A DNA stretch of 62,657 nt, the filler included. It is 12 parts of 12 records of this genome, joined end to end, with 100 filler letters (N's around TTAATTAATTAA, not from the genome) between each part and the next. Parts side by side here need not be neighbours in the genome. Positions count along the whole stretch, not along the records: positions 55,401 to 59,503 come from SRR7504441_16438; 11 more parts are not named here. The stretch is one strand, 5' to 3'. The translations under genes and the position numbers were made by a program. The number at the start of each line of letters is the position of its first letter. Position 1 is the first letter of the stretch. Shown one piece after another: positions 1 to 62,657 of this stretch. The notes beneath the pieces are model-generated. The model did no database searches and was not told the origin of the DNA. It worked only from the letters and a program-made list of their open reading frames with translations.

Positions 1-1795
1 GCCGACCCATACTTTCCACTCTACCACCTGCGGCCGGCAGTCGGCCACGTGAACGACCCCAACGGCCCTTTCCGACACCCGGTCACCGGGATCTTTCATC
101 TCTTTATGCAGTACTGCCACGCCGAGGGGTGCGCGTACGGCCCGGGCGGCAAGGGCTGGGCGCACTTTGCATCGCCCGACCTGGTGCGATGGATCGACCT
201 CGGCTACGCGCTCGGCCCCGGCCCGCACGGAGTAGGATCCGGCTCGTGTCCGGACGACTCTGGGGTCTTCACCGGCAGCGCCACTGTCTTCAGCGAGCAT
301 TCATCATCCCGGATCGCGGGACCCGGTGTGGTGCTCGCGTTCCCCGGCGTGCACAACCTGACGCTGTTCAACGGCTCGGTGACTAGGACGCGGTGCGAGG
401 GTCAGCCCAGCTTGCCGGGGGGTGGCTGCATGTCCTTCTGCTCCGCGGTGCCCAAGAACCCTTCCGACCCTCTGCTCAGGGAATGGAGCTCGCGCGAGAT
501 TATTTCTCACCAGCCGCCCGGGATGAACTGGCGGTTCCTGGACGCGAGTGAGATGTGGCCGTCAACGGACAGCGCAACAAACCGGACTCGTTGGTGGATG
601 TTTACAGGCGGCTCTAGTGAATGGTGGTCCGGATCCAATAGAAGCGAGCCGTGCCACTCCAGCTCCCAGTGCCGCAGCGACGGCGTGTCGATGCTCTACT
701 CCAGCCCCGACCCGGTGAGCGGCGCCTGGCGGCTTGAGCACTCGCTGTTCTCTTCCAACTTTTCGAGCGCCTCGCCGTGCAAGTTTATCAGGTCTTCGCG
801 CCGTAGGGCCAGTGCTCACCGGGAGGGTCAGCTGCCCGGAGATGTTCTCGCTGCCTGGAATGGGCCCTCCGCCTGGCAGCTATGCCAGCGGGCGGCACGT
901 TTATGTGGCTGCGTGCGCCGGCAATTTCTACTGGTTTGGTGACTACAGCGACGAGACCAAGCGGCTCACAGTGGACGCCGACGGTGGAATGGGCTGCGGA
1001 GCGTTTGCGGATAAGGGGTGCAATGTGCTGGCCTGGGGGAACAATCATGCGTGTAAGAGCCACTGGGATGCTCGGACGCACCGGCGGCTGATGTGGTGCT
1101 GGATCAGGTCCGAGGGAGCAAGGGCGGCACTATCACTCACCTGGGACGGCATGCAGAGTGTTCCACGCGAGATCTCGGTGGACCCGCAACGTGCTAATCG
1201 ACTGCGCACACTGCCGGCGCGCGAGGTGGCGGCGCTCCGCACAAAGCGACTGATCGATGTAGAGAACCACGTGCTCGCCTCAGGAGGTCTAGGCTTGGCT
1301 TACCACGGAGTAGGGAACACTCTTGATATTGAGGCCAACTTCAGCCTTGCTGAGGGGGCATGCAGCTCAGGCTGTCAGTTTGGGGTCAAGGTGCTTGGAG
1401 GAGGGTCGACCACAACTGGGAACACTAGTACTTATACTAAGATCTTCTTCGAAATTGCCAAGAGCGGCGACAGAATCTTGCCTCTTAATACCACAGCCGC
1501 AGTGTGGATCGATCTGTCAAACGCGGGCAGCAACGTGTCCAAGGGCCGGACTTGCTCGCCCGCCTACACAGACAACCTGCTGGCCGGCCGGGTGTTCTCG
1601 ATGCGGATTCTGGTGGACCGGGCAGTGATCGAAGTGTACGCCCAGGAGACATCGGTGCTCACTGACCTCGTCTTCCTGCCGCCTGGCCAACCGGATTCGG
1701 ATTTGACGTTCTTCGCGGCTGACGCCGGCGTAGTGGAGCTGAGCGCAAATGTGTATAGCATGGGCTCTGCCTATGCACCCCAAAGACAGTGGTAA
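1..1795 (+). CDS. GH32-family (beta-fructofuranosidase-like) protein, 5'-truncated; one intron 792-831
   Basis: YHLRP..GHVNDPNGP nucleophile motif, WAHFASPDLVRW, VFTGSA, WDGMQSVPREI and RILVDRAVIEVY C-terminal sandwich. A 40-nt GT-AG intron joins ORF 49-942 to ORF 734-1795. Confidence 0.85.
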
Positions 1796-2036
1796 AACAG
1801 CGGATAGCCAATTTATTATTAAGGCGCTAGAGGCTTGCGAGTACTTAGTAAGGCCGTTACGGTAAAGGCTTGATCATGAGAAAGGTAATGCTTGTTACGC
1901 ACTTGCTACAAGTCCTATAGTCCTTGCTACGTATCACGAGCTATAATTCTTTATTTGGGAAGAGTAGCAATAATCACTACATGACATCAATTGTATTGCC
2001 TTCCAAGGGTCGTCCGATAAACGATTTCAATAGATT

Positions 2037-5024
2037 TCAACTCTCTTGATGGAAGCCCTCTACGATCACGATTGGTTGTCGCATCACGGCCCGTATGGAC
2101 CAAAAGCCACCGTTTCCAAAGATCGAGTGCACTTGACGACCGTTGTGAAAACTTTCGTTCAAGGCGTCTATATCATCTCCGCATTGTCCATCCGCTCCTA
2201 CCTCCCACTCGATGCTGTTGCCGTCGGGTACCTGCCCCTTGCCCCCAACGCAGCGAGGAAGGGCTTTTCCCCAGCCGTCCCAGCCCATTCGCTCAGGATG
2301 ATCGTGGTGCATTGCCTGGAGCTGCAACTTTGATGGCTTTTTGCTGATGTGAACACACTCGATACAGATATCGTGATAGGCTTTCTCTGCGAGCTTGAGC
2401 AGCCCACCGTAGGGGGGAACAAAGGCAGCCTTCTTATCAGTCTGGAGAAGTAGTAGCACACCCATCCGCCCCACGCCAAGATCTTCATCTGAGCACATGC
2501 TTTTGTCGAATAATTGAGCCACCTTGACTGCCTTGAGTGCTTTGCTGGTATGCCAATGTTTGCTCTTCGCTGTACCGTACTCCAGTCCTGCAATGCGACA
2601 CTGTGAGAACTTGGCTCCGTCTGCCTCAGGTGAAGAACGGAAGTTCCCGCTGTGCCCATTAACAGCGTCGTGGCATAAGTCGTAGATGATCAACTTGGGG
2701 GTCTTCCCTGTGCCTGGCGCGTGATTGAACTTGCCATAGCCCACAGAACGGGATGACTCATGCAGACCGAGAGCTGTCACAGCTGTCTTCATCAGATCGT
2801 GCAGAGTGCTGGCTCCAGAGACAATGATCTCGCGCCATACTTTATTGTCCATTTCCTGTCGCTCCTTTTGGTTGGGAAGGCTGCCAGGCATGTAGCCAGT
2901 GTAGCTGATTCGTAACTGGAACTGCCGATCTTTGGCATCCGGCACCTGAGGCAGCGTTGGCAGCATCGGCTCTTTCCCAAGGATCCCGGAAGCCTCGGCT
3001 TCTCTCTTTGCTTCTGCTCGCTTCAATGCTGCCCGCTCAGCTCGCTCTTGTTTCTGTGCAGCCTGCTCTGTGCTCAGGGGCTCCTTTTTCATTTTAGGGT
3101 GGGTAGCTTTGGCTGCCTTCCGAAACGGGGGGTCCCGCAAGCGTTTTAGCCCTTGGCACTCGCGGTTTGTCTTCTGCACGAGCCGTTCTATTTGCTCACG
3201 ATGCGACTTCAGTGTCAAGAAGGACCCCTTAATCGCACCGTCTTGAGCAAGCGCTGCTTTGAGCGTCTTGGCCAGAATCGTATCTATCTGTTCGGCCAGT
3301 TTGAGCGCCTGCCGCTCAGCAGCCTCCACCCTGAAGTATGACCTCCCATCCGGGCTCTCCGCCCACCAACTGTTGGCAATCAATTTGAGCATCAGACCAG
3401 TCACTTTGTCACAAGTTTGACAAATCTGAGTCGAGCCGAGCTGGACAGGCTGTTTGTCTTTATCCCACACCGACATGATATCATGAGTGAGCACTTGACG
3501 TATTCGGCACAAGTCCTCCTCCCAAACCCCGTACACATCATCCGCTTCGTCATAGCGGCGTATCCCGGCTTCGCCCTTCAGATGCTGCTCTAGATGGTCT
3601 ATGGTGGCTTGTCCATCGGGTCCGACTAGCCAAGCCGTTTCATGGACCTCCAGCAAGAACGCACTCCCTCGGAATTTCTTCCATCCCGCAGGGACATCTC
3701 CTTCTGCAACCGCGTGGGCCTGTTTCCTCTTTTCTGAGCTCCGAGGCACCGCAGATAGCGTGATCGAAGCGTTATGCGCACCACGAAACAGCTGTCGGGC
3801 AGTATGGCAGTACAAATCCACTAGCTCGTCGTGCGTGTCTCTGACTAGGTACTCGGGAGGGCTCAGCTCAGGCCCGCTGCCCACTGACTGCACTCTTTGG
3901 CAGAATTCCTCCAAGGCTCTCGAGAGCGGATCATCAGCCGCGACCTCCATTGTGTGCGAGTGACCGATCCCGTTTATCGTCACCTGCACAGAGCTAGGAC
4001 AAGCCCAAGAGAGAGCCGCGTTGCGCTGTTTCCAGTAGTCATAGCCACCGCAACACTCCGAATCGCACCACTCCTTCCACTCAGCAGCAGTACCGTTCGC
4101 AGGAGGCGCCGAACCGAGCTTGTCCATGGCAGGACGCTCGGTCGGGGCGGCCGGCAGCACCTTTTGCTTCGGTTCGATCCGCACCACATACTGGTGTTCG
4201 CTGAGCCATCGCTCTGGTGTCTTCGGGGACCACAAACGCTCAGCCAGCGTCTCCTCAGATCCTGTCGAGCCGGTTGTCAGCTCGAGCTGGAATAGATCCT
4301 TACGCCACGGGCAGTGCGCATCAGTTTCGGCCATCGAGGCTGCGAGGCTGCCAGGTTCGGGAGTCCAGTGGAGAGTCCAGTGGTACTGCACGCGTTCGAA
4401 TCCTTCAGCTTGGCAAAACTGATGAATAACTGACGCCACCGTCCGGGTGCTATCGTACAGCTGGGGCTCGCGATCTCCAAACGCGACCGCCAGCTCAGCA
4501 GGGGCTGCCCACGCCCAGGCGGCGTGTCTCTGCTCCAACCAATCATCGAAGCTGAATTCCGGCCAGTCAGTTCGCTGCATCTCTTTGAACTGGCGATCGC
4601 TGGATTCACTCCACTCGCGCCAGGCCGCTGCACCCCACCCCCGTTGCACAGGTGCGTGCAGCAACTCCATCGCCGGCTTTGCGATGGGTCGGGTCTCTAT
4701 CCTGCCGCCGTCCGGATCCCGCAGCACCCCATCGCTCCAGGAATAACCGCCAGTCAGACCTTCATACTCGTCACCCCCAAACCAGATCACGCAGTGCCCT
4801 CGCTCGCGGTGACGGTACAGCGTGGATTCGCGCCAGCTCGCGTCGGGCTCCTGCACCTCGAGCCGGGCTGTCTCCTCGTAATCCTCAGTCACAAAGGCCC
4901 GCTCAACCGCCTGGTCCAGTGCCGGCTCCAACTTAATGCCAGCGGCCGGCGGCTTGCTCTTCGCCGCCCGGGGTTTCTTGGGGTTAGTGCCCACAGTTCC
5001 GCCGCGTGATCTCCGCTTCGGCAT
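2037..5024 (-). CDS. Intronless ~995-aa protein with an internal duplicated module and a C-terminal pRiA4b-ORF3/MM3350-like domain
   Basis: Long ORF with ATG at 5024 (MPKRRSRGG, NLS-like). C-terminal motifs QLRISY..VWREIIVSGASTLHDL..ALG, LPRCVGGKG and DIDALNE. Confidence 0.6.
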   Translation of the reverse strand: MPKRRSRGGTVGTNPKKPRAAKSKPPAAGIKLEPALDQAVERAFVTEDYEETARLEVQEPDASWRESTLYRHRERGHCVIWFGGDEYEGLTGGYSWSDGVLRDPDGGRIETRPIAKPAMELLHAPVQRGWGAAAWREWSESSDRQFKEMQRTDWPEFSFDDWLEQRHAAWAWAAPAELAVAFGDREPQLYDSTRTVASVIHQFCQAEGFERVQYHWTLHWTPEPGSLAASMAETDAHCPWRKDLFQLELTTGSTGSEETLAERLWSPKTPERWLSEHQYVVRIEPKQKVLPAAPTERPAMDKLGSAPPANGTAAEWKEWCDSECCGGYDYWKQRNAALSWACPSSVQVTINGIGHSHTMEVAADDPLSRALEEFCQRVQSVGSGPELSPPEYLVRDTHDELVDLYCHTARQLFRGAHNASITLSAVPRSSEKRKQAHAVAEGDVPAGWKKFRGSAFLLEVHETAWLVGPDGQATIDHLEQHLKGEAGIRRYDEADDVYGVWEEDLCRIRQVLTHDIMSVWDKDKQPVQLGSTQICQTCDKVTGLMLKLIANSWWAESPDGRSYFRVEAAERQALKLAEQIDTILAKTLKAALAQDGAIKGSFLTLKSHREQIERLVQKTNRECQGLKRLRDPPFRKAAKATHPKMKKEPLSTEQAAQKQERAERAALKRAEAKREAEASGILGKEPMLPTLPQVPDAKDRQFQLRISYTGYMPGSLPNQKERQEMDNKVWREIIVSGASTLHDLMKTAVTALGLHESSRSVGYGKFNHAPGTGKTPKLIIYDLCHDAVNGHSGNFRSSPEADGAKFSQCRIAGLEYGTAKSKHWHTSKALKAVKVAQLFDKSMCSDEDLGVGRMGVLLLLQTDKKAAFVPPYGGLLKLAEKAYHDICIECVHISKKPSKLQLQAMHHDHPERMGWDGWGKALPRCVGGKGQVPDGNSIEWEVGADGQCGDDIDALNESFHNGRQVHSIFGNGGFWSIRAVMRQPIVIVEGFHQES

Positions 5025-5209
5025 TGAGCCGTTTAAATAGTAACGGAAGCGAAGGAGTTCGCCTGGTAGATCAGTCAGTACGCGCGTTGCAGCAAGCTCG
5101 GCTATACGTATATAAAGGAACTCGAACGCTGTACATGATTTTAATATCCATGCAATCGAACGAGTTCCTTTACAAACTCGTTCCATTCTCCATAAATTTC
5201 TACACGTAT

Positions 5210-7330
5210 TTACGTCAGCACGTTTCTCCTAAAGGTGTAGAATCCTCCGGCAACAGATAAGGCAACCAATCCGAGAGCAAATGCAAGTGCCATCTCCCAG
5301 CTAGAATAATAATCCAAATCCAATGCATCAATTTCATCGTTGCTCAGTTCAACCGCTAGGAACAGGTAGAAGGCAGCCGCTACATACAGAATGTAGGAGA
5401 GCCAGGATGCCCAGTCAGGGACTGGTCTCACGAGAACGTTGCAAGTAAGGGCAATGAAGAACATGAAGAAGGGAAACAGGAGGACTGCAGCGTCTTTCAG
5501 GGCGTTGACATAGAGCATTCCAAAGGGTACAGAGCCAAATTGAATCAAAACCGAGAGCCAGAAAACTAGAGTCATCTTGTAGAATGCGTGATCTTGAAGC
5601 TGACCTGACGAGCAAGAGTCAAACTCCTTGCAGTCCAGGGGACAAACCTGTCTTGTTGTAGCCTACAACATAGAAGAATACAGGCACCTGGATTATGCAC
5701 TGGACTAGAGATGCTGCCCAGTACACCAACAACTTGGCGAAATAAATCTACAGACCGACAGTGAGCCCGCACTCTGGCCTCACTCTTGCCTGTCCGGTGT
5801 TCAGCAAATTATTGAGACGCTCAATTCGAATCATATCAGACTCATCCTCATACTCGCGTATACAACGCATGATGATAGAGGCACACCTGAGAAGAAGGGC
5901 TGTTATGGCATAAAAGATCAAAGGTTGTCACCCAACCATGTTGAAAGCAAAAAGAGACATGACAATATTAAACAGTCCATTGGCATCCTTATCCTTGGTT
6001 TGGAAAAACAGAAACCCCAGAAATGTGCTCACTAGAATGTTGAAAACTAGAACCATTGGCCATTTCATCCGCCATTTCTTCACAAATTCTCGCCTGCAAC
6101 AAACAGCGTATGTCAGAAGCACTCTGGTTTTTGCTACCTTAGCATGAGCAGAAACCAGACAAATTGGGAGATCTTATTCTCATTGTATCGATCCATCCAC
6201 CTGTCATCGGGAGCTTCTCCCGCGCCGACCTCCTGTGCAGCCTTGCTCTGCTCTAGAGTGGCAGTCCTGTGAAATTCGTCGGAGGCAGTCCGTGTGCGGT
6301 GGATGGCTGCCTCGTTGTCCATCTCACAAGTGGTCAAGATCGTTTCAAGCGGGTTGGCGCCCTCTGGGATCTGGAACAACTGTTTTAGCATTGGATTACG
6401 CATCAGAGTGATGGATGTCAGCTTGCTGAAGTCGACTTCGCCCGCATCAGGCCCGAGCAACCCGTCGCCGCTGTACACTAGCTTCCCGCTTCGATCAAAA
6501 AGCACCAAATCATCCAGCATGCCCTGAATTGCAATGCTCGGCTGGTGAATCACAACCGCCACCGCGCAGTTGGCTGAGTGCGCAATCTCTCTCAGCAGCA
6601 CGCATAGCTTCACCGAGGAGGATGAGTCCAGCCCACTGGTCGGCTCGTCCATCAGTAACAACGCTGGTGACTTGATCAGCCCTAGAGCGATCGACACGCG
6701 CCGCCGCTGCCCGCCCGACATCGTTTGATTCCGGCCTGGCTTGCCAATCAGGTTGTCAGCGATGCGCCCGAGCCCGAGCCGCCCGAGCAGCTCATCCACC
6801 AACTCGCACCGCTCCTCTGGGCTGAGCTGCGGCTGCTGCAGGCTGGCCACGTACAAGCACATCTCCCGGGGCGAGAACACCGGATCGAGCACATCGTCCT
6901 GCGGCACATAGCTCACCGCTCTGCTGGCCGCCGACCCGCGGAACAGAATCGACACCCCGCCGCCTGTGTCCAGCCCCTGCTCGAACCCGGTCTCACACCC
7001 ATTGAAGAGCACCCGCGGCGGCATGTTCCCGTGCTCCGGCAGCGCGCTGAGTATCCCGCTGGACAGCCCCCGGTGCTTGCCGCCTATCAGTTTGAGGAAG
7101 GTGCTCTTGCCGCAGCCGCTTGGGCCGAGCACCCCGGTGAGCCGACCGGGCCGTATAGTAACCCGGCCCGGCACGCGCACGATCGGGCGGCCGCTCGCGG
7201 TGACCACACGGATGTTTTCGACGGAGACGCGGACCGACGGGCAGCCCGCCTCGGCCGTGGACCGACGGCCGAGCCCGCCATTGGGCTCCTGCGAGAGCTC
7301 GACCGCTGCCCCGTGGGACCCTTTCCCCAT
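5210..7330 (-). CDS. ABCG-type half transporter, multi-exon
   Basis: Walker A GPSGCGKST, signature MSGGQRRR, Walker B LLLMDEPTSGLDS, IHQPS, followed by hydrophobic TM exons at 5210-6122. Confidence 0.9.
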
Positions 7331-7534
7331 CGGCCGGGGAGCCCTCGACCTGCTCGGGCGATGGGCACGTCGGTGCAGCACCCTTGAAATTCGTAAGGGA
7401 TTTGCTAATAATATTTTCTCAAATCACACAAGCACGCGTCTCTCTCTGACTCTCATCAGCCAGTGATTCGAGCGCCACCCGGAGATGCCAGCGGTCGGAG
7501 ACACAAAGGAAGAGAATGGAGTAAGATTCAGGTT

Positions 7535-7634
7535 NNNNNNNNNNNNNNNNNNNNNNNNNNNNNNNNNNNNNNNNNNNNTTAATTAATTAANNNNNNNNNN
7601 NNNNNNNNNNNNNNNNNNNNNNNNNNNNNNNNNN
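7535..7634. other. Artificial contig linker N44-TTAATTAATTAA-N44
   Basis: Identical 100-nt linker with stops in all six frames. It recurs at 12106-12205, 15336-15435, 23003-23102, 27832-27931, 31225-31324, 41635-41734, 45112-45211, 49006-49105, 55301-55400 and 59504-59603. Confidence 0.98.
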
Positions 7635-7764
7635 TCATGCTAACATCATGCGTGCCATGGAGGCGTCCGCTGGGCGCCACCACGAGAGCACGTGGGTTTG
7701 GGAAAGAACCTTGTTCTCGGACGATGATGTGTGCTTCATCGCGATGAGCGCGTCATACAAATGA
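7635..7764 (+). CDS. 3' end of a truncated unknown gene
   Basis: Open frame HANIMRAMEASAGRHHESTWVWERTLFSDDDVCFIAMSASYK* from the contig edge, followed by AT-rich sequence. Confidence 0.4.
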
Positions 7765-7870
7765 TTATTCGATCGATTAAAGGATCAATTGGTTAAAGCT
7801 GGGATCGTGAGTGCATCTTTAAATGGTACAACGAGCCACGGATTTCAATTGAATCGCCGTCAGTATGTGC

Positions 7871-8665
7871 TCAATGCGGCTCAGCCGGTGGTCCCAAGTG
7901 CCGAATGGCCAGATGGACCGCCACGAACAGCCCCAGCCCGCCCAGCACCGCCGGCAGCCCCACTTGGCGTTGTCCGTTGGCTCGCATCCCGGCCCGCAGG
8001 CACCAGGGGAAGACCGCCCCGATCAGCCCGCCGGCCAGCACGTCGCCCAGGTGGTGGCAATGGAAATAAACCCGGCAGAACCCGGTCAGCCCAGCCACCG
8101 CCCACCCGGCCCGGCTGCCGCGCAGCTGCGCCAGCCCCGCCCACCCGAACGCGGCGGCCGTGTCCCCCGACGGCAGCGAGTGCGCTCGGCCTGGCCCTCC
8201 GCACACGTGCGCGCTCTGGGCCAGCGGAACCGGCCGGGGCTGCAGGAGCAGCTCTGGCCGGGCGCACGGCCGGAGCCTGAGCGCGCCCACCTTGAGCAGG
8301 GAGACCAGGCAGGTGAGCAGCAGGTAGACCAGCATGCCCTCCCGCACTGCCGCCCCGCACCGCCGGCCACGAGCCACCGCCAGCCCGGCCAGCGGCGGGA
8401 GGAGCAGCCCGAGCGGCGAGCCGATCAGCCGGTCTAGCCCAGGCACCCCGCCCATCCCGGCCCAGAGCCAGCCGGCCAGCCCGGCCAGCAGCAGCCCTGC
8501 GGCCCACGGCCGAGCCTCGGACGACTCGACCGCCGCCAGCGCCCAGGGCAGCGGCCCGAGCGCGAAGACGGGGGTGGCGAACCAGCAGGCCGGCACGGTG
8601 AGCCCGGCTTCCACCAGCCAGGGCAACGCCAGCCGGAACACAAGCTGCGAGCCCGCCGTGTCCAT
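7871..8665 (-). CDS. PAP2-superfamily membrane phosphatase
   Basis: K......RP, SLPSGD and CRVYFHCHHLGDVLAG motifs with several TM segments; ATG at 8665. Confidence 0.85.
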   Translation of the reverse strand: MDTAGSQLVFRLALPWLVEAGLTVPACWFATPVFALGPLPWALAAVESSEARPWAAGLLLAGLAGWLWAGMGGVPGLDRLIGSPLGLLLPPLAGLAVARGRRCGAAVREGMLVYLLLTCLVSLLKVGALRLRPCARPELLLQPRPVPLAQSAHVCGGPGRAHSLPSGDTAAAFGWAGLAQLRGSRAGWAVAGLTGFCRVYFHCHHLGDVLAGGLIGAVFPWCLRAGMRANGQRQVGLPAVLGGLGLFVAVHLAIRHLGPPAEPH

Positions 8666-8680
8666 CTTCTGCCGATCACG

Positions 8681-10229
8681 ATGTTGCAATGGTTGCAATT
8701 GGTGGTGCTTCTTCTTGCGGGGGGCCCGGTGCTGGCCGGGCCGGCGGTGCGGCTCTACCCGAGCTACAACCAGGCGCTGCACGTCTTGGTGCCGCGGGGC
8801 AACTCCACCGGCGGCACTGTCCGCTGGGCGGGGCCGGCGCCCGACCTCGGGCGCTGCCAAGCCAGCTGCCTGGCCTGGCCCGACCGCTGCTGGTCGTTCG
8901 TCCTGACCGGCGGCCAGTGCTACGTGGTGCTCTCGCCGGGCTTCAACCCTTCGTACGACCCGGCCGCCACCTCCGGGGTGGTGGCGTGGCCCTGTCGCGC
9001 GGACGATGACTGCAGTCTGAACGGGCACTGCCTGGCCGGCCGCTGCCAGTGCCGACCGGCCTGGTCCGGGGAGCGGTGCGAGCGGTTGGCGGTGCTGAGG
9101 CCGGACCGATCGGCTGGGTACCGGGCGGTGGACGGCGGGCGGCACACGAGCAGCTGGGGCGGGGCGGGGCTGCGGGGGGCGGACGGGCGGTTCCACCTGT
9201 GGGCGGCCGAGATGACCGAGCATTGCGGGATCGGGGCCTGGCAGCAGAACAGCCGGGTGATCCACGCCACCAGCCGCACACCGGCCGGGCCGTACACAAG
9301 AGAGGGCGTGGTCTGGCCTGTATTTAGCCATGAGCCTGAGGTCGTGCCCACTGGCTCCGGACAGATCGTCATGTACTTCACAGCCGACCTGCGCTCCCAG
9401 CACGGGCTCTGCAACTGCTGCCGGCCGGGGCACGGCCCGTGCGACGGCTCTACGGGCCCTGGCGACTGCCCTGAGCTCGGGCTTGGCGCTAGCGGCTCGT
9501 TCTTCTCCTGGACAACCGACCCTAACGGCAACTGGTCCGAGCCGGAGAGGCTGTTCGAAGGGTACGTGGGCGGGGACACCAACTTCGCCCCGCTGGTGCT
9601 GGCCAACGGCTCGGTGCTCGCCATGTGGCGGCACTGGGGCGGAGGGAACGGGGGATCAAGGATCTTCCTGGCCACAGCCGCCGACTGGCGGGTGGCGGAC
9701 TCTTACGTGCAGCACCACACCGAGCTGTTCCCGGACCTCGGAGCGGCCGGCACCGAGGACCAATTCCTGTGCCCCGGGGCCTGAATAGCGCTGATGGCAG
9801 GGCAGGTACATGGACGAGCAGGGCAACTACCACGCGGTCTTCCACCACAGTGCGAGCCGGCGGGGGCGGGCTGACCGGCGGGCAGTGTACGGGAGCGGCA
9901 CCCAGACTGAGTGGTGGCTGGACGCGACTGGCGGGCACGCGTTCTCCCGGGATGGTTGGACTTGGACCTACACAGGCGTGGCTTGGGGGAATGCGACCGG
10001 CCGGTACGACACGCCCGCCGGGCAGGGGGCAGAGGTAGAGTTCGCCGACGGGAGCGTCAGCCGGTTCACCCGGCTCGAGCGGCCGCATTTGATATTCGAA
10101 AGCAACGGGCTGCGGGGCGACCCGATCTATCTGATCAACAGCGCGCAGTACGGCAACGGGACCGACCCAGGCAGCGGGGCCAAGAACGACGACGCGTGCT
10201 ACACGCTGATCCGACCGATCAACCGCTGA
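8681..10229 (+). CDS. Secreted protein: signal peptide, Cys-rich PAN-like domain, EGF, GH43/32-clan-like beta-propeller; introns 9769-9805 and 9850-9885
   Basis: Hydrophobic N-terminus, EGF CSLNGHC..CQC..WSGERC, and SSWGG, HEP, EDQFLY, ERPHL propeller motifs. Two GT-AG introns with CTGAT/CTGAC branch sites. Confidence 0.75.
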
Positions 10230-10381
10230 GAGACAAGCAGCCGCATGATGCATGAGATTGCTTAGGATTGATTACGCACTTGAAAGATGTTGTGCTCATG
10301 CATCTTTCAAGTGATTGATTATTACACACTTTTATTATAAAAGGAATCGAGCATCTCGTGCGCAGCATCCCAGCGGGCTCG

Positions 10382-10421
10382 CTCGGCCGGCGCCCTCCTC
10401 AGTTGCAGGCGCCGGCGTCAT
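10382..10421 (-). promoter_or_regulatory. SECIS element of the rhodanese gene
   Basis: Minus strand reads ATGAc-gccggcgcct-gcAA-ct-gagg-ag-ggcgccggc-cGAg: kink-turn core, 9-10 bp helix II, unpaired AA, mini-stem. It starts 20 nt after the stop. Confidence 0.9.
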
Positions 10422-10441
10422 CTCGGGCCGGCCGTTGTTTG

Positions 10442-10801
10442 CTACTTGAGCACGGCCCACTGCTCTTCGGTGGTGGTGCCCCCGCCATTCAGAACAGCCC
10501 CGAACCCTCGCTGCTCCAGGAACGCCCCCGCGGCCACCGCCCGGCCCCCGGACCGTCAGTACAGGATCAGCGGGGTCTGCTTGTCCCCCGGCAGCCGGTC
10601 AGTCGGCATGCTGCTCCCGTCCCACTCCTGCACCACCGCCCCGGCCGCCAGCCCGGTCTGCTCGATCTCCTCGGCCCGGCGCAGGTCGACCACCACCGCT
10701 CCAGCCGCCTTGGCCGCCCGCAGCTCCGCCGCCGAGGCCAGAGCCGAGTACCCAGCCGCCGAGCTCCGCCAGCCCAGCCGAGCAACCCCTCGGGCCAGCA
10801 T
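10442..10801 (-). CDS. Single-domain rhodanese selenoprotein (119 aa; Sec TGA at 10556-10558)
   Basis: VVVDLRRAEE...PLILY*RSGGRA...FLEQRGF.AVLNGGG. The TGA is at the catalytic Cys position, the frame stays open to TAG at 10442-10444, a SECIS follows, and the N-terminus is Arg/Ala/Ser-rich like a transit peptide. Confidence 0.88.
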
Positions 10802-10930
10802 TTGAGCCTTCAAGGACTTGCCGTTAGAGCTCAGCTCATAAAGGTCTAGAACATGACGGGCAGCAGATAGAGCTAGCGTATATGATATACAAAAGGCATG
10901 TCAAACTACCAGTGTTACACGCCCTGTGCA

Positions 10931-12074
10931 CTAGTTAGCACCGGCCCGGCGCTTCTTCTTTTTGGTCCGCCGTTTTTTAACATTGGCCGCATCTCCCGGC
11001 TGCGCTTCCGCCGGCTTCCGCAAGTCCGGCCGGCCGATGAGCGCGCCCCGCCGGTCGAGCGCGGTGTGGTAGCCTGGGTCGCCCCTCCGCTTGAGGAAGC
11101 CATGCGCCAGCCGGACCCGTTCGTGGCTAGTTTGCTCCCAAGCGTCGGCAAGCTGATCGCGGCCGCCCGGGATCCGGAGGAACCAAAACGAGTCCCACGG
11201 GGCGGTCACCCTCTGCACGGTCCCGAGCTCGTCCGGCTGGAGCCTGCCGGTCTTGTAGAAGTACCGCTTGCCCGGGCAGAGGAACAGATGCTCCGAGGCC
11301 ACCGGCTTAAAGTATGGCTTGCAGGCCACCCAGTGCGGCATCAGCAGCAGCGCCGGCTTGCCGTTATCCGCCGCGAACTGCAGCCGGTGAGCCCCCCCTG
11401 GCACGGGGCTGTGCCTGGATCAGGTCTGGTAGGTGCCGGCCCGAGTACGCGGGGTTGGTCTGCCCTCCCCGCTCGCCCGGGCCGGTCAGCCGGCACCAGC
11501 AGCACGTCGTGCTCGGGCACTCGGCCGTCGGCCACCAGCTGCCAGAAGTCGGCCGGCCGGTGAATCACGGCCTCGAACCCAAGCTGTTTCAGCAGCCGCC
11601 CGGCCGCCCCCTCGCACCAGTACGGGTCCCATCTGCCCCCACGGCTGGCCCCAGGCCGCGGCCCGGCCGGCACATCCGCAGGCTGGACCGCTGCTTGCCC
11701 AGCCGCCGGCACAGGAAGTCTAGCACCGGGCAGAGGTCCTGGTAAGCCCGGAGTGGGGTCTCGGCGTGGTCGGACGGATCGGCCTCGAAACACAGCCCAG
11801 ACCGGTCGGACCCGGTGCGCACCTTGCGCCGCTTGGCCGGCCGGGCCGCGGGTGGCTCGCTCGGCAGCCGCGCGCTCTTGCTCCGCTTCGGCTGTTCCGG
11901 CTCGGCGGCCTCGGGGGGCGGCGGCGGCGCCGGCTTCTTGCGCTTCTTCGGCGGCTTGCCCTTGCCCTGTGTCCTGTGCCCAGGACCTCGAGGCGGCGCG
12001 GCAGCCGCTGCCGGCGCGGCTATTTGGCCCGTTGCCCCCCAGCCGGCCGGCAGCGGGATCGCTGACCCCAGCAT
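10931..12074 (-). CDS. Putative amino-methyltransferase-like protein (NPPY-type motif), three introns
   Basis: Spliced product ..LRIWDPYWCEG..LGF..DFW..DVLLTNPAYSG..LIQFAADNGKPALLLMP, with basic low-complexity termini. Confidence 0.6.
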
Positions 12075-12205
12075 TTGCTGCGCTATGTAGCTGCACGAGG
12101 CAGCCNNNNNNNNNNNNNNNNNNNNNNNNNNNNNNNNNNNNNNNNNNNNTTAATTAATTAANNNNNNNNNNNNNNNNNNNNNNNNNNNNNNNNNNNNNNN
12201 NNNNN

Positions 12206-12875
12206 GTCCTTCACGCAGCACTTGAACGCATACAGGCACAGCCCCTGCAGCTATCAGCACTTGTTTGCGGGAATCAATGTGCGGCGCTGATTCCATCTGG
12301 TGCAGCAAGCTAAGTTCGGCGAAGTAGCAGATGACCAGGCTGCAGATCTGCGGCTGCTTAATGCACTGCCTCGCCTTCGCCACCAGCCTTCGGACAATCG
12401 CCACAATCCGCTCGCGCCTGACCTCCTCCTCGTCGTCCGCAAGTCCATGCTCGTCGGCGTCAAACGGCCAGAAGTCTTGACGAAACCTCAGGCCGCGGAT
12501 GGCATCATTGTCGTCCCAGGCCGCGGCAGCTTGCTCCGCCCGCTCGTGCTTCCGGAGCAGCGCCGGCCAGGACTGACTGCCCAGCTGGGCCCCGGGGAAC
12601 TGGGCCCGCATCCGTGTCCGGACCGCTAGTTGTACTGGACTTAGCCGCGGTCGCGGGGGCGCCAGCGCTTGGCACACCTGAGGAGCACCTCAGGGCACGG
12701 GGAGAGGTTCAGCCACCATCTCCAGTAAGGAGAGCGAGGCCGCATCGCAATGGCAGAGGACAGCGGTCTGGAGCTCGCTGCTCAGCGAGCCGAGCAGGCT
12801 GGGCGGTGATGCGGGGACCGCGGGCGGGTTGGGCTTGGAACGCTTGGCGGCCGGGCTGCTCGGGGCTTGGCTCAT
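12206..12875 (-). CDS. F-box-like and ARM-like protein, 3'-truncated
   Basis: LLGSLSSELQTAVLCHCDAASLSLLEMV|CQAL is F-box-like; KQVLIAAGAVPVCVQVL is ARM-like; GT-AG intron near 12680-12716. Confidence 0.5.
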
Positions 12876-12901
12876 GGCTCGGGATTTTAACGGATTTTTC
12901 G

Positions 12902-14161
12902 ATGCGGAATGAAGGTTTGCACCGCATATGCATGAGCTCTCACCAGCGTACGCAGGTAAGGCGGTCTGCGCCGGCTGGGCCAAGCGGGGGGCGTGCGGTC
13001 AGCTCCAGCGCACTGGCAGGTCGATTTCGGCCCCGCCTGGGGCTCAGCTGACTGGGCAGGTACTGCGCGTTCGACCATCCGCCAACAGACGCTGCGCCAA
13101 ACACCCTGTCCACGAGCCCGGCCAAGCCAGCGGCGCCAGAGTCGCAACCCAAGCGCGCTGCACCGAACGCCCCGCCCGCAAGCCGGGCCAAAGCTGCGGC
13201 GCCAGAGACGCAGCCGAAGCGGAGCCATCAGGAATGGGCCAACCGGACGCAGGAGGAGCGGCTCGCCGAGCGGCGGGCGAGGTACGGGGATGCAGAGGAG
13301 GAGGCGGACGACATGAACGACTTCCTGGCCGAGCTGCGGGAGAAGAAGGCCGCCGAGGGCAGCGCCAAGCAGAAGACCCGCTGCCCGCTCTGCCGCAAGA
13401 TGATCGTGCCCGCGGCGTTCGCTGGGCACCTGGAGTATCATCGGAAGCGGGTGCAGCCCCGGGCCGGGCAGGGGTGAGCCTGCTGGAGGGGGAGGTTGTG
13501 CCGGAGGCGGAGTCTGATCAAATAGTTGACGCCGATTTTGACGGCCGAGGCGGGCCAGCCGTGCTGCTGCTGATGGGCCTGCCGGGCTCAGGCAAGTCCT
13601 GGATGGCTGGCGGACTCGAGACTGCCGGCTGGCGGCTGGTGAACGATATCAACTCTCAGCAGGGCAAGAGCGGGCTGCCGCCGGTGTGCACGCCGGTATG
13701 CGGGCCGGGGTGAGAGGATGGCGGGCAGAGAGAACAAATGGAGCACAAGTTCGCTGAGTTTCTCCGAGAAGGGGAGGGGCGCGTTGTGGTGGACAGGCCA
13801 AATATGGAGTCGAGGCAGCGGCGGCGGTGGCTCGAGATTGCGCTGGATAATGGTCTGGAGACTGCCTTAATGGGCTGTGTGTTTCTGGATACGCCAAGGG
13901 AAGAGTGCGAGAGCAGGATTCTTGGGAGGGAGCATCACAGGCTAGCTGGTGTGTAGCTAGATTGTTGTAATTGAGCTTACGCGCTCGAAGAGCCGCGTGA
14001 CGCGGGGGGTGGCAGCCGACGAGAAGAGTCTCAAGGTGTTGCAACACTTTGTGGACGCAACCGACCTGCCCACGCTCAATGAAGGATTTGGTGCCATCTA
14101 TCATATTCAAACCGTTGCGAAAGCCGATAGATTCATTGCTGAAATGGCACAACTAGTTTAG
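12902..14161 (+). CDS. Zinc-finger (CCCH-like and CxxC..H..H) plus AAA_33/PNK-type P-loop kinase, multi-exon
   Basis: C..C..CAFDH, CPLC..H..H, LLLMGLPGSGKS, VVVDRPN..QRRRW, ECESRI and PTLNEGF; several ~40-nt introns. Confidence 0.7.
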
Positions 14162-14217
14162 CTCGTACTTGGTTCACTAGCATGCGGTATATAGTAATTG
14201 TTACGGTACATTTTTTT

Positions 14218-15335
14218 TCATGCAAGGAACTTGGGGGGCGACTTCTTCCTCTTGAAGATGGACTCTTTCTTACGATAAATATCCCGAAGAGGCACGCATC
14301 CCATCTTGATCCTCGAAACTCCTAGTTGCACCTTGATGGCCTTATCGCATATCTTAATGGACCGACGCGCTTGCTCCAGCTTCGGCGGCAGCAAGCGCAA
14401 CTGGACTTCAACAGTCTTGATCTGCTCATTATCGAGCTGCGTGAGCACCTTGCCCATGGCCTTCTGCTGTTCGGCAAGCAGCTCGACCTGCTCCCTGTAG
14501 CAGACGAGCGTCTGCTCGGCCTGTTCCACCTGGGCCTGGCACAGCACCAGCACCTCATCCTCTGGCTCTGGCGGCTCTGGCAGCCCCTCCCACAGCGCAG
14601 TGATCTCCGCAGCGCCTGCCAATCCTCTCCAAACCCGGCTGCCAGGGCATCCACCTGTCTGGAGCGCAATCGACGAGTCGAATCTGGACTGGAGCTGGTT
14701 CTGGTTCTTGCGCAGCTCTTCTCGATGGAGCATCAGCCGGTCCCTTGTCGCCTCCAGCCTGAACGAGGCATTCCGTATCTCGGCGAGTCCGCTCCCCAAC
14801 GATCGCTCTGTATCTCCCTCCATCACCGCCGCCTTGTCCACCCGTTCAAACAGCTGGTCCACCTCCCCTAGCACCTGCCTCAAGCTCAATCCCGCCCAAA
14901 TCCTGGCGCAGCTGCCTGCTTGGTCAGGCCAGCCAGTACTGCAGGCGATATCTCCTGGGCTGCTGCCGGCTCCGGTGTCTCAGCTGCCGGCTCCGGCGTG
15001 CTGGGCGCAGGGCTGACTGGCTCCGCTGCAGCCTCCTCCTCGGCCGGCGCAGTGGTAGCAGCTGGCTCGGGGACTCCCGACAGTGCCGGCACAGGGGCAG
15101 CCGGCTCGCTCGCCGGCGCTGCTGCTTCGGGCTCCGGCTGCGTCTTCGGTCCCCGGAACCAGGGAGCCGACTTCGCCGGGGGCGCCGGCCCGGCGTCTTT
15201 CTCCATCCACCGCCACTTCTTCACCACCACTGGAGCTGCCTTCATCCCTGGAGCTGCCTTATCCTGGCACCATTTTCGGGCAACGGCCGTGAGTCCTCTC
15301 CAGTCACACGACTGACGTCAACGGCAGAATGGCGC
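14218..15335 (-). CDS. Coiled-coil protein with a Pro/Ala/Glu-rich region, 5' end uncertain
   Basis: ORFs 14886-15245 and 14218-14889 are joined by a GC-AG intron at 14875-14915; heptad-rich C-terminus. Confidence 0.5.
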
Positions 15336-15435
15336 NNNNNNNNNNNNNNNNNNNNNNNNNNNNNNNNNNNNNNNNNNNNTTAATTAATTAANNNNNNNNN
15401 NNNNNNNNNNNNNNNNNNNNNNNNNNNNNNNNNNN

Positions 15436-16001
15436 CCCTTCAGTCTGATACATCCCGCTAGGCGTTCCGCAAGTTTCTCAACTCATGCGAGTTCACCCGA
15501 GGTGGTTTCAAGCGGGTGGAGGTGAAGCCTTCTAAGGCCAGGCAGATCAGGTTGCCGCCAATGCAGGAGCCACCGCCGGGGGCTGAGCCGCAAATGTCAG
15601 AGAAGCAGCTCAAGGCGCGCACGTTAATGCTGCAGGAAAAGTACGCTCAAATGCTGTTTCAGAGCCAGATGAACTCGGCTACTAATGATGATGTGCGTCT
15701 GTTGTACGCAAGAAGCAATAACCTGTCAGCCAAAGATTCCAAGGTAGAGTACACCAGAGCTATGAAAGGTGCGCAGGAGAGTGTCACGCCAGCAACGCAA
15801 CAATCTGCCCCATCAAGAGAGGAACAGATAGGCGCGTTGCGCCAATATCTAAGAGTCGCCATGCTGGATTGGAAAGCCAGCAATACCAAGGAGGCAATCA
15901 TAGTGAATCGTGACCGAGTGCTCGAGGCTAGGCGAGAATTATCAAAGATTGTGAGTGTGACATCCGATGTCAACGTGCATGACAACCTTCATTTAGATTG
16001 A
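15436..16001 (+). CDS. 3' part of an unknown protein
   Basis: 161-aa helical ORF near the contig start, ending before AT-rich intergenic sequence. Confidence 0.45.
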
Positions 16002-16316
16002 AGGGTACATAACAATTGAAAGATGTAGTTTTGTTGGGGTGGCCTGATAGTTAGCACGACTGCTCCATTATGAGTGCGGTGACGGACATACATGTATATT
16101 ACACGTCCGGCCTCGCGATCGGCTATGCATTACTGGCGCTAGTCGAGAGTAAGTCGAGAGGTCGGCGCCTGAGCTAGCTCGAGGCCGTCAATCACGTAGT
16201 CAAGCCGGCGGGTGCATCGAAGGGCATCTCTTAACCCTTCGCGTTAAGGTAACCGTACTCAATCAGAGTGGGGTTTATCAAACGACTTACAAGTCCGATA
16301 ATAATCAAGGGCAGCT

Positions 16317-17284
16317 TTAGAGCTTCTCTTGAATAAACGCCTCAATGGTGCCGATCAGTTGGTCGACACGGCCGGACGGCTGCTCCTCGACCCCAGCAAA
16401 TACCTCTTCCGTCATGAACTTCCAGCCTTCTTCCTTGCTGATCGTGCCGCTGCCGCTGCTGCTGGCCTGCTCCATAATGGCGTCCAACTGCTGTGCCATG
16501 ATCTCATCGATCGGAGCGCCGGGCGGGACCATGTCGGGCAGGATCTGCTTGAGCACCGCTCCGACCTGCATCCCCATCAATCGATCAGCAGTCAGCCCGC
16601 CCCCGCCACGCTAGCTGTACTAGTAGGTACTGTAATGGTTTATCGGGCACCTCGTCCTTCTCGAGAACGCCATTGCCGTTCTTGTCCATCAAGGCGAAGG
16701 CCATGTCCCACAGCGTCTCGCCGCGCTTCATAATCTCGGCCTTCTTCTCGGCCTTCTTCTCGGCCTTGGCCTTGAGCTCTGCAGCGTCCCAGAAGGTCAC
16801 GTTCGACGAGTCGATGTCCCCCCGCGCCTCGTCTGTCATGAAGCTCCCGTCAGCCCCATCGAGCACCATCAACCTGCCCGGACCGATCAGACGCCAACCG
16901 CTACACGCGTTGGACTCGCGTTGGGATTCCGCCGACCGAGGGGAGGCCTTGGGGGCCCGCAGATCCGAACGGGAGAGCCACCCACGGGTGCTCACCATAG
17001 TACTCATCAAAGCTTGCCTGGTCTTGGTCGGAGCTCGCGAACACAATCTCGGCCTTGGCGCTGCCGCCGTTGTTGTACCAAGCGGCCAGCTCAGGCGTGA
17101 ATCCTCGGCAGGGCGGGCACCAACTGAGCACCCAACTGAGTCAGTTCGTGTCAGTTCGAGCCGGCGCTCACTGGGCCGAGAAGTAGACCAGGACATATTC
17201 CTTGCCGCTGAGCACCTCGCCGGTCGGCTTCTCGCCCGTTTTGGTCACCAGGCTCTCCCCAAAGATCTCAGTCCAGTTGGCCAT
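16317..17284 (-). CDS. Nucleoredoxin/tryparedoxin-like domain fused to EF-hands; three introns
   Basis: MANWTEIFGESL..VLVYFSAH|WCPPCRGFTPEL..EIVFASSD..PWVALPF..GIPT|LMVLD, then EF-hand DKNGNGVLEKDE. Confidence 0.85.
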
Positions 17285-17370
17285 CTCGGTGTGTCGGCAC
17301 TGCTGTGTCCCAACCCAACCGTCCCTCCAGAGCAACGGCAATCTCGAGGGGCTCGCGTTGGCAACACCAG

Positions 17371-18453
17371 ATGGGTGGCGGGGTGCACTCCATCCCCGGC
17401 CGGACGGCGGCGATTCAGCGTCAGGCGCCGGCCGAGCTGGTCCGTGTCAGTTCCGACACCGCGCTGCCAAGCCAGCTCAGGCTGGACCGGCTGCACTGGC
17501 CGTCAGCGTTCGGGATCGGTCGGTCGCGCAAAGGCCTCGGGGGAGTCATCTACCTTCAGCTGCGGCACCAGGGCCAGCCAGCCACCTGTGTGCTCAAGCC
17601 GTGCTGCCCGAGCGAGGCCGCTGCCATGAAGCTCACCGCTCGGCTGGCGGGGCTGGCGGGGCTGGGCTGCCCTCCGGTGCGCATAGTGGCCGGCCCGGAG
17701 CTCGCAGGCCTGCACAGGCAGATCCAACGGCTCGCCCGGCGGGCCGAGGGCGAGGGCCCGGTCCAGCTGCCGCCGCCGGGCCGGCTGATGGCTGTCATGG
17801 AATTCTTACAAGCAGCCCGGCTGGGGCGGGGCGGGAGGGTGGGTGCGCCGGTCCTGGCGGGGCTAGGCCGGGTGTTGGGACTGGACCTGCTCTGCAACAA
17901 CTGGGACAGAATCCCACTCGGGCTGCCCAGCTGGGAGCCGGATCTGCCCGGGTCCAGTCTGGGTAAGCCGGCCGGGCTGTGGCAGGGGCTGGTGGAGACG
18001 GTGCCAGCGGGAAATGCCAGTAATGTGCTGGTGACGGGCGCGGGCGAGGTCTATGTGATTGACACCGAGGTGAGGGCCAGTGCCAGCCCAGGTAGGACCG
18101 CGAGATACGTGGCTGAGGTCCGGGGATTGATGATGGAGCTGGCCGGGGCCGAGGCGAGGGGTGAGATCGCTCCAGCTATTGATAGGCACGTTGCTCCTTT
18201 TTTGTGGCAGCGGTGTGGGTTGGAGCCGGAGATGCCCACGGAGGACGGGCTGCGCGTGCTGCAGACTGAGGTGCTCTCGACCGCCGCAAGGCTGAGCCAG
18301 TTGTCCGATACCGAACTGCTAGAGATGTTGGAGGAGGCTTGCAATCTTGTGGACGGCGAAGAAGACCACGGTGAAAACTTGGAAGGTTCAATGGCAAGAA
18401 TTGACCTCGATGCTGAGACGCTCCTAGCTTACAAACATGCGATGGTACTCTAG
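17371..18453 (+). CDS. Actin-fragmin-kinase-like atypical kinase
   Basis: CVLKP, VMEFL, LGRVLGLDLLCNNWDRIP, GNASNVLV, VYVIDT; MG start. Confidence 0.7.
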   Translation: MGGGVHSIPGRTAAIQRQAPAELVRVSSDTALPSQLRLDRLHWPSAFGIGRSRKGLGGVIYLQLRHQGQPATCVLKPCCPSEAAAMKLTARLAGLAGLGCPPVRIVAGPELAGLHRQIQRLARRAEGEGPVQLPPPGRLMAVMEFLQAARLGRGGRVGAPVLAGLGRVLGLDLLCNNWDRIPLGLPSWEPDLPGSSLGKPAGLWQGLVETVPAGNASNVLVTGAGEVYVIDTEVRASASPGRTARYVAEVRGLMMELAGAEARGEIAPAIDRHVAPFLWQRCGLEPEMPTEDGLRVLQTEVLSTAARLSQLSDTELLEMLEEACNLVDGEEDHGENLEGSMARIDLDAETLLAYKHAMVL

Positions 18454-18629
18454 AAACGTAGCAGTATATACAAACATGCGGTGCTACCGACCCGGGGCCT
18501 TTACTCGAGTATACCTGTATACGTACGTATCGTATAATTGTAAGCCACTCCCGAATCGAAAAGAAATTGTGGGACGCCTATATTAACATGACAAGGCTTT
18601 AACAAGGCTTTATTGGCTATCGATGTCCG

Positions 18630-21600
18630 CTATATAGTCTGATCGTCTTCGTTGTCGGAGTTCCAAAGCGTGCGGAACGCCACAATCTCGTTCACGCCGT
18701 GCCCAACGCACACTATTGTGCGCCTTGGGCCAACGACCAACAAGTCCATCACGCGGAAAGTACACCCCACGAATTGGTAGCACAATGAGAGAGTCAGAAT
18801 TTCATACACATGGACGGTGTTGCTTTCGCGACCAGTACAAATCAAGAACCCGCCGTCAGGTGCAGCCCGAGCCAGCCCGACAGGTTCTTGTGTTGACACG
18901 CACGGAGACAGCTTGCGGCCATTGATGCTGAATGTTTCCATGCTAGTGCATGTTGTATCCAACAAAGTGAAACACGCGTCGTTTGCCAGCACAACCAATG
19001 ACGGTTGAAATGACAGCTCAATTGTACGCAGTGCATGGGCTTGCTGCAATGACGAGACGACAGCGGTAGCAACTGCATCTACTGAAACTACTGTATCGAG
19101 TTGAGGCACCAGTGAAACGCTAACTAGAGGCTCCAGATGTGCATGGACAACCGCAGCTGGAGAGCCCGGCAGTTCAATTGGGCTCTCGTGCGATTGGTGC
19201 TCAATCGCCCAGGTGGCCAGGGTGCAGTCCACTGAACCAGTGACCACGTACAGTATCCTCGTGTTGCCGTTACTATGGTACTTGAGAGCAATACAAGTGA
19301 TCACACCGCGGTGTCCAAATGCGCGCTGCACCTCCCGCAGGTTCCGAGGAACGCCCTTGGCGCCCGGAGTTGGGCCGCAGCGCAGGCTGCCGTCGTAGTT
19401 CCCCCCAAAGAACGCCCAGCTGCTGTCTGGCACAGTGGCCAGCGGCAAAGAGGAGCCGGGCAGATCGATCACTGCGCTGCCCCATCCTTGCTGCTCCAAC
19501 CAGCTGCGGGCCTCTGCGATCTGTCGGGTAGAGATGTTTCTCAAGTGGTATTCAGTCTCTAATCCAGCCGGTCCATTCATCCGAGGCACCAAATACCCGC
19601 CAGGCGGTGGCCGCTCAAAAGGGCACGGGCATGACTGCTCAGATGCCCCCATGTGCCTTTGTGGGTGCGGCTCAGTAAACAGTTGGACTGGAGTCTGCCC
19701 AAAGTGTGCTATTTGATCCTCGATGGGCTTGCGTTCCTCTGGTGGCAGTGCATTCAGGTCCACTGCGTCGGGGTATGTGAGGTAATAGAAGCTGTTCTGA
19801 GCATCGATGGCTTCCTGGCCCTTCTGCTTGAAACCAAAGATAAGGTCTATCCACTGGTGTAGATGCCGCGATACATGCTCGCACTCAAGTGCCTCTCGGT
19901 GCTTGAAGATGCAGTCCTCGGGTGAGGCTGCCCATGGCGGCAGCTGAACCTAACATTAATATTCAGTCAGACTTTGGTCTTCGGGACAAGTCACCTCGCC
20001 GATCTCCTCCTCGGTCCTCGAAAGCCTCCCAAGATCAAGATTGTTCATGTTCTACATACAAACCAAAATATCAGCTCCGTGCACTGGAAGTAGTTTGTGT
20101 TACCTGGAGCATCTCTGGTTGGTAGTACATCTCAGGGACAAGTTCCGTCACTTCCGATTGCAGACTCATGCAGTTGTTCCATTTAGTTGGGATGGAGTGG
20201 AAAAGCCGGTCAGCTATGTCGAACTTACCGGACTGAAGGTCGATGTGCAACGTGGTGAACGGCTCGAGCCGAATCAAGTAGTACATTACTAGTGCCCCAC
20301 ACGAGTAATGTGTCCCATAGTGAAAGGCAGGGATCTCAGGATCACACCACGTCGAGTAACGCTCTCGATAAAGTGCAATCCGCTCTTCGTCACCTAGCGC
20401 TCCGATCGGCTTGCTGAGGTCCCGAAAGGCCTCTGGGTCATCCAGATCGAGTTGGCTAGACACGTAGTCTCTGAGCACCCACGGAAACACCGGATAGCAG
20501 CTGATGTCATTGTGAGAGCGGCCAGCAATCATGTTCAGAAACATGAGATACCCAAAGTTGGAGACGTCGCCGCGCTGCCACTTCTCAGTCATCTTGGAGC
20601 GCTTAAGTATCTTGGCTGGATGATGCCGCCACCAGCCGAGAGTGTCGTTGGACATGCCAAGCCGAGCCTTGATCCACCGCCCCAGAACTTTGTATCCGCT
20701 TGTTTTGAGCGAGACACAAGATGTCTCCAGCGCGCGAGCGACAGCATCCCGAGCTTGCGCATCTTTACAGTTTAGAAACATCGGACGCTTTGAACTTGAG
20801 AAGAACAGCTCGAGAGACGAGTCTCGGAGCAAGTAGCGGCGCCTCTGAATATATGTGACTTGGTCCAGCTGCCGCTCCCGCACACGACACTGCTCTGCTG
20901 GCGGGCTGCTGTCCTCTGGTGCTGTTTCGTATGGAGTATGCATAAACTTTGTTGTCGTGATCTCAAGTACCCCTGTATAAACCCCAGTGGGCAGTACCAA
21001 AGTAATTTCGTCAAATTTGTGATTCACTCGGTTTCTTGCTTCATGCTCCAGCATCTCCTGTGCCACAGTCTCGGCGTCGACCATGTCCCAATCCTGCACA
21101 CAGCCACCAATCAGCAGCGCATCACTCTAAAATGCGCTTACGTCGTCGCTTGTGATGTCAGCATCCAAAATCTCCTCTTCTACATTCATATTGGGGTCAC
21201 TGCTGGGAAGCCGTTTCAGTTGCAACAATTGGCGCTCTGCTCGCTCGCTTACAGACTCGTTGGCGGTGTTGCTCTCCTCAGATGGCTGCCGTACCGCGTC
21301 TTGGTGTCCGCGGTTTTCGGTATCCTTCTTCAGCCTGAGGCGTCGCCTTAAGCCATCCTCGGTCGGATCAAGCTTCCAGTACTGCGTAGCACCTTCCTTG
21401 GTCGATTCGAGCATGTCAACAAACCCTCGGCTGCGCAGTTTCCTATCGCTGTCGGCCCAGGCACGTCGGATGTGCGCATTGGTTCGCTTCATAGCAGCGC
21501 GACGCTCCATCTCATTGGCGATGCTCTGTTCGCTTGCTGCACGCAGTTGCTTCAGGGCGTTGTTCTGCTCCCGAATGGCAGGTCGAAGGGCTTCCGGATG

Positions 21601-23002
21601 ACTACGCTCTACTCCTCCACGCCATAAATGTGTGAATGCTTCCCATTCAGCAGCAAGCTCTCGGTCGTTTTGTGCCTGCTCCTGTGAAAGCGCAATGCAT
21701 AAATCATAGAGTGGACGCATCGAAACATCGAGTGGCGCGGCAATGCTCTGCAGGGATGCCGTGTCCGTGCACTCTGGGTTGGCAACAACAGTGGCAGCAG
21801 CAGCATTCAGAGGGATAGACCAGTTCTCCAGTGAGCTACTGTTGCCATGCAATGACGGAAGCTGCCGAATATGGGGCAGGTACAGCTTGAATATCTCTGC
21901 ATTTAAGTCGTGACAGGCAACTGCAGCGCTTGGATGAGTGTCACTGGCACCAGCCACTTCTGCCGACTTGGTTGCAATTGTGAGTACAATGGTGCCAAAG
22001 GCCAGGGAGGCCTCAGTCATGCTAAGCTTGACATCCCCCACAAGGGCGGCAGCGAGAAGAGCCAAGACTGATTTGCTGGCCAATGCACACTCGTGTGCAT
22101 CCTCGCGGCAGAAGAACAGAAGTCTTGCTGCTAGTACTGCACAGGTGTTGAGAGCAGAAAGTGCCTGCGTATTCCACGCTGTACTGGGGAGGCTCAAGCT
22201 GTGCAGTGTAATAGGCATGTATTCCTTCGACCCTTCTTTTTGCGGTTTTACGTCGCGCTTGCCAACTGTTCCAAGTTTAAGTGCAGCCTCGATGACAGAG
22301 TGGATTGTTGGAGTCCACTTCGAGCCTTCACTGCCTGCAGTACACACAAGCACACGGGCTGTTGCTAGCAAGAAATGAACGTTGCGAGCAATCGCGCCAT
22401 CTCTAGATCTGGAACTGGCTAGTAAGCGCTTCAGTAGATCAGCAATGATCTTTCGGAGAAGTGCAGAGGCATTTAAGGACTGCTCGCGGTGTAGTGCGAT
22501 CAGCACCGTCTCTAGGACGACACTGGCTCCGCCTGCCTGCTCGGTCACTAGATACGAGTGAATGTCATTGAATATTCCTAGTATCAATTCCGTAGCCAGT
22601 GTGTAGCTGTCTGCATCCACAACGCACAGCAACCACGATTGCCACCCACATTGGCTCACTATTTGGGGCATAGCATGCTGACAGCTCCGAAGCAGCATGC
22701 TCACCTGCTGCACCCCACTTTGGCGCCGCACCGCATCTACAGCAGGATCGCCGAGCAATCGAAGCAGCATCTGCACAGCCTCGGGCTCTTCAATCTTCTG
22801 AGTGCCATCGAGGCTTCCTTCGACAGCCCTTCCCCACTCTGCACTCACCTCTCCTATTGCCATCTCCAGGAGTGCCGATGTGGTCAGTACAGTGAAATTA
22901 GGAAATTTTTCCAGATTTGCCGAGACAATCCCGCAGCAGCCCACAAAATCACGTTTTGCTGATTTTGCCTCGCGCCCAGCGTGGCTAAGCAGGCGTAACA
23001 TG
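18630..23002 (-). CDS. BEACH-domain protein (PH-BEACH-WD40), 5'-truncated
   Basis: WKLDPTED, RRYLLRDSSLE, SNFGYLMFLN..GRS.ND..YPVFPW, HYGTHYS, ELVPEMYY, HQWIDLIFG and FGQTPVQLF, then WD40 repeats. Confidence 0.93.
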
Positions 23003-23105
23003 NNNNNNNNNNNNNNNNNNNNNNNNNNNNNNNNNNNNNNNNNNNNTTAATTAATTAANNNNNNNNNNNNNNNNNNNNNNNNNNNNNNNNNNNNNNNNNN
23101 NNTCG

Positions 23106-26100
23106 CTAGCTGTTGCTAGCTGATTTACGTGACTCTGTGACTTCGCTTGCTCTGATCGATGTGTTGCTAGCTTTGAACCCCGTGGTTCCGTCATTGCTGC
23201 TGACACTAGCAGTCAAGTAGGCTCTATACTGTGACTCGTCTGAGGGAACTTTATCAGCTTGTGATGCTTCAGGGTCAAAAGCTGCTGCAATCTCAGCCGA
23301 TACAGCCTCATCTGCAGCCGCCTCTGCGGCCGCTTCAGCGGCCTCCTCCGCTGCAGCAAGATCTGCGGCCTCTACTTCAGCCTCGAGCTTGTCGTACCTG
23401 GCGCCAGCAGACCTCAAATACAATCTATCACCCGCAGGTGCTTACATGTCCTGAGCATATGGATCGCACTTTGCAATCTCTTGAAGCTTCTCCTCCTCCA
23501 GGGACATCTTCTTATAGGCCAGCTGTATACTATCGTCGTGTACCTTCGCCTTCTGCTCGAGCTGCGTTAACTGCACCCGGGTCATCAGCCCAAGTGTATC
23601 CGGCTGGCAGCGTGCGATGGGCGCACCTCCTCAACAAGCCAGGCACGCTCCTTCTCAAACTCTGCAATCTCTTCAGGCGGAAGGGCAGCCCAATAGGCCC
23701 AGAGAGTCTCATCGTCCAACTTGACTGTGCGATTATCTCCACTGCGGTCGATTGGAACGAGTATTTCTTCCCATTGCTCAGGCACTGCATACTTTTGTTG
23801 GATCAATCTTTCGTACTCCTGTAGCTCACGGTTTGGGTCGCGGAACAGATTGAGGTCATCACCTCGAATAGCCTGCACAGCCAAATCAGACAAGCCCTTA
23901 AGGTGAAACAGCACCTTGTCGCCCGCAGAGGTGACGCCCGCTATGACAGTTTCGACTCGGATCTGTGGTTTGCGCCGCCTGATTTGCATTTGCTTTCCGT
24001 TCTCACTGTCTACACAAGTGCGCTTCTTTATATACACGAAGAACTGCAGACCTCTGTGCTCCACCTCAAACGATTCTTCACCTTCTGCGAGCTTGGCTTC
24101 GATCTGGGTGCTAATCGACTCTGGAAAATTGGTCCATACTTCTGATTCGCTCAAAAACTCCCACCTAAGTTTGAACTTTTCATGCAGCTCCGGATCGGGA
24201 CATGGCGGCCCGTCGATGCCTGCATGAACGATTGTGGTCTTTATAATTGTCTGTCTTTCTCGTTCCTCGCCTGCCTCGTGGACCCACTTCAGCTTCTCTT
24301 TTGCTTTTTTCTTCCTGATTCTCTTTCTAGTCTGTTTTTCTAGATCCTCCATCTCTCTTAACTTCTTTTTCCACTTTCCGCTCAAGTCTTCTGCTTCCTT
24401 GACCTTTGCATCCTGCTTGGCACGTTCGCCGTCTCTTATTTGTTGCTCTAGGTCAATGATCAACTGTTTCAGCTGGGCGATTCGAGCGCGGAGGTTGGCG
24501 AGATCTTGATTCAGCTCATCTGCCTGCGCCTGCAGACCACCATCGTAGTCATCTGGGACGTCCGGCTCCTCCGTGGCATCAATAAATCTCCATTCTTCCG
24601 TCGCAGTCTTCTCAGCATTCATCAATGGTTCATTGCGCTGCGAGGATAGGTTGAGCAAACAACCTTCTGTCGGCTGAATCTGTACAATCCGTTTGCGATT
24701 ATCCCAGGTTCCCAGGTCATCCAGCCGCCACTCCATCAGAAATGGTCCGTCGTTCTCCTGGGTGACCAAGCATGGCTTCTGCTTTTGAGAAGAAAACGGG
24801 CTAAGAGCAAACAGGACAGGCATCTCGTTAATTTTGCGACGCCGCTCCTCGTATTCCGCTTCCTGGAGCCCGCCTGTCACCAGGAGGCTATCACACTCCT
24901 TGAGCTGCTTCTCCTGGTCTTTGATAGCTGCCCCCAAAAGCAATCAAGTCAACAGCAACAACCCCACTACTGCTGCTTACCTAAAGCAGGCTTGTGCAGC
25001 AGCCGCACGAAAACTTTGCTCTTGTCTGTTGATGGCGACTTGAGGACAGCATGCTCCCACTTCTCCCGCCACCCTTTCTGCTTTGATAGCTTGAGCTCTC
25101 CTGTACGCATGTCGGCGGACAGCAAGCGGTCATGTGTGTCACGAATGAAATATTGCCTCCTGCATCAGGCAGAGCTCAGCAAGAGTGACAAATGAGAGCA
25201 CATACCCAGGCTTGAGTTTGCTGACGCCTGCGCCATCAGCACAAACGCTTGCTGGCTTCAGAGCCCAGACAAACAGCGCAGAAGCACTATCGTCTTTGAC
25301 CGCTGAGGATGGGTACATACATAGTTCTGAATCTTCGGACAGGCAGCCAAGAAGCTCAGTCGATCTGCCAACAATGTGATACTTTTCAGCAGTCTCGTCC
25401 ACTCTTATCATGGTCCAGAACTCGGGAAAGCCTTCCTCGAAGCTTGACTCGACTGACAGACCATTTGACCTCAAATTGGGCCCGCGGCCATTGGAGATGT
25501 GCACTTTTCCTCCAGGGGCCGCAGTGGTGATATTCCAAACCCACTGCCCTTTATCTTCACCCACCATTGTTGCGAGGGCACGAAGCTCATGTCCATCACC
25601 CACTACTCCAAAGTATTTTCCTGTAGCTTCGTTCTGTAAGACATACTCGCCTGATTGAAACTCGTTATCGCCGAAAACACCATTGTCCCGGCCATCCCCA
25701 GTCTGGTCACCAAGCCCAAGTGTATCATCGTATCCTGGAGGGTAGTCAGGAGCATCGGTTGCGTCAACAAAGCGCCATTGCTCGAATGGGGTCTGTACTG
25801 TCGACATAAAATAAGCCTTGTTCTCTGCCCCCAAGCCCTTGTCGGCGCGCTTCGACCTATGATACGCTCAGTTAATATTCAACACGGAGCAGACACCTCA
25901 ACCAGAAGCGGTTGTCCGGTGTGTTGCAGGCTGTTATCTCCCACTGCATGACTTCTTCTGTCGAATCAGTTGGTGCTACTGCTGGGAGCGAGTTGCCATC
26001 GACGCAGAGGCTCATATTGTGGACATGCAGCCACCTGAACCCAGTCAACGAGACAGCCTCCTATCCATCACAAACCTGATCACTTGGGTCGATGGTTTGC

Positions 26101-27831
26101 TCACAAGGACCTCGCACTTCCATTTCTCTCGCCGACCCTGCTGTGGTGAGGCATAGAGATTGTTGGTCTCGTGCATTGCACCAACACGATGCTCGGCTGT
26201 GTCCACCAGGAAGTAAATCCTACCATTGACCAGCTTTTTAACACCACTGGTTCCATCAATGTATCCAGGTGGATAGTCTGGACACCCAGTTGCGTCGACA
26301 AAACGCCACTCGTGTGTGGACGCAGTACCAGCTGACATATTGTACCCATCAAACTCTGCATTCAGGTTTTCTGTAAGCCCAGATTTGTTCAACCGCTTCC
26401 GATTGTCTGGGGTTTTGAGGTCTTGAGATTTCCATGCCAAGTCACCTGTTTGCTCCATTGTTACTGCCGGCGTGTCGGTGCTGGCATCCAAAAACATGGA
26501 GTCTACATGCTGCAGAGTGACAATTTGCATCAGTGTGCTGATGGTTTGGTCTTCGACAGTGCAAGTCCATTTCTCTCGCCGCCCTCGCTGCGTTGAACTG
26601 AAAATGGAGCAGGTTTCGACTAGACTGCCTAATGCGCGATTGTAGTCGTCGACCATGAAATATTGATGGCCAGATTGAAGAACAGCAACACCTGCATTAG
26701 GGTCCTTCTTGCCGCGATCTGATAGGTCAATGAGCTCCCACTTGAAGAAATCTGAGGCATTGTCATCTGACATGTTCACCGCACCCGTGCGCTCGTCACA
26801 CCCCAGCAGCGCCCTCCCCTTGCTAACTATATGATGATATTGCTTCGAGCCAGGTGGCTGTGGGACTTTTTTTACTGTCCAGAACTCCAGCCCTTCTTCG
26901 TGGGGACTAGGCACACACACGGTCGTGTGTCCGTCTTCACTGCACGCAGAGCGCAGGTTCGGCCCGAGCTTGCTGTGAAAATGGACTTTGCCGGGCTTTG
27001 CGACCACTTCAATGTTCCAGCTCCACGACCCAACACCTGTCTGTACCTTTTCTCGCAAGATAAGCCTCGATGAGTCGTTCGAGAGGCCAAGATACTTTTT
27101 GGCGCCGATATTCACTAAATAGTACTCTCCTGAGACGAGGCTAGGATCGCCTTTCACACCATTATCTCGACCATCGTTGTGTTCGCCATAGCCATCTGGG
27201 AAATCCTGCCACACATAACTCAAATCATGTCGACGATAGTAAACTAAGCAGCCAACCGGATGCTTGGAAGCATTGATCAGCCTCCACTGCTCAGCTGTGC
27301 TCTTCCTTGAGCCAAGTTGCACTCGGCACACTCTCTCTGATGACATATGCAGCTCCAGCTCCTTTGAGGTGAGCCACCGCCGCGAATCATGGGTCCCCAC
27401 GTCTTGAATCACCCAGGTGCTGGCCCGTTGAGGCAGATCGAGCCGTACCCCACTCTTCTGCGCAACGAGTGCCTTCCCATCAATATGGACGAACTGCCCC
27501 TCTATCATCAAGCAACGCATCAGCCAGGGGCAGACCTGTGCTTGATTTGAATCGCCCATCGTAAGGATCCACTTCTCCCGCCTCCCAAGTTGCTGCGAGA
27601 GGCTCAACTGTGGGGCGCCTGCGCTCTTCTGCACCTACGACACTGCATCAGCACTAATAGAGCTCTTAACTAACCGAAGCTGCATTGTTCCAGTGGTCGA
27701 CAATGAAGTAGGGACAATCATCCATTAGCTCATCATCCTCCACCTCATATAATTCCCATTCCTCCGATGGGCTTTGTCGATCGACACTCCAGCATTTGCT
27801 TCCATCGGTACCGAGCGAGAACTTTCCAGAT
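23106..27831 (-). CDS. Large multi-exon protein: tandem beta-rich repeats, coiled coil, WWE domain; 5'-truncated
   Basis: Recurrent GRREKW, WRFVDAT..PDYPPGY and DGRDNGV modules; WWE-like RWEF..WTNF..IEA..F..KQMQIRRR. Confidence 0.7.
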
Positions 27832-28163
27832 NNNNNNNNNNNNNNNNNNNNNNNNNNNNNNNNNNNNNNNNNNNNTTAATTAATTAANNNNNNNNNNNNN
27901 NNNNNNNNNNNNNNNNNNNNNNNNNNNNNNNCCACCACTTGTGGGTGCTTGAGGTACCTCATGGACACTATAGTAGAGTCGCTCACAACCTTGTTGAGGT
28001 TCAGCACCACAATAGTCTAGGATCAAGGTTAGGGTTGGGGTTAGGGTTACCATACTATTATACTACGGTACGTAGTCAGGAACCTCCTGGAACCTCCTCC
28101 TGTAGCATTACCGGTATTGTTGGCGGTGACGCGAGAAAAGGGGAGCGCCCTTCGGGCAGGCCG

Positions 28164-29965
28164 ATGGCCGTTAACCTGACGCTGCCGGCCCGGCCGGGCT
28201 TCGACTTCAACCTACCGCTCGACCCGTCCCGCAGCACCGAGCTTACCGAGTTGATCAGACAGCACGGTCCGTCCACCGGCCCGGCCCGGCCTGAAGCGCG
28301 GTTGTGTTCAGGCGGACAGAGCGCGCGGATGTGCCTGGACAGGAGGGCGGCCCAGGGCCGGCAGCGGTGGGACATCGGTGCCGTGCCGTTGCGTCGTGTC
28401 CGTTGGATTCCGATGGACAGGCGACGCGATCGCTTGGATCATAGACCAGCGGCTGATGCAGCTCCCGCCGCCGCACACGGCTGGCCCGACCGAACGCGCC
28501 CAGGCGCCCGGTCGGCCGGCCCGGCGATCTAATGACAGGTGAGCGAGCTGTTGGGGTTTCTGGTCCGGATTTTGCCGTTGACGGGCGCCTTTGACGTGTT
28601 CAACATCCGGCCGTTCCCGTCTGAACTGAACTGGGAGGATCTGGGTAAATGTCAGTTGGAGCAGGACCTGCGGAAGGTCCAACGGGCCCAGCTGTATGAC
28701 GCACGCACCCAACGGCTGCTTGCGCTCAACAGGCATCGAGCGGACGGTGAGGGCGCTGGTGCCAGCCCAGTGAGCGCTGTGCAGAGCTAATGCCGCTGAT
28801 CGGCTGCTGCTCGCTCTGGTTTGATAAGGTGTGCCCACATGGTAACGGGGACATGACGGTGATGGCAGGCGCTGTCTCGTGAGCGTGATTGTCAGTTCCG
28901 AGTGCTGATGGATTGGGTGGGCTTAATTTTTTTTAATGCTCATTAATTGCTCATTGTCGCTCATTAATCGGGAAGAGTGAGGCGCGATCGGCAGGATGTG
29001 CTGAGGCACGAGGCTTCGAGTGCCTCGGGCATTCCCGGCGCTGTCACCGGGTGCGGCGGACCGAGATTCAGTTGGATTCTGTCGGCAGGATTGACGTGCC
29101 CGCACCGTCTGTGGAGCTGCTGGCGGTCCGAATGGAGCAGGTTTGACTAGCCACAATAATTCAATTGCTCAATCGTTTGCACAGCTCCAGTCGACTGAGG
29201 ACAAGCTGCCGAAGCATGGGGTGTGCTTTAATTATTTCAAAGACCGTGGCTGGACCCACAGCAGCGAGCCAGACCGGACTACGAACCTGTGCAGCCTCAA
29301 CGTCAAATTCCAGGAGGTCGAGCCTTGCGTGTGGCTGATTATGACCGTTTAAACAGTTATTCGATGAGCACCAGAAGACCAGCGATCTGCCTAAGAATGT
29401 TCTGATTGTTATAGGAGCTGATCCGACGAGGATGGAAGCCACCGTGGTCTGCCATTGTTGTACTCTTCATAATCAGGCCTGCAGGCGGTCCTGGAGAGTA
29501 GAATCAGAGCCTGCAGCCCTGCGGAGCTCGATCGGATATCGCTGACTTTTATCCAGACCGGTCCGCCCGGCGCGCTGCCGGGGGTGGGTGGCCTGGGGCT
29601 GCTGAGCTTGACTGGTTCTCGATGCAGATGTTTGCGTGTTGCCGCGACGACGGCAGTTTCTGCTCTCGACTGCTCATTGCAGCTGAGGTGCTGGTCATGC
29701 TCGGCTCTGACTGAGATCTGGGCAGGCGCTAGGGGTGCTCCGGACGGTAATTGAAGTGGTCAGACCGTCCCAACTGGGCGGCCGGAGTTTGCTTGAGTTC
29801 ATTCGGACGCAGCTACCGGAGCATGCGCCGAGGGAGCCAATCGGCGACGCGAGGGTGAGGGGAAGGGGGATGTGTGTGCCGGGCGGGGGCGGGTTCGGGC
29901 GACCATGTGCACCGTGCAAGAGCTCGCGGCTATGTGGGAATCCGAGTAATTGTACGTTGCAATAA
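28164..29965 (+). CDS. Unknown intron-dense protein (about 10 or more short introns)
   Basis: A continuous spliced frame can be built using mostly ~35-45-nt GT/GC-AG introns; no family recognised. Confidence 0.5.
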
Positions 29966-30172
29966 AATGCCAATCATTAATTAAATACCGTGATTAATCA
30001 CCCGGCAAATACAATCATGTAATTGCACAAAGTTCACTGGTCAAGGCCGTTGTCTTACAATCAGTAGGGACTTGCGCAGAGGCTGCCAGTGCCTTGCCAC
30101 CGCACATTCGCTGTACATTCACTGAAGGAGATCCCCTCTACACTGAATAAAACAATCCCAATCATTTGTTTA

Positions 30173-31224
30173 TCATTTGTTGACGTGATCACGCAGCACC
30201 TGCATCACCTCTAACCCCCCGGCGCCGGTCTAGACGCGCCTGCACCACAGACTTGAAGGCGAACCACTCCGGAATATCTTCGCCCGCCCGCAGCCGCCGC
30301 CGGAACTCGGTCCCAGACAGTTTGACCGCTTTGAGCCCTTGGGCCTTGGCGTCGTCTGCCAGGATGTATCCAGCCTCCTCCGTGAACACAAGATTGGCTG
30401 AGGGCACAAGTTGCATCCCGAGCTCAGCGGCGTGCTCACCCGCAAAGTCCTGCCGATAATAATGAATAAATATATAAATAAAAGCATCACTCAGGCACGG
30501 AGCAGTCACCTGTGCATCGAAAGCCCCATAGAAATCTTCCCCGGAGAGGCAAGACTTGGAGCCGGCCATATCCCGCCCGATGATGAAGTGCGTGCACCTA
30601 GAATTTCCGTCAATTTCCGCTGGTTTCCGTTTGGGCACCCGAAGTTCTTGCGCATGATGATGTGCTGGATCGCCTCACGGGGACCGGCCATGTGCATCGA
30701 ATACGGCAAGTACTCCCACAGCACGTTGGAGTTATTCAGCTCACCCTTGAGCACCTGCCTCTGTACTCGCCCCCATCCCCCACACACTGACCACCTCGTA
30801 AGTCAGGTACCTCACCGCGCCATCAATGTCGTCGGCCTGTTCCGGGCTCAATCGCAACACCAGCGCTCCGGACCTGCGTGGGTCCGCAGGTGGGGTGAAC
30901 CAGGCAGACCGCTCCAGGATCCACGTTGGGCGCATCCAGGGCTCGGATAAACAGCTCGTAGTGCGCTCTATGGATAGGATTCCTGCATTGGAAGGCGACC
31001 ACATGCTTGCCAGCAGGCAGCGTCTCCCGAACCTCTGCTGCTGACTTGCAAGGGAATACCCTATCCGGATTGCTCAGTCCGGAGAGCTTTCCGCCCAGGT
31101 AGATGGGTCCACGCTCCATGGCGACCATCTGGACGCCGGGGTGTTCGATGGACGAGGTGCGGTAGCACTCGAGGGTCTCCTTGGGCTTGTTCGGCATGAA
31201 CTTGTCCTCCACATTCATCACCGC
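30173..31224 (-). CDS. sat: ATP sulfurylase (sulfate adenylyltransferase), 5'-truncated
   Basis: VVAFQCRNPIHRAH, MHMAGPREA.QH...RKNFGCTHFIIGRDMAG, LSGTEFRRRL..G.DIPEWF; five short introns. Confidence 0.95.
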
Positions 31225-31328
31225 NNNNNNNNNNNNNNNNNNNNNNNNNNNNNNNNNNNNNNNNNNNNTTAATTAATTAANNNNNNNNNNNNNNNNNNNN
31301 NNNNNNNNNNNNNNNNNNNNNNNNCTCG

Positions 31329-32234
31329 ATGCCGCGTGGTGGTCAGGGCGCGGCAGCCGAGCAAGACGGCCTGCTCGAGCTCAAGTCAACCGCGTCATTC
31401 TACCTCGGGGCGGGCGCCTCCCACCGGGTCCAGTCAGTGGCCCCCAGGCTGGAGGATGAGCCTACCACGCTGGCCGACTGCCTGGGCAGCACCACCGCGC
31501 TGCAGGCCGGCCTCTACGCTGTGGTGGCGCCGGCGCCCCGCATAGGGCACCGCAAGCGCGTGCAGCTGCTGCGGCATGGCGAGAGCCAGGCCCAGACAGC
31601 CAAGCGGCGCGGGATCGCCCGGGCCGACACCCGGCTCACAGACTGCCGGCTCACCCGCACAGGACGCGAACAGGCCCAATGGCTCGCCAGCCGGTGGGCC
31701 AGCGCGCCGCCAGGATTCGAGCTGATGGTGTGCAGTCCGCTGACCCGTGCGGTCCAGACTGCCTGCTTAGTGGGCCAGCAGCTGACCTGTCCAATCGTAG
31801 TGCACCCGGGCGTGATCGAGCGCGGCAGTCGGGTGCCGGAGAACCGTCGCCGTGGCTGGTCGGAGCTAGCACGCGACGCTGAGGTTTGCGGACTGCCGGG
31901 CTTTGAAGATATCGATGCCAGTCTGGCTGGGTTGGACCAAAGCTTGGAGGAGTTTCTGGACTGGTTGGCCGGAAGGCCAGAGGACTCGCTGCTGGTAGTT
32001 TGTCACCACAACGTGATACTAAAGCTGCTGCAGATGCACGGGATGCGCGGGACAATGCATAAGGTAGCCAATTGCGCGCCTCTGGATTGCGTGTTCGAGG
32101 GCCGGTCTCTAGTGGCGCTAGTTCATGAAAAGTCCACCGATGGCGCATGTGGAGAAGATACCGTCAGTCGTGGGGATGTCACTCACAGTTCGAGAAAAAT
32201 CAAGCCATCTAAAAGTCGGTCTAGGAGGCGATAA
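31329..32234 (+). CDS. Histidine phosphatase (phosphoglycerate mutase-like) family protein
   Basis: LLRHGES, LT..G..QA, CSPLTRAVQT, VVCHH, NC. Confidence 0.85.
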   Translation: MPRGGQGAAAEQDGLLELKSTASFYLGAGASHRVQSVAPRLEDEPTTLADCLGSTTALQAGLYAVVAPAPRIGHRKRVQLLRHGESQAQTAKRRGIARADTRLTDCRLTRTGREQAQWLASRWASAPPGFELMVCSPLTRAVQTACLVGQQLTCPIVVHPGVIERGSRVPENRRRGWSELARDAEVCGLPGFEDIDASLAGLDQSLEEFLDWLAGRPEDSLLVVCHHNVILKLLQMHGMRGTMHKVANCAPLDCVFEGRSLVALVHEKSTDGACGEDTVSRGDVTHSSRKIKPSKSRSRRR

Positions 32235-32380
32235 TTGGAATTTCTCGATCAATAGTTGATCGGTATACTTTTAAACACTTTACATAATGTGCCACATGTC
32301 GTCTGGACAGCTCCACGAGCTTGTCTCTCCATGCTATTCTAATGCTATTCCAGGCGGCACTATCTCCAAACACGACGGGC

Positions 32381-33532
32381 TCATTGGCCTTGCGTGGCCA
32401 AGCTCTTGTTTCTGGAGATGGTCTCCGCTAGCATCCCAAGCACGTCGTCGCCAAACAGATTCTCATCCACATTCAGCACCACAATGGTCTTATTCACCTT
32501 CATGGCATCCGACAGGTGCGAAGCCCCTGCCACATCGCTCACGCTCGCAGCCTAGAGCTCACAGTGTCACCTTCGCCGCCGATCGAGTTGCCGCTGATGT
32601 CCAGCTTGGTCAGCGTGGTGTTCTCCTTCACCCCATCCGACACGTAGAACGCGCCCTCGTTCCCGATAGAGTTTGAGCTCATTTTCAACGACCTGAGAGT
32701 CTGGTTGATCTTGAGAAGCTGCCCCCTGATCAGCCGAGCGCCCGACTACACGGCACATGAGACATGTAGGCCGCGCCCTGGGCTCCGATCAGGTTGCCGC
32801 CAATGTTGAGCGAGGTGAGCCCGGTGTTCTCCTCCAGAACCTGCCAGCCTGCTCGCACACTCCGGAGCGCGGGCGGTGCGCCTGGGCCAGCTGCTGCACT
32901 CCCTCCACCCCGATATAGTTGCCGCTGATGTTGAGACTGGTCAGTGTCGAGTTGGCCAGCAGCCCGCGGGCGATGTGCGCGCAGCCCTCAGCCACCATGC
33001 AGTTGAACCGGGCGTCCAGCTTGAGGAGGCTGTTGTTAGTCTCCAGCGCGTCCGCAAGGCTGCTCGCGCCGTCCACTCCTATGTGGTTGCCCGCCAAGTC
33101 GACCTTGGTGAGCCCCTGGTTGACCGCCAGCGCCTCCGCGAGCAGCCCCACCCCCGAGTCGTCGATCGAGTTGCCCGACAGGTTGAGGTGGGTGATGGTC
33201 TTGTTCACCTCCAGCGCCTCCGCAAGCCGGCCCACCCCCTCCTTTCCGATCATGTTCCACTGGACGTCGAGCTGGGCGATCGAGGTGTTGTCCTTGAGCG
33301 CCTCCCCCAGGTAGGCCGCGCCGTCCGACCCGATCTTAACCCCGAGCAGCACCTCCTTGGGCCCGGCGGTGTTGGCCACCACGCGCCGGAGGAAGCTGGC
33401 AAACCAATCCTCCACCTCGCGCCGCTCCATCATCAGCTCGCTGGTCGGCTTAACGCCCATCGCGATCAGGTGCTCGGGCGGGTCCATGATCATGGTCTCC
33501 GAGGTCGGGTCCATCTGCGGCTCCTCGGGCAT
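32381..33532 (-). CDS. Ribonuclease-inhibitor-type LRR protein (NLRC3-like repeats); three introns
   Basis: Repeated LAEALxxNxTLTxLNLSGNxIGxEG; the spliced frame ends at TGA 32381-32383. Confidence 0.9.
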
Positions 33533-33627
33533 TCACAGCGTGTGGCGATTCGCCGAATGAATTTTGTCCGTTATTAGGAGCTTGTGGAGGAGCTTGAACA
33601 AGGTGGTATCGGGTCGCTGGTTGCGGG

Positions 33628-36600
33628 ATGAAACGCAAGGCGGAGGATGTCCCCGCGGACAAGCGGGCTCGCCGGGCCGACGCCGAGCAGCGGGACACCG
33701 GATGCGCGGTCTGCTTGGTCGAGCCGTCCGCCGGCGAAAGCCCCGCCAGCTACCGCAACACGCTCATGCTGGCCGTGCTCTCCTCTCTCGAGCCGATCGC
33801 CAAGCAACACGGCGCCGCACCGCCCCGGGGCGCGGCCGAGCCGGGCGGGCAGGTCTGGCGGACCACTTGGACCGATGCGCCGGGATGGTGTCGGATGTTG
33901 AAAACTTTGAGCTGCTGATGCTCGATCTGACAGACCTGCAGCCCGGGCACGGCGAGTTCGCGTTCGCAGCCGAGGCCAAGCGGCTGGTCGGCCTGGCCCA
34001 GGATCGGTTCAAGGCATACCTGGTAGCCCGCGACGCGGCGGCTGCCCGGATGAGCTGGCCGGCGGCAGGATCCCAAGTCTGCGGCTGGGCCGGAGCAGGC
34101 GGTGAACGTCGAGGAGTACCTGGCGGAGGAGGACGAGACCCTCGAGGGCATCGCGCGCAAGCTGAACGTGGACCTGGTTGTGCTGCTCGCGGTCAACCAG
34201 CCGCGGTACAAGGGCCTCGGCCCTTCGTCGCGGCTGATGCGAGGGACCTCGATCATCTACCCCACGGGCAACCTGCTCGCCAAACCGGATGCCGGCCCAG
34301 CCGAGTCCGCCCGGCCGGCCAAGGAACGCGCGGCCAAGAACAAGGCTGCTGCGCCGTCTGGGGCCAAGCCAGTCAAAACCAACTTACTGCGGAGTGGTTG
34401 GAGGCAGAAGCAGAGCAACGCTGCGAGCAAGCAACCGCCAAAGCCGTCAGCCAACCGCAAGCCGCGGACAAAGCCCACGCGGCGTGAAGCAGCCGTGAGC
34501 AGTGGAGCCGACCTCTCCCCGGATGGGATCTGCCTGTATTCAGACGTAGTGCCAGGCTCGCTCCAGTGCCAGATCTGTGGCCTGCGCGCAGTGCAAGATG
34601 CAGAGATGCTCATGTGCGGGCACACGTTCTGTGGGCTGTGTGTGGAGTCGCTGGTTGGCAAAAAGTCAACTGAGGTGAGCTGTCCTGTCTGCAAAGAGAC
34701 TGTGCCGCACAGCAGGAGTCGACCATGCTCTGTGCCTAACCAGATGGTCCGTGGCATGGTCGGCTGCCTGCAGATCTTCTGCCGGCATGCAGTCACAGTC
34801 GATACAAACGGCAAGTGGGTGCTCAAGGAGGGCGGGTGCGCCGAAGTTCTTTCGAGAGGCTCCCGGATGTTTCACGAGTCGCAGTGCCGGCACAGCAAGC
34901 TGCCAGGACTCGGCACGCGGGTGCTTGCCTTTGACGCCCATGCCGGACTTTACTTTGAGGCCGATGTCGTCGAGGTTGAGTCCGTGAAGGGAGCACGGGT
35001 ACAGTGGCTGGCTCGGAAGAAGGAGTCAGACTGGCTTTCAGCAGGCCAGATCATCACCGAGGGCTTCCCGATTGGAAAGTTTGTGGAGCAGGGCCGGGCT
35101 TACGGCGGCCTGCCAGTGGCAAACGAATCAAAGGAGCCTGCTACCGTGATTGATGCGCGGGTGTCGGTGTGGTGGCCGGCAGATAACGACTCGTACCAGG
35201 GGAGAGTGACAGCGTACCAGAAGGAAGAGGGCACATACACAGTCAAATACGACGATGGGAGCGACGAGCAGATACAGCTGGGTGAGAGCCACATCCAGTG
35301 GCTCAGCGAAGAGGAGGAGGCCGGCACGCTCGACTGGAATGCCATTGCCGTGCAAGTGTCGCGGCAGGCAGCCTCAGAGCTCGAGCCGCCAACCCTCCCG
35401 GAGGCATCTGCAGAGCCAAAGAGGAGCACACGCTTGTCCGCACTGCAGGCTAGTTCTGTGGGTCAAGGTTCAAGTGCCGCAGCGGAGCTGGCAGCACACC
35501 AGAACCCGTGTCGCGCTAGTGAAGTGGACCTGGGCAGATGGCTCAATGTGTTCTTCCCAAAGGATGGGCAGTGGTATTCTGGGGTTGTCAAGTCTTATGA
35601 CATGATGCTAGAGGAGCACGTGCTGAGGTACACCGACGGCGACCAAATCGGGCATAACCTGGATAAGGAGCGGTTCGTACTGGCCAAGTCGCGGGGCGAG
35701 TGTACTAAGATGTGCAAGAGCATGAATGCTGGCCTCGAGCTTGGGATGCCCGAGCTCGAGCCGGAGCCGGAGCCGGAGCTTGAGACCGGGCTGCAGCAAG
35801 GTTGGGCCAAGAAACTCAGGCCACCGAAGCCGCAGCCCAAGCCCATTGCAATCTTGGAAGAGGAGCCCGAGGACCCGGATCATTGCATTCTTTGTGGCGG
35901 GAAAGCTAGAGAAGAGCCAGGTTGGCAGTTCATTAAGACATCTGGATTCATGGCCCATGAAATCTGCTTGAAACACACACCAGAAGTCTCGTTCAGTGGC
36001 GGCAAGGTGATGGGGCTGAAAGAAGCCGTCAAGCGTGGGAAGCACTCGACCTGCGCACACTGCAATAAGAAAGGCGCGACAATATCATGCAGCACAGTAT
36101 CGTGCAAGTCCTCATATCATCTGCCTTGCATCAAACTTGCAAAGGCCCATCACCAGGGCGATGGAGCAGGGCGCGGTTTCTACACGCTGTGCAGTACATG
36201 CCTGGAGGTCTTCAAAGACCCGCAAGGCAACCCTCCAATGGTGACAACTGAGCCAGATCTCGACTCTGACGCTGTCATGTATTGCGAGCCTTGCTCGCTG
36301 CAGCCGTACACTGGTCCAATCAGTTTTAATCGCCCTGCCCATCAGCGTCGTGGTGCTGCAATCGAGTCAGATTCCGAGACTGAGACTGACGACGAGCCTG
36401 CAGTGCCGAGAATGAGCCGCAGAGAGCTGCATACCATTGACTGTGTGGGTGCTGCAACAGACAACGTGAAAGAGAAGACAGTGACGCTGCTACACCAGCA
36501 GATGGCTGTTTGGTATCAGCTGCACATACACTTAGAGCGCGAGGGCATTGCAATTAAGCATTTCCCGACGATTTGCTACAAGCCGGTGGATCTGGCCAAG

Positions 36601-38184
36601 CTATGGAATTTAGTAGATAAGGCTGGAGGCTATGATGCAATATGTAACTCTGATCCATGTACTTTCCCCGACAGCGACGGCAACGCCTCACAGTGGTCAG
36701 GAGGTTCCTAACACCATCTGTACGCCTTGAGTGATCCTCTGTGCTGCAGGTTGGGAAGGCCTGGTAGAGCCCATGGAACTTCTCGGCTTGGATGTGCTAC
36801 CTCATCGGAAGCTCAAGTTGAAGTCTTTCTACGAAAAATACCTTGCCGACTTTAAGCCTGTGAGAGAAGTGGTCGATGGTCAGCAACAGGTGAAGCTAGT
36901 CCAACAGCCAGGATGGGAATACATCCGATGTGTTTGTGGACACGCCCACCGCACGTAAGCAGAGCCCTTCCAACAACACAAATTAAGCTGCCCGTGTTGT
37001 TTGGCAGGCCGTTGGAGCATCTAGTCGAGTGCAAGACCTGCATCCAGCCGGGCATGATGACAATGGCACAGTGTGTTGTATGCAACTGCTGGCAGCACGT
37101 GAGCTGCGCGGTCGCCAATGGATTGGTCACTGCAGACCAAGCCAAGAACCTCGTCTCCCTTGACTATGTTTGCAACATGTGTGCTCCTTTGGACCCTGGG
37201 AATCCAGAGTCGCTGCGCGCCAAGGTGCGCTCCCAAATCCAGCAAGTCAGGCAGTGAGGTTGCATGCTGGCAGCTCGGAATGGGCGTGACCGATGAGGAT
37301 TTCTTCCAATGTCGGCTCGTCACACAACAACACAAGAAGCTGCTCAATTATGAGCTGCCTGAGCACTTCACCTACCAGTTCCTGGTAGGTTCCTCAGCAA
37401 TGCTTGCAGCTCACTTGCCTGTTCCAGTGGCGAGTTACTGACTACGGCAAGAGCGACTACTATATCCACGAAGGAGATACCTGCTTTAACGGCATGCACG
37501 ACCCATCAGTGATTCGTAGCGGGCCTCACCTTGAAGAGCGCCTTGGCTTGGCAAAACCAAAGGCTGGTGGCCGCTCTTATGGCAAAGCAATCAAGACCAA
37601 AGGTGTCTGCCTGCATGAGCCATCAGCATAAGCGTTTGGTTCCAGGAACACACTTTGGACAGAAGAAGAAGAAGAAAGCTGGCAGGCCACCAGCTGCTAA
37701 CAGTGCAAAGCGAGAGGTAGCGAACAGCAGTGCAGGCCCGTCGGGCACCAGTGCAAGACCACGAAGGGCTAGTCAAGCTGCCTCTAAGGATGAGCCTGAC
37801 CTCAAGAAAGCGCTGCTCGTCTTGGAGGACGATTTGGAATCTTGGTTACAGGATACAAGCCCAGCCCCAAAGCCAACAGCGGCTCAGAGCCAGACCCCCA
37901 ATAAGGAGCCTGCTGCTGAGCTTGTAACTGAACCGATTGGAGCCGAAGCAACCCCTGTAGAGCATGCAGAATGCGTCCAAGGAGAAGCATCCACTTTGGA
38001 GTCTATTCTGACTCAGGTTGGGCTGGCCCATTTGGTGCCTTTGTTCCAGAAAGAGGATGTGGACTTGGACGCATTCTACATGCTCAACGAGGGTTGCTTT
38101 ACTGAGTTGGGGATCAAACGGGCGGATCAAGCGGAGCTAATGAAGATCATCAATCACCACGAGGACGGCGATGAGTATATTTGA
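33628..38184 (+). CDS. Multidomain chromatin protein: LysM, RING, TRAF-type Zn finger, 3 Tudor-like, extended PHD, ARID, PHD, SAM
   Basis: ETLEGIARKLNV (LysM); CQIC..CGHTFC..C..CPVC; VSVWWP..YQG..YTVKYDDG; CAHCNKKGATISC..YHLPC; KPVDLAKLW..V...GG..LKSFYEKYL; WQHVSC..YVCNMC; GLAHLVPLFQKEDVD..ELGI. Confidence 0.8.
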
Positions 38185-38305
38185 GCTGACAATGATACAA
38201 TTGACAATGATACTCAAGTACTCACAACTCCAACCGACTTTATTGAACATTCGTAATATTAAATCTTATACTCGTAATTGCACATTCTTCAGTCTTTGAA
38301 TTAAT

Positions 38306-39830
38306 TTAAAACGTATTCCTGTGCGTGTTCAATCTCTCTCGGGCCGAGAGTTGGCTATGCGTCGGTGGTAGTGCTTTCAAGACGCCTCGTCTTTTACTAG
38401 GTAGCGGTGTGTGTGGCACCCCGGCAACACCACGGGAAACTGGTGGGCTCACAAAAGTCTGGACAAACTGGCTCTGAGATAAGCTGCCACTCTTGTCGGT
38501 GTTATAATGCTGAAACAGCTTGCGAGAATCCCGGCGTGTCACTGGTAGCCCTGCAACAAGTCATCAGAGTTTGAGCATGTTTGAGAGATGGCGCTTACCA
38601 AGCTCTAGCAGCCGCTCATTAAATGTCGGCTGTCGAAGATCGCACGTCCTTCGGAAGGTCTCGTACGCGAGCTTCTGAGCCTTAGGGTGTGCCAATATTC
38701 TCCGTTTGGCACCATCAACTATCTGAGCCACCATTTCGGCAGTAGCTGGCCTGGACCGGCAGTCAGCAAACAGCACGAAAAGTTATGACGCACCGGTCCT
38801 CAATCTTTCGCAGGGCGCTTCGAGGCATACGAAGTACCCTGTCGATGAAATCCATGTAACCCATTGAACCTTTCCCGCCAGCATACAAGTCCAATAGCAG
38901 CGACGCTGAGTCCTTCTTTTCCATCTGGCAATTGAAATCTCTCACCTGGCGATGCATGAGACGGACTACAAGGAAACACACGCCCACCATCAGCCGCATT
39001 TCGTCGTACGCGATGTTGCCCGAGCCGTCTAAATCATATCGCTGGAAGAACTCAAGAATCCGTGCCGGAGAAGCGGCAGCTCGCTCACAATTGCGTCTCA
39101 GTAGCATAACAATCGGGTGCTTTGCACGTACAGCTGTGTCGCGAGGCTCCGTCTTCGAGGTGCGCTTTGGCCTCGACATTTGCAGCAGCTCTCGGACGAA
39201 TTCATTGTATTCGAGGAAACCATCCGAGTTGTGATCAAACGCATCAAACAGGCAATCCAGCTCGTGCCGCTGCAGGTGGACATCGCAGTCGGCAACCACG
39301 TTGAACAGATGGTCCCGGTCCAGCATCTGCCCGCGGCCCGGCCTGCGGAGCACTCTGGCCAGAGCCTGGCCCACATCGAATAGGGCCCGGCGGCACTTGA
39401 GCCGGAACCGAGCGTCCAGCTGCTCAACGGTGGTCGATGCCGGGAGCAGGGGCAGCTCCTGATTGAAAATGTTGCCGCTGGAGTGCTTTTTGGTCTTGTG
39501 CTTGGTGTCTATCAGCGGCTCGGCGAAGCTCTCGGGAAGCCCACAGAGTTTGTGTACAAAGTCACGGTAGTTGATCTGGTGGCTGCCGGTGCCCGAGAAC
39601 GCCTTGAGCAGCCGGTCGCAGTCGGCCTGCGGTAGCTGCACTTTGAGCACCCGGTTGATTGCCTCATAGAACTGGGCCGCGCTGATCACGTTCAGGTCCC
39701 GGTGGTCCCCGAAGCTGCGCCAGAGGTCCCGAATCGCAGACTTGTCCCGCATCACCAGCGCCTGCACACGCTGCCGGAACATCGAGTGGATCTGCCTGAA
39801 GCCCGGCCGGCTGCCGCCAGCTCCCGTCAT
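38306..39830 (-). CDS. Multi-EF-hand calcium-binding protein, multi-exon
   Basis: DHNSDGFLEYNEF, DLDGSGNIAYDEM, NTDKSGSLSQSQF. Confidence 0.85.
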
Positions 39831-39904
39831 GCTCGACCAACTATTCCACGAACTCCCCCGCGGGCATTGTCCAGATATAGGACAGCAACGGCCGTAACGG
39901 ACTC

Positions 39905-40963
39905 ATGGTGTTCGGACTGGGCTCGTCCTCGATGGGCGCCGGGTCGTTCTTCGTCGGGATGGCCAACGTGGTGGGGACAGTCTGGCTGCTGGCTGGCTAC
40001 CCGCAGCACTACTTTGTGTACCACCTGCTCAAGAACACGCTCCACCTGCTCATCCGCACCCGGCACTTTGCGTCCATGAACTGGTCGTACTTCATGATGG
40101 AGTTCTGCTACATCGTCAACTTCGCCTCGTTTGCCTACATCATCGTCTGCGTGGCCAAAGCCAATCTGCCCTGGCTCAGCTTCCTTCGGCCTGCCCTCGA
40201 CCCGCTGGGGCCGGCAATATTCAGGGTGGGGTTCACCTGGTCCAGCGGGGTGCTCGCCGCCTCGGTGGCCATATTCAAAAACTCGCTGGTGCTGCACGAC
40301 GTCAACCACATGGGAATCCTGGCCGTGCACGTCGGCCCGCCGCTGGTCATGTGGACCATGCGCTGGTACACCGATCTGTTCGCCCGCGACTGGCCCGACA
40401 CGTTCAACACCGGCTGCGAGCAGACCGACTGCCCGGGCAGCCTGTTTGGGCTGGTGCTGCTGCCCACTGGGCTTTACCTGCTCTGTTGGTGCCTGCCGTA
40501 CTTCCTGGTACAGTTTATCCTGGACGAAGAAGAGATCCGTGAGTCTAATCAAATGACGATGTACCGGTACTACCAGGAGTCGCTCGAGGGAGCGCTGTTC
40601 CGGCACATATTCGAGGCCAAGACCGAGAAGCGGGTGTACAAGCGTCGGGCGGCCGTGTACATGTTGATCCACCTCGGGATCTTCCTGGCCTGCTCATTGA
40701 TAGCCTACGCAGTGTTCTTCTCATTCGTGCTGCACACGGCGTGGCTGGCCGGTCTGTGTGCAGTCAGCGTGTGGAATGGCGGCACTTACTATTTCGAGGT
40801 CTGCATGTCCAAGGAGAAGATATTGAACAAAGCCTCAGTCGAAGAGCTCAGGGCCGTGCTAGAGGCAAAGGAAGCTGAAGCCCGCGATGAGCAGGAGAGG
40901 GTGGACGAGGACTCGCGGTTGAAGGAGCAGATGCGCAAACTCGCGCAGAAAAAGGATTGGTGA
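39905..40963 (+). CDS. Glycerophosphocholine acyltransferase-like (GPC1/DUF2838) membrane protein
   Basis: YFMMEFCY..N, NSLVLHD....LAVH..P, SVWNGGTYY; multi-TM and intronless. Confidence 0.8.
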   Translation: MVFGLGSSSMGAGSFFVGMANVVGTVWLLAGYPQHYFVYHLLKNTLHLLIRTRHFASMNWSYFMMEFCYIVNFASFAYIIVCVAKANLPWLSFLRPALDPLGPAIFRVGFTWSSGVLAASVAIFKNSLVLHDVNHMGILAVHVGPPLVMWTMRWYTDLFARDWPDTFNTGCEQTDCPGSLFGLVLLPTGLYLLCWCLPYFLVQFILDEEEIRESNQMTMYRYYQESLEGALFRHIFEAKTEKRVYKRRAAVYMLIHLGIFLACSLIAYAVFFSFVLHTAWLAGLCAVSVWNGGTYYFEVCMSKEKILNKASVEELRAVLEAKEAEARDEQERVDEDSRLKEQMRKLAQKKDW

Positions 40964-41233
40964 TCTTCCATTATAGTGTAACATAGGAACTTGCTTTACT
41001 TTCAAATGCTAGAATGCTCACTTATAATGTGCATTGATCGATGCTTAGCTTTATATAATTACGCATTTAATACTTGTACATGTACTGTACAATGTCTGGT
41101 CTGTACAATCATGACCGAGCGGACACACAATTTAAGTACAATTTAGTTTACATCAATATTACGGTATCGTGATCGGGATTGGAATAGGATTGGAACGCCA
41201 TGGTGTTACCCGATGATCCAGCGGCCTGCAGGT

Positions 41234-41634
41234 CTACTCGAGTTCCTTCTTGTTGTGCCTCCACAAGAAGCTATTTGGGTCGCCCTTATATTTGTCAAAG
41301 AACTCTCCGTGCCCCTTGATGATCGCTTGGATGTCCGGCTTGGTTACATCCACTACCTTGCTTAGCGTGCACTTGGTCTTGTTCAGGGCGTCCTCTTGGG
41401 CTCGCTGCTGAATCTCGGCCATCTTGCCTGGCTTAAACACCTGCCACTGCCTCAACTGAGCTGCAGCCAGCCCCCTGACCTTCTTCCCGCGGCTTTCTCC
41501 AGACCGCACGGTGGTCGTATACTGCAGGTAGCAGTCGGTCCGCCGGTGTCGGAGCCCACACTGGAGCTCCTGCACCCCCCTTGCACCGCGCTCTCGTGCC
41601 CGACAGTTCGGGTTCTATTGTAGGCTTCTACGCC
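41234..41634 (-). CDS. 3' part of an unknown protein
   Basis: Open frame with a probable ~39-nt GT-AG intron, ending ..FLWRHNKKELE*. Confidence 0.4.
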
Positions 41635-41734
41635 NNNNNNNNNNNNNNNNNNNNNNNNNNNNNNNNNNNNNNNNNNNNTTAATTAATTAANNNNNNNNNN
41701 NNNNNNNNNNNNNNNNNNNNNNNNNNNNNNNNNN

Positions 41735-42712
41735 GCGGCCAGTGGATGGACGCTACAGCTGCACTGCGGTCGCACCGGTTGTGATGACGCCCCGCTTGCC
41801 TTTGCCCACAGCTGGGTGCAGAGATCCTAGGCAGATCGCGCAGTCATCATCTTGTTGGGGTCGAGATGCATCAATCAGATTAAGAACGGAGGCTTGATCC
41901 CAGTCTCTGTTCGGAGAGCCTGATGTAGCGCTAGGTGAATTGGCAGGACTGCAGGGCTGGTGTTACCGAGTTCGATCCCCAGCTCGTTGGCCGCAATCGC
42001 CATGAGATCACTGAGGGGCAGATCGCTGAGGCTGCGTGGTGGGCTCGAGTAATCGTCAGGCACGTCGAGCCGCCACTCGCCTGCTGAAATTGGTCGAGGG
42101 TCTGGTTACACAGCCGCCATACCGCTCTGGACGTGATAGTACAGCTCAGTGGACTCAAGCTCTAGCGCTAGCCTCTGCCAGCCCTCCTCGGTGGCGACGG
42201 CCGTGATCGACTGGTGCAGGATCGTGCGGATCAGAGCATCGGCGCCACTACGATTGGGGCATTCTGGGTCCTGAGCCACGCAGAGCAAGCCGGGCAGCAG
42301 CAGCTTCAGCGCCGCGTGATTCCGAGGCCGCTCCGCGAGGTTTTCTATGATCGCGAGGAGGAGCGACGTCTCCTGGCCGGTGGTCAATCGCGGCCGCCCG
42401 CTGGCTGTACTTCATCACGCGTGCTGTGGAGGTGCATGCTAGGGAGGTGGAGGTGGAGGCGCCGCGGCATTTGCAGAAAGTCGCGTGCGACGTGCGCTAG
42501 CCTGGGCCCGCCGCTGACGCACATCGGGAAACTGAGGGGCGGGCCTACTTGAAGTCGTGCAGTATCTCCGCATCGTGCTCCTCGTCCTCGCTCATATCCT
42601 TTACGAGTTCGAGCAGGCCAGCACGTCGAGACGATGGGACTGTCTCGCGCGAGCCCCAGGCCAGAAACCACTGGCTGATGCGCCCCCCCGCGTCTGTCCC
42701 GAGCATGTCCAT
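41735..42712 (-). CDS. Multi-exon protein with the start of a RING finger, 3'-truncated
   Basis: Exons joined by GT-AG introns; DDDCAICLGSL near the contig edge. Confidence 0.45.
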
Positions 42713-42766
42713 CTCAGCAAACTTCCGTTGTTGCCGCCCAAAGCGCCCAGGCAGGAAGAGCACTGG

Positions 42767-43112
42767 ATGGGCAACGACTGCGGGTGCCACAGGAACGGCT
42801 GGCTGTCGTCGGCGCAGGAGAACGGGACCCGGCAGCTGAGCCAGGGCCAGGACGCCGAGCAGCGGCTAGCGCGGTTGGCCCGCCAGCAGCAGGAGCGGCG
42901 GGCTGAGAAGAAAACACCAATGCAGTCATCCGCCCCCTTCACAAGCTACCGCACCGCCGACCCCGGGGACTGATGCTCTCGGTCCGCCGGACACAGACTA
43001 CTGGCGCCCAGACATGTGGCATCCGGGGGCCCACCGCGGTGTGTTTGAGCCCGAGGACGCCGAGCCCGCCGAGCCCGAGGACGCCGAGCCCTGCCAGGCC
43101 GGGTATCTATGA
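42767..43112 (+). CDS. Small unknown protein, probably one intron
   Basis: Helical exon QRLARLARQQQERR, then YWRPDMWHPG..EPEDAEPAEPEDAEP in another frame after a CTGAT..CAG acceptor. Confidence 0.35.
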
Positions 43113-43411
43113 GAGTCACGAACAGGCGTGCTGTGCACCGGGAGCGAGGCCTACACGTGTGCAATCTCGGCAGCTCCACGCAACAGTACGCCTTGCCTTG
43201 CCCGGTCATTGCTACACCGAGAACAATATTTAATAAGTCGGCAACTAATCTACTTTATCAAGATACATCATCACGCACACGTAGTGGCATGCAAGACAAG
43301 GCGACGGCACTGCTAATTCTGCTTTTAGTACTAAAATACAACCACTATGCTGTGCATCTATGTTTCCGGCTCCTGGATGACTCGTAGATCGGAGATCATT
43401 GGACACCCTGA

Positions 43412-44305
43412 TCAAACAGTCGCGCCCTGGGCATGTTTGCGCCCGTAGCACTCCTTGGCGCACTCGGCCACACAGTTCCCAAACGGCGCGCCTGTGCTCG
43501 GTGGTGGGCATTGGGCCATGCAAGCCAGGAAACTGCCTCCCGGGCACGGGCCTGGCGGCTTGGGCGGCCCAGGTGGTGCCGGCCCGGGCGGGCTGGGTGG
43601 CGGCGGCTTGGGCGGGCTGGGCGGCTTGGGCGGGCTGGGCGGCTTGGGGTGCGGCGGCGCTGTGTTTGGCACGAGCCATTTGTCCGGGAGCACCGCGTAG
43701 CTGAACCTGCAGAAGGGCAGCTGGCTCACCGCCTGGCGAAGCGTCAAGTTGGCATTCACGCCCGGCCGGACAGCGTCACACGGCTCGGCCGGGCAGTCCG
43801 GCCCCGGCTGTACGAAAGACTGGAGCAGCTGGGCGTCGGGGCCTTGGCCGAGCAGGACGGCAACGTGCCCCTGGTCGCCCACGTCGCGGTACGGCCGGCC
43901 GAGCAGCGTGCCGCGCGGGTATTGCTTGGTCAGATCGAACGGCTCGGCCAGCTTGGCGAACGCCCGGCCGTACGAGCCGGTACCGCCACAGCACTGGCCG
44001 CACTCCGGGTCCGGCTGGGGCAGGTGGTCGCACGGGATCGAGCCGTTGATCGCTCGGAGCATCAGGTTGGTCACGCCGGCGCAGAACACCGATCCCGCCC
44101 GCACCTGGGCCAGCGGGGGCGGGGGGCCGTCCTGGGCCCAGGCCGGCGGGCCGGGAGGGATCGGACCGCCGCGCCACCAGCCGTAACGGGTGCCCACCAG
44201 CCGGGTGGCGTAGCTCAGGGCCACGTCGACCACCGAGGGCGAACTGCCAGCCGCTGCGGCCAGCCAGAGGAGCAGCCAGAGCGCGCCTAGCCGGTGTTGC
44301 GCCAT
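43412..44305 (-). CDS. Secreted NlpC/P60-like cysteine hydrolase with Pro-rich linker and Cys-rich tail
   Basis: Signal peptide; VGTRYGWW, VFCAG, GGT, RGTLL, QGHVAV, LLQS; PKPPS repeats; CPGGS..C...C..C...C...C. Confidence 0.7.
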   Translation of the reverse strand: MAQHRLGALWLLLWLAAAAGSSPSVVDVALSYATRLVGTRYGWWRGGPIPPGPPAWAQDGPPPPLAQVRAGSVFCAGVTNLMLRAINGSIPCDHLPQPDPECGQCCGGTGSYGRAFAKLAEPFDLTKQYPRGTLLGRPYRDVGDQGHVAVLLGQGPDAQLLQSFVQPGPDCPAEPCDAVRPGVNANLTLRQAVSQLPFCRFSYAVLPDKWLVPNTAPPHPKPPSPPKPPSPPKPPPPSPPGPAPPGPPKPPGPCPGGSFLACMAQCPPPSTGAPFGNCVAECAKECYGRKHAQGATV

Positions 44306-44375
44306 GTGAGATTGAGGCGCCGCCGGCTTGTTAAACTTGTGACGCCGCGGTTCCGTTGTGGAACAATCGGTCGAG

Positions 44376-44600
44376 ATGGCTCCGTCGGGCCGGTCGAGCG
44401 GGCTGGTGTCGATCGCCCTGTTTGCGCTGGCGCTGGTGCCGTGGCAGATGCTGGCCAAGCTGACCCTGGCCGGCTGCTTCATCGTGTTCGCGTTCGTGCC
44501 CGACGCGGTGGTCCGGCTCGCTTGCTGCGGGATGTGCGGCGCGGTGCTGGCGATGGACAAGCTCCGCCGGCACTGGCAGCAGCACCAGCCCGACGACTAA
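44376..44600 (+). CDS. Small membrane protein (74 aa)
   Basis: ATG-TAA ORF with 2-3 hydrophobic segments, divergent from the previous gene. Confidence 0.45.
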   Translation: MAPSGRSSGLVSIALFALALVPWQMLAKLTLAGCFIVFAFVPDAVVRLACCGMCGAVLAMDKLRRHWQQHQPDD

Positions 44601-44633
44601 ACATCCCTTTAAATCGTCTCTTTATTTAATTGT

Positions 44634-45111
44634 TTAATGCGGCGATGGAGCGCCTGCCGGGCGCAGGTGCCTGTGCCAGCACCACTGGCACTTGCCGGTC
44701 CGCTCGTACCGCACCCAGAACCGCACGCTCTGCCCGTCGGCCCCCAGCACCGCCTCCTCCAGCCCGGCCGGGTGCCACTGCCCGTCCGGCCCGTAAGGGT
44801 CCTGCGCCAGCACCGCCCCGCCCACCCGCACCCCCGCCGGCAGCCGCTCCGCCGCAGGCAGCCGGGACAGCTGGGCTACCGACACCCAGCCCAGGCTCAA
44901 GTCCTGGTCGAACTGCACCTGGATGCTCTTGCCCCGCCGGCCGGGCTCCTGCCCCAGCACCACTGCGTCCCACCGCCGCTTGCCCCACCTCACTGCCACT
45001 GCCTCGTGCACCCCTAGCCCGGCCCGCAGCAGGCACTCCGGCTCGTGCGCCTCCACCACCGCCCGCACCCGATGCTCAAACCCGCACCCGTACTCGCACT
45101 CATACTCCTCC
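44634..45111 (-). CDS. 3' part of a protein with tandem Tudor/SH3-like domains
   Basis: VAVRW..RWDAVVL..IQVQFD..WV and GQWHPA..FWVRYE..QW. Confidence 0.5.
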
Positions 45112-45335
45112 NNNNNNNNNNNNNNNNNNNNNNNNNNNNNNNNNNNNNNNNNNNNTTAATTAATTAANNNNNNNNNNNNNNNNNNNNNNNNNNNNNNNNN
45201 NNNNNNNNNNNCCTACTCAGAGCACTTCGCCGGCCCCTTGTGGCCTGCTCAGAGCACTTCCCGGGGCGATTTGAGCGCCCAACGGCACATCTTCGGTTGT
45301 GCACCGGCATCGGCCAGGCGCTCGCCGGCAAGGGG

Positions 45336-46780
45336 ATGATGGAATCGGGGCCGGCGGACGAGACCACGCAGCTGCAGCCGCAGCCGCAGGAGGGCTCGGA
45401 CGGGGTCCGGCTGCCGTGCTTTGGGGAGGAGCCGGACGATAAGGACCCGCCGGGCAACTCGTGGTGGCTGGCCGGGGTCCAAATGGTCTCCTCCATGGTC
45501 GGGTCGGGCGTGCTCAAGATGCCCAAGGTTGTGGCCAAGACCGGGTGGACCCTGTTCGCGATCGAGCTCGCGCTGTTTGGCGCCCTATGCTTCGCCTCCA
45601 GCATGATGCTGGCCCGGGCCGCCCAGATCACCCGGGTGTTGGACTGGTCTGAGCTGACCGAGGACATCCTCGGCCGGGGCTGGCGGCGGTGCCTGGACTG
45701 GTCGATCGTGATCACGTCGGTGGGGGCGCTGGCCACCTACTTCAACGTCATCGGCAGCTTGGGCGGGTCAGTGGTCCGTCAGTGGTCGGACGGCCAGTTT
45801 GTGTTTGTGTCGAGCTACCAGGGCTTCATGGCGGTGGCCGCCCTGCTGGTATTCCCGGTGCTGCTCATCCGCAACTATAGCGAGCTCCGGGTGGTGGCGG
45901 CCATAGCACTCGGGCTAGTAATGCTGGTGATCGTGGTGCTGGGAGTCGACGGCAACAACCAGGACGGCCAGTCGTTTTCAGAGCCCTGGCCACGCAGTTC
46001 AGGCTGGCATACGCTGGGCAGCTTGGCGTACGCCTCATCCTGCCAGTCGGTTGTGATCGAGGCCTACGCGGGCACCAAGAAAGCGCACCAGCCTTTGTTT
46101 GCCAGGGCCATGCTGCTCGCAGTGGCTGGAGGGCTCGCTGTGCTCACTGGGATGGCTGTTGCCGGCTACTCGGCGTTTGGGGATGACGTCAAGTCCGAGT
46201 GTGTCAAGAGCATGCACGTGAGCCGGCCCTGGGCCCAGGCGGGGCTGCTGGTCGAGCTGGGCGGCTCACAGGGGGGCAGGTGGCCTACCTTGCTACTGTA
46301 GCACATCTAGTGCTCTACATTCCCAACGACGGGGTGCGCCGGCCGCTGTAGTCTGTCTCTGACCCAGCGCAGGTCATCTACCGGCTGTTTGCAGTGAGCA
46401 TCTGCGGTGGAGAGGGCAGACTGTTCGGTGATGACGTGCGTGCGATGTCCATGGGCACGCTGGTGGCTGTTACTGCCGGTCTGATTGCTATTCCGCTCGG
46501 GCTGATGCTGGCGGTGCCTGAGGGCGACGTGGATGGGGTCTTCTCGTTCATAGTGAGCATCACCGGCGACATACCGATAGGGCTCAGCTGCTACGTGATC
46601 CCTAGCTTAATTTATATTAAGCTTGGGATGGACGGGCGGCTGGGCGGGGACAAGCTGCTGGCCGGGGCCGCCTGGGCCGCGCTGGTGCTCGGGGTCGTGC
46701 TGGTGTTCGCCTGCCCGGTGATGGACACGGTTGCGTTCGTGCTCGCGTGCAACTCCGACGATGGCTGCAATTCCTTTTGA
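45336..46780 (+). CDS. Amino acid/auxin permease (Aa_trans, SLC38-like) transporter
   Basis: MVGSGVLKMP..GW, about 11 TM segments, AGYSAFG, YVIP; short introns near 46250-46372. Confidence 0.85.
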
Positions 46781-46954
46781 TTAACGTTAAGCGAATCGCT
46801 CTTACAGTATATTAACTACATGATTGTATGCATGACGATACCTGGCTCACTTGTGCACTACTTGTGTGTACACTCAGTACTTGTGCTCATTAAACGCACA
46901 TGCAATTCACTTTATTGATTCAGCCATCTAACCTCATAGCCTTACGCATTCTAC

Positions 46955-48407
46955 CTAGAGTGAGTATTTGAAGAAAAAGTTGTGCTGGTGCTTGTTCTTC
47001 TTCCTCTCGGCCAGTTGCTGATCATAAATCCCGCACTGGCCGTAGTTGACCACGTGGCAGCCAAGGTCCATCGGCTTCGCATTCTGAACCGCAACAGACG
47101 GAGCTAATGGGTCGACGTGCGCTGGCCTGACTGCCTGAGGGATCGGCCGGTGCGCAGGGGCAAGCGGCCTGTCGATGTCTGCCAGAACAACGGCTATTGC
47201 GTCCAGCTTCGAGAGTACCTCCTCGTCCTCGTCCTCCTCATGGTCGTGGTCGTGGTCGTGGTCGTGCGAATAGCGCACCCCACCAGCAGTCTCCACGCCA
47301 TCCTTGGCCTCCTCGCTGCCCGCAAACTTGATTGTTGCAGGCGAAACTTCTGGATGGGCTAGAGGGTGCTGCTGCCCTAATGCCTCCTGAGGCCACTTGC
47401 CCATCCCACGCACGGGCACTGCAGGCTTTGAGCCCTGCAGCACAGCCACCACCGCTGCCCACCCACACTCAGTACGCGCAGGCGCTCAAAGCAGCTGCCT
47501 TTATGCCCGTTGAAAGTAGCCAGCTTGAGTGCGGTCCAGCCCCGCTGCCCCAGCGCCTCACGACGGCCCGGCCAGGCTCAGCCACCGCATTCAGAATCTC
47601 TGTATCTGGACCCGCTGCCATCAGCAGCGTAGCTACCTGCGGCGACCCGCTCGCTGCCACCTGATGCAACGGCGTATCGCCCGCCTGCCCCGGGCTCGCC
47701 CAGCCCTCACCCAGCCCCACCGCTGTCTGTGTATTTACATCGGCCCGAGCGGCCAGCAGCGCCTCCACGTACGGCGACCCGCCATACCGTACCGCCACAT
47801 GCAGCGCGCAGTAGTGCTCCGCGCCGCGCTCGTTCGGGTCGTACTGACCCGACTGGAGCATCTGGGTGAGTCCAGCTAGGTCGTGCCCGTGGATCGCGTG
47901 GCTGAGCGTTTTCCATCGATGGAACCGGCCGAAGCCGTGGCTGCTCACGGGCAGGTTGCTCCGGGCGCCGTGCGTGTGGGCCACTGCGGGCTGCTTGAGG
48001 TTGGTGAACACCCGGTACTCGGTGCCGACGATGTCCTGGTCGAGCAGCCTCGGGGCCCAGGCTCGGGTCTCGGTGTCGCACATATCCACCCAGAGGCTCC
48101 TATCTGGGCCGTAGGTGAGATACTGCCCTGGCTCCAGTTTGATTGAGCGTGTGGCCGGGTCGAAGGTCCGCCGGGGGTCGTGCACCACCAGCGGGCGGCT
48201 CAGCGCAGGCTCGTCGGGCAGAGGGTGGCCCATGGCCTCGCACTGCTCCATGATCGGCGGGACCATGTACGGGCTGAGCAGCGGCAACTGACGGTTGGGG
48301 GTGCCCAGTGGGGTGGAGCCCGCGGTGGTGGACCGCAGCGCGATCCCGGACGGCTGGACCAGGAACGAGTCGCCACAGACCGGCATGTTGGAGGGTGCCT
48401 GCAGCAC
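46955..48407 (-). CDS. Ankyrin-repeat protein with a His/Asp-rich tail; start uncertain
   Basis: ALHVAV..LLAARADVN, GDTPLHQ..LLMAAG; DHDHDHEEDEDEE. Confidence 0.6.
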
Positions 48408-48699
48408 AACGGCAGCCCAGTGGACCTTGTCTGATCATCAGACGCCTCGCCTGAATTCAGCTGACAGGTGTAGATCTTGCGCATGCAACGCTACATGTTG
48501 AACATGCACGAAGATGATTGTAGCTGAGCAGAAGCAGAAGCATATGCGTTAATAATTTAATGAGTGTGGCTGTACACATGCGAACTATGCCCAACTGCCA
48601 ACGGGGTATAACGACAGTGCGCATGAGTGCGGGGTATTACGGGGTATTACGACAGTAGGGCTGAATGAGGAAGATTTGCTGCAGCCAAATTAAAGACTG

Positions 48700-49005
48700 T
48701 CACAATGTGCACGCGGAATGAACAACCCGAGGACCAAAATCAAGATATGTAGACGTGGGGATCCACATTTGCGAGAACACCGACAATTGAGACAGGATGG
48801 AACCACCGATCCATCCTGAGATGTTGCATTGTGACTGGCCTGCCGGTCCGAGCGGCACGGGCAACATCTGTGTATAACGGTGGTGTTGCGGCACGAGACT
48901 CGCGATATGCTGCCGCATGTTGATGCCCAACACGCTGGCCGGGCTCTGAGGGCAAAGCTTCGCCAGGTTGAATGCACCGAGCTGTATCGAGCTACACACC
49001 TATGT
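48700..49005 (-). CDS. C-terminus of a divergent actin-related protein
   Basis: SGWIGGSILSQLSVFSQMWI...Y...GPRVVHSAC. Confidence 0.75.
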
Positions 49006-49545
49006 NNNNNNNNNNNNNNNNNNNNNNNNNNNNNNNNNNNNNNNNNNNNTTAATTAATTAANNNNNNNNNNNNNNNNNNNNNNNNNNNNNNNNNNNNNNN
49101 NNNNNGCTGATGGGTCGAGTCAAATCTGCCGACGGATGTGATCGAATGCAAACTGTGTACATGCGAATGGTGTAAGCACATGTACCCGGACCGCAAGCAC
49201 GTACAGCGCCCTAGATGCGCGACCGATAGTTAGAACGAAGTGAATAATATATGTGAATACTCTCGACCTCGCTATGTGAACACGCCCTCGAGCTCAATTA
49301 GTACCGTACTCAATTAGTACGATCATTGTCATGTTCACTCCCTTGATATAGCCCAGCGTCTCACCCACTGAACCGTGCACTGCCGGCAGGCGGGCCGCCA
49401 CCGTCATCCGCTCGAGCGCGCCATCCTCGGCCAGGCACTCGGATTGAGTTCACGTACACGAGCTTTGGCGACCTCACCATTGGTCGTCACCTTGGCTGCA
49501 GATGCACACCGGATCCGGGAACTAGACTGCTCGAAGATACCGATG

Positions 49546-50916
49546 TCACTTTGTAGTCACGACAGAGCCTCTCAGAGTGACCTCGACGCCTCGCTCGGCG
49601 AGCATCGCGCTCAGCTTCTCGATCACACGAGCCTGATGCTGAATAGTGCTCTTGAGGGCCTCCTCTGTCATGGAGTACGCGTGGACAGAAAGACTCCCGC
49701 GCTTCGGTGCCGACAGCCCCGCCACGTCACACAGCCTCCGGATACACGCGAGGAATCGATTTTCAATGTCGTTCAAGAAGTCCACAACGCCACTCAGGCC
49801 AGCAATGAACGCAAAGTGACGAAGCGGCTGCAGTAAGGCCTCCTCCGTAGGCGTCATCTTGATCTCAAGTGTCTTGCGATGCAGCTGCTCTCGCACCAAT
49901 TGGACTGAGCTGCTCACGTGTGACGCTGCAAAAGCTAGCTTCTCCCTCAGCTCCCCGAGCACCACATCTGGTGTCAACCCGGCAAAATCTTCATTGTGAC
50001 TCGCGTTCGCAACCTGGATCACTGCATCTGTCAACCCCAGCAGATCCGCCTCAGCAGCCGGGCCCATACAATCGCCCACAGTGGCTGGAACAAATTGGCC
50101 GTCTGCTGATACCGAAAGCATAATGCCAACTAGCCCGATGCACAGATTCACGTGTGCCTTGCGCAGCTCGACAGTCATGACGTTGGTTCCCTCGGGCATG
50201 AGTATGCACGGCAATTCACCCTGTGCCATGAGCTCATACGCCCGTTGACGTGCCACTGCTCCGCCGCCAACCAAGGAGGTCATCTTTGAGGCTCCGATCA
50301 GGTACTCGGCCTCGTCCCCGCTGCCGATCCGTATCCCGTTCGCTAAGGACGGAGCACGGACCACCTTGCGGAGCACACCCCCGAGCGTGCATCCCTCTCC
50401 GCCAGTCTCGAGCACAGACGGTAGCCTACCCATGGCGGACGCATCGGTGAGCAGCGCCGTGAACTCAGTGAGTAGCGCGTGGTAGTACATCCCATTCGAA
50501 GTAAACAGCACGATCGGGAAGCTCCGTTCCACGTGCTCGCAGCCCAGCGGCGGGCTCTGTTGGTGCAGCCAAGCGAGCAGGGCGACCAGCTCTGCGAGCA
50601 GCTGAGATAGCTGCTCGCCCGCGTTGCACATCACCATCAAAACCTCCGGCAGCTGCTTGCGTTGCGCGAGTTCTACCAGCCCGCCCGGACGGAAGAACCG
50701 ATCCAGGGGGACGGTGCTGCTGCGGTACCCCAGCTCGGAGCCTGGCTCGGGGATCCGGATCCGAATGTCGTGTGTGAGGTGCCGCTCTGACCCAGGACGG
50801 TCGATGAAGAACACCCCGGGCCGCTGGAGCTGGCTGCTCAGATAGTAGTGCACAGTGGTACCTAGAGCGCCGGTCGGACAAACGGCGATCGTGCCTGGCT
50901 CGATGCACGCTTCCAT
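49546..50916 (-). CDS. Divergent ketopantoate-reductase-like (PanE/ApbA fold) oxidoreductase; 3' end uncertain
   Basis: IAVCPTGALG, LFTSNG, ELRKAHVN, HVSSSVQ, PTE motifs in ApbA-like order. Confidence 0.45.
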   Translation of the reverse strand: MEACIEPGTIAVCPTGALGTTVHYYLSSQLQRPGVFFIDRPGSERHLTHDIRIRIPEPGSELGYRSSTVPLDRFFRPGGLVELAQRKQLPEVLMVMCNAGEQLSQLLAELVALLAWLHQQSPPLGCEHVERSFPIVLFTSNGMYYHALLTEFTALLTDASAMGRLPSVLETGGEGCTLGGVLRKVVRAPSLANGIRIGSGDEAEYLIGASKMTSLVGGGAVARQRAYELMAQGELPCILMPEGTNVMTVELRKAHVNLCIGLVGIMLSVSADGQFVPATVGDCMGPAAEADLLGLTDAVIQVANASHNEDFAGLTPDVVLGELREKLAFAASHVSSSVQLVREQLHRKTLEIKMTPTEEALLQPLRHFAFIAGLSGVVDFLNDIENRFLACIRRLCDVAGLSAPKRGSLSVHAYSMTEEALKSTIQHQARVIEKLSAMLAERGVEVTLRGSVVTTK

Positions 50917-51042
50917 GTTGAGAGCCGGTCGCAGGTGGCCCAACCCGTGAACCGCCCCCAGCATGCAGTCGTCAGCCCCCGAGATCAACGGACGTGACGG
51001 CGTCACAACCGAACGGCGCCGCGGCCGGCATCGCAAGGTGCG

Positions 51043-52070
51043 ATGAGCAGGCTGCCTGGGAGCGAGACGGCCGCCCCGCGTTACGAGAGGCTGCCGGATC
51101 CGGCCTGGGCCACCCCGCCCCCGCGCGATTACCGCGGGGCGGCGCTGGAGGTGCTGTCGCCGGCCGGTGCGGTGGCTGCGGAGCACTCGCTGGATGGGCG
51201 CGCCGCCTTCCTGCTCGGCCGGTTCGCGGACGTCGTCGGTGAGCGCCAGCTTGGGCCGCGGGCTGACCGGGCGGACAGACGTGGCGCTCGAAATCAGCAA
51301 GGCCTCCCGGCAACATGCCTGGGTAGGGTACCTCAGCGACGGTTCGCTCGCACTGGAGGATCCTGGCTCGGGTGGGTGGCCCGGCTGGCCGCAGGGGCTT
51401 ACCGGCTCGGGCAGCCCACGGCACTTTCATATCGGGCGAGCGGGCGCCGCCCGGGCAGCCGGTCGGGCTGAGTCATCTGGAGTTGATCAGTTTCGCCGGT
51501 GATCCGACAGAGTACCGGTTGCGCTTTCCCGAGCAGCGCAGGCCAGCCGAGCAGCCCCCGACCAAGCGCGGGCGGTTCGAGCCGACGGCGGGGCCAGTAG
51601 ATCCGTTACCGGACCGTAGCGACAAGGAGCTGAAAAGGAAGAGCAAGACAGAGAAGCGGGCGATGCTGTGGGGCAACACCAAGAAGCGAGAACCGGACAC
51701 AGTGGCGGTGCGGGGGCTGCTAGGGAGGCCGCAATCGGGTCGGCCAGCCGGCGGGGAACACGGCCGAGTGGGAGCAGTCGGCCGGGGCGCTGGGGGCGAA
51801 GTCCAGCAAGTTTCTGAGGCTGATGGGTCTCTAACAGGCTGCCGAGTTATCACTGAGACATGTCAGGTGCAAAGAAGCACCAAGCGCCCGTGACTGCCAG
51901 CGAGCCCGAGCAGGCTGGCAGCTCGAGCGGTGGGTCGGCGAGGAGGGAGGGCGTGAGGCGGGGCAGGGGGGGAGTCGAAGCAGGTGCAGGAACAGTTGTT
52001 TAACAGAATGGAGGACGGGTTTTATAAAGGGCTCAAGCAGAGAGGCTCGACGCGCGGACTGGGCTGCTGA
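51043..52070 (+). CDS. FHA-domain protein with a C-terminal SMAP/RSRC2-like region, multi-exon
   Basis: FLLGR..D..SRQHA..EDPGS|AHGTFI; KRAMLWG, KFLRLMG|AKK, QEQLF..E..RGLG. Confidence 0.75.
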
Positions 52071-52255
52071 GCTCCAAATAAGGATAGATTTGATCAAACT
52101 GCGTACCGAATAGTGCTCTGCCTTCCTGGAACCACGAGACGAACCAGCTCCCTTCCGAGTATCTTTATACTATACGAGTAGGTACAATGTACGAGTACAA
52201 TGCTCAGTATTCAAAGTTTATACTTGATTGATACGCATCTGGTGAAGTATATGTA

Positions 52256-52972
52256 CTAGTCGTACGGTGGGAAGGCATCCCAATTAAACGGTGCAAGTGC
52301 ATCGTGCGCAATTAAACGTTGCGCATTTGTGTAGACGTATGCATTGGTCTCATTCGAGCTCGCCATAGTCCGCTCTCGGAAGAAATCAAGGTTCTCATCG
52401 ATTAGAATCGAGCAGAGCATGGCGTCCCGACAGTCCTCCATGCACTGACGCGTCGCGACAACCATGACCACCTGGCACAGCCCGGCTCATGAACCATGCT
52501 TCCGGAGAGTACCGCAGGCATCACGCAACCGGACAGCACCAGCATCAGCCGCAGCGCCAACAGCGAGAGCCCATCTGGGGCCGGCAGTTGCATCGCCGGC
52601 CGCCATATGAAGATGATCGCCATCAGCCCAGCCAAGACCATCGGCGCATAAACCCCGAGCACCTTGCAGACCAGGCTGCCACCCCCTCAACCCATCGGCG
52701 GCCTCCTGCAAGGACCTGGCCGGGAGACGTCTCGCCATCTGCCGCCAGCCCCAGTCATCGACCATGCGTGACGGCTCGAAGCGGGTGTGGCAGAGCTCGC
52801 AACAGAACAAGTCGCCTGACGGTCTGGCCGCCACCCACCGCCGGAGGCAGGCCAAGTGCACGTGGCCCATCGACCCGGCGCAGCGGCACGGGCAGATCAG
52901 CCCGCTCTCTCCGTGGCAGATCCGGCAGCTCGGCTCGAGCAGCCGCCCGTCGCCTTCGTCGTCGCGGCCCAT
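52256..52972 (-). CDS. RING-variant (MARCH-type) membrane E3 ligase
   Basis: CRICH..PCRCAGSMGHVHLACLRRW..CELC, followed by TM segments. Confidence 0.85.
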
Positions 52973-53130
52973 CTGGCCTCACTCTCATCACCCGACCGAC
53001 GTCTCTCATTCAATCCGGCACGTCCGTTATATAGCCAACGTCAGCCCTGTGGCGGGGCCTGGAGCTGACCCGGTATGGCGGGCCTGGAGCTGCCGGCAAT
53101 CCTGGGCAAGCAGGCGAAGCCCTGATCAGC

Positions 53131-55189
53131 ATGGCAAAACGCCGGCGCGAGGCGCGGCCTGAAGGAGGCCACACCGCCGACGCCGGGTCTCCCGTGCGGC
53201 GGCCGTGGTTGTGGCTGTCAGCGCTGGTGGTGGCTGTGGGCTGCTGGGTCGTGCTGGGCTCGTCCACACCGCCCCCTGCGCCGGCGGGCGCGCCGGGGGA
53301 GGAAGCCGGCATCCCGGCCGGGCTGCAGGCGCTGCCCGAGGCCAAGCTGGGCGGCATGGCCTGTCAGCTGGCCTACAGCGGCGATGCTGATCGGCTGAGC
53401 CGTCTGCTCGTCCGACCGTTCGCGATGCCCGCGGACGTCGCCCAACGGACGCCAGTGCACTGCGCACTGGCCGGTGCCGGGCTGCGCTGCCGAGCTCAGC
53501 GGGGGACAGGGATGCACCGGGCGGCCGAGGCGGGCCGGGCGGGACGAGGCCAGCTGGCGGCGCTCCGGCTGCTCCTGCCCAGGGTGGAGTTGGCCGAGTT
53601 CTGCCCGCTGGTCGACGCGGTGCATTACCGGAACCTTCCGGCAGTTAGCATGCTGTCGGCGGCCATGCGCCCCGACCAGCGGGCCGAGTGCCTGGCCGAG
53701 CAGAACGTGGACCGCGAGACTCTCCTGCACGTGGCCGCCCGCTCGCACGGCGCTGGGTTTGGTCGCTTCTTCCTCCGACATCTGCTCGATCCAGCCAGCC
53801 CGTGGCCAGACAGGGAGGCCGTGCTGGCCGGACTAGGAGTGCGCCCGCCCGGGCAGCTGCCAAGCGGCTCCGAAGTGGCTCTAGCCGAGCTGGACCGCAG
53901 TCTGGGCGACTGGCCTCTGCCACAGATGTTAGAATTGTCCAGCGAGCTGGCCGGGAGGGCCGGACGGCTCGAGACTGCAAATCACCACGGGCGGACTCCG
54001 CTGCTGGTGGCCTGCCGCGGTTGCCGCGGCCGGGCGGTGGTGCGCCTGCTCGAGGCCGGTGCGAATGGCTCTGCTGTAGACAGGTTCGGGCGAGGTTGCG
54101 GTGAGATGTTGGCGCAGTGCGAGGCTCCGGATCAGGCCTTAGAGCACTGGCAGCGTCACACACCGCCATCCGCCGACGTCCTGGCGTCCCTGGCCGAGGC
54201 CAGAGCCGCGCGCACCCCGTGGAGGCCTGCCATACTGGCGGTTGAGCCTGTGGCGGCTGACGGCGGATGGGCGGACAAAGGGGCCGCCTTGCTGCTTGCT
54301 CAAATCAAGGACCGGGCTCCGTGGCTGAGCCGGGCCGGTGGGGTGGCTCAGATGGATCTTTCGGACCCAGAAGGTCAGTGCGAGGCTGGTTGAGCTGAAT
54401 GTGCTGTCCGGCAGACAAGTTTCAGAAGGAGTTCTGGGAAGTGTCACCGGTGCTGCTGAGACGAGGATGCGCCGACTGGCAGCAGGCCAAGCACCAATGG
54501 AGCCGAGCCTCTATCCTGTCTAGGTGCCGGCGCTGGCTGCGGCTGAGCAGCAGGCTACCAGGTTTGGGCACGTAGCAGTGAGCGCTTCGGCGATTCCGTA
54601 CGCCGAGTCTTACGGGCATTCAGCCAGTGAGAGTATGAGACTAGATCAATACGTGCAGAGGTGGATGGGTCTCTCCAGGTCTGATAGCCCACCACTGCTG
54701 CCTGATGGACTGGTCAGCTCAAACCTCAGTGTCTCACCTAGACAGTATGTGTTTGACCCATCTGTGGCTCACCGGTCACCACAGCTGCTTGCTGGCGCGG
54801 TGCCTACTTGCTTGGGATCAGGCAGCAGCCAGTCGGAGCAGGTAGAATCACTGCACGGCATCTCGGCGGTGCAGTCTCGCATAATGCTCCAGCAATTTGC
54901 GCTCGGCCCGGCGCTGTCAGGAGCTCATCCTCACCTCCACGGAGATGCTTGGAACGCGCTCATATTCGGGGTGAAACTATGGATTATGTTCCCGCCAAGC
55001 CAGGCATTCTTTAGTAAAAGGACCGCGCTACAGTGGCTGCTCAGCCCAGCGGCCAGCAGTAGGATGGCAAATGCAAGCTTCTACGCCACAGTGCAACACG
55101 CGGGGGATGTTGTGTATGTTCCAGCGCATTGGGGTCATGTGGTGTTAAACCTAGCGGATTGCATTGGCGTAGCCGTCGAATTTGTTTGA
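53131..55189 (+). CDS. Signal-anchored ankyrin plus JmjC/cupin oxygenase, multi-exon
   Basis: N-terminal TM, GRTPLLVAC, then GPALSGAHPHLHGDAWN..GVKLW..QHAGDVVYVPAHWGHVVLN. Confidence 0.8.
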
Positions 55190-55518
55190 ATAAACAATGT
55201 ACAAATAATAATGATTGTCACGGTACATGTACCTAGGTACTTGCATACAATCATGTGCGAGTAACTAATTAATCGGATTAACTGAAATTCTTTCTACAGT
55301 NNNNNNNNNNNNNNNNNNNNNNNNNNNNNNNNNNNNNNNNNNNNTTAATTAATTAANNNNNNNNNNNNNNNNNNNNNNNNNNNNNNNNNNNNNNNNNNNN
55401 TGGTGTATCGCCCAATGGCGGTATAAAATATAATTATGACGCCTCGAGTTATGGATAGTTCATTCAATAATCGTGCCGGTTACCCATCTGGGAGCGTCAT
55501 CAGATGGATGGCCCCCAA

Positions 55519-57130
55519 TCACACAAGACCTAGGGTCTCGGGCGCCACGTACTTGATCAGCCGCCCGACAAGGAACAGCGAGCCGGTCACGAGCACATCG
55601 GCTTGCTCTGGCCGCGTGCCAAGCTGCGCCATCGCCTCATCCAGGCTGCCGACTACGCTCAGCTCGGCGCTCGGCATCCCCAGTTCTAGCCACACTTGCT
55701 TCAAGTGCTCCTCCCAGTGCGCGGGCCGCTCGCCCACAGGCCCCTTGGTGCTCTCCGCAGGCGGACAGAACACCACTGCGTCGAACGCCAACCTCGAGTC
55801 TCGCACAGCGCCCAGCAGCGCTGCAGGATCTTTGTCGCTCTGACACCCAAACAGGAGCACCCGCCGCCGCCGGCCCGCGGGCTGGGCTTGCTCGAACCAC
55901 TCGAGGCAGCGCGCCATGCTGTCGATAGTGTGCGCACCATCAATGTACCAACTCGTCCGCTCGCCGCACACCACTTGCGACCTCCCCGCCCACCGGCAAT
56001 CGCGCAGCCCCTGAAGCGCCACTGGCATGTCTAGTTCCACTGCCAGCCACTCGCTCAGAAAGCTGCGGACCAGTGCGATAGCGAGCGAGCCGTTCTGCCG
56101 TTGATGTTCCCCGTGTATACCCAGCTCAACGCCATCTAAGATCGGATCAGGACCCACGAGCGTCAGCACGGCGCCCGCCTCGACCGCGGCAGCCTCAAGC
56201 ACCGGCAAAGCCTCAGGCTGCACCAACCATGAGCCCAGCATAGCCGCCAGCGGACCTGCTGGAGCGAAGAGAACACTGGGCGGCCCGGCTTGATGATTCC
56301 GGCCTTCTCGCCCGCGATCTCGGCTAGCGTGTCACCGAGAGTCTCCGTGTGCTCGAGCCCTAGCGTCGAAATGCCACAAACCACCGGGTGCGGGACGACG
56401 TTGGTGGCGTCCATCTTGCCACCGAGCCCGACCTCGAGTACAACCGCGTCCAGCCGCTCGCGCTCAAAGATCCTCAGGCAGAGCAGCGTGAGGAACCGGA
56501 AGAATCCAGGCATCTCCGGGAATTCCTCGCTCTGGCCAGACCTCACTAAGCCCTCAGCCGACCGGGCACCCGGGTCTGCTCGAGCCTGTCCCAGCACTCC
56601 CAGAAGTGACTGGCAAACAGATCCTGCCCGGCACTCAGCCCGGCCTGCCGGTCCGGTGCGCCTCGGACACTGGCACCCCATCGAGCCGAATCCGCTCCCG
56701 CACGTCCACGAGGTGCGGTGATGTGAACAGCCCGGTGCGCAGCCCTGGCCGCACCCGGATGATCGACCGCACCGCCTGGGAGAGACCGTGCGCACGCAGC
56801 ATCGAGTCGCAGAAAGCACAGGTCGAGCCCTTGCCTTTGGAGCCGGCCACATGGATCACAGGGAGCGCCTCCAGCTGCCTCGGGCTCGGCCAGCCCGCCC
56901 ACACCCCTCGCCTGCAGCCCGAGCCGGTCCACGTAGCTGGCCATGGCCTCCGGCCGGTTTTTGGCAGCCGCCCGCTCGGCCCGGAGCGCCTTGATGGTGT
57001 CGAGCGCCGCCAGCGCGCCCTAGCGGCCGGGCTGGCGGGCTGGCGGGCGGCAGTGCACCGCGTAGTCGTGTGAGCTGTGCAACATCCGCTGGCCGAGTCT
57101 GGAGAGCGGTGCGACGGCGGCTCTGAGCAT
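55519..57130 (-). CDS. FPGS: Folylpolyglutamate synthase, multi-exon, with a possible mitochondrial presequence
   Basis: [72 protein letters not shown]. Confidence 0.92.
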
Positions 57131-57211
57131 GAAGCTCGATGCTCGGCGCCACTTTTTTTTTTGCAAGCACCCGGCCGGCCCCCAGACAGCAGGAGCCGTG
57201 CTGCGCGAGGC

Positions 57212-58334
57212 ATGAGCGGGGCGCACCTGCGGGCGGCCTTCCGAGGCCAGCCGCTGACGCAGCGCCTGGTGCTGGCACACGAGGCGCTCGAGCGCTCCTG
57301 CCGGCGGAGGGGCTGCTGGGCCTGCGGGCTGTGCGGGCTGGCCGCACTGTGCGGACTGGCGGTGCTTTCGGCTCTCCAGCTCTCGCTGCTGCAAGCCAGC
57401 GTCGGGGATGTGCTGGCGGGCAGCCGCGGCCGGTGCGAGCTCTCACAGCTGGTGGCACGGCAACAGCCGTACCTACCGCACAACTGCCGGTGGTGCAAAG
57501 TCACTCGATGCGCCCAGTGGCACGACCTGTCGCCGCGCAGCCGAGCGCAGTTGACGGGCCTGGAGAACCGGGAGCCGACTGTGCGAATCTGCTTAGACAA
57601 TCTGGTCCCGCCGTGCCGCGCGATTTCATTTGGTGCCAGTTCAATCCGGTCGGCGGTGATTGTGGCAGGTGTGGACTATAAATGGGAGTTCGACGACCTT
57701 CTGCTTGCCCGCGGCTGCGAGGGTGCGGCCGCTTTGGCCATCGGTTGACCTGCTATGGGCTAGTATGGTCATTTGATCCGTCCATGAAAGCGCCGCATCC
57801 CGATGTGAAGCGCGGGGAACTGCACAGGTTCTTTCAGGTTGGAATTGGAGCGTACGATGGGACACACTCCGGTACACCTGCAGTCTTCCTGGCCCTCACC
57901 GTGTGGTCGCAGGTGCGGCGAGCACTTTGTACGGAGGGTGGAGCGGCTACCCAGTGAAGCGGATCCAGACAATTATGGACGAGATGCATGCTTTATCGAT
58001 CGACATCGTCCGGATGGACACCGAGGGTGCGGAGTGGGACGTGTTAGAAGACTGGATCAGCTCCGGATTCCTGTCGACCGGCGCGATCCGCCAACTAGCT
58101 GTCGAGATTCACGGTGAAAGTTGGCGAAATCCGCCGGCAAGGAGCAAGCCGGTGAAAATGCGGCAGCGCCACGGCGAGTTGGTGCGCTCGATCAAGTCCT
58201 GCCGGCAAGGCCGCATACTTGCAGCGTTGTCTAGTCAGATGGATTGGATGTGGTCTCAAAGCAATTCGGACAACCCAACGAGCGTCTTTGAGCTAGGGTT
58301 CATCTATCCTAATCGGACCCTTCAGAATAGCTGA
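57212..58334 (+). CDS. METTL24/Methyltransf_22-like type II membrane methyltransferase, multi-exon
   Basis: TM anchor; [53 protein letters not shown]. Confidence 0.8.
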
Positions 58335-58482
58335 CGAGGCCACAAGTTATCGCATGCATTCATACTAAACGTTCCAACTCCTAGGTATATAATCATACTT
58401 ACATAATACTTACAAGCATGTTCTTTGTACGAGAGGCTCTCCGCTGCCTTGGCCCCGACGAAGCCGTACGAAATGTATCGCC

Positions 58483-58527
58483 ATCATGCGCTGTGAGTGT
58501 CATTTGACATTCCTCACGCACAGTCAT
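58483..58527 (-). promoter_or_regulatory. SECIS element (type II) of the peroxiredoxin gene
   Basis: Minus strand reads ATGAc-tgtgcgtgag-gAA-tgtc-aaat-gaca-ctcac(a)gcgca-tGAt: 10-bp helix with one bulge, AA, 4-bp mini-stem. Confidence 0.9.
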
Positions 58528-58576
58528 CTGATCGGCTCGCGTCAGCACCAGCGCCAACGGTCGTCCTGCTAGCGGC

Positions 58577-59262
58577 CTATTCCTCGAGATCCTTGAGCAT
58601 TTGCTCCACCAAGGTCGGCTCCGGGTTGTCGTCACCAGCAGGGTCACCCTCCGGCTCCGGCACGTGCAGGGCCTTGACCACACCGTCGTCCACCAGCATC
58701 GAGAACCGCTTGGACCGATCGCCCCCGAGCTTGGCCCGCGGACCCGGGTCACTCATGCGCATCCCTGTCCGGCCTGGGCTGGCCAGCCTCTCAAATGGGG
58801 CACCGAGCGCGTCGGTAAGCTCTCCAAACGGATCCGCCACGAAGTTGATGATCGAGCCCTCCTTGTCAGCGCCCACGCCCTGGTCCTTAGCCCAGGCCTT
58901 CATCACGGCGCCTGCCCGGGAGCTGCGGCCGGCCCCGCCTGGTTCGGCACCGTCGTTGATGCAGCTGACCAGCACCTCATCGATCCCCTTAGCCTTGAGC
59001 GCGTCTGCCGCCGCAAGGTACCCGGGGACCTGCTTTGTGGATCAGGTGGGCGTGAACGCGCCCGGCAGCCCGAGCAGCACCGCCTTCTGTAGGCAAGGGC
59101 TCAGCACGGCCGTGGGCTACATCGGTTTGCCTTGCCCTTGAGCCGCTCCTTCAGGTCCACGTGCTCGGGGGGGAATCCAATGTGCACCGTCGCGCTGGGA
59201 ATAGTGGCGCCCACTTCGATCGCCGACCGGCAGAGCCGCTTCGGGGCGGGTTCCTCAGCCAT
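58577..59262 (-). CDS. Prx5-type peroxiredoxin selenoprotein (Sec TGA at 59042-59044); GC-AG intron 59087-59130 plus probable in-frame introns
   Basis: IEVGATIPS..KGK|KAVLLGLPGAFTPT*STKQVPGY..KGIDEV..IND|GAVMKAW..ADPFG..RSKRFSMLVDDGVV; SECIS downstream. Confidence 0.92.
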
Positions 59263-59759
59263 GGCTTCGTCTTGACCACCGAAGCCGAGCAAGTCCGTTG
59301 ACGTGGCTGAACGTTGGCGCCGTGAACGTCGACCACAATCATCCAGCGATCCAGGTGCATGCTCGCCCTGCCCGTTTCTCTTGCCCGCCCCTACCCTCCT
59401 GGCTCTTCTTGAACGCTCGACCAGCGGCCCAGTTCTGTTGCCCTATGCTCCGGGCTGCCGCCCAGATTCTCTGATCCCGCCCCCCCCCCCCCCCCCCCCC
59501 CCCNNNNNNNNNNNNNNNNNNNNNNNNNNNNNNNNNNNNNNNNNNNNTTAATTAATTAANNNNNNNNNNNNNNNNNNNNNNNNNNNNNNNNNNNNNNNNN
59601 NNNCCTATGTCATTACTGGTACTAGTGTACAATGAGTGAGCTCGACGAGTAAATAAGGCATACTCGTGAACGTTCAGCTCACAGTCATGATCAAATTTTG
59701 AAAGCCCCCAAGTGCCACAAATATGGGGCACAGATTTGTGTCGACCACGGTTTCCACTT

Positions 59760-62247
59760 TCAGGCAGTCCAGTGTCCTCCACCGTTGTCGAGCGCATACT
59801 CGAGTTTTTGTTTGAGAACTGCTTTAGAGCTGTACTTGGGCACTCTTAACAAATTGAGGCAGGTTGCAGCAGATGGCAAAGCTGCCTCATCGGCTCCAGC
59901 GCACACAATGCAGAACCGAGGCCGGAGTGCCTCGAATCCAGAGACAGATATTTTACTCTGGCCAGTGACAAACCTGAGCAGTGCCCCAGGGCGGACTTCC
60001 CGTGTGGCCACTAGCTCCCACAGCCAGCGGACCAGTTTTGACTCGGCTGAGTACCCACCCTCGTATTCGGTATACTTCTGCCATGCTTCAAGCATCTTGG
60101 CAAACCGATCGGGATTGAGCTCATCCAACCCAGCGCCAGCCAACTCGCCACGGATCTCAGCAGCAGAGAAGAGCTGCAGAGAAGCCTCTGACAGCACATC
60201 GAGCATTCCCTGGCGGAAGGCTGCAGCCTGTTCGGTGACTGAAGCTGAAAGCTTGTAATCGACCAGAGCGCGCACCCACTCCTCCTTATTCTCATCGGTC
60301 ACATCAATCTGCGAGCCATTCGGGATCAAGTCTACAACAGTGTTGTTCCCCTCAGTCGACGCCTCTAGCGTACAGCTGAATGTAGGCTCCACCCCAAGCT
60401 CGCTGATTGGCCTGCCCCCCCCCTTGAGGCCAGCAGCCAGGAGATGGCAGCTCACCTCTCAAGCAAAGTCTTCAGCGTTCTACCAAGTGGCGGATCCTCA
60501 ACCATGAGGTCTTCCAGCGTGCCGCCAGGCTCGTTCAGCACGGCCTTAAGAAAGTACTGCGCGTAAGCCTCAACCAGGTTCCCAGTGGCAAGCGCTAGAG
60601 CTGTGATCCTGCCACATGCCAGGTAGAGCTGGCGGAGTGCTGCCTGCGCCTCTTGCCAGGCCCGTGGCTTCTTGCCAGGCAACGCCAGCAGGGCGGTTGG
60701 ATCAGGCGCCAGCTCGTATCGGGCAACTAGGGTGACTGGATCCTCCGTGCGGATCATTTTGAATAGGCCTCGGCTAGGGTCGGCCATGGCTGTAGCAGCA
60801 ATTTCAAACATCTCCCGGGTGAGCCCACCCTCGTCAACCCCAGGCTCGCCCACAAATTTAATCTGCCCATCCTAGTCAGCACACCTAGTCTCACCCCGGA
60901 CATACCGCAAAGCCTCGACTCAGCTCACGACAGATGACAGGGTCCAGGATTGCTTGCACAAGGTCCTCAAACACATGATTCCGGCGTATCCGCAGCCAGC
61001 AAAGGTGCCGGCCGCACCTTCGGGACTCGCAAAAGACTCGGAGTACCCATCGGCGCACATCGATTGATGCTACTTGAGACAGGAGCCGCGCACGCGTCAC
61101 GTCGTTCTCGCCAACGGCCACACGCAGGGCTGTGCACACTTCGAGGGCCTCGCGTGGCAACGTGAGCAGGGCTACTACGTTGTATGAGCCCTCTCGCTCG
61201 GCGATATCAGCCGCAGTGAGCTCGGCTAAGTTGCGGGCAGCAATGTTGGCACCCACAGCCAGCAGGCGGCCAATCGCCTCGCTGTGTCCCCCGTAGGCTG
61301 CATACATAAGCGCCGTCCAACCGATGCTGTCCGCCACATCGACCGTGGCATGCGCCCCGAGCAGCCGATCTATCGCCTCCCCGTGCCCAGCCACCGCCGC
61401 ATGCATCAGCGCTGTGCATCCGTTCTTGTCTGCAAGGTCAGGCACCGCCCCAGCGTCGAGCAGTCTCTCAATGACCTCAGTCCTGCCCTCGTATGCAGCT
61501 CGCATCAGTGCCGTCCGCCCATCGTTGTTCTTCTGGTCCACCGCCGCCCCAGCGGCCAGGAGCCGTTCGATCACCTGGTGTCGACCCTCTCGCGCGGCCC
61601 AGGTCAACGGAGTGCAGTCGTTCTTGTCATGCCGGTCGACAGTGGCTCCCGCGGCTATCAGCGCCTCGATTGTATTGTGGTGTCCCCACTGCGCCGCCAA
61701 GGTCAGCGCAGTGCATCCGTTGGAGTCGGCGGCGTCCACGCGGGCCCTGCGTGAGACTAACCGCTCCACGCTGCACGTGTGCCCCCATTGAGACGCGCGC
61801 ATCAGGGGCGTCCGTCCTGTCAACAAGCGTGAGCCATCTGGCGGCTTGAGCCTGGCACCGGCATAGTCGGTGTGGTCCACTTTGGAGCCGGCATCTAGCA
61901 AGTGGACGACAACCTCCGAGTGGCCGCCCCAAGCCGCCAGCGTGAGGGGGGAGCAACTGCCCAAGACTCAGCCGGGCAAGCCCAAGAGATCGGGGCACCC
62001 GTTCTTATCGGTCACGCTGACGCAGGCCCCGCCCGAGATTAGATGGCACAGTTTGTCGATGTTGCCCTCCTCGGATGCCACCTGCCCCCCGCTCGGCCCG
62101 GCTGGCCCAACCCGGCACCAGCAGTTGTTGGGACGAGTCGTTGGCGGGCACAAGCGGCTTATGGGCCGTCGACCGCTTGTGCACCCCTCTAATCACTTTG
62201 GCACAATCGATGCGCGCCCGGCGCGGGTGGGAGACCACGACCGGCAT
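59760..62247 (-). CDS. Ankyrin-repeat HECT E3 ubiquitin ligase (HACE1-like architecture), multi-exon
   Basis: About 9 ankyrin repeats; LRIRRNHVFED, GEPGVDEGGLTREMF, LLRFVTG, and catalytic LPSAATCLNLL. Confidence 0.9.
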
Positions 62248-62657
62248 CCCCAAGCGGGTCGGGTGGATCGACCCCGGGCGCAAGCCGGCGAGGAGTCAAC
62301 TGGCGCTCAGGTGCACGGCCGCTCACTCGGGCCGGCCATTCTTGGGAGCGCGCTGCCCTCTCGACAGCTGCGTTTGGGCGCTGTCAGCTCTTGGGCCCCC
62401 AAGCAGTGGCGGCAAGCTGAGCTCCCCGCCAGAAATGGCAGCTGACCTCCAACGGATCAATAAGTGGTCGAGAGGCTCCCGGATTGACACACCAGCGCCC
62501 GCCTGCAGGAGTGCAGGCCGCCCCGACCGCCTCAACCTAGCCTCAACCGGGCCTCAACCCGCCGGTTGGTCCAGCTGCAGCCGGGATCGGGTGGTAGCTG
62601 CGGGCGGCCATCACGCTGGTGTACCGGCTGCAAGCTCCGTTCCGGCTGCGCTGGACA

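Follow-up and report, generated by a model that had tools for sequence, protein, structure and literature searches.

A rhodanese gene from a marine protist with an in-frame TGA at the catalytic position, probably read as selenocysteine

The window, by which we mean the whole stretch of 62,657 nucleotides that was analysed, is composed of 12 contigs of a binned assembly, 3.1–10.3 kb each, joined by 11 identical linkers (7535–7634, 12106–12205, 15336–15435, 23003–23102, 27832–27931, 31225–31324, 41635–41734, 45112–45211, 49006–49105, 55301–55400 and 59504–59603), each of them N44-TTAATTAATTAA-N44 and thus a spacer with stops in all six frames; adjacency across these linkers is artificial. The gene described here sits on the 4.5-kb contig at 7635–12105, and its genomic context can therefore be read from that piece only. 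GC content ranges from 0.49 to 0.72 among 2-kb stretches of the window, so the bin may not be homogeneous. Eukaryotic domains (neurobeachin, WWE, ARID/PHD and ankyrin) are encoded on other pieces, and no tRNA genes were found in the 12 contigs.

On the minus strand of this contig lies an open reading frame interrupted by an in-frame TGA. It starts with the ATG at 10801–10799, the first in its frame: no earlier in-frame ATG occurs between the preceding stop and this position, and the region 5' of it is AT-rich (GC 0.45). An N-terminal extension (residues 1–22; 10736–10801) leads into the first part of a rhodanese domain (residues 23–81; 10559–10735), recognised by Pfam PF00581 and by codon-position GC, and the peptide up to this point starts MLARGVARLGWRSS and ends DKQTPLILY. 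The TGA itself (10558–10556) is codon 82, the proposed selenocysteine (Sec) at the catalytic position of a U-R-S-G-G-R loop, as placed by alignment with the Cys column of the homologues. Past the TGA the frame reads RSGGRAVAAGAFLEQRGFGAVLNGGGTTTEEQWAVLK for 37 codons, which supply the rest of the domain (residues 83–119; 10445–10555) and include the motif NGGG..T.EQW.VL, up to the TAG at 10444–10442; this is the true stop, with homologues terminating 0–3 residues from it, and the product would have 119 residues including Sec. An earlier note on this DNA had described an ORF ending in PLILY* whose frame runs on to this TAG, which is exactly what is found. Downstream, at 10376–10430 on the same strand, folding and a pattern scan mark a candidate type-I eukaryotic SECIS hairpin, and about 45 nt further 3' a pattern search finds an AATAAA hexamer (10331–10336, minus strand), a possible poly(A) signal.

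The convergent neighbour (8681–10229, plus strand) encodes an EGF-domain protein; most of its homologues have about 490–500 residues. It is broken into two frames, 8681–9784 and 9810–10229, pointing to a frameshift or a short intron around 9785–9809; its best homologues are marine sequences of at most 70% identity, and the named ones (Amorphochlora, Triparma and Diplonema) reach at most 56%. Pfam returned nothing for the antisense ORFs at 10358–10849 and 10446–10805 (both plus strand), nor for the neighbouring ORFs at 9810–10229 (plus) and 11341–12096 (minus).

Pfam PF00581 had been proposed as the family against which the catalytic residue should be placed, and the read-through product matches it with an E-value of 4e-7 and 30.9 bits (cut-off 22.2) over residues 23–107. 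An NCBIfam search gave sub-threshold matches only, to the rhodanese domains of MoeB/MoeZ. The AlphaFold2 model, built on 18 sequences, has a mean pLDDT of 89.8 and a pTM of 0.81, with low confidence confined to residues 1–20 (pLDDT 53–58), and shows the arrangement of a strand (78–82) followed by a loop and then a helix (86–97). When compared with the PDB by Foldseek, it retrieves rhodanese domains throughout the listed matches, down to rank 45, including 3foj, 6mxv, GlpE (1gmx), PspE (2jtq), TSTD1 (6bev) and, at 30% identity, the persulfide dioxygenase–rhodanese fusion 5ve3; the TM-scores of 0.5–0.6 are normalised on the query including its disordered N-terminus.

The active-site loop, U82-R-S-G-G-R87, is of the six-residue C-X4-R type with Sec in place of Cys, and in HMMER alignments residue 82 falls on the catalytic Cys of both 2k0z (hCRaGrR) and 6mxv (yCgsGfR). 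These two structures, together with 24 of 26 homologues, bear out the proposal that the TGA stands on the catalytic Cys of a GlpE/PspE-type rhodanese. Judged by its sequence, the read-through product is a single-domain rhodanese resembling GlpE, PspE and TSTD1, for which a sulfurtransferase role is predicted. Its N-terminal 25 residues contain three Arg and no acidic residue; the extension is missing in P0009, P0014 and P0064, which include the shortest homologues; and taken with the low pLDDT over residues 1–20 this fits a mitochondrial presequence. The extension is thus a possible presequence, with targeting as a prediction from these features.

A HMMER search against 1.84 billion representative sequences gave 1125 matches at E ≤ 1e-3, of which the best 150 were listed, and from these 150 we aligned 26 homologues with the query: the closest single-domain ones and four of bacterial appearance. 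C82, G85 and R87 are each at least 90% conserved in the resulting 27-row alignment. The earlier note had raised the question of whether homologues might lack Cys or Sec in the codon-82 column: it is Cys in 24 of the 26, and the remaining two, P0064 and P0097, stop exactly one residue before it. P0064 (62 residues, from a metagenome contig) terminates in ...PVIVY, and P0097 (142 residues, named Prorocentrum cordatum or Polarella glacialis by its sources) in ...PIILH. These two, which are known from protein only, look like further Sec forms that were cut by gene callers.

The named close relatives are dinoflagellates (Biecheleria and Amphidinium) and a diatom (Thalassiosira), the others being marine transcripts and contigs; identity to bacterial rhodaneses is about 36–41%. 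A word-indexed protein search with P0001 as query gave one match, which is bacterial, and the same kind of search with an alignment as query gave 36 matches, with no further truncated form among the seven examined. Searching metagenome contigs with P0001 led to five loci, two of which were examined (L001 and L003); both are ordinary Cys rhodaneses of bacterial appearance, and neither yielded an orthologous SECIS. The top-scoring HMMER matches (P0003, P0005, P0007 and P0031) are multi-rhodanese repeat proteins of 830–865 residues with six tandem rhodanese stretches, and others of this kind have 2–5 stretches.

The hairpin, which the earlier note had placed 20 nt 3' of the stop, was found as quoted. 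Its AUGA lies at 10421–10418, 20 nt past the TAG, and is followed by an uninterrupted helix II of 10 bp (10416–10407 paired with 10395–10386), closed by an apical loop of 11 nt with AA at 10404–10403, while the opposing GA is at 10384–10383; the lower helix is formed by 10425–10424/10381–10380 and 10429–10427/10378–10376. The loop AA is 13 nt from the UGA, a spacing at the long end of the usual SECIS range. By folding energy alone the hairpin stands out only slightly (z = -1.95 and -2.04; in each case 8 of 200 shuffles fold equally well).

The pattern as a whole is rare. We scanned for [A/G]TGA, an uninterrupted helix, a loop AA 9–14 nt from the TGA, and GA; on both strands of the 12 contigs (about 61.5 kb) the combined pattern occurs at one site, and that site is this hairpin. 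A relaxed scan of the window contigs (at least nine pairs, one mismatch, AA or CC) gave no second site, and dinucleotide-preserving shuffles produced the pattern in 3 of 100 (helix of at least 10 bp), 1 of 100 (at least 9 bp) and 15 of 100 (at least 8 bp). For the only site to fall no more than 20 nt from the stop of a rhodanese frame interrupted by TGA, and on the correct strand, exceeds by far what chance would give.

As to the earlier claim that the hairpin is a eukaryotic SECIS, the layout of AUGA, AA and GA within the 3' UTR stands, but the curated models and the core flanks do not follow it. Searches of Rfam release 15 at E ≤ 10 with 10000–11200 (1.2 kb) and with 10360–10445 (86 nt) gave no SECIS match, and returned only chance-level matches to unrelated families. 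The core flanks are AUGAC and CGAG; set against the consensus UGAN / KGAW given in the consulted part of the SECISearch3 paper (PMC3753652), both the C before the GA and the G after it are atypical.

The stretch is present in small shares of marine metagenomes and metatranscriptomes, and contigs from four runs could be aligned to it, with cover missing at 10150–10366 and above 10893. Two of these contigs come from RNA libraries of one study; they are assembled contigs of low depth (2.7–3.6), and contigs of an RNA library are not in themselves proof of transcription. The first, X3 record 4 (oligo-dT library, depth 3.6), is colinear with the window over 10373–10642 without joints, a range that takes in both the TGA and the TAG and the greater part of the hairpin; the second, X6 record 6, covers 10493–10643 with no differences. 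Both keep the TGA, which speaks for a codon that is genuine and unspliced, and as to whether the transcript might end before the hairpin, X3 record 4, an assembled contig, continues into it. X3 record 5 was left out because it has a 33-nt match only. Related contigs from other runs carry 1–2-nt indels just 5' of the ATG, including 2-nt indels at 10806–10808, and X8 record 7, a contig of a poly(A) library, ceases to follow the window sequence above 10850, in the 5' UTR or intergenic region; these upstream indels (10806–10854) and the departure could reflect strain divergence or a 5'-UTR splice.

X3 record 4 is 1.5% diverged from the window, with only four differences in total: one at 10414, by which a C-G pair in helix II becomes U-G, one at 10441 in the UTR base adjoining the stop, and two past the TGA at 10460 and 10478, both synonymous third-position changes (codons 114 and 108). 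These differences bear directly on the possibility that the gene is a nonsense pseudogene or an assembly error, in which a TGC or TGT was mutated or miscalled to TGA and the hairpin is incidental. The TGA is indeed one step from either Cys codon, the sequence comes from a fragmented bin of 12 contigs, and a match to a curated SECIS model is absent. However, the TGA recurs in two contigs that were assembled independently from other runs, one of them the diverged copy, in which the frame and the stem are kept as well, and this is not what a dead gene predicts: past the TGA, neither coding difference alters the protein and GC3 periodicity persists. The 3' UTR is exactly where the SECIS-type pattern, seldom produced by shuffles, is found, and two homologues from other organisms stop at the same column. 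We consider a dead or miscalled gene quite unlikely.

The 37 residues past the TGA are 51–57% identical to the two best full-length homologues (19 of 37 with P0009 and 21 of 37 with P0013), in comparison with 33 of 61 and 33 of 81, respectively, before it, and the family-specific C-terminal motif lies in this part. GC by codon position is 0.77/0.57/0.90 over codons 1–81 and 0.76/0.59/0.86 after the TGA, while it is flat in the 3' UTR (0.65/0.59/0.65 by frame position). The frame past the TGA is thus supported by these sequence comparisons as conserved coding sequence, as conserved as the rest. Gene callers do terminate at the TGA, and TGA is the commonest stop among the long ORFs of the window (14 of 22), as would be expected if it were a genuine stop here as well, ending an 81-residue rhodanese fragment without the catalytic residue and followed by an unrelated 3'-UTR stem. 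Such a product would have neither the active-site loop nor the last helix-strand-helix of the fold, and the 37 in-frame codons past it resemble the homologues and end where these end; termination at codon 82 is very unlikely. A variant nuclear code, in which TGA would stand for Trp or, as in euplotids, for Cys and no selenium would be needed, is extremely unlikely, for although a Cys reading would give the enzyme its usual catalytic residue, 14 of the 22 ATG-initiated ORFs of at least 300 codons in the window terminate in TGA, ORFs of 300–1049 codons are without in-frame TGA, and the SECIS-type hairpin would remain unexplained.

We therefore believe, with a probability of roughly 0.85, that the internal TGA of this marine protist gene is translated as selenocysteine, at the catalytic position of a rhodanese. 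The earlier proposal of a 119-residue Sec-sulfurtransferase gains support from the Cys column, the conservation past the TGA, the SECIS-like hairpin and the retained TGA; actual Sec insertion, selenium–sulfur chemistry, the pathway and the compartment are inferred. In outline, the gene would be nuclear and free of introns, would belong to an uncultured marine protist, and would encode a single-domain rhodanese of 119 residues in which Sec replaces the catalytic Cys. UGA codon 82 would be recoded co-translationally by a kink-turn SECIS in the 3' UTR, about 135 nt past the UGA, which would recruit a SECIS-binding protein and the Sec-specific elongation factor with Sec-tRNA, so that the ribosome reads on for 37 codons to the UAG. 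In the folded enzyme, Sec82, lying within the U-R-S-G-G-R cradle, would take up sulfane sulfur as a selenenyl-persulfide (Se-S), from which a thiophilic acceptor would receive it. The enzyme would probably handle persulfide or thiosulfate in the course of sulfide oxidation, with the mitochondrion as the probable compartment.

The pathway is suggested by the company that the domain keeps in its relatives. We scanned 10 longer homologues with a single rhodanese stretch 41–49% identical to the query for fusions: five carry domains of sulfur metabolism and the other five Rhodanese only. In P0045 and P0069 the rhodanese stretch is accompanied by Sulf_transp, DUF6691 and Lactamase_B (metallo-beta-lactamase), P0094 and P0109 combine Sulf_transp and DUF6691 with Rhodanese, and P0067 has Lactamase_B (metallo-beta-lactamase) and Rhodanese. 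Sulf_transp with DUF6691 corresponds to a YeeE/YedE-type sulfur transporter and the metallo-beta-lactamase is ETHE1-like, a compact sulfur-oxidation module in protists. Bacteria, too, have fusions of rhodanese with persulfide dioxygenase (5ve3). On the basis of these fusions, persulfide/thiosulfate handling is the likely pathway.

Compared with known systems, the predicted protein shares with GlpE (1gmx), PspE (2jtq) and human TSTD1 (6bev) an alpha/beta fold of roughly 100 residues with a C-R-x-G-x-R cradle after the central strand, but these have Cys rather than Sec, are 19–24% identical to it, and are without the NGGG..T.EQW.VL motif of the protist family. The rhodanese domain of Burkholderia phytofirmans PRF (5ve3) is structurally similar at 30% identity, and protist homologues are joined to the same kind of metallo-beta-lactamase domain as in PRF-type fusions; the window protein differs in being stand-alone and in its proposed Sec. 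Bacterial SECIS hairpins lie within the coding region, just after the UGA, whereas the candidate element here is of the eukaryotic kink-turn type in the 3' UTR. The bacterial Sec sulfurtransferases COG0607 and COG2897, as described in the consulted portion of the report on the Global Ocean Sampling selenoproteome (Zhang and Gladyshev 2008; PMC2398784), resemble it in carrying Sec for the catalytic Cys of a rhodanese domain and in coming from marine microbes.

The closest precedent is eukaryotic. The earlier note had held Sec-rhodaneses to be rare in eukaryotes, which overstates the novelty: the 42 algal selenoprotein families catalogued by Jiang et al. (2020; PMC7539508) include a rhodanese family, “Rhod”, and the gene adds to this already catalogued type of selenoprotein and is not a new kind. 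By its published description in the sections consulted, Rhod is likewise a eukaryotic rhodanese-domain protein with a predicted Sec and a 3'-UTR SECIS; its authors call it a likely sulfurtransferase, with cyanide detoxification as a guess at its function, and report a Rhod-MSRA cluster in some Mamiellales (PMC7539508). Two differences stand out. Those sections name Mamiellales only, while the nearest named relatives here are dinoflagellates and a diatom, and there is no MsrA adjoining the gene on this contig, where one flanking ORF is without a Pfam match and the other is the EGF-domain protein. A full-text literature search gave no other paper on a eukaryotic Sec-rhodanese; in PMC11227280 the word “rhodanese” occurs in the reference list only.

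More speculatively, and with the odds against it, the gene together with P0064 and P0097 might form an uncatalogued subfamily of eukaryotic selenoproteins, the stand-alone form of a rhodanese module that is elsewhere fused to YeeE-type transporters and ETHE1-like persulfide dioxygenases. Several lineages would then have switched between Cys and Sec, bringing selenium into the mitochondrial oxidation of sulfide and persulfide, and the GC-rich SECIS variant (AUGAC/CGAG) would be one that Rfam misses.

Knowledge of Sec recoding and of rhodanese chemistry is left unchanged by this gene. Gene callers cut its protein at residue 81, and recognising the Sec codon restores a complete enzyme; the same gene-caller cause most likely explains why P0064 and P0097 end before the same column. 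The hairpin was missed by the Rfam SECIS models and, if functional, would be worth training on where protist genomes are GC-rich. The gene adds one observation on how uncultured marine protists use selenium, and the sulfur transporter and persulfide dioxygenase to which its relatives are fused suggest a pathway that can be tested for a eukaryotic Sec-rhodanese.

Follow-up and report, generated by a model that had tools for sequence, protein, structure and literature searches.

A four-exon Prx5-type peroxiredoxin gene of a marine single-celled eukaryote with a probable selenocysteine at the peroxidatic position

The minus strand between positions 59262 and 58577 of the window (the whole stretch of DNA analysed, 62,657 nt including filler) carries a real gene for a Prx5-type peroxiredoxin of 187 residues, belonging to a marine single-celled eukaryote. 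The gene is nuclear and consists of four exons separated by three introns (Table 1). Codon 59 of the spliced reading frame is a UGA, and the gene very probably encodes a Prx5-subfamily peroxiredoxin in which this codon is read as selenocysteine (Sec). Sec at the peroxidatic position, presumably decoded with a type II SECIS element in the 3′-UTR, is supported by four observations that bear out the original prediction: the TGA falls in the column of the peroxidatic Cys of Prx5 enzymes, the corresponding codon is TGA in all 80 related loci, a canonical hairpin is present in a spliced RNA contig, and a second TGA-containing redox ORF in the window is followed by a SECIS-like hairpin of its own.

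Table 1. Features of the peroxiredoxin gene, in order along its own strand
Feature	Coordinates	Strand	Description	Evidence
Exon 1	59262..59131	-	ATG at 59262-59260; 44 codons; N-terminal β-hairpin of the Prx fold	
Intron 1	59130..59087	-	GC-AG, 44 nt; retention gives an in-frame stop	
Exon 2 (active-site exon)	59086..58951	-	GLPGAFTPT-U-S	
Putative Sec codon, TGA	59044..59042	-	Residue 59 of the spliced protein; peroxidatic position	
Intron 2	58950..58912	-	GT-AG, 39 nt, in frame (13 extra residues if read)	Homology
Exon 3	58911..58804	-		Alignment; near-identical RNA contigs over 58803-58872
Intron 3	58803..58765	-	GT-AG, 39 nt, in frame	Spliced in RNA
Exon 4, coding part	58764..58577	-	RSKRFSM, catalytic Arg region; TAG at 58579-58577	Near-identical RNA contigs
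3′-UTR, at least to 58406	58576..58406	-		X1 contig record 1
Candidate SECIS, type II	58527..58483	-	ATGA at 58527-58524; AA at 58511-58510; mini-stem 58509-58506/58501-58498; 3′ TGAT at 58486-58483	

Translation of 59086-58577 with TGA read as U gives KAVLLGLPGAFTPT-U-STKQVPGY...MLKDLEE, which is free of stops up to the terminal TAG, and the in-frame TGA lies between GLPGAFTPT and STKQVPGY as had been predicted. Read straight through, exons 2–4 exceed the length of the homologs by ∼26 residues, which alignment with the best database matches resolves into two insertions of 13 residues. These correspond to introns 2 and 3, both of which are exact 39-nt GT...AG units that begin with GTGCC and end with CAG. 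Removal of intron 2 restores CINDGAVMKAW, as found in all homologs in the alignment. The upstream exon, in full MAEEPAPKRLCRSAIEVGATIPSATVHIGFPPEHVDLKERLKGK, starts MAEEPAPKRLCRS and ends KGK; scanned by itself it produced no Pfam match, and in alignment its segments IEVGATIP...GFPPE...KERLKGK match the N termini of two homologs, P0003 and P0004. Removal of intron 1 yields the junction ...KGK/KAVLLGLPG seen in the homologs, with no gaps against P0004 and two in total against P0003. A GT donor located 10 nt deeper in this intron creates a stop codon when used, so that GC-AG is the sole boundary of intron 1 that fits the homologs. The gene model first proposed therefore stands in its GC-AG intron and falls short elsewhere, the two 39-nt GT-AG introns having been overlooked.

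With all three introns removed, the coding sequence comprises 564 nt. The spliced product is only 62.6% identical to its best database homolog, P0003 (182 residues, two gaps), and 58.1% identical to P0004 (179 residues, no gaps). Short introns are normal in this genome, as the BEACH-domain gene at about 20 kb has GT-AG introns of about 50–60 nt. The N-terminal PAPKRLCR had been described as NLS-like; the classical nuclear localization pattern is K-(K/R)-x-(K/R), which K-R-L-C-R does not fit, and this reading was rejected as unsupported.

Contigs from four public RNA runs, representing four studies, were compared with the locus. Near-identical contigs, one each of X1, X2, and X3 (three studies), join 58763 to 58803 and omit 39 nt, with flanks of 54–70 nt on the two sides of the joint and ends CT..AC on the plus strand, equivalent to GT..AG on the strand of the gene; intron 3 is therefore removed in RNA. 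One of these, X1 contig record 1 (426 nt, three differing letters), runs from 58406 to 58763 and then from 58803 to 58868, spanning the stop codon, the hairpin, and the intron 3 junction. The hairpin therefore belongs to a spliced transcript contig, and its presence in the mature mRNA, on which the original prediction had been made to depend, is borne out. In the four runs, near-identical contigs were absent over exon 1, introns 1 and 2, and the TGA. Over 59012-59088 the only contigs are those of relatives, with 4–6 differences per 40–60 nt; these show no change at the TGA codon and lose their likeness at 59088, the proposed exon boundary of intron 1. A 127-nt "skip" (58909 to 59037) and a 389-nt "skip" in X3 originated from diverged contigs and were not used. 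A search of public runs had identified marine metatranscriptomes containing up to one quarter of the sampled words.

The translation with U at the TGA matches the Pfam Redoxin family over residues 1–146 (E = 2.8e-16; 60.1 bits against a cutoff of 26.6), while the score for AhpC-TSA fell under that family's cutoff. The top phmmer match among PDB sequences is human PRDX5 (E = 7e-18), with U aligned to the Cys of GVPGAFTPGCS (1h4o/1hd2), and the peroxiredoxin similarity claimed for both sides of the TGA is thus found in the Redoxin match and in an alignment running across the site. GLPGAFTPT-U-S and GVPGAFTPGCS correspond column for column, so that the protein has the PxxxTxxC motif with its last residue encoded by TGA. 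The aligned residue of human PRDX5 is Cys47, the peroxidatic Cys of that enzyme. In the catalytic Arg region, RSKRFSMLVDDGVVKAL aligns with RLKRFSMVVQDGIVKAL of PRDX5 and, in a second phmmer stretch, RSKRFSM with RLKRFSM; Arg124, Lys126, and Arg127 are invariant in alignment A1. The PGAFTPx(C/U)S motif and the K-R-F arginine stretch are common to the present protein and the Cys-type Prx5 enzymes, among them human PRDX5 (1hd2, 1oc3).

Structural comparisons were made with P0003, the closest full-length homolog at 62.6% identity to the spliced product. An AF2 model of P0003, calculated from an alignment of 33 sequences, has a pLDDT of 90.3, and the best PDB matches listed by Foldseek are Vibrio vulnificus (V. 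vulnificus) Prx3 (VvPrx3), human PRDX5, Arenicola Prx5, poplar PrxD, and a Sinorhizobium meliloti (S. meliloti) Prx, with target-normalized TM-scores (TMt) of 0.86–0.94 and E-values down to 2.9e-17. The type II poplar PrxD (1tp9) superposes on the model within this TMt range. Taken via P0003, the closest structures to the present protein would be Prx5-subfamily and related peroxiredoxin chains. Relative to the Cys-type Prx5 enzymes (PRDX5, VvPrx3, and poplar PrxD), which have Cys at the peroxidatic site where the present protein would have Sec, four residues are inserted (GVGADKEG region) and the C terminus forms an acidic tail (DPAGDDNP...MLKDLEE), two features common to the marine relatives.

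The spliced protein contains only two cysteines besides the putative Sec, one in RLCR at the N terminus and one in SCIND. Its C-terminal region has none, which sets it apart from the atypical 2-Cys Prx5 enzymes of the human PRDX5 type: PRDX5 has an intramolecular resolving Cys, whereas the present protein lacks a Cys at that position. The residue two before the catalytic Arg is Ser here and Cys in most relatives. VvPrx3 (5k2j, 5k1g) likewise lacks a C-terminal resolving Cys and, in the available part of its description, is of the 1-Cys type (PMC5755580).

The hairpin expected about 50 nt past the stop, with an ATGAC/TGAT core, a 10-bp stem, AA, and a TGTC/GACA mini-stem, was located 49 nt after the TAG and reads ATGAC-TGTGCGTGAG-G-AA-TGTC-AAAT-GACA-CTCACAGCGCA-TGAT, and the calculated fold agrees. 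The minimum free energy (MFE) structure consists of a helix of 10 bp containing a single bulged A, then an unpaired GAA, a 4-bp UGUC/GACA mini-stem, and an AAAU loop. The hairpin thus has the AUGA/AA/GA kink-turn core of eukaryotic 3′-UTR SECIS elements, whose helix II measures about 9–12 bp. In both the MFE and centroid folds the AA sits in the bulge, followed by the mini-stem, and outside the apical loop, which is the type II form. The spacing from ATGA to AA is 12 nt, the usual one, and a short and weak lower helix extends the fold to about 58536-58480. A strict pattern (ATGA-N-helix-AA...GA) has only two matches on both strands of the whole 62.6-kb window (125 kb of strand), against a mean of 0.3 (≥9 pairs) or 0.125 (≥10 pairs) in 40 Markov-shuffled windows.

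The second match, at 10421-10382, begins about 20 nt past the stop of a minus-strand rhodanese ORF (Pfam Rhodanese, E = 4e-7) that has TGA at the position of the catalytic Cys, within the catalytic loop ...LILY-U-RSGGR. Both of the two pattern matches therefore follow redox ORFs containing a TGA, which independently supports both Sec decoding in this organism and the value of the pattern as a signal.

The gene could be a true selenoprotein gene in which the part of the SECIS is played not by the hairpin at 58527-58483 as described but by another 3′-UTR element or a different fold. The hairpin is indeed unexceptional in its folding energy (z = −1.49; 18 of 200 shuffles as stable), and Rfam searches of 58300-58700, with E up to 10, and of the loci of 20 of the 80 relatives returned no SECIS family. 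The Rfam SECIS models are built mostly from animal sequences, and this miss consequently weighs little. Chance-level Rfam matches were to mir-297, nhaA-I, and snoU82P. Among the 3′-UTRs of the relatives, the strict pattern occurs in 9 of 80, and a loose pattern (ATGA...GA, at least 10 of 12 pairs) in 33 of 80 compared with 5.5 of 80 after shuffling; the loose ATGA pattern without AA gives 33 of 80 (5.1 shuffled), and ATGA with AA gives 16 of 80 (2.4 shuffled; 3 of 80 in a coding-region control). The remaining 47 relatives have no hairpin recognized by the loose scan, so the family may tolerate unusual SECIS forms, and a MAFFT alignment of 12 candidate elements from relatives brought together only the ATGA and not the 3′ strand. 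Use of some other element by the present gene is nonetheless very unlikely: this is the sole ATGA/AA/GA hairpin that the strict scan finds downstream of the stop, its ATGA-to-AA spacing is the usual one, and the clade-mate L011 has an element of like architecture that also starts with ATGAC, 100 nt after the stop.

A scan of metagenome contigs with a 21-sequence alignment gave 80 related metagenome/metatranscriptome loci, every one with TGA at the peroxidatic codon, in a set that is biased toward Sec forms because the query alignment consists mostly of truncated or Trp forms. Each of the 57 unique loci that entered the tree described below has the catalytic TGA as its one and only in-frame stop. 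Comparison of these sequences indicates that a TGA at the peroxidatic codon is both widespread and conserved. The site is occupied by Cys in 28, Trp in 7, and Arg in 2 of the best 120 protein matches, of which a further 59 are ORFs that begin right after the site (VPGYL...) and 24 are shorter fragments.

Were the TGA a nonsense mutation, or a mistake of sequencing or assembly, in what is otherwise a Cys-peroxiredoxin gene, the locus would be a pseudogene or artefact and the hairpin a coincidence. Support for the TGA of this gene comes from the assembly itself and from conservation in relatives, as 59042-59044 lacks near-identical read or contig cover; the assembly is of draft quality, with gaps and, close by, a contig end of poly-C, and Cys forms do exist, the closest full-length homolog, P0003, being one of them. 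A mutation or error of this kind is, however, highly improbable in view of the 80 related loci with TGA at exactly this codon, a frame otherwise intact over four exons with at least one intron spliced in RNA, and a hairpin of SECIS pattern 49 nt past the stop, where about 0.1–0.3 such hairpins are expected by chance per whole window.

Under the standard code the window contains 58 stop-to-stop ORFs of at least 200 amino acids, one of them of 1063. In 7 of the 80 loci the frame downstream of the Sec codon is closed by another TGA, and in two of these, L017 and L031, the protein so ends at the same length as in L027, which ends with TAA; the UGA is therefore read in two ways, which fits Sec decoding and does not fit a reassigned code. 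That UGA is an ordinary sense codon for Trp or Cys, with neither Sec nor SECIS involved, is exceedingly improbable: some protists do have genetic codes with UGA as a sense codon, and Trp is called at the site in the seven database relatives mentioned above, but a common sense TGA would break long ORFs of the kind found here, each of the 57 tree loci has its single in-frame TGA at the catalytic codon alone, terminal TGA occurs at the lengths just given, and both TGA-containing ORFs of the window have the TGA at the catalytic Cys position with a SECIS-pattern hairpin after it. Other genes in the window, which is from a eukaryote, include BEACH, ankyrin, GH32, and ABC genes. The best matches of the BEACH-domain ORF are only ∼45% identical, and they say little because the compared proteins measured 193–615 amino acids, a range that excludes full-length BEACH proteins. 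An amino acid transporter ORF gave no database match at E = 1e-10.

Collectively, the anatomy of the gene suggests that the SECIS, which in the mature mRNA lies ∼437 nt past the UGA, would recruit the eukaryotic Sec-insertion factors, and that the ribosome would insert Sec at the UGA instead of terminating. By homology, the resulting selenolate would lie where the active-site helix begins, next to the conserved Thr (T-P-T-U) and Arg (K-R-F), and could there attack H2O2 or an organic hydroperoxide and be converted to the selenenic acid. Recycling would most likely follow the 1-Cys mode and depend on an external thiol system, for example glutathione/glutaredoxin or thioredoxin, since the protein has no Cys at the resolving position of PRDX5 and has Ser two before the catalytic Arg. 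This mode of recycling is taken from VvPrx3, the Prx5 member structurally closest to the P0003 model. According to the available part of its description, VvPrx3 is a 1-Cys Prx5 reduced by GSH/Grx3/GR, in which a second Cys is buried and dispensable (PMC5755580).

The relationship between Sec and Cys forms was examined in a quick maximum-likelihood tree, whose 93 rows comprise 65 Sec forms and 28 Cys forms and from which 23 of the 80 loci (duplicates, or a Sec-to-stop length outside 120–140 codons), the two Arg forms, and all truncated database ORFs were left out. The tree contains at least six Sec/Cys changes, five of them on well-supported branches; it is unrooted, and no direction of change is therefore claimed. 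The gene of the window falls in a supported clade (SH-aLRT 97) with P0004 (Trp, corresponding to TGA), L011 and L015 (both Sec), and P0003 (Cys). Named Cys-form neighbors of the peroxiredoxin are from dinoflagellates (Polykrikos, Tripos, Gymnodinium, and Polarella) and a diatom.

A Cys directly before (I/V)-N-D, as in SCIND, is present in 62 of 65 Sec forms compared with 5 of 28 Cys forms. In VvPrx3, as far as the available text describes it, the buried and dispensable Cys lies in the equivalent strand, two residues away (PMC5755580). It is conceivable, if doubtful, that in this marine Sec-Prx5 clade the Cys before (I/V)-N-D is a Sec-specific partner that resolves the selenenic acid as a selenenylsulfide, which would constitute a Sec/Cys two-residue type of Prx5 undescribed for Cys-Prx5 enzymes. 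Once kinship is allowed for, the association with Sec comes down to five independent pairs, with ∼2.9 in the same direction and none in the opposite one, and is not significant (sign test, median p = 0.25).

Among bacteria, PrxU of Eubacterium acidaminophilum, reportedly described by Sohling and colleagues in 2001, is said to be a Sec-peroxiredoxin with peroxidatic Sec in a T-x-x-U motif. The present gene differs from such bacterial and environmental Sec-peroxiredoxins in having introns and a eukaryotic SECIS in its 3′-UTR. In the Sargasso Sea, a TXXU "Prx" selenoprotein family of 43 sequences ranked, in the portion of the report available, second in abundance among known selenoprotein families (Zhang et al. 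2005, PMC1088965). These proteins likewise have T-x-x-U with Sec at the peroxidatic position, but in that portion they are filed as prokaryotic (COG1225) and would use a bacterial SECIS inside the coding region.

For eukaryotes, the available text of Lobanov et al. (2007, PMC2375036) gives one Sec-peroxiredoxin in Ostreococcus tauri (O. tauri), three in O. lucimarinus, and two in Thalassiosira pseudonana (T. pseudonana), and describes the peroxiredoxin selenoprotein family as seen only in unicellular eukaryotes; in the corresponding part of Jiang et al. (2020, PMC7539508), PRX is likewise counted with those Sec proteins that have the widest distribution in algae. The present protein resembles these as a eukaryotic Sec-peroxiredoxin of marine protists with a 3′-UTR SECIS, a likeness at the level of the peroxiredoxin family (PMC2375036, PMC7539508). 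One difference concerns the SECIS core, which in the same text is preceded by G in nearly all Ostreococcus elements (PMC2375036), whereas both elements of the window have ATGA. A literature search by name returned no paper naming the Prx5 subtype for eukaryotic Sec-peroxiredoxins.

Taken together, the gene is, on good support, a further and ordinary example of the Sec-peroxiredoxins already published for unicellular marine eukaryotes, now with a corrected gene model; it agrees with the published view that such proteins are common in these organisms, and no new mechanism is involved. Ordinary gene callers will truncate or miss it because it combines UGA recoding with three very short introns, one of them GC-AG. 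The same annotation fault is found across databases: among the best 120 matches, 59 are ORFs that open immediately past the UGA, and Trp is called at this codon in 7. Selenoproteome counts for marine protists depend on correct gene models, as do attempts to connect the supply of selenium with peroxide defence in the sea.

Besides the Prx gene (the predicted Sec Prx5-type peroxiredoxin), the window contains a rhodanese-domain open reading frame in which the catalytic Cys is replaced by TGA, in the context LILY-U-RSGGR. A hairpin of the SECIS pattern, ATGA...AA...GA with an 11-bp helix, starts ∼20 nt 3′ of the stop of this reading frame. The region 10382-10801 on the minus strand is probably a second selenoprotein gene, and PMC7539508 includes a family named 'Rhod' among algal selenoprotein gene clusters.

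Coordinates in the window of the rhodanese locus and of two additional Prx-gene introns
Feature	Coordinates	Strand	Basis
Rhodanese-domain ORF	10801-10445	minus	Pfam Rhodanese, E = 4e-7
SECIS-pattern hairpin	10421-10382	minus	pattern scan of window
Prx-gene intron	58912-58950	minus	
Prx-gene intron	58765-58803	minus	

The two additional introns of the Prx gene are each exactly 39 nt in length and in frame, with GTGCC at the 5′ end and CAG at the 3′ end, and retention of either one would add 13 residues without introducing a stop. In the region 19950-20100, the BEACH gene has GT-AG introns that are ∼50-60 nt long. The start of the Prx gene lies only ∼240 nt from a scaffold gap, and consequently a further upstream exon may be located beyond it. 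Scaffold joins were observed at 59480-59603 and near 12.1 kb, where the contig ends in a poly-C tract, followed by a TTAATTAATTAA linker flanked by runs of N.

In the alignment of 93 family members, a Cys immediately precedes the (I/V)ND strand in 62 of the 65 Sec forms, compared with 5 of the 28 Cys forms; the association of this residue with Sec did not reach significance across 5 pairs of independent contrasts (median p = 0.25). The clade of the window gene also carries Ser at the position two residues N-terminal to the catalytic Arg, where most relatives carry Cys. Within this clade, the related locus L011 has a SECIS built like that of the Prx gene, with ATGAC at its 5′ end and located 100 nt past the stop. 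A loose scan of the 3′UTRs (at least 10 of 12 pairs) found no recognisable hairpin in 47 of the 80 related loci, a set that includes L011, L013 and L014, suggesting that unusual SECIS forms may exist in this family.

Among the 120 best database matches (P0003-P0122), 59 are reading frames that start immediately after the UGA and a further seven have the UGA translated as W. Public protein sets systematically miscall the Sec-Prx family.
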